Source: Macrostomum lignano (taxonomy: Eukaryota). From it: a stretch of 21,573 nt of DNA. Positions 1-21,573 of the stretch are shown here, one piece after another (within the stretch, counting starts at the first letter, position 1; each line of letters opens with the position of its first letter). Location: NCBI GenBank assembly GCA_002269645.1, contig NIVC01005204.1, forward strand, positions 1 through 21,573. The letters are read 5' to 3'. A program made the position numbers and the translations under genes. The notes beneath the pieces were generated by a model. That model was not told the origin of the DNA. It saw only the letters and a program-made list of their open reading frames with translations, and searched no databases.

Positions 1-2090
1 ATTAGGGGATGCTTGCTATCTGGGTGGATGCTTGCTAGGAGTATTAGGGATGCTTGCTATCTGGGTGGATGCTTGCTAGGAGTATTAGGGGATGCTTGCT
101 ATCTGGGTGGATGCTTGCTAGGAGTATTAGGGGATGCTTGCTATCTGGGTGGATGCTTTGCTAGGAGTATTAGGGATGCTTGCTATCTGGGTGGATGCTT
201 GCTAGGAGTATTAGGGGATGCTTGCTATCTGGGTGGATGCTTGCTAGGAGTATTAGGGGATGCTTGCTATCTGGGTGGATGCTTGCTAGGAGTATTAGGG
301 GATGCTTGCTATCTGGGTGGATGCTTGCTAGGAGTATTAGGGGATGCTTGCCTATCTGGGTGGATGCTTGCTAGGAGTATTAGGGGATGCTTGCTATCTG
401 GGTGGATGCTTGCTAGGAGTATTAGGGGATGCTTGCTATCTGGGTGGATGCTTGCTAGGAGTATTAGGGGATGCTTGCTATCTGGGTGGATGCTTGCTAG
501 GAGTATTAGGGGATGCTTGCTATCTGGGTGGATGCTTGCTAGGAGTATTAGGGGATGCTTGCTATCTGGGTGGATGCTTGCTAGGAGTATTAGGGGATGC
601 TTGCTATCTGGGTGGATGCTTGCTAGGAGTATTAGGGGATGCTTGCTATCTGGTGGATGCTTGCTAGGAGTATTTAGGGGATGCTTGCTATCTGGGTGGA
701 TGCTTGCTAGGAGTATTAGGGATGCTTGCTATCTGGGTGGATGCTTGCTAGGAGTATTAGGGGATGCTTGCTATCTGGTGGATGCTTGCTAGGAGTATTA
801 GGGGATGCTTGCTATCTGGGTGGATGCTTGCTAGGAGTATTAGGGGATGCTTGCTATCTGGGTGGATGCTTGCTAGGAGTATTAGGGGATGCTTGCTATC
901 TGGGTGGATGCTTGCTAGGAGTATTAGGGGATGCTTGCTATCTGGGTGGATGCTTGCTAGGAGTATTAGGGGATGCTTGCTATCTGGGTGGATGCTTGCT
1001 AGGAGTATTAGGGGATGCTTGCTATCTGGGTGGATGCTTGCTAGGAGTATTAGGGATGCTTGCTATCTGGGTGGATGCTTGCTAGGAGTATTAGGGGATG
1101 CTTGCTATCTGGGTGGATGCTTGCTAGGAGTATTAGGGGATGCTTGCTATCTGGGTGGATGCTTGCTAGGAGTATTAGGGGATGCTTGCTATCTGGGTGG
1201 ATGCTTGCTAGGAGTATTAGGGGATGCTTGCTATCTGGGTGGATGCTTGCTAGGAGTATTAGGGGATGCTTGCTATCTGGGTGGATGCTTGCTAGGAGTA
1301 TTAGGGGATGCTTGCTATCTGGGTGGATGCTTGCTAGGAGTATTAGGGGATGCTTGCTATCTGGGTGGATGCTTGCTAGGAGTATTAGGGGATGCTTGCT
1401 ATCTGGGTGGATGCTTGCTAGGAGTATTAGGGGATGCTTGCTATCTGGGTGGATGCTTGCTAGGAGTATTAGGGGATGCTTGCTATCTGGGTGGATGCTT
1501 GCTAGGAGTATTAGGGGATGCTTGCTATCTGGGTGGATGCTTGCTAGGAGTATTAGGGGATGCTTGCTATCTGGGTGGATGCTTGCTAGGAGTATTAGGG
1601 GATGCTTGCTATCTGGGTGGATGCTTGCTAGGAGTATTAGGGGATGCTTGCTATCTGGGTGGATGCTTGCTAGGAGTATTAGGGGATGCTTGCTATCTGG
1701 GTGGATGCTTGCTAGGAGTATTAGGGGATGCTTGCTATCTGGGTGGATGCTTGCTAGGAGTATTAGGGGATGCTTGCTATCTGGGTGGATGCTTGCTAGG
1801 AGTATTAGGGGATGCTTGCTATCTGGGTGGATGCTTGCTAGGAGTATTAGGGATGCTTGCTATCTGGGTGGATGCTTGCTAGGAGTATTAGGGGATGCTT
1901 GCTATCTGGGTGGATGCTTGCTAGGAGTATTAGGGGATGCTTGCTATCTGGGTGGATGCTTGCTAGGAGTATTAGGGGAGGCTTGCTATCTGGGTGGATG
2001 CTTGCTAGGAGTATTAGGGGATGCTTGCTATCTGGGTGGATGCTTGCTAGGAGTATTAGGGGTGCTTGCTACTGGGGGATGCTTGCTATC
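1..2090. repeat. 42-bp tandem satellite, ~50 copies, runs off the left edge
   Basis: Unit ATTAGGGGATGCTTGCTATCTGGGTGGATGCTTGCTAGGAGT repeated almost perfectly; the 14-aa periodicity of the overlapping ORFs agrees with 42 bp. Confidence 0.97.
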
Positions 2091-2528
2091 TTGGGAAATA
2101 TTTTCTATTTAGGGGTAGTGACTGTGATCTTTGTGAAAGCTATATTTTCTCGTCTGTTTATTAATTTTACCAATCTTGTTGGCGAAGCCTTCTGCAAAAA
2201 CATCTTAGTTCTTATCCTTTTGACTATAGCTTTGAACTGTTCTGTCTTTATTCGATAATTCGTTGGAAATTAATAAAGACAATATTGTTCAGTTTAATAG
2301 ACTTTTTTTAGCTGTAGTTGCTTTTCCAGTCGTTGCAGAGCGTACTGCTTGCACCGCAACAGAAGTAGTACGCTATTGCTCTGAAAGAAGGCAAGTAGGT
2401 TGAATTGTCAGTTTTAAAATTCTAAACAAGCATGTTTTATTGGTACATAAGCCCCAGAATTAAAATGAGAATTCGATTCCTAGCCCCCTCCCTAAGAATT
2501 CTTTTCATTTTAAAGGATTCGTCCCTTG

Positions 2529-2631
2529 CTTATTGGCCACCCGAAGGGGGGCACTAGATTGCTAGTCCTAATACTAAAACTGGTGCGTTGTTTGTGTGTC
2601 TGTTCGATAACTCCTCTTATCTCTCTCTCTC

Positions 2632-2688
<57 letters not shown>

Positions 2689-2757
2689 ATCCTAATACTA
2701 AAACTGGTGCGTTGTTTGTGTGTCTGTTCGATAACTCCTATTATCTCTCTCTCTCTC

Positions 2758-2816
<59 letters not shown>

Positions 2817-2885
2817 ATCCTAATACTAAAACTGGTGCGTTGTTTGTGTGTCTGTTCGATAACTCCTCTTATCTCTCTCTCTCTC

Positions 2886-2944
<59 letters not shown>

Positions 2945-3300
2945 ATCCTAATACTAAAACTGGTGCGTTGTTTGTGTGTCTGTTCGATAACTCCTATTAT
3001 CTCTCTCTCTCTTCTCTCTTTCTCTCTCTCTCTCTCTCTTCTATCCTAATACTCTCTCTCTCTCTTCTATCTCCTAATGCTAAAACTGGTGCGTTGTTTG
3101 TGTGTATGTATGTTGTAAGTGAACTCCTAAAATACTGCCAAGTCAGCGTCGAAACTTATATGGGAAAAATTGCAAATTTTCCGGATCAGTCTTTAGGCTA
3201 TTTTAATTTTTAATTTTCACATTTTAATATCCCTAAAAAAGCAGAAAACTGCTTTTTAAACCCTCAATAACCTTCGTTGGCCACTCTGCCTGGGGCTGCA
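2529..3300 (+). mobile_element. Possible Helentron-associated (HINE/DINE-1-like) non-autonomous element with internal tandem amplification
   Basis: 5' TTGGCCACCCGAAGG (2533-2547, with a CCC-GAA-GGG mini-hairpin) has an imperfect inverted partner CCTTCGTTGGCCA (3271-3283). A TGTTTGTGTGTCTGTTCGATAACTCC block plus microsatellite follows. This layout resembles HINEs; the family call is by recollection and unverified. Confidence 0.35.
2567..3105. repeat. ~124-128 bp compound tandem repeat (unique block + (CT)n), 4 full units plus a partial
   Basis: CCTAATACTAAAACTGGTGCGTTGTTTGTGTGTCTGTTCGATAACTCCT starts at 2567, 2691, 2819 and 2947; a variant copy starts near 3073. Confidence 0.93.
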
Positions 3301-3319
3301 GCTGATAGCGTAGTCTGGC

Positions 3320-3829
3320 GGCCATTATTTCAGTGTGCCGGAAGCGGTCATTATTTCACACTTTTTTATCACGCTTTAATTGGCTGTTTTGAGAGAATTA
3401 TTTTACCCATAGACGACTGAGATACGTCTTAGTTTGACCATAGACAACACTGTGATGCGTGCTGATTTCGTTTGCGTCTTGCAAGAAATCAGGAAAGCGG
3501 GTAGTACGAGTGAAAGAAAGCTATTTGTCTTGTCAAACAACAACTATGGCTAGTGCATATCGTGAAACAGCACCGCTTATTAATTGGAAAAAATCTTCTT
3601 GTCGACGACTGAACGAACCGTGCGACCTATGCTTCAGTGGAGATGACACAGGAGATGCGGGTAAGTATAATATGTCAACATTGTAAGTAAATTAGTGGCT
3701 ATACTAATGAACATATAGAAACTGTGAATTTTTTACATTGTCCATTAATCTGCGGGTTGGATGGATTCGGAACGCGCAGTTCGCTTCTTCGAGAACTGCC
3801 ACTTCAAGGATTGCACGTTTCAGTTATAA
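3320..3829 (+). pseudogene. Crypton deletion derivative 1 (chimeric, non-coding remnant)
   Basis: ~3345-3625 is a direct repeat of ~4505-4778. It is followed by a phase-1 GTAAGT donor at 3661, a degenerate acceptor (CGG, 3753-3755) and an exon reading WMDSERAVRFFENCHFKDCTFQL* (stop 3827-3829), matching the C-terminal motif of the full-length YR. Confidence 0.7.
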
Positions 3830-4024
3830 TGAGCAACTTCTGATGAACAGTCTATGACTACCGTGTTGTTTTTGTGCTTAATGTGCGCGTTTTCCACTGT
3901 TTAGCAATTTGACGATCATTCGCGCTGGCGCGCTAATAACATTAACACTCGAAAATAGTGCAGAAGAATATATCATTATTCGCATTTTTATGCAGAACAA
4001 TACATGACTGCAAACAATGGTAGA

Positions 4025-4124
4025 TTGTATAGTATGCAACTGAGTTGAATAATGGCCAAAACTCGAGTGCGCGTAGCGCACGAGTGTCTATGGCCATTAT
4101 TCAACTCAGTTGCATACTATACAA
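4025..4124. repeat. Palindrome A: perfect 34-bp arms, 32-nt structured spacer
   Basis: TTGTATAGTATGCAACTGAGTTGAATAATGGCCA (4025-4058) is the exact reverse complement of 4091-4124; the spacer contains GTGCGC-GTA-GCGCAC. Confidence 0.95.
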
Positions 4125-4169
4125 GTGCATTGTATTTATACTTTCACTCAGCGCTCAGTCATTGTCCAG

Positions 4170-4294
4170 AAGACACAGCCTGGCGTAATGACAAACTCAA
4201 CTGGCCATTATTTCAGCTTTAACAGACGTTTGAACCATAGACGATTAGTTAAAGTATTCATATATTAACTGGCATAAGGGAATAATGTTCACAG
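4170..4294. repeat. ~125-bp inverted repeat, left arm (partner 8591-8713)
   Basis: ACAGCCTGGCGTAATGACAAACTCAACTGGCCATTATTTCAGCTTTA... matches the reverse complement of 8591-8713 with scattered mismatches. Confidence 0.9.
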
Positions 4295-4438
4295 TAATGA
4301 TAATCATAACAATAGTAATATTAGTGAGAAGAAAAATGATAGTCAAAACTATTTAGCCACAAAACTATTTAGCAGAAAACGCGCTACGCGCACTCGTGTT
4401 TGGCCATTATTTCAGCCCCTTACCTACTACGCAATCTA

Positions 4439-4526
4439 CCATTATTCCACACTTTTGCGGCCATTATTCCACACTTTTGCGGCCATTATTCCACACTTTT
4501 GTCGCTGTCATTATTCCATACTTTTT
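4439..4526 (+). repeat. 22-bp tandem boxes CCATTATTCCACACTTTTGCGG (candidate recombinase-binding sites)
   Basis: Copies at 4439, 4461 and 4483 and a variant at 4508. The same box occurs three times at 6211-6275 and inverted once at each right end (~5343-5362, ~8429-8448). Binding function is inferred. Confidence 0.75.
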
Positions 4527-5413
4527 ATCATGCTTCAATTGGCTGTTTTAAGAGTTGTTTTACCCATAGACGACTGAGTTATGTGGCTTAGTTTGACCAT
4601 AGACAACACTGTGATGAGTGCTGATTTTGCTTGCGTCTTGCAAGAAATCAGGAAAGCGAGTAGTGGGAGAAAAAGCTATTTGTCTTGTCAAACAACTATG
4701 GCTATAGTGCATCTCGTCAAACAGCCGCGCTTATTAATTGAAAAAATCTTCCTGTCGACGACTGAACGAACCGTGCGGCGCTACCTAGGAAGAAAACGCG
4801 ACCATGCAGTCTTCAACGCCTCGACGGCTATAAACGATGCCTGAAAGCGGCCAATCGATTCAGTCGAGCAGCCGCCAGTCCCAAAGAATCCCAGCTTGGA
4901 TACTGCGGTACCAAAGAGGCTCATCAGACGAAGCTCATCAGTCGCATGCCAACTTAACCAAGACGTGCATCTTTCAAATGGTAAGTTCGGCAACTATACT
5001 TGAGCACCTGTATTTCTCTTTCATAGAAAACATTCAAAATAGACCAACTCCTTTTGCAGTGCCAAATCATCAGGCTAAAGTGTCGAGCATCTTTGGGAAC
5101 TGCGGCTTTGAGAACTGCATGTTTCACTTTGGGTGACAAATTGATTTTTACATTGTCAAATTTCGACTACAAACTGATGAACTGCACTAGCTGTGACATT
5201 TATTATTAACCCTTTTCGTGTAGCTGGTACTTTAGTTTTAATGATTTTTCCTTTTTGTTCATTTACTTCTTGTTGTTCTGTATTTATTAACAAAAATACT
5301 GTGCGATGGATTTTTTCAATCCAAATGTCTATGGTACACATCAAAACTGTGGAATAATGGCCTAAATATTTTTTTCATTGCGTCTGGGTAAAAGTATAAT
5401 TACAATGTATGAT

Positions 5414-5511
5414 TATCAAGAGGTTAAGCTTCACATACAACTGCCATAGCGTCGAGGCCGGTAGGCCGAGACGCGGTAAGGCAGTTGTGTGTGAAGCGTG
5501 ACCTCTTGATA
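5414..5511. repeat. 98-bp hairpin element
   Basis: TATCAAGAGGT/ACCTCTTGATA and GCTTCACATACAACTGCC/GGCAGTTGTGTGTGAAGC arms; core GCGTC-GA-GGCC-GGTA-GGCC-GA-GACGC (5449-5474). Confidence 0.9.
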
Positions 5512-5516
5512 GTGGA

Positions 5517-5690
5517 ATTGTGTCTAGTTTCGTCCAAAAACCAATTCAAAACGGCTAGGACACAACTTCCCAGACGGGAATTGTTCACTAAGCGATTCTA
5601 GGGATTTGTGTCATAGGCATTTTCCACTTGGCGCAAGCCAGATGATGGCCATAGTGGCCCATTTGTGGCCCAAACGAAACTAGACACAAT
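5517..5690. mobile_element. MITE-like element with 17-bp perfect TIRs
   Basis: ATTGTGTCTAGTTTCGT (5517-5533) / ACGAAACTAGACACAAT (5674-5690); superfamily not assignable. Confidence 0.7.
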
Positions 5691-5884
5691 GGGCCGTATG
5701 CAGAAAGCTCTGTCTAGGGTAGTCCGGTCTTGAAAAGCCAGCCTGGACTTGGATTTGGTATGCAGAAACACAAAGTTAGACCGGTCTACTATAGACAGAA
5801 CAAGGGTAGCTAGACCATAGACTATAGACTGAACTACCCAAGTCTGGACTAGCTAGTCTGGACTAAGCTTTCTGCATACGGCCC
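5691..5884. mobile_element. MITE with GGGCCGTATGCAGAAAGCT TIRs and AT flanks (PIF/Harbinger-ISL2EU-like)
   Basis: Perfect 19-bp TIRs 5691-5709 / 5866-5884, with AT on both sides (5689-5690, 5885-5886). GG termini with an AT duplication fit ISL2EU-type elements (inference). Confidence 0.65.
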
Positions 5885-5984
5885 ATTGCATTGTTTAGCA
5901 ATTTGACGATCATTATTCGCATTTTTTATGCAGAACAATACATTACTACAAACAATGCATTGTTTTTAGGATCCTCAAACAGAA

Positions 5985-6065
5985 AAACAATGCAAAGAAT
6001 CAGCGGTCCCAGTGCGTGACAACGATTTGTCTATGGCTCGCGCCTACCGGCGCTCGCCAAACAAT
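5985..6065. repeat. Left half and core of split palindrome C (right arm at 8492-8534)
   Basis: AATCAGCGGTCCCAGTGCGTGACAACGATT matches the reverse complement of AATCGTTGCCACGCACTGGGACCGCTGATT (8489-8518) with one mismatch; hairpin core at 6035-6058. Confidence 0.85.
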
Positions 6066-6071
6066 GGTAAA

Positions 6072-6176
6072 TTGTATAGTATGCAACTGCACTGAGTTGA
6101 ATAATGGCCAAAACACGAGTGCGCGTAGCGCACGAGTGTCTATGGCCATTATTCAACGAAGTTGCATACTACACAA
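6072..6176. repeat. Palindrome B, second copy of palindrome A
   Basis: Same arms with small indels; core ACAC-GA-GTGCGC-GTA-GCGCAC-GA-GTGT. Confidence 0.92.
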
Positions 6177-6412
6177 GTGCATTGTATTTATACTTTCACT
6201 CAGCGCGCAGTCATTATTCCACACTTTTGCGGCCATTATTCCACACTTTTGTCGCGGTCATTATTCCACACTTTTCTCTTGACCATAGACTAAACGTTGC
6301 TCGCTATGTTGTCTTCAGAGGTTACCTGGACCATAGACAGAAAACTTGCAATATTGATGTCCATTTCTTATCACTCTTGACATATTAAGGGACGCTTTTT
6401 TGTAGCTTCAAA

Positions 6413-7945
6413 ATGCCTGCATTTATCAATTGGAAAAATATTCCGGTCGACTCGCTCAATGGTGTCAAGATGGACGAGCTGCAACTTTTGTCGGATACAA
6501 GCATGCATGGAGAACATCACGATGACCAGGCCCTGAGTGATTTCATTAAGTGGCTTGAGAACGATCATGGCACTGAAGAACTGCCCGAACTTCCGGAGGT
6601 GGCGGGCGACGACATGGACCTGAGTTCGAGAATGGATGGTGTAGAAATTCAGTCACTGCCAAAGTCAACGGTGGACCAGATGAATCGGCATGGGCAGGCT
6701 TTCGTGAAGTTTCTCTCTGAGACAACCAAGGAGTCGCCTGTGACGATGGAAGTGTGGAAGCTGAATGAGTACTTGCGCTATTATTATTTCGGTCTGCAGA
6801 GGACGAACGGTGAAAAGTATTCGCCGTCAAGTCTTGTGTGCATTAGAGCTGGGATACACCGGTACTTTAACCTAATTCTGAAGCGCTCTATCAACTTCAT
6901 TGACGGAGAAGAGTTTGCGAGCTCCAATCGCATGCTAAGAGTGAAGGTGAGGGAATTCCACAATGCTGGAGGCGTTACCAAGCAATTTGAAGCTATCGAG
7001 GACGCTGATCTAACAAAGTTGCGAGCATATTTCGACGGAAGTACCGCTGAGAAGTTGCAGGATGAGGTATTGTTCACCATTTTTTACGTTTTTGGAGAGC
7101 GTGGGCAAGAGCACCTGCCGGCATTGAAGGCAGCAAGCAGTCTGTTGACAAAGGTGGATGCTGATGGCAGACCCTATATGTCGCTTCCAATACTGCCTAC
7201 GAAGAATCAAATTTCCGATCCTACGCGTTGTAAGGACGACCGCCCGAAGCAAGCTAGGCTGTATGGGAAGCAGCGGGACCTGGTCAATAAAAACATTTCG
7301 CTGCTCCCATCGGATCGCAAGGACGACTGCTTGTTCTCAAGAGCACTACCGAATGACAAGATAACGGGTTGTTTGCGTTTTTTATCTCAGCAGGTACGAG
7401 GCATCAATTGGTTCACCTCATTGATGAAACGGCTTAGCAAGCAATGCAATCTATCTCGAGAGTATACAAATCATTGTATACGGGTGACGCGAATCGCGGA
7501 CTTGCACGAGACTGGCCATGGAATGAATGATATCATGTGCATCACCGGTCAGAAGAGCGAAAAAACGGTGCGCCGATATCTATCAAGGAAGCGCGACCGC
7601 GCAGTTTTTGAAGCGTCGACGGCTGTAAGCACGGCCTTAGATCGTCCTATCGAGGTGCCCAAGCAATCGAACGGCGTAAACATGCCATGCATTGAGACAG
7701 GTGTCGACGGTATCTCACCTGTCGAAGTCAAGCCGGCTAATGAAGTGCAAGTTTCAAGTGGTAAGTTTGAGTAACTAAATGAATGTCTATTTATCAGAAA
7801 ATGTTTGTTGGTGAATAAATGTTCCTTTGGTGTAAAAACAGTTTCGCTTTAAATTATTGCAGTGATGAACGCCCAGGCACAAGTGTCCCGTATTTTCGAA
7901 AATTGCCGCTTTGAAAACTGTACATTTAATTTTGGGGGTAAGTAA
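6413..7945 (+). CDS. Crypton tyrosine recombinase (DUF3504-like), join(6413..7760,7863..7945), ~476 aa
   Basis: GEKYSPSSLVCIRAGIHRY core-binding motif; R230 (FGERGQEH), K264 (PTKNQ), H354-x-x-R357 (NHCIR), Q380 (TGQKS) and Y389 (VRRY). A phase-1 GTAAGT...TTGCAG intron (7761-7862) adds VMNAQAQVSRIFENCRFENCTFNFGGK*. The unspliced ORF gives 453 aa. Confidence 0.9.
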
Positions 7946-8053
7946 TAGGCGTCTTTGACATCTGCAGTAACGTTGATAGACAGTGACATTTAATTGCTCC
8001 TGTTCTGGTTTTGTGTTCACGTTTATTTAATGCATGGATGAATGCAGCTTTTA

Positions 8054-8276
8054 CACCTTTTCACGTTCAATTTTGAACAAACTCCAGTTCTAAAAAAACT
8101 AGCGGAAATTCAATTCAGACGATTCAGACTGGGGACAATTTTGTCTATGGCTAAAACTTGCTTCGGTTGCATAATGTTTTGAACGGGGTTTGTTGCCCAA
8201 GTCTGAATTATCTGAATTGAATTTCCGCTAGTTTTTTTAGAACTGGACTTTGATCAAAATTGAACGTGAAAAGGTG
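8054..8276. mobile_element. Long-TIR MITE (~85-bp arms) with TA flanks, downstream of the YR stop
   Basis: CACCTTTTCACGTTCAATTTTGA...CTAGCGGAAATTCAATTCAGA is mirrored at ~8190-8276; TA at 8052-8053 and 8277-8278 suggests Tc1/mariner (inference). Confidence 0.7.
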
Positions 8277-8590
8277 TAGTACATGTTTTTCTTGTTTGAC
8301 ACAGTTTTGGCCATAGACTACTAGCCGTGAGGCCCTGATATCTTTTCATTTATACGAGTTCTCGTATTTGCATCCGTTGCTTATTGGTTAAAATATACTG
8401 ATTGACTCTTTTGTCTATGGAAAGTTCCAAAAGTGTGGAATAATGGCCTAAATTAAACTTCATTGCGTCTGAAGGAAAGTATATGTACAATCGTTGCCAC
8501 GCACTGGGACCGCTGATTATTTATCCATTGTTTGTTAGCTAAAATGTCTGGACTATCCTTTTTTCAGTGTATTCCAGAATTCCATGTAGA

Positions 8591-8713
8591 CTGTTTGCGA
8601 TTATTCCCTTATGTCAGTTAATAAATGCATAGTTAACTAATCGTCTATGGTTCAAACGCCTGCTAAAGCTGAAATAATGGCCAGTTGAGTTTGTCATTAC
8701 GCCAGGCTGTCTT
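8591..8713. repeat. ~125-bp inverted repeat, right arm (partner 4170-4294)
   Basis: Reverse complement of 4170-4294; contains GTCTATGG (8643) and GAAATAATGGCC. Confidence 0.9.
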
Positions 8714-8918
8714 AAGGATAATTTCAAAACCATATTCAAAACTCTCTCTTTTGCCTTTCGCTGTTTTTGTGCTGTTTCTGTTAAAATTTCAACAAAAATT
8801 ATTTGTTTGGCCGCCGAAAATTGCACGAACTTTTTCAATCCCGAAAAAACTAAAAGATAAATGCTATTAAAAAACGAGCAAAAATTAAAGAGAAAAAAGC
8901 AAATCTAATGATTGAAAC

Positions 8919-9623
8919 TTACTCAAATTCTGGCTCTTTCGGTGGTTTTTCCAAAGCAGATGAACTTTTAGTTACTTTTTTACTCCAACAACAACAACAA
9001 AGTACACTGGAGTTTTGACTCCCAATATACTCAGAATTGGCGTCATCTTGTTGTGCATTGGTGAGTAGGTTCACAATTTTGTGGTGACCATTCTGTGATG
9101 CAATGTTGAGAGGTGAACAGCCATGAACATTTTCTTGAAGATTGACGTCAGCTTCTGCTTTGATGAGTGAGCTCACAACTTGGTGGTGACCATTCTGTGA
9201 TGCAATGTAGAGAGGTGAGCAGCCATCGACTTCTTGAAGATTGACGTCAGCTTGTGCTTTGATGAGTGAGCTCACAACTTGGTGGTGACCCTTCGCTGAT
9301 GCAATGTAGAGAGGTGAGCAGCCATCGCTTCGTTGAAGATTGACGTCAGCTCTGGCTTGAATGAACATTTCGATAATTTTGACTTTTCCCATTTCACATG
9401 CAATGTGAAGCGATGAGAATGTCATCTCATTGATACTGAAGAGCCTATCAACGTTAGAAGCCATCTGCAGGTATCGTGAAATTTTAGTTTCATTTTCGAG
9501 CATAATGGCTTCCAGTATCTCCTGCTCAGTGCCATCGAGGCCCTCGCTTTGGCTTGCGGACCTGCCGAAGTTCTGCATCAGAACTGCTGCAATCGCTGTC
9601 AGAATTCTCCAAAGAGCTTCCAT
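8919..9623 (-). CDS. Intronless ankyrin-repeat protein, 234 aa, 4 ANK repeats
   Basis: LHIACEMG, SPLYIASAKGH, SPLYIASQNGH and SPLNIASQNGH repeats with ADVN linkers; hydrophobic N-terminus; C-terminal CCCCW. Confidence 0.85.
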   Translation of the reverse strand: MEALWRILTAIAAVLMQNFGRSASQSEGLDGTEQEILEAIMLENETKISRYLQMASNVDRLFSINEMTFSSLHIACEMGKVKIIEMFIQARADVNLQRSDGCSPLYIASAKGHHQVVSSLIKAQADVNLQEVDGCSPLYIASQNGHHQVVSSLIKAEADVNLQENVHGCSPLNIASQNGHHKIVNLLTNAQQDDANSEYIGSQNSSVLCCCCWSKKVTKSSSALEKPPKEPEFE

Positions 9624-10229
9624 TTCGGCTCGGTATCGGTGCTGTGGAATGCGGAGAGCGCCGCATTTTGCTGGTATTTATCTATTTTTGCTCATTTGCG
9701 TCACAATTGACTGCCATTGGCAGCGCTGCCACCGTCCAATTGAAATAAATGAGGTTTGGGTGCGGTTCGGCTTGGCTACAGACTAATTGCTATCGTAGCT
9801 GCTGCTTTGCTACTTAAAGTAGCAGCTTGATGCCAGTAGGAGGAACGTATTTATCAAGTATGCAGCTCATGTGCATGGCGGTGGCTAGCTGTGAGTTCAA
9901 CCTCATGAACTCTGATGAAGTTCAACCTCACATGACAAACCCAGGTGTAGTGCGAATACAGGAATCTGATTCTTTAACGAATCCGATTAAAATTTGCCAA
10001 ATTAGTTTTAGACCAAGAATGAAAACACCTGCCTGTAAATCTGGAATCGAACAAGAGTTTCTTATTTTTATGCCCGCAGTGCAAAAGCAAGTCGAACTGT
10101 CCCTGAGCAGGTCCTCGACATCGCTGCAGAATCTGTCTGCCGTGTGAGGCTGGCTGCCTTCGGGCTTTGCTAACACAGCCGCTCTGTCTGGCGAAATCTT
10201 TTGTTACAACAATGCTGCGTTTGATTTTT

Positions 10230-11865
10230 GGATCTTCTACCAGTCTAACAACAAGATGAACCAGTCAAGGCAAAGTTCAATGTGAAAGTCAGGAATCGCG
10301 ATTTCGACAACAAGAAGTCGAACAAACTAAGACCAAGTGGGAGTGAACGAAGGTGCAAAAGAAGCCATTCCATTGAAGACGAAGCAGAAATGCAAGAAGT
10401 GGATGACAGACGAAATCCTTCTGCTCATGGAAGACAAAAGTGTACATGAAGCTAGACTGAAGAATTAGGCCGCAATGTGCACTGAAGAATAATGGGCAAT
10501 TGGCTAAATTAGAGATGTGAAGAGATTGAGAAGCAGAAGGACAGAAACCTGACTGATATGCATTCCAATGTAGCTGCATCAGGTTGCAGCATTGGAAACG
10601 AGAAGGTGCTGAAGCAATGGTCTGATCTGTCACCGATCTCTTCCATGATCACAGCAGTGAGCAGCCCAACCTCAGAAAGGAGCCACGTGGACCAGCAATC
10701 TGGAAATCGGAAGTCAGAGAGATGCCATTGTGAGCATGTAATTGAACAAATTGAACAAAAGATATGAGTCAGCCAAGCTTCATTGCCATGCCAAAAAGAC
10801 GGGAGCAACTGAATGCGAATGAGCCACGTTACCAAGGTGCTGATAAGGGTTCTGATGATGGGAGCGTGAAGTAGATTACGACCGTGCGTCCAGAAGTCTT
10901 TGAAGTTCAGTGCGGCTTTGCTGGAGACTGTGAAACACGAACTGCCATCTTCGAATTGTTCGAATGCTTAGTGAAAGAGCTGTTGAAATGAAGAAGAATC
11001 TGTATTTTTCTTTGAGCTATCTATACTAAGTAAGAGCTTTCGACAGTGTCAGACACAAAGAACTGATGAAGATGTTAGAATAAATTTACATTAATGGAAA
11101 AGACACTTGAGTTCTCAATAATCTGTATTAGAAGCAAGGTACTGCTGTAAGAATGTCAAAGTTTGCGCAGATTAAGACAGTTGTTCTTAAGAAATTAAGC
11201 TCAGAGAAGTTGCAAGAAATTCTGAACAGGGTGAGCGGTATTGGAAAGTAAGAAGATGTGTTCAAGGATTGCATGGTTTGTTCCCAAACAGAAGAGAGAA
11301 CCATTCAAGGAAGCAAAAAATTCAACTATATTTGGGAAGTGTGATTACTTCGAAAGGAAAAGGTGAACAGAAAATCAAATGAAGAATCAGAATAGCATGG
11401 GATTCCTTCCAACAGCTGAACAAAATCCTGAAAAACAGGAAAGTCAATCTGAAGACCAAGTTAAGAATCCTTGACTGCTGTGTTCTCCTTGTTCTGAACT
11501 ACGGCTCAGAATGCTGGACAATATCATCAGCAATGGATAGAAGAGTGAAGAGTCGAGACAATGGAGTTGTGGATCTTGAAGCGCATCCTGAGAGTGAGCT
11601 GGACCAGTCACACACCGAGTGAAGATGCTCTGCAGAAGAAACTTGATGGCGAACATTCGGAGACTGCAAGTGGTGCTCTTTGGCCCTATGATGAGTAAGA
11701 CTGGGAAGATTGAACAAAAAATTTAAGGAGACAGCGAATCACCTTTCTGTCTCGATGTATGAACATGAACAGCCTGGAAAGACTCCACGCCTCAAAGGAC
11801 CGTGCTTTGTGGAAGACTGCGGTCGCCAAGGTCCTTCCGTCAATATGGCACCTAGAGAGGAGTAG
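10230..11865 (+). mobile_element. Decayed, 5'-truncated RTE-clade non-LTR retrotransposon (RT pseudogene)
   Basis: Cross-frame motifs KWMTDEIL (~10400), AFDSVRH (~11036), YLGSVIT (11329), LNYGSECWT (~11494) and ELWILKRILRVSW, with many stops and frameshifts. Boundaries approximate. Confidence 0.85.
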
Positions 11866-12145
11866 TGCTTTCCGGCTGAGAACTTACTAGTAATGAGAAG
11901 AGCTTCAACTGTGAACTGGCCTTCTCCTTCATAGCGAAACTTTCACAAAGTTGCAAGGCGTTACCGTCACGTTCACGAGTCTAAAAGACGTCAACTGAAG
12001 AAGGCAATCCCAAAAATGTTTTTGGACTGATTGGGGCAACTCACTTCATCAATCGTGCATTGCAGCGAATTGTGCCAATCAAAAAACTCTTCTTGGCGCT
12101 TTCCAAATTTGGCACAACAGGAAAGTTCGACAAGTGAGAGATTAC

Positions 12146-15801
<3,656 letters not shown>

Positions 15802-16263
15802 ATCTCATCATCATCATCATCATCATCATCCATCTATCACATCATCATCATAGAAAGCTCCCTAGCGCAAAACTACTTTCAAATTTATATCCACAACAAA
15901 AATTTTTGTGAAAAATCTGTATTTATGCATTAATCATATATTATATTTTCACAGAAACACAATATTACAAGCTAAGATAAGCTGACATGAAGCTAACAAT
16001 GTATATTTTTTTAATATATACGAACTTTGCATGTATGTAATAATGGTTCGATTATAACATTTCTACTAATGATACTATTAAAAGTACACAATAATGCTAA
16101 GAATCATGTACAAGACTAAACTGATACAACTGACACAGACATTATATTTTTAAAATAAATTCATTAAAAGTTTTTTTGATTAAAAGTTACTATTTAGGAG
16201 TTATTTACCCTCCACTAATTAGTGGAGTCTGAAGGACAACACTGGGGCGCGTTAACAATATTT

Positions 16264-16665
16264 ACTGTCTCCCTCTCACTGTCTCCTTCTCACTGTCTCC
16301 CTCTCACTGTCTCCCTCTCACTGTCTCCCTCTCACTGTCTCCTTCTCACTGTCTCCCTCTCACTGTCTCCTTCTCACTGTCTCCCTCTCACGGTCTCCTT
16401 CTCACTGTCTCCCTCTCACTGTCTCCCTCTCACTGTCTCCCTCTCACGGTCTCCTTCTCACTGTCTCCCTCTCACTGTCTCCCTCTCACTGTCTCCTTCT
16501 CACTGTCTCCCTCTCACTGTCTCCCTCTCACTGTCTCCCTCTCACTGTCTCCCTCTCACTGTCTCCCTCTCACTGTCTCCCTCTCCTTGTCTCCCTCTCA
16601 CTGTCTTCCTATCATTGTCTCCCTCTCACTGTCTCCCTCTCACTGTAACCTTCTCACTGTCTCCC
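16264..16665. repeat. 14-bp minisatellite ACTGTCTCC(C/T)TCTC, ~29 copies
   Basis: Direct reading. Confidence 0.95.
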
Positions 16666-16983
16666 TTATAACAAGTTACCATTTCAAGTTACCAATGTTA
16701 CAGTATTTGAACACTGGGCGCTGAAAAGACAGACACGGAAAAGTTTGCAGAAATTTTAGTGCACATCAATACTATAGCAATTCTAATACTAGGCCTGGAT
16801 TAACAATTATCAAATCTGTTCATACTTCAGTAATAAACATTCTAGAGACAAACACGACTAAGCGCAAAACAAGCAATAAATATTTTGTGACTAAACAACC
16901 CGCCGAGGACCTCTAAGATCTGGACTGAAAATAAAAGTAGTCTAGTAGTATAAAAGATACTAAATAGTCTAGTATCTGCTAAA

Positions 16984-17044
<61 letters not shown>

Positions 17045-17045
17045 G

Positions 17046-17082
<37 letters not shown>

Positions 17083-17103
17083 ATAACTAACTAACTAACT
17101 AAA

Positions 17104-17172
<69 letters not shown>

Positions 17173-17173
17173 G

Positions 17174-17255
<82 letters not shown>

Positions 17256-17256
17256 G

Positions 17257-17300
<44 letters not shown>

Positions 17301-17301
17301 G

Positions 17302-17338
<37 letters not shown>

Positions 17339-17339
17339 A

Positions 17340-17408
<69 letters not shown>

Positions 17409-17409
17409 G

Positions 17410-17451
<42 letters not shown>

Positions 17452-17452
17452 G

Positions 17453-17494
<42 letters not shown>
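16984..17494. repeat. (TAAC)n microsatellite, ~128 units
   Basis: Direct reading; occasional TGAC, TAAA and CGAA variants. Confidence 0.98.
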
Positions 17495-17649
17495 ACTAAA
17501 CTAAGCTAAAAAACTTACTACCTAATTAGAAAACTAACTATACCAATAACTTTTGACCATTTTCAATCCAAGTCTTCTAAGGTCCTTGAACACAGACTCT
17601 CAAACCGACGCAGCTTTCCGTTCCCAATCCCTTCTGTCAAGCGACTCCG

Positions 17650-18675
17650 TCAGTCGCGGTGGCTTCTGGACAGAGCGGTCATCTGGTACTCCTCAGTCGG
17701 CAGGAACGGATCGTCCAGAGTCTCGCTGATGCCCACCTCAGCGACACCGGCCAGGGAGAGTCCGCTTGGACCGGCGCCGCCGCTGCCACCGCCACAGCCG
17801 CCTTCTCCACCGCTGATGCCGAAGCCTCTGACAACTCGGCTGGCTCCGCTGCTTCTCTCTGTGGCTCTCGAAATTTCGTTGCGACCTCCGCGACCGACGC
17901 TGCCAACGCCACCGCCTCGGCGACCGCCGCCGCCATAAGCGGCGCCGTTTCTACCGACGCCCGCGCCTCTCCCTCCAGCGCCTCCGCCGCCTCCGCCTCC
18001 GCCGCCAACGCCAGCTGCAGCGCGACAAGCTGTCGGAAGGGCGGCGCCGGCTGTTCGACGAAAATTGCGGCTCAGACAGACGAAGATCAAAAAGTTGCAG
18101 GCGGTGTCCAGCGACACCAGCGTGTCGTTGAAGCTGAAGAACCAGTCGGCGGTGGTGAACTGCTGCCAGTCGAACATCAGCATCACGGCTCCTGGCGCTT
18201 CGAACACGCAGAAGGTCACCGCCAGGCAGAGCACGATCGCCGTTGCTATGCGAGTGTTCCGACGCTGATTCTGAGCCATGTCGCTTCCGGCTGGCGTTGG
18301 AAGCAGCTGGTTCTGCTGTTGCTGTTGCTGCTGATGCTGCTGCTGCTGCTGCAGGAGAAACGGTCTGTAGGTAGCGTAGAGAAAAGCAGCCATCACAATG
18401 GAACTGATCAACACCACTGGTATGGGTATGCCGGACTGGAATATCCGGGACATTCTCAGCAGCTCCTGGAACCGGGATCTCGGATAGGCGATGAACAGGA
18501 CGCAGAAGGTGAGCGAGATGAGCAGCACCAGGTTGAAGACGGCCAGCTGGGCGCACCTGGTCAGACGGTTGCGCACTGCGATGGGGCTCAGGGTGGCCAA
18601 GGTGCGGAACAGAGTCACGCAGGTGGTCCACTGGTTGCGCTGCAGCATGGCCGCGTTCGCGAATGCGTATAGGAT
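17650..18675 (-). CDS. Terminal exon (TM3-TM7 and C-tail) of a class A GPCR, FMRFamide/sex-peptide-receptor/Srw-like
   Basis: QWTTCVTLFRTLATLSP (TM3), GIPIPVVL (TM5), LCLAVTFCVFEAP (TM6), LDTACNFLIFVCLSRNFRR (TM7/H8). An acceptor CCCTGCAG on the minus strand at 18676-18683 extends the frame by 9 codons (ILYAFANAA). TM1-2 exons were not found in the window. Confidence 0.82.
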   Translation of the reverse strand: MLYAFANAAMLQRNQWTTCVTLFRTLATLSPIAVRNRLTRCAQLAVFNLVLLISLTFCVLFIAYPRSRFQELLRMSRIFQSGIPIPVVLISSIVMAAFLYATYRPFLLQQQQQHQQQQQQQNQLLPTPAGSDMAQNQRRNTRIATAIVLCLAVTFCVFEAPGAVMLMFDWQQFTTADWFFSFNDTLVSLDTACNFLIFVCLSRNFRRTAGAALPTACRAAAGVGGGGGGGGGAGGRGAGVGRNGAAYGGGGRRGGGVGSVGRGGRNEISRATERSSGASRVVRGFGISGGEGGCGGGSGGAGPSGLSLAGVAEVGISETLDDPFLPTEEYQMTALSRSHRD

Positions 18676-18720
18676 CTGCAGGGTTGTGGAGCTTTCTGGG
18701 GTTAGTGAAGAAGTCTAGCT

Positions 18721-19512
18721 TAAGGTCATTTGGCTTGGATTCTCAAGGTCATTTGGTTTGGATTCTCCAAAGTCATCTGGTTTGGATTCCCCAAGGTCAT
18801 TTGGTTTGGATTCTCCAAAGTTTGGTTTGGATTCTCCAAAGTCATTTGGTTTGGATTCCCCAAGGTCATTTGGTTTGGATTCTCCAAAGTCATTTAGTTT
18901 GGATTCCCCAAGGTCATTTGGTTTTGATTCTCCAAAGTCATTTAGTTTGGATTCCCCAAGGTCATTTGGTTTGGATTCTACAAGGTCGCACAGTTTATAT
19001 TCTTCAAGGTCATTTGGTTTGGATTCCCTAAGTTCACTTGTTTTGGATTTACCACGGTCTCTAAGGATACTGAGTTTAGATTCTCCAAGGTAAGTTACTC
19101 GTAGTTTTGGATTCCTTAAGCACTTTGGTTTGGTTTGGATTCCCCAGGTCATTTGATTTGGATTCCCCAAGGTCATTTGGTTTGGATTCCCCAGGTCATT
19201 TGGTTTGGATTCCCCAAGGTCATTTGGTTTGGATTACTTAAGGTTATTTGGTTTGGATTCCCCAAGGTCATTTGGTTTGGATTCCCCAAGGTCATTTGGT
19301 TTTGATTGGGTTTAAGGTCATTTGGTTTGGATTGGATTGGATTATTGGATTATTTATTGGATTAAATTGGATTATTTACTTAAGGCGATTTGGTTTGGAT
19401 TTCCCAAGGTTGTTCGGTTTAGATTCCCCAAAGCCATTTGGTTTGGATTTCCCAAGGTTATTTTGTTTGGATTCCCCAAGGGCACTTGGGCCGGAATTTC
19501 CCCTGGGTCATT
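18721..19512. repeat. 24-bp minisatellite CCAAGGTCATTTGGTTTGGATTCC, interrupted and decaying
   Basis: Direct reading; lies in the predicted GPCR intron. Confidence 0.93.
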
Positions 19513-20132
19513 TGAATTGAACTGTTTAATTTCGATTTCGTAACAATATAAAAAATTTCGATAATTTTTATGTGTCCGATGCTTAAGTCGCGTTCCTAGT
19601 ATAATTATTTGCTCAAAAATTGTCACTGCATTGATCTACCAGAATCACTCGTACGATCGTAGCATCTCACGATGGGATCCGTCTCCACAAATCCCCCAGA
19701 TCCATCCTGTCAGCGTCTTTGTCACCTTTTCTTCTGCTGTTGTGTTTGATTTATTTGGGCAGCTCCCGAAGTTCCGCCCCAGAGACTGCATAAGCTGCTT
19801 TGCACTTCTCAGCACAGGATGTGACAGCTTGGATCCCGGATCTTAGCTGGATATTTTGTAGCTCAGCCAGTTGACTGGGGAATTGACTCAGTCAGTCATT
19901 ACAGTTGATTCAGGTTAAAGCATCGAGTCTACATTCGATTTTCTCAGAAATGATCACTGACTGAAACTTCATTTAGCACAATGCATTCTCTCTAGGCGTA
20001 GGGGTTGGCAATTTTTTATCTCAATTGCCAGATAGACAAACTAGAGCATGACTGCGGGGAGAGGAGAGGAAATCGAAAATAGAGATGGGAAATGGGAAAT
20101 GGGAGAAAGGAGAGGCGAGGAAATAAAGAAGA

Positions 20133-20175
20133 GAGAAGAGAAGAGAAGAGAAGAGAAGAGAAGAGAAGAGAAGAG
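20133..20175. repeat. (GAAGA)n microsatellite
   Basis: Direct reading. Confidence 0.95.
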
Positions 20176-20804
20176 ATGAGAGCCACATGCAGCCGGTAGA
20201 CGGAGTTTGCCAGCCGCAGCTCCAGGGCATACTAAATGTGCCGGAAAGTCGAGTTGTAGCATCTGGGTGCTTGACAGACAGACAGAACGAGTCTTCCAAT
20301 GTAAAAAGTCAATGCTCCTCAGACAGAAAAGCTGGGACTCAGAAAGGAAAAGCCATAGATGTGCTTGCAGAGATTGTCTTTCAGAAGCAGCAATGACCGG
20401 CAAAGCTGCACTTTAACATTGAGTTATTAATGGTTTTGAAAGCAGCGAAGCCATAAGCTATGGTCGCGACATTGACTGCCCTCAGTGGCAGCCCTAAGAA
20501 AGTCTGCCCTCATGGCATTCTCATATGGCCTCCGCATGAGTTCCTAATCAAATGCTTCGGTCAACAAAGTATGAGAAACATTTTCCATTGGAAGTCTGCC
20601 GCCATATTTTACATGAAATTTAACTGTGCCCGAAAATGCGAACTCGGGATTGCAGCACGGGTGCTCGAGTGTGACATGAGCTGCGGGCCTGCAGAGTGCA
20701 TTTCTATCGTGATTTAAAGTCTGCTTTAACCAGTGGGCGCGAAATCTGGGATTTTGGATAGGAGAGATGGATGAAACTGAAAAAAGGCAGGGAGAGATCG
20801 CACA

Positions 20805-21517
<713 letters not shown>

Positions 21518-21573
21518 ACGGCGCAACTACAAGCTGCAAGCTAAAGCGAAAAGCCCTACCGACCCGCCACCTC

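What the first reader, a model, noticed from the sequence alone, without database searches (positions are those of the whole stretch)
5414..6176. Three unrelated palindromes share one strand-specific DNA hairpin fold
Seen: GCGTC-GA-GGCC-GGTA-GGCC-GA-GACGC (5449-5474, +); GGC-GA-GCGCC-GGTA-GGCGC-GA-GCC (6035-6058, -); ACAC-GA-GTGCGC-GTA-GCGCAC-GA-GTGT (~6113-6139, +, with a variant at 4061-4085). Stem sequences differ, but every GA lies in C-GA-G opposite C-GA-G, loops are G(G)TA, and a CCATAG/CTATGG lies beside each core. Known: tandem GA in a pyrimidine-GA-purine context forms stable sheared pairs; GNA loops give unusually stable DNA hairpins; integron attC and CTXphi attP are folded-ssDNA substrates of tyrosine recombinases. 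The opposite strand gives weak TC/TC mismatches. Inference: structure-defined, one-strand recombination or recognition sites for a eukaryotic YR, a mechanism I do not know to be described for Cryptons.
Basis: partly seen in the sequence, partly recalled or inferred. Interest (0 to 1): 0.82.

Follow-up and report, generated by a model that had tools for sequence, protein, structure and literature searches.

The report
Conserved DNA hairpin in Crypton transposons
The three small palindromes are real copies of one strand-specific DNA hairpin (a GC-clamped G..A loop plus a tandem G-A mismatch) that caps a 100-220 bp palindrome near the end of tyrosine-recombinase 'Crypton' transposons from flatworm to sea urchin and sea star, which suggests a folded-DNA recombination site that I could not find described for any eukaryotic transposon.

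Summary
All three hairpins and the variant sit at the stated coordinates: 3 in the window against 0.018 expected in shuffles.

The window holds a tandem or nested cluster (about 3305-8710) of CryptonA-type tyrosine-recombinase (YR) elements. One copy is intact (YR gene 6413-7945, one intron) and two are deleted.

The same motif recurs in about 30 independent related loci. These include Macrostomum lignano, three echinoderm genomes and ocean metagenomes. The motif is: stem, GA, a 2-6 bp GC-rich stem, a GNA or GNYA loop closed by C-G, stem, GA, stem. It always forms the tip of a 96-220 bp imperfect palindrome.

- **Covariation:** stems covary while the GA/GA pair stays fixed.
- **Spacing:** the two GA dinucleotides lie 9-18 nt apart in duplex form but are always opposite when folded.
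- **Strand bias:** further GA/GA loops lie on the same strand (12 against 1), and single mismatches are mostly purine-purine.
- **Orientation:** it is fixed within clades.
- **Location:** in one family with four different flanks, the palindrome is the element terminus.
- **Breakpoints:** in the window, homology breakpoints fall at ACAATG/CATTGT motifs that bracket the palindromes.

Best reading (about 0.55): this is a folded hairpin or cruciform recombination and recognition site for the Crypton YR, analogous to integron attC. YR binding, cleavage and a single-stranded state are inferred, not shown. I found no description of it in the searchable literature.

The parts
5449..5474 (+). P1 core hairpin: GCGTC-GA-GGCC-GGTA-GGCC-GA-GACGC
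   Evidence: weak CM hit at 5445-5478
5414..5511 (.). 98-bp imperfect palindrome whose tip is P1. It is bracketed by ACAATG (5402-5407) and AATTGT (5516-5521).
6034..6059 (-). P2 core hairpin, with the GA strand on the minus strand: TGGC-GA-GCGCC-GGTA-GGCGC-GA-GCCA
5958..6066 (.). 109-bp insert, relative to the deleted unit B, that carries P2. It is flanked by the 9-bp direct repeat CAAACAATG (5949-5957 and 6058-6066).
6113..6139 (+). P3 core hairpin: ACAC-GA-GTGCGC-GTA-GCGCAC-GA-GTGT. It lies 274 nt upstream of the YR start codon.
   Evidence: CM 45.1 bits, E 6e-11
6072..6176 (.). 105-bp imperfect palindrome whose tip is P3. It is bracketed by ACAATG (6061-6066) and CATTGT (6180-6185).
4061..4085 (+). 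P3' core hairpin, a copy of P3 belonging to the deleted unit B
   Evidence: CM 41.5 bits at 4056-4092
4025..4124 (.). 100-bp palindrome whose tip is P3' (34-nt perfect arms). It is bracketed by ACAATG (4014-4019) and CATTGT (4128-4133).
4372..4404 (-). Truncated, inverted copy of the P3 hairpin
   Evidence: (I10, I11)
6413..7760 (+). Tyrosine recombinase gene, exon 1. It carries the catalytic residues R150, K264, H354-x-x-R357 and Y389.
7863..7945 (+). Tyrosine recombinase gene, exon 2, encoding the conserved C-terminal F-x-N-C-x-F-x-x-C-x-F motif. The intron is 7761-7862.
6207..6275 (+). Three 22-25 bp iterons, GCGGCCATTATTCCACACTTTT. Further copies lie at 4435-4525 and 3344-3365, and inverted copies at 8428-8448 and 5342-5362.
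3896..5150 (+). Unit B, a deletion derivative of the element that lacks most of the YR ORF but keeps the C-terminal exon. Its homology with unit C starts at CACTGT/CATTGT (3896 / 5889).
3305..3895 (+). Unit A, a second deletion derivative. The left end of the cluster carries GGCCATTATTTCAG, the inverted repeat of 8660-8710.
8600..8710 (.). Right end of the cluster. An inverted copy of it lies inside the cluster at 4175-4286.
   Evidence: (I2, I8)

Best explanation
The hairpins are copies and variants of a conserved cis-acting element of CryptonA-type transposons. The element is a long imperfect palindrome (about 100-220 bp) at or near one terminus.

**Anatomy.**
- The tip is a DNA mini-hairpin, GC-G(N)NA-GC.
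- Two to six base pairs below the tip lies a tandem G.A/A.G internal loop (a 'CGAG block').
- In many lineages further GA/GA loops follow on the same strand.

**Proposed function.**
- The element is selected to fold within one strand. It acts either as a hairpin on the GA strand or as a cruciform with two unequal arms.
- It is the recognition and recombination site of the element's own Cre/Xer/IntI-like tyrosine recombinase.
- The structure, not the sequence, identifies the site. The GA/GA loops tell the two strands, and so the orientation, apart.
- Strand exchange takes place at a short core in or next to the base of the stem. ACAATG is the best candidate in the window lineage. In a marine lineage the junction is GCTAT|TATTAACC, inside the extended stem.
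- Integration of circles into resident sites would give the tandem and nested arrays seen here.

**Shown:** the motif, its conservation and covariation, its strand bias, its terminal position and the breakpoints.

**Inferred:** folding in vivo, YR binding and cleavage, and ssDNA versus cruciform.
For: 1. **Not chance.** The window has 3 hairpins against 0.018 expected. Across 83 loci plus the window there are 20 GA/GA-type hairpins against 2.0 in shuffles, maximum 7. Among all 2x2 internal-loop hairpins of at least 8 bp in the 83 loci, GA/GA (15 records) and TC/TC (11) dominate, while every other type has 4 or fewer.
2. **Unbiased survey.** Among palindromes of >=40 bp near Crypton YR genes, the tip carries GA/GA plus a G..A loop in these loci:
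   - L001 (Macrostomum lignano)
   - L084 (Diadema setosum)
   - L085 (S. purpuratus)
   - L086 (Patiria miniata)
   - the TARA family L088-L095
   - L004, L005, L013, L014 (twice), L015, L017, L020, L026, L032, L046, L055 (twice), L057, L068 and L073
3. **Covariation.** Outer pairs 2-6 use all four Watson-Crick types, and the bases flanking GA covary as pairs, for example T-GA-A/T-GA-A, G-GA-G/C-GA-C and C-GA-A/T-GA-G. On the CM alignment, 92.7% of cells are paired against 64.2% when shuffled. 13 of 15 pairs show double changes. The covariation score is 0.70 against 0.19 (0 of 500 shuffles reach it), and slid controls reach at most 0.114.
4. **Geometry.** The two GA dinucleotides are 9-18 nt apart in duplex form, so they have no fixed helical phase, but they are always opposite when folded.
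5. **Strand bias.** With orientation set by the central loop, non-central 2x2 loops are GA/GA 12 against TC/TC 1 (p = 0.003). Single mismatches are purine-purine 15 against pyrimidine-pyrimidine 3 (p = 0.008).
6. **DNA-type loops.** Triloops are GAA, GTA, GCA and GGA. Tetraloops are GTTA, GGTA, GTCA, GCTA and GATA. None is GNRA, and the closing pair is C-G in 17 of 19. GCGNAGC and GCGNNAGC are the experimentally characterised, extraordinarily stable DNA mini-hairpins (PMC13037366). d(CGAG) blocks form sheared G:A pairs by NMR (PMC10085684).
7. **Fixed orientation, no flip/flop.** In all loci of the near clade the GA strand is the coding strand, 170-430 nt upstream of the YR. In nearly all of the far clade it is on the opposite strand, 80-1300 nt downstream.
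8. **Terminal position.** In the TARA family four different left flanks meet the element at TAT|TATTAACC. The right end in L088 is the edge of the 143-bp palindrome. The left-terminal 30 bp is the inverted repeat of the sequence just before the palindrome, so joining the ends lengthens the stem.
9. **Breakpoints.** Three homology breakpoints in the window lie at ACAATG/CATTGT. One of them is a 109-bp insert carrying P2, flanked by the direct repeat CAAACAATG. ACAATG occurs 17 times against 5.1 +/- 2.1 expected. In L014 two tandem units whose YR genes are about 65% identical share a 91% identical palindrome, and that homology ends right after CATTGTA.
10. **The enzyme.** The YR is a two-domain Cre-like enzyme with the catalytic residues intact.
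Against: - There is no experimental evidence that the YR binds or cleaves this structure, or that any Crypton passes through a single-stranded stage. The accepted but untested model is a double-stranded circle (PMC13565253).
- Many related YR loci with enough flank show no such hairpin (for example L025, L027, L038-L040, L060, L087). Some show degenerate or fully paired versions (L069, L075/76), and some show a different tip (L018, L021, L046). The motif is therefore not universal, or those copies are dead.
- The crossover core is not settled. ACAATG is absent from several lineages. The ends of the window cluster carry GGCCATTATT rather than a hairpin. The two right junctions of the TARA family disagree by 41 nt.
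- Generic DNA nearest-neighbour energies favour the GA strand by only 0-6 kcal/mol, and not in every case.
- The CM alignment used for the covariation counts was fitted to the structure, and the hairpins were found by their palindromy.
Confidence: 0.55

Rival explanations
1. This is a conventional duplex recombination site. The palindrome is a pair of inverted YR-binding arms read as B-DNA. The GA/TC asymmetries and the odd central loop only give the site a direction, as the loxP or FRT spacer does. No folding is involved.
For: The YR fold is Cre-like. Canonical YR sites are inverted repeats around an asymmetric core (PMC3212892). The breakpoints at a short core and the short terminal direct repeats fit the classical Crypton model.
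Against: - The arms differ completely between lineages, and between P1/P2 and P3 inside one cluster, while pairing is kept.
- The GA-to-GA distance varies from 9 to 18 nt, so there is no fixed helical phase.
- Any asymmetry would give direction, yet it is nearly always GA opposite GA, repeated on the same strand, with purine-purine single mismatches.
- The bases flanking GA covary as pairs, so CGAG is not a duplex recognition word.
- The tip is the specific DNA mini-hairpin consensus.
- Arms of 50-110 bp are far longer than YR binding arms.
Confidence: 0.15
2. This is a replication or priming signal, or a hairpin telomere. One version has the mini-hairpin-tipped stem acting as a complementary-strand priming signal on a single-stranded circular intermediate, like the phage G4 origin or ssiA. 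The other has it as the duplex copy of a terminal hairpin of a linear form, like parvovirus or poxvirus ends or a protelomerase site.
For: GCGNAGC mini-hairpins occur in ssDNA phage origins, in ssi signals and in N4 hairpin promoters (PMC13037366). The palindrome is terminal. Iterons lie next to it.
Against: - Orientation is fixed within clades and among the TARA copies, so there is none of the flip/flop expected from hairpin-end replication.
- The elements encode no Rep, primase or polymerase, only a YR.
- No viral relatives were found.
- Homology breakpoints and direct repeats point to recombination at the site.
- A priming role would not exclude the main explanation.
Confidence: 0.1
3. This is an RNA-level element: a structured 5' UTR or a hairpin-RNA/small-RNA precursor transcribed from the GA strand. 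Tandem sheared G.A pairs and G..A loops are common RNA motifs.
For: In the near clade the GA strand is the coding strand, 170-430 nt upstream of the start codon. Several short contigs that may be transcript assemblies begin just before it.
Against: - In the far clade, which includes three echinoderm genomes and DNA metagenomes, the GA strand is antisense to the YR gene and downstream of it.
- No tetraloop is GNRA and all are GNYA. The mini-hairpin is markedly more stable as DNA than as RNA.
- Rfam finds nothing.
- A 50-110 bp perfect-ish stem in a 5' UTR would block translation.
Confidence: 0.07
4. This is a binding site for a host factor or a promoter element, or a neutral by-product of palindrome maintenance, with no role in transposition chemistry.
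For: A CGAG-rich hairpin has been proposed as a regulatory element in a human promoter (PMC10085684). In the near clade the site lies where a promoter would be.
Against: Position and strand relative to the gene differ between clades. The palindrome is conserved at element termini and at tandem junctions. In L014 it is better conserved than the YR gene itself. GA/GA at a fixed distance from the tip in lineages sharing under 30% YR identity cannot be neutral.
Confidence: 0.05

Closest known systems
Integron attC sites (IntI tyrosine recombinase; PMC5027507, PMC3053210)
   Same: Both are imperfect palindromes whose sequence varies freely while the fold and a few unpaired features are conserved. 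The unpaired features choose the strand and the orientation. The distal part of the hairpin varies in length. Both are recognised by a YR, and the crossover lies near the base of the stem. After integration almost the whole site sits at one end of the unit. Head-to-tail arrays carry one site per unit.
   Different: The host is eukaryotic, and each unit carries its own YR. The marks are stacked tandem G.A pairs and a mini-hairpin tip, not extrahelical bases and an unpaired central spacer. Stems are longer (50-110 bp). The R-box consensus GTTRRRY is absent. Single-strand recombination and replicative resolution are not shown here.
CTX-phi attP(+) forked hairpin used by XerCD
   Same: A folded single strand of an inverted repeat creates the YR substrate, and mismatches in the stem control the reaction.
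   Different: CTX is an ssDNA phage with a known single-stranded stage and uses host recombinases. No ssDNA stage is known for Cryptons.
Crypton transposons, CryptonA group (Goodwin et al. 2003; Kojima & Jurka 2011, PMC3212892)
   Same: There is a single YR ORF with a DUF3504/QRICH1-like fold and no reverse transcriptase. Unit size is about 2-2.5 kb. Deleted non-autonomous derivatives occur, and a short core is shared at junctions. The published CryptonS terminus TATGG resembles the window motif CTATGG.
   Different: The literature reports no terminal repeats or structures for animal Cryptons ('n.d.'). Here there is a conserved terminal or subterminal palindrome with a defined hairpin tip, plus iterons and short inverted ends.
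DNA mini-hairpin GCGNAGC/GCGNNAGC and the CGAG block (PMC13037366; PMC10085684; PMC3201870)
   Same: The tips read GCGTAGC, GCGAAGC, GCGTTAGC and CCGGTAGG. The internal loops read C-GA-G opposite C-GA-G. These are exactly the sequences shown by NMR and melting to form sheared G.A pairs.
   Different: Those are biophysical motifs, or motifs of phage origins and a human promoter. They have not been linked to a transposon or a tyrosine recombinase.
IS200/IS605 end hairpins and Helitron 3' hairpins
   Same: These are subterminal imperfect hairpins read on one strand by the transposase.
   Different: Those elements use HUH (Y1/Y2) nucleases and rolling-circle or peel-and-paste ssDNA transposition. 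No HUH protein is encoded here.

Membership tests
Crypton (CryptonA) transposon | Encodes a tyrosine recombinase with the catalytic R..K..HxxR..Y residues as its only protein | tested here: met
   R150, K264, H354, R357 and Y389 are invariant in alignment A1. The predicted fold is Cre-like (E 2.5e-9). No other ORF lies in the unit.
Crypton (CryptonA) transposon | YR related to DUF3504/QRICH1-type animal Crypton YRs, with no reverse transcriptase | tested here: met
   Homologs carry PF12012, PF25561 and PF00589. The window protein itself falls below the Pfam thresholds.
Crypton (CryptonA) transposon | No long terminal repeats; short direct repeats at junctions; unit of about 2 kb | tested here: inconclusive
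   Unit spacing is about 2.05 kb in the window and 2.09 kb in L014, and the TARA element is about 2.56 kb. Short shared cores (CAAACAATG, TAT) sit at junctions. However, short inverted ends and a terminal palindrome are present, which the family description does not include.
Integron attC-like folded recombination site | Imperfect palindrome with a conserved fold, variable sequence and conserved unpaired features on one strand | tested here: met
Integron attC-like folded recombination site | R''/R' core with GTTRRRY, extrahelical bases, and an IntI-type integrase | tested here: not met
   There is no GTTRRRY consensus. The unpaired features are tandem G.A pairs. The YR matches Cre better than IntI4 (TM 0.5 against 0.37).
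Integron attC-like folded recombination site | Recombination of one folded strand, with resolution by replication | not testable with these tools
   This needs biochemistry or genetics.
DNA mini-hairpin (GCGNAGC / GCGNNAGC) | A C-G closed G(N)NA loop on a G-C stem | tested here: met
   The closing pair is C-G in 17 of 19. All loops run G..A. The definition is from PMC13037366.
CGAG block (tandem sheared G.A) | 5'-C-GA-G-3' opposite 5'-C-GA-G-3' within a stem | tested here: met
   This holds for all four window copies. Among relatives the outer pair is C-G in 15 of 18 and the inner pair G-C in 14 of 19. The NMR basis is PMC10085684. Actual pairing geometry was not measured here.
Hairpin telomere / protelomerase or parvovirus-type terminal palindrome | Both orientations (flip and flop) of the asymmetric tip among copies | tested here: not met
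   Orientation is fixed within clades and among the TARA copies.
IS200/IS605 or Helitron end hairpin | An HUH nuclease encoded by the element | tested here: not met
   Only a YR is encoded.
Known structured RNA family | A match to an Rfam covariance model | tested here: not met
   There are no matches at E <= 1 in window 3000-9000.

The most novel reading that the evidence does not exclude
Animal Cryptons transpose through a folded single strand. The YR recognises the GA-strand hairpin (mini-hairpin tip plus CGAG blocks), exchanges only that strand at the base of the stem, and replication resolves the product. This would be an integron/CTX-like ssDNA recombination pathway in eukaryotes, and the hairpin would be the long-missing Crypton 'end'.
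Probability: 0.3. Interest if true: 0.9.

Novelty: new variant of a known kind. Interest (0 to 1): 0.8.

Why it matters
The Crypton transposition mechanism has never been shown experimentally. Animal Cryptons are described as having no recognisable ends (PMC3212892; PMC13565253).

A conserved, structure-defined terminal element gives a concrete cis-site to test. It also gives a signature for annotating Cryptons and their non-autonomous derivatives.

If the YR reads the folded strand, this would be the first eukaryotic counterpart of integron attC or CTX attP recombination. It would also give two well-characterised DNA motifs, the GCGNAGC mini-hairpin and the CGAG block, a natural role in a transposon.

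A eukaryotic YR with a structure-specific site could be of practical interest for genome engineering.

Tried and rejected
- **MAFFT alignment.** A MAFFT alignment of all core hairpins misaligned the copies with short inner stems.
- **Covariance model.** A model built from 8 seeds finds P3, P3' and several relatives. It scores P1 only at E 1.8 and misses P2 and the short-inner-stem clade, so it is too seed-specific to serve as a family model. I relied on my own scans instead.
- **Exact look-ups.** The exact look-up of the window YR found nothing. The contigs of the closest homologs (L002, L003) are too short to reach the hairpin.
- **Negative searches.** Viral contigs hold no relative. Rfam gives nothing. 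The oyster locus L087 shows no such hairpin.
- **Rejected readings.**
  - Chance is excluded by the shuffles.
  - A duplex CGAG-word reading is excluded because the flanks covary as pairs.
  - A flip/flop telomere is excluded by the fixed orientation.
  - An mRNA structure is unlikely given the antisense position in the far clade and the absence of GNRA loops.
- **Not resolved.**
  - The full history of the nested cluster at 3305-8710.
  - The exact crossover nucleotide.
  - The 41-nt difference between the two TARA right junctions.
Full report
**1. What is in the window**

Region 3305-8710 is a cluster of related mobile-element copies set between satellite and microsatellite DNA and ordinary host genes.

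The ORF at 6413-7774 continues across a 102-nt intron (7761-7862) into a short exon (7863-7945). This gives a 476-aa protein whose C-terminus carries the F-x-N-C-x-F-x-x-C-x-F motif of its homologs.

- Its nearest relatives are 'Tyr recombinase domain-containing' proteins of the flatworm Macrostomum lignano, at 52% identity.
- More distant relatives carry the Pfam families DUF3504, QRICH1 and Phage_integrase. These are the hallmarks of animal (CryptonA) Cryptons (PMC3212892).
- The catalytic residues R..K..HxxR..Y are invariant in a 24-sequence alignment.
- An AlphaFold model (mean pLDDT 77.7) matches Cre best (E 2.5e-9). IntI4, XerH, XerA and the Tn1549 integrase follow.

Two upstream units, A (3305-3895) and B (3896-5150), are deletion derivatives that keep the C-terminal exon.

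Three motifs are confined to or enriched in the cluster:
- CCATAGAC occurs 16 times.
- GGCCATTATT occurs 13 times, partly inside 22-bp iterons.
- ACAATG occurs 17 times against 5.1 +/- 2.1 expected.

**2. The observation**

P1 (5449-5474, +), P2 (6035-6058, -), P3 (6113-6139, +) and the variant (4061-4085, +) read exactly as described. A truncated inverted copy lies at about 4372-4404.

Three such hairpins are found where 0.018 are expected.

- Each of P1, P3 and P3' is the tip of a roughly 100-bp imperfect palindrome.
- P1 and P2 share GCCGGTAGGC and differ by a compensatory swap, so they are related.
- P3 has a different stem.
- CCATAG/CTATGG is adjacent to each core, but in three different arrangements.

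**3. Relatives**

The M. lignano locus L001 carries CAGTCAC-GA-GTGGC-GAA-GCCAC-GA-GTGACTG 325 nt upstream of its YR gene. It lies at the centre of a 104-bp palindrome whose arms hold GTCTATGG/CCATAGAC.

A scan of JGI metagenome contigs with the YR alignment gave 80 more loci.

- Among all hairpins of at least 8 bp with a 2x2 internal loop in these loci, GA/GA gave 15 records and its complement TC/TC gave 11. No other mismatch type gave more than 4.
- With the window added, 20 GA/GA-type hairpins compare with 2.0 in shuffles.

An unbiased list of palindromes of >=40 bp, which does not look at mismatch type, shows the same tip in loci from deeply separated YR lineages. The tip is also present in four further sources:
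- the sea urchin Diadema setosum
- the sea urchin Strongylocentrotus purpuratus
- the sea star Patiria miniata
- a family from TARA ocean DNA metagenomes

Variants exist:
- a GTA/GTA 3x3 loop (L008)
- a single bulged A (L009, L012)
- GA/AA or GA/CA (L019, L069)
- a fully paired version (L075/76)

Many loci, including an oyster locus, show no such hairpin.

**4. Anatomy of the motif**

- The outer stem is long, and the whole palindrome spans 96-220 bp.
- The inner stem is 2-6 bp and 87% G+C.
- The loop is GAA, GTA, GCA, GGA, GTTA, GGTA, GTCA, GCTA or GATA. It is closed by C-G in 17 of 19 cases.
- The tip consensus is therefore GC-G(N)NA-GC. This is the 'mini-hairpin DNA' whose extraordinary stability, greater as DNA than as RNA, has been measured (PMC13037366; PMC3201870).
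- C-GA-G opposite C-GA-G is the 'CGAG block', which NMR shows to form sheared G:A pairs in DNA hairpins (PMC10085684).
- In many lineages further GA/GA loops follow down the stem. In the far clade they come about 21 or 29 nt apart, with a CCC-GA-G consensus. L005, L020 and L057 have three or more.
- A second recurrent loop type, 5'-GC opposite 5'-AA, appears in four lineages.

**5. Evidence that intrastrand pairing on one strand is what is selected**

(a) Stems covary. All four Watson-Crick types occur at outer positions 2-6, and the bases next to GA change together as pairs. On the model-fitted alignment:
- 92.7% of cells pair, against 64.2% after shuffling.
- 13 of 15 pairs show double changes.
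- The covariation score is 0.70 against 0.19, reached by 0 of 500 shuffles. Slid controls reach 0.114 or less.

The caveat is that this alignment was fitted to the structure.

(b) The two GA dinucleotides are 9-18 nt apart in the duplex. A protein reading B-DNA would meet them in changing helical phase. In the fold they always face each other.

(c) With the strand fixed by the central loop alone, the other 2x2 loops are GA/GA 12 times and TC/TC once. Single mismatches are purine-purine 15 times and pyrimidine-pyrimidine 3 times.

(d) No tetraloop is GNRA, and all have a pyrimidine at the third position. This fits DNA rather than RNA selection.

(e) Orientation relative to the YR gene is fixed within clades but opposite between them. 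It is on the coding strand and upstream in the window's clade. It is on the other strand and downstream in the echinoderm and marine clade. This argues against both an mRNA element and a flip/flop hairpin end.

**6. Link to recombination**

*TARA family.* Four different left flanks meet the element at TAT|TATTAACCGTATCAGACATCT.
- In L088 the right end is the edge of the 143-bp palindrome (..CAATATTGCTAT|flank).
- The left-terminal 30 bp is the inverted repeat of the sequence just before the palindrome.
- Joining the two ends therefore extends the stem, and the junction lies inside one arm, about 70 nt from the tip.
- A second right junction (L090) extends the arm by 41 nt and is unexplained.

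*Window.* Three homology breakpoints coincide with ACAATG/CATTGT:
- The start of B/C homology lies at 3896 / 5889.
- The end of homology lies at 5402-5407 / 8487-8491.
- A 109-bp insert carrying P2 is flanked by the direct repeat CAAACAATG.

The P1, P3 and P3' palindromes are each bracketed by ACAATG ... (C/A)ATTGT.

*L014.* Two tandem units whose YR genes are only about 65% identical share a 91% identical palindrome, and that homology ends right after CATTGTA.

ACAATG is not present in all lineages, so the core probably differs between them. The GGCCATTATT and CTATGG motifs remain alternative candidates in the window. Published CryptonS elements end in TATGG.

**7. Interpretation**

The most economical reading is that the palindrome is the Crypton's recombination site and that its folded form is what the YR recognises. 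The folded form could be a hairpin on the GA strand or a cruciform with unequal arms. The GA/GA loops and the mini-hairpin tip would then mark strand and orientation.

This works like integron attC (PMC5027507, PMC3053210). That site also has a variable sequence, a conserved fold, unpaired marks that choose the strand, a variable distal part and a crossover near the base. After integration almost the whole site sits at one end, and arrays carry one site per unit.

It is not a member of that family. The R-box consensus, the extrahelical bases and the IntI-type enzyme are all absent.

What is shown is sequence anatomy, conservation, covariation, strand bias, terminal position and breakpoints. 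Folding in vivo, YR binding and cleavage, and the choice between ssDNA and cruciform are inference. The rivals are a duplex-only site, a priming signal or hairpin end, an RNA element and a host-factor site. They are weighed in the Rival explanations section.

**8. Novelty**

The 2011 survey of Cryptons reports no terminal repeats in animal Cryptons and lists their termini as 'n.d.'.

A September 2026 review states that the Crypton mechanism has not been demonstrated and assumes a double-stranded circle.

Full-text searches pairing Crypton with hairpin, palindrome, stem-loop or termini found no description of this element.

Subscription journals and Repbase notes could not be searched, so prior mention cannot be excluded.

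Noticed in passing
window 12146-15838: This is a 3.7-kb (CTAT)n microsatellite of about 925 copies. It lies 3.4 kb from a Crypton cluster whose own recurrent motif is (GT)CTATGG. It may be coincidence.
   Followed up: no
window 6207-6275, 4435-4525, 3344-3365; inverted at 8428-8448 and 5342-5362: The 22-bp iterons GCGGCCATTATTCCACACTTTT flank the palindrome and the gene. Locus L005 has iterons AAAAGTGTTCATGCAA(C/T)G in a comparable layout (1-41, inverted at 1697-1779), and these share AAAAGTGT with the window iterons.
   Followed up: partly
window 5952-5963: The sequence ACAATGCATTGT joins, with no palindrome between them, the two half-sites that bracket the P1, P3 and P3' palindromes. It may be an 'empty' or joint form of the site.
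   Followed up: no
window 8052-8278: This is a large inverted repeat (83-nt arms, 94% complementary, 61-nt spacer) downstream of the YR gene. The spacer (8142-8173) is a diverged copy of the right arm of the P3 palindrome, starting at TGTCTATGG, with no GA/GA tip.
   Followed up: partly
window 3305-3333 and 8660-8710; 4175-4286: The two ends of the cluster are inverted repeats around GGCCATTATTTCAG. A 112-bp inverted copy of the right end, 94% identical, sits inside the cluster. The nesting history was not resolved.
   Followed up: partly
L004, L014, L032, L057 (long palindromes): A second recurrent 2x2 internal loop, 5'-GC opposite 5'-AA (for example CGCG/CAAG), occurs on the GA strand in four independent lineages.
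   Followed up: no
L085 (S. purpuratus) and L086 (Patiria miniata), just outside the palindromes: Sea-urchin and sea-star elements share GTTTTATA...GATCCTTGT(T/C)ATTTGAT next to their palindromes. This is either conserved terminal sequence across echinoderm classes or horizontal transfer.
   Followed up: no
L018 13-72, L021 2609-2668, L046 812-987: Some related YR loci carry a different palindrome tip, ACAC-GGGC-GTGT, with no GA/GA. L046 has both kinds.
   Followed up: no
L090 2627-2667 versus L088 2749 onward: Two copies of the TARA Crypton family differ at the right junction. In L090 the right arm of the palindrome runs 41 nt further, mirroring L088 2566-2605, before the flank begins.
   Followed up: partly
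window 1-2088, 16979-17540, 18722-19489, 20804-21517; 8919-9623 (-); 17650-18648 (-): The surroundings hold a 42-bp satellite (50 copies), (CTAA)n, 24/48-bp repeats and (ACAG)n. They also hold an ankyrin-repeat ORF and a weak Srw-type 7TM receptor ORF.
   Followed up: no
window 5520-5890: Nested inverted repeats (5521-5534/5674-5687 and 5687-5722/5853-5888) lie between P1 and unit C. They may be a separate small insertion.
   Followed up: no

What the first reader, a model, noticed from the sequence alone, without database searches (positions are those of the whole stretch)
5985..8534. The full-length Crypton splits a palindrome exactly at an ACAAT direct repeat
Seen: homology between the two right ends stops right after TACAAT (5406, 8491), and both left ends start ACAATGGTA. 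Joining 6065 to 8492 yields a continuous palindrome: ...CAGTGCGTGACAACGATTTGTCTATGGC-hairpin-GCCAAACAATCGTTGCCACGCACTG.... Known: Cryptons are reported to have short terminal direct repeats taken as crossover cores. Inference: ACAAT is the crossover sequence and a structured palindrome is the target, defining element ends and target from one locus. Because ACAAT recurs in both copies, it is not a random TSD.
Basis: partly seen in the sequence, partly recalled or inferred. Interest (0 to 1): 0.8.

Follow-up and report, generated by a model that had tools for sequence, protein, structure and literature searches.

The report
Flatworm Crypton nested in another's hairpin
An intact tyrosine-recombinase transposon (Crypton) of a flatworm-like animal sits inside the hairpin of a neighbouring miniature Crypton, joined at the 5-base core ACAAT. 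This locus and its relatives show that this Crypton lineage has a conserved end structure (core, hairpin, inverted repeats) that I did not find described.

Summary
Copy 2 (6061-8491) and copy 1 (4014-5406) share homology only between ACAAT and ACAAT. Removing copy 2 rebuilds a 119-nt palindrome (DNA fold -49 kcal/mol, z = -14.6).

Supported: ACAAT(G) is the crossover core.
- It bounds three nested insertions in the window.
- It bounds every module of the 3.9-8.5 kb cluster.
- It recurs at the ends of relatives with 30-34% protein identity.

Not supported: a structured palindrome as the general target.
- Six other insertions have non-palindromic empty sites.
- The split palindrome is not host DNA. 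It is the left-end hairpin of a resident 154-bp mini-Crypton in reverse orientation.
- It has the same build as the hairpin copy 2 carries: ACAATG and CATTGT at its bases, a GC-rich tip, and a tandem G·A mismatch.

The lineage architecture is: core, a hairpin of roughly 80-125 nt, inverse core, TIR_L, recombinase gene, TIR_R, core. Elements pile up in tandem or nested arrays.

This is a new variant of a known kind. The 2011 Crypton survey reported no terminal repeats for animal Cryptons and treats Cryptons as lacking TIRs. The mechanism is inferred, not shown.

The parts
5987..6065 (-). Left part (in + coordinates) of the split palindrome P5. It is the hairpin of the resident mini-Crypton X, which lies in reverse orientation. 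It contains the whole GC-rich tip (6036-6058, GGCTCGCGCC-TACC-GGCGCTCGCC) and one GTCTATGG box (6029).
   Evidence: (I6). The reverse complement carries the clade's tip motif CGAG-stem-GGTA-stem-CGAG and starts ACAATGGATAAAT, like canonical left ends.
8492..8531 (-). Right part of the split palindrome P5. It ends in CATTGT (8526-8531).
   Evidence: (I6).
5958..5992 (-). 35-bp mini body of element X with 10-bp perfect TIRs (CATTGTTTTT...AAAAACAATG). X is 5958-6065 plus 8492-8531, 154 bp without copy 2.
   Evidence: Sequence; ACAATG and CATTGT positions. That X is one element is my inference from the canonical architecture.
6061..6065 (+). Left copy of the ACAAT core (crossover microhomology).
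6061..6185 (+). Left-end hairpin H of copy 2: ACAATG at one base and CATTGT at the other, tip CGAGTGCGC-GTA-GCGCACGAG with a tandem G·A mismatch, and asymmetric boxes CCAAAAC / GTCTATGG.
   Evidence: I20, I24; -40.1 kcal/mol, z = -9.8.
6181..6210 (+). Left terminal inverted repeat (TIR_L), ATTGTATTTATACTTTCACTCAGCGC...
   Evidence: alignment with the reverse complement of the right end.
6207..6275 (+). Three direct copies of a 22-nt subterminal repeat (GCGGYCATTATTCCACACTTTT). I propose it is an accessory binding site for the recombinase.
   Evidence: D1, D2.
6413..7760 (+). Exon 1 of the tyrosine recombinase gene. The uninterrupted ORF runs to 7774.
7761..7862 (+). Predicted GT...AG intron.
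   Evidence: Splicing restores the C-terminal tail F-x-N-C-x-F-x-x-C-x-F that relatives share.
7863..7945 (+). Exon 2, encoding ...VMNAQAQVSRIFENCRFENCTFNFGGK*. The full product is 476 aa.
8052..8278 (.). 227-bp foldback inside the 3' region of copy 2: 83-nt arms, 94% complementary, with ACAAT and GTCTATGGC near its centre. It is either part of the element or a nested foldback; this is unresolved.
   Evidence: I1.
8428..8448 (-). One inverted copy of the 22-nt subterminal repeat near the right end.
   Evidence: I12-I14.
8459..8491 (-). Right terminal inverted repeat (TIR_R), ...CTGAAGGAAAGTATATGTACAAT.
8487..8491 (+). Right copy of the ACAAT core.
4014..5406 (+). Copy 1. It has the same hairpin, TIRs and ACAAT(G) ends as copy 2. 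Its interior is an internally deleted, non-autonomous recombinase gene of a sister family. It is inserted at the junction between module P4a' and hairpin P1, sharing ACAATG with that site.
4164..4443 (-). 280-bp Crypton fragment Y nested in the 22-nt repeat region of copy 1. Its own left end is AATGGTAGATTGCG..., and it is flanked by CATT...CATT (AATG on its own strand). The empty site is visible in copy 2 at 6207-6219.
   Evidence: (I2, I3, I8).
5402..5690 (+). Mini element P1+P2: hairpin P1 (5402-5521, tip CGAGGCC-GGTA-GGCCGAG) followed by a body with 17-bp perfect TIRs (ATTGTGTCTAGTTTCGT, 5517-5690).
   Evidence: I5; (z = -11.1).
5686..5957 (+). Modules P3 (CAATGGGCCG...CGGCCCATTG) and P4a (CATTGTTTAGC...CAAACAATG). 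A second copy of P4a lies at 3892-4019.
   Evidence: I9, D12, D18.
3290..3891 (+). Copy 0, a further internally deleted Crypton of the sister family. It is 87% identical to the interior of copy 1. Its left limit is approximate.

Best explanation
Copy 2 (6061-8491; 2,426 bp counting one core) is an intact, probably autonomous CryptonA-like DNA transposon of a macrostomid-like flatworm.

Gene. It encodes a 476-aa tyrosine recombinase in two exons.

End structure, conserved across its lineage:
- ACAAT(G) core;
- a roughly 120-nt imperfect hairpin, with ACAATG at its outer base and CATTGT at its inner base;
- about 30-bp imperfect TIR_L and TIR_R;
- subterminal 22-nt repeats and CCATAGAC boxes;
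- a second ACAAT at the right end.

Most likely mechanism (inferred):
- The recombinase joins the two direct ACAAT cores. This excises a double-stranded circle in which TIR_R, ACAATG, hairpin, CATTGT and TIR_L form one long palindrome.
- The circle then integrates by conservative site-specific recombination between its ACAATG and a target that shares 4-6 bases of that core.
- The repeats and boxes probably recruit the recombinase, so the favoured targets are core-like sequences inside or at the ends of resident Crypton modules.

This accounts for both the local cluster and the finding itself. The window holds a head-to-tail and nested array of at least six ACAAT-bounded modules. Copy 2 landed on an internal ACAAT next to the tip of the hairpin of a resident 154-bp mini-Crypton (X) lying in reverse orientation. 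The 'split palindrome' is that hairpin.
For: Shown by sequence or tool:
- Ends. Homology limits and the ACAAT repeats.
- Palindrome. It is reconstituted on removal of copy 2.
- Recombinase.
  - The family alignment conserves R230, K264, H354, R357 and the Tyr of VRRYL.
  - The family profile matches the catalytic C-terminus of XerA, PDB 5hxy, at E = 2e-4.
  - 19 of 24 aligned proteins hit PF00589 and 13 of 24 hit PF12012/DUF3504.
  - The nearest named homologues are Macrostomum lignano 'Tyr recombinase domain-containing' proteins at 52% identity.
  - The element has no other sense ORF of 80 aa or more outside the recombinase gene.
- TIRs and the inverted subterminal repeat.
- Nature of the palindrome. 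rc(P5) has the clade's hairpin tip (CGAG, GC stem, GGTA loop, GC stem, CGAG; the same loop as neighbour P1). It starts ACAATGGATAAAT like canonical left ends and is followed by a 35-bp body with TIRs.
- Three window insertions share ACAAT, ACAATG or AATG with their targets, and all three targets lie in Crypton modules.
- All 14 outer ends of inverted-repeat units in 3.8-8.8 kb lie within 8 nt of ACAAT or ATTGT. No random placement in 20,000 trials matched this.
- All 16 CCATAGAC/GTCTATGG boxes of the window lie in 3407-8643, where about 0.5 are expected in the whole window.
- The same architecture is seen in M. lignano and in at least 11 metagenome relatives.
- Tandem arrays occur elsewhere: L014. 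L004 is inserted at a CAATG in the subterminal repeats of its own family.
Against: - No excision, circle or empty allele was observed. The source genome and its reads could not be searched.
- Only two copies with these termini exist in the window. Boundaries in the single-copy metagenome loci are inferred from architecture, not from comparing copies.
- No classical pair of inverted 11-13-bp recombinase-binding arms flanks the ACAAT core. I found none by eye in the sequence, so the core-site anatomy is unclear.
- The window protein itself reaches only sub-threshold Pfam scores, and Gln replaces the second catalytic His in the Macrostomum group. Activity is therefore assumed.
- That X is one element (hairpin plus 35-bp body) is a parse, not a demonstrated unit; no second copy of X is in the window.
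- Preference for Crypton modules is confounded by the fact that all observed events come from one repeat-rich cluster.
Confidence: 0.75

Rival explanations
1. First reader's model, refined. A structured palindrome or hairpin is the preferred target. The recombinase recognises hairpins, and the ACAAT/ATTGT next to a hairpin tip is a genuine secondary recombination site, analogous to attC x attC recombination in integrons.
For: - Copy 2 sits 3 nt from the stem of the tip hairpin of a perfect-class palindrome.
- One distant relative, L016, carries an ATTGT at the same distance from the CGAG tip motif. L003 and L014 have internal ACAATG/CATTGT pairs in their hairpin arms.
- Copy 1 abuts the base of hairpin P1.
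Against: - Six of seven reconstructed empty sites are not palindromic.
- Only one in-hairpin event is known.
- The other events lie at module junctions or in the 22-nt repeats.
- Palindromic modules make up most of the local sequence, so landing in one is likely anyway.
Confidence: 0.15
2. The inverted flanks are not a target. They are long TIRs of a larger composite element (5987-8531) that carries the Crypton inside it.
For: 34-40-bp inverted repeats lie directly outside copy 2, and the whole unit is bounded by ACAATG and CATTGT.
Against: - Copy 1 shares both termini with copy 2 yet has entirely different flanks.
- Relatives end at the same core without such arms.
- The tip hairpin lies complete on one side only, as expected for a hairpin cut beside its tip.
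- The arms have the clade's hairpin signature.
Confidence: 0.04
3. ACAAT is a target-site duplication made by a staggered cut of a DDE-type transposase acting on the TIRs, with the recombinase as cargo or resolvase.
For: The element does have imperfect TIRs and a 5-bp flanking repeat.
Against: - There is no DDE transposase ORF.
- The 'duplication' has the same sequence in both copies and in distant families.
- The length of the shared sequence varies from 4 to 8 nt, as microhomology does.
- The left ACAAT lies outside the hairpin, not next to TIR_L.
Confidence: 0.01

Closest known systems
Crypton DNA transposons (Goodwin et al. 2003; Kojima & Jurka 2011, PMC3212892), in particular CryptonS with TATGG at both termini
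   Same: - A single tyrosine-recombinase gene and no reverse transcriptase.
- Short (4-6 bp) terminal direct repeats read as the crossover microhomology between a circular intermediate and the target.
- A fixed pentanucleotide core within a lineage (TATGG in CryptonS, ACAAT here).
   Different: - The literature describes Cryptons as lacking TIRs. [quoted passage not shown]
- This lineage has a direct-repeat core, about 30-bp imperfect TIRs, subterminal repeats and a conserved left-end hairpin of roughly 80-125 nt.
- I found no mention of hairpins or palindromes in the Crypton papers read.
CryptonA and DUF3504-related animal recombinases (KCTD1, ZMYM, QRICH1 progenitors)
   Same: - Relatives of the window protein hit PF12012 (DUF3504), PF25561 (QRICH1 domain) and PF00589.
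- There is no GCR1_C domain.
- The host is an animal.
   Different: - The catalytic residues are retained, so this is not a domesticated gene.
- It has a conserved Cys-rich C-terminal tail (F-x-N-C-x-F-x-x-C-x-F).
- No phylogeny against Repbase CryptonA, CryptonI or CryptonV was possible here.
Integron cassettes and attC sites (IntI tyrosine recombinase)
   Same: - An imperfect palindrome conserved in structure rather than sequence.
- Inverse core sites at its two bases (R''/R' in attC; ACAATG/CATTGT here).
- A strand-specific departure from symmetry.
- Crossover at one base of the hairpin.
- Cassettes accumulate in head-to-tail arrays that share the core.
   Different: - This is an analogy only.
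- There is no evidence here for single-stranded recombination.
- The hairpins are about twice as long as typical attC sites (from general knowledge).
- The recombinase is carried by the mobile unit itself.
- There is no attI or platform promoter.
- The host is eukaryotic.
Integrative elements exploiting Xer at dif (IMEX, e.g. CTXphi) and tandem prophage arrays
   Same: - Serial integration at a short core regenerates the site and builds tandem arrays of unrelated elements.
- CTXphi uses a folded hairpin formed by two inverted sites as its substrate.
   Different: - Those elements use host XerCD and a single chromosomal dif site.
- Here each element brings its own recombinase, and the sites are the elements' own ends.

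Membership tests
Crypton (tyrosine-recombinase DNA transposon) | Encodes a tyrosine recombinase with the catalytic R...K...H-x-x-R...[H/W]...Y set. | tested here: met
   R230, K264 and H354 are invariant, R357 is nearly invariant, and the Tyr lies in VRRYL in the alignment of 24 relatives. The profile matches the XerA catalytic region at E = 2e-4. 19 of 24 aligned proteins hit PF00589. Gln replaces the second His in the Macrostomum group. The window protein alone is sub-threshold in Pfam.
Crypton (tyrosine-recombinase DNA transposon) | No reverse transcriptase, RNase H or methyltransferase, and no long terminal or split direct repeats. This separates Cryptons from DIRS, Ngaro and VIPER. | tested here: met
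   The element is 2.43 kb. Outside the recombinase gene it has no other sense ORF of 80 aa or more. Pfam gives only the weak recombinase-related hits and one weak, unrelated sub-threshold hit. The only repeats found are the hairpin, short TIRs and 22-nt repeats.
Crypton (tyrosine-recombinase DNA transposon) | Short (4-6 bp) terminal direct repeat that reflects microhomology with the target. | tested here: met
   ACAAT in copy 2, ACAATG in copy 1 and AATG in nested element Y. Relatives show CAATG, ACAATAT, ACAATA, ATAATGTA and TAAT.
Crypton (tyrosine-recombinase DNA transposon) | Absence of terminal inverted repeats, as stated in descriptions of the superfamily. | tested here: not met
   TIR_L (6181-6210) aligns with the reverse complement of the right end (8459-8491) at about 24 of 30 positions, followed on both sides by the inverted 22-nt repeat. 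The same holds in L001, L004, L007, L009 and L016. I treat this as a variant feature, not grounds for exclusion.
Crypton (tyrosine-recombinase DNA transposon) | Transposition through an excised double-stranded circle. | not testable with these tools
   Neither reads nor the source genome were available. The 2026 review states that the Crypton mechanism has never been shown experimentally (PMC13565253).
CryptonA (animal Cryptons related to DUF3504) | Recombinase domain related to DUF3504/QRICH1-type sequences, with no GCR1_C C-terminal domain. | tested here: met
   13 of 24 aligned proteins hit PF12012 and 20 of 24 hit PF25561. No GCR1_C hit was found. No tree against reference CryptonA, CryptonI or CryptonV sequences was built.
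CryptonA (animal Cryptons related to DUF3504) | No terminal repeats, direct or inverted, as reported for the animal families examined in 2011. | tested here: not met
   Direct-repeat core, TIRs and hairpin are all present. This feature comes from that report and is probably not a true family definition.
attC-like or CTXphi-like folded recombination site ('works like', not membership) | Palindrome conserved in structure with compensatory changes, inverse cores at its bases, and strand-specific asymmetry. | tested here: met
   - All 18 tip-region pairs show changes on both sides. The covariation score is 0.608, against 0.19 in shuffles and 0.14-0.20 in slid controls.
- ACAAT and ATTGT lie at the two bases in most hairpins.
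- G·A/A·G mismatches number 52 against 5 T·C/C·T on the sense strand, p = 6e-11; the counts are not phylogenetically independent.
attC-like or CTXphi-like folded recombination site ('works like', not membership) | Recombination takes place on a folded single strand or an extruded cruciform. | not testable with these tools
   Two computed results do not support it. G·T against A·C wobble counts show no strand bias (12 vs 10). Nearest-neighbour energies of the two strands of H are nearly equal (-40.1 vs -39.2 kcal/mol).
DDE TIR transposon with target-site duplication | A DDE transposase and a duplication of fixed length but variable sequence. | tested here: not met
   There is no such ORF. The flanking repeat has a constant sequence and variable length.

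The most novel reading that the evidence does not exclude
The conserved left-end hairpin is the functional recombination site in a folded form, either a single strand or an extruded cruciform, as with integron attC sites or the CTXphi attP hairpin. On this reading:
- the tandem G·A mismatch and the asymmetric boxes set strand and polarity, which would explain why the crossover always falls at the TIR_R-side base;
- the ACAAT-bounded chains of hairpin-plus-body modules are a eukaryotic, self-encoded counterpart of cassette arrays;
- copy 2's insertion beside a hairpin tip would be a hairpin-by-hairpin recombination event.
Probability: 0.25. Interest if true: 0.85.

Novelty: new variant of a known kind. 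Interest (0 to 1): 0.6.

Why it matters
- The Crypton mechanism is untested. It has never been shown experimentally, and animal Cryptons were reported to lack recognisable ends, which makes them hard to annotate (PMC13565253, PMC3212892).
- This locus and its relatives give a full, testable anatomy for one animal lineage: a 5-6-bp core, a covarying hairpin with a strand-specific G·A motif, TIRs and candidate accessory sites.
- It shows that these elements build arrays by inserting into one another.
- That supplies exact substrates for biochemistry: the junction, the hairpin and the core.
- It gives a rule for finding non-autonomous mini-elements of 150-290 bp.
- It offers a possible eukaryotic parallel to hairpin-based recombination by bacterial tyrosine recombinases.
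- Because DUF3504, ZMYM and QRICH1 genes derive from such recombinases, the DNA features these proteins once recognised are also of interest.

Tried and rejected
- Other copies in the window. BLAST of every module against the window found no Crypton sequence outside 3240-8760 and no second copy of the target palindrome.
- Right end of element X downstream of 8531. No TIR partner was found. I then re-read P5 as reverse-oriented, with its body (P4b) on the other side.
- M. lignano target as a palindrome. The best ungapped symmetry was 10 of 15 and the fold z was +0.6, so this was rejected.
- Wobble (G·T vs A·C) strand bias as a test of single-strand folding. No bias was seen (12 vs 10).
- Energy difference between the two strands of H. 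It is negligible.
- Rfam scan of the window. No family matched, so the hairpins are not a known RNA.
- My first hairpin finder missed looped palindromes. I replaced it with the repeat finder and a seed-extension script.
- More distant metagenome relatives (below about 30% identity) mostly show no hairpin in their short contigs. The architecture is therefore claimed only for the closer subclade.
- Literature searches for Crypton with hairpin or palindrome terms, and with Macrostomum, found no prior description. Repbase Reports are not in the library, so priority cannot be excluded.
- The long 'ORFs' at 12031-15933 and 1-2100 are microsatellite and satellite artefacts.
Full report
1. THE OBSERVATION

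The window carries two elements with common ends.
- Aligning their left ends shows unrelated sequence up to CAAACAATGGTA (4011 and 6058) and 93% identity after it.
- Aligning their right ends shows identity up to TACAAT (5406 and 8491) and none beyond.
- ACAAT therefore stands at both ends of copy 2 (6061-6065, 8487-8491) and of copy 1 (4014-4018, 5402-5406).

The flanks of copy 2 are inverted repeats: 5994-6027 against 8489-8522, 34 nt, 94% complementary. Joining 6065 to 8492 yields a 119-nt palindrome. It folds at -49.1 kcal/mol as DNA, z = -14.6 against 200 dinucleotide shuffles.

2. WHAT THE ELEMENT IS

The recombinase:
- ORF 6413-7774 encodes a tyrosine recombinase.
- Its nearest named homologues are Macrostomum lignano 'Tyr recombinase domain-containing' proteins at 52% identity. 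More distant hits carry PF00589, PF12012 (DUF3504) and PF25561 (QRICH1).
- In an alignment of 24 relatives, R230, K264 and H354 are invariant. R357 is nearly invariant, and the Tyr of VRRYL is present.
- The family profile matches the catalytic C-terminus of XerA at E = 2e-4.
- A GT...AG intron (7761-7862) joins the ORF to a short exon (7863-7945). That exon supplies the C-terminal F-x-N-C-x-F-x-x-C-x-F tail shared by relatives, giving a 476-aa product.
- Outside this gene the 2.43-kb element has no other sense ORF of 80 aa or more. It is therefore a Crypton-type element, not DIRS or Ngaro.

The other copies:
- Copy 1 and a further copy (about 3290-3891) are internally deleted. The N-terminal LINWK..LPVD is fused to TERTVRRYL, so both are non-autonomous.

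Host context:
- An ankyrin-repeat ORF and an Srw-like GPCR ORF, together with several satellites, show an animal, repeat-rich region.

3. END ARCHITECTURE

The first 125 bp of the element (6061-6185) is an imperfect palindrome, H, with ACAATG at its outer base and CATTGT at its inner base (z = -9.8). Directly after it, 6181-6210 aligns with the reverse complement of the right end at about 24 of 30 positions. On both sides an inverted copy of a 22-nt repeat and a CCATAGAC box follow.

In an excised circle, TIR_R, ACAATG, H, CATTGT and TIR_L would form one long palindrome.

All 16 CCATAGAC/GTCTATGG boxes of the window lie inside the Crypton cluster, where about 0.5 are expected in the whole window.

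4. WHAT THE SPLIT PALINDROME IS

It is not host DNA. Read on the minus strand, it has these features:
- It begins ACAATGGATAAAT..., like H (ACAATGGTAAAT...) and like distant relatives (ACAATGGATGAAT...).
- Its tip is CGAG, GC stem, GGTA, GC stem, CGAG. That is the tip motif of the clade and the same loop as the neighbouring hairpin P1.
- It ends in CATTGT.
- It is followed by a 35-bp body with 10-bp TIRs (5958-5992).

I therefore read 5958-8531, minus copy 2, as a 154-bp mini-Crypton X in reverse orientation. Copy 2 entered at an internal ACAAT (ATTGT on X's strand), 3 nt from the stem of the tip hairpin. That X is a single unit is my parse; no second copy is in the window.

5. THE CLUSTER IS AN ARRAY OF ACAAT-BOUNDED MODULES

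From 3892 to 8531 the sequence parses as follows:

| Span | Module |
|---|---|
| 3892-4019 | P4a' |
| 4014-5406 | copy 1 (hairpin plus body) |
| 5402-5521 | hairpin P1 |
| 5517-5690 | body P2, with TIRs |
| 5686-5890 | P3 |
| 5889-5957 | P4a |
| 5958-8531 | X, containing copy 2 |

- Every junction is ACAAT(G) or its complement.
- The 14 outer ends of inverted-repeat units reported by the repeat tools all lie within 8 nt of such a site. No random placement in 20,000 trials matched this.
- The perfect 16-bp palindrome AAACAATGCATTGTTT (5950-5965) is the tail-to-tail junction of P4a and X.

Three insertion events can be reconstructed:

| Event | Target | Sequence shared with target |
|---|---|---|
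| Copy 2 | interior of X's hairpin | ACAAT |
| Copy 1 | P4a'/P1 junction | ACAATG |
| 280-bp fragment Y (4164-4443, reversed) | 22-nt repeat of copy 1 | AATG |

The empty site for Y is preserved in copy 2. All three targets are Crypton sequences.

6. RELATIVES

M. lignano locus L001:
- hairpin at 5617-5720, beginning ATGGTAGATT;
- TIRs at 5723-5745 and 7547-7569;
- CCATAGAC boxes;
- a TAAT direct repeat.

Metagenome loci:
- A metagenome scan returned 80 loci.
- In the closer group (30-34% identity), at least 11 contigs have a hairpin of about 80-125 nt upstream of the gene. In eight of them ATTGT follows the hairpin directly.
- Terminal direct repeats are CAATG (L004), ACAATAT (L007), ACAATA (L016) and ATAATGTA (L009).
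- L014 holds two different Cryptons in tandem, with ACAATG at all three junctions and the right end of a third element upstream.
- L004 is inserted at a CAATG inside the subterminal repeats of its own family.

Empty sites. Of seven reconstructed empty sites, only copy 2's is palindromic (z = -9.7). The others lie between -1.4 and +0.8. A palindrome is therefore not the general target.

Caveat. Boundaries in the single-copy contigs are inferred from architecture.

7. THE HAIRPIN IS UNDER SELECTION AND IS STRAND-ASYMMETRIC

- In 17 tip regions, all 18 pairs show compensatory changes. The covariation score is 0.608, against 0.19 in shuffles and 0.14-0.20 when partners are slid.
- Below a 4-7-bp GC tip helix with a GTA, GTTA, GTCA, GGTA or GAA loop, 14 of 19 hairpins have a 2x2 internal loop with GA on both arms of the gene-sense strand.
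- Over whole stems, G·A/A·G mismatches outnumber T·C/C·T by 52 to 5 (p = 6e-11). These counts are not phylogenetically independent.
- This breaks duplex symmetry in a conserved way and gives the site polarity.
- It does not prove single-strand folding. Wobble pairs show no bias (12 vs 10), and the computed energies of the two strands are nearly equal.
- No Rfam family matches.

8. MECHANISM

Shown: the anatomy, the microhomologies, the arrays and an intact recombinase gene.

Inferred:
- excision by recombination between the two direct cores;
- a circular intermediate;
- integration by conservative recombination at a sequence sharing 4-6 nt of ACAATG;
- recruitment of the recombinase by the 22-nt repeats, the CCATAGAC boxes or the hairpin. 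Such recruitment would bias integration towards resident Crypton modules and so build arrays.

Position of exchange. The alleles left at the junctions of copy 2 and Y place the exchange within or next to AAT (positions 3-5 of ACAATG). Heteroduplex repair could blur this.

One open point: I did not see classical symmetric 11-13-bp arms around the core.

9. COMPARISON AND NOVELTY

The element meets the defining features of Cryptons: the recombinase, no reverse transcriptase, and a short terminal direct repeat. Its recombinase is of the DUF3504-related animal type.

It departs from published descriptions.
- Cryptons are described as lacking TIRs.
- Animal Cryptons were reported to have no terminal repeats at all (PMC3212892).
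- Reviews from 2026 still cite only the CryptonS TATGG termini and note that the mechanism is untested (PMC13565253; PMC13465315).
- I found no description of the hairpin, the TIRs or the arrays in the searchable library. Repbase Reports could not be searched.

I rate it a new variant of a known kind. The resemblance to integron attC arrays and to CTXphi-type hairpin substrates is an analogy worth testing, not a membership claim.

10. VERDICT

- ACAAT as the crossover core is strongly supported and generalises across the lineage.
- 'A structured palindrome is the target' is not supported as a rule. The palindrome is another Crypton's hairpin.
- The main value of the locus is the lineage-wide end architecture it exposes.

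Noticed in passing
window 6108-6136, 5447-5478, 6036-6058 (minus strand); L001 5650-5690; L003, L004, L008, L013, L014, L016, L017, L021 hairpin tips: Hairpin tips share a strand-specific motif: C-G-A-G, a GC stem, a 3-4-nt loop, the GC stem, then C-G-A-G. This puts a tandem G·A mismatch on the gene-sense strand in 14 of 19 hairpins. Across whole stems, G·A mismatches outnumber T·C by 52 to 5.
   Followed up: partly
window 3407-8643; L001 5620-5900 and 7500-7560; L004 about 190: The 8-mer CCATAGAC/GTCTATGG occurs 16 times in the window, all inside the Crypton cluster (about 0.5 expected). It recurs in the M. lignano element and in a relative with about 34% protein identity. It is a candidate accessory ('arm-type') binding site.
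   Followed up: partly
window 8052-8278: A 227-bp foldback (83-nt arms, 94% complementary) lies in the 3' untranslated part of copy 2, with ACAAT and GTCTATGGC near its centre. It is not bounded by the ACAAT core. Whether it is intrinsic or a nested foldback element is unknown.
   Followed up: no
window 4014-5406 and about 3290-3891: Copy 1 has the termini of copy 2's family but an interior 87% identical to copy 0, whose gene remnant resembles the more distant protein P0001 (L002). Both carry the same internal deletion, fusing LINWK..LPVD to TERTVRRYL. This suggests an amplified non-autonomous family, possibly a chimera.
   Followed up: partly
window 5950-5965: A perfect 16-bp palindrome, AAACAATGCATTGTTT. 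I read it as two element ends abutting tail to tail.
   Followed up: partly
L014 1-4050: This metagenome contig holds two different Cryptons (64% nucleotide identity in the gene) in head-to-tail tandem. ACAATG lies at all three junctions, and the right end of a third element lies upstream. A 30-bp mini module (CATTGTAGAC...CGATACAATG) follows the second element.
   Followed up: partly
L015 1932-2037: A near-perfect 51-nt-arm palindrome lies at the right end of a relative. Its arm resembles that element's TIR, and it is followed by ACAATGGATGAATAC, the start of another hairpin. It may be a head-to-head junction.
   Followed up: no
window 1-2088: A 42-bp satellite, about 50 copies with 98% matches. 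The long 'ORFs' listed there are artefacts of the repeat.
   Followed up: no
window 12146-15838: A 3.7-kb (CTAT)n microsatellite of about 925 units. It explains the 1,239-aa and 1,300-aa 'ORFs', which have no Pfam hit.
   Followed up: partly
window 2566-3109, 16264-16666, 16979-17540, 18722-19489, 20804-21517: Further tandem arrays: a 128-bp unit containing (TC)n, a 14-bp minisatellite, (CTAA)n, a 24-bp repeat and (ACAG)n. The Crypton cluster sits in very repeat-rich DNA.
   Followed up: no
window 8919-9623 (-) and 17650-18648 (-): Two host-type ORFs: an ankyrin-repeat protein (Ank_2, E = 3e-43) and a weak Srw-like 7TM GPCR hit (E = 1e-5). Both fit an animal genome.
   Followed up: no
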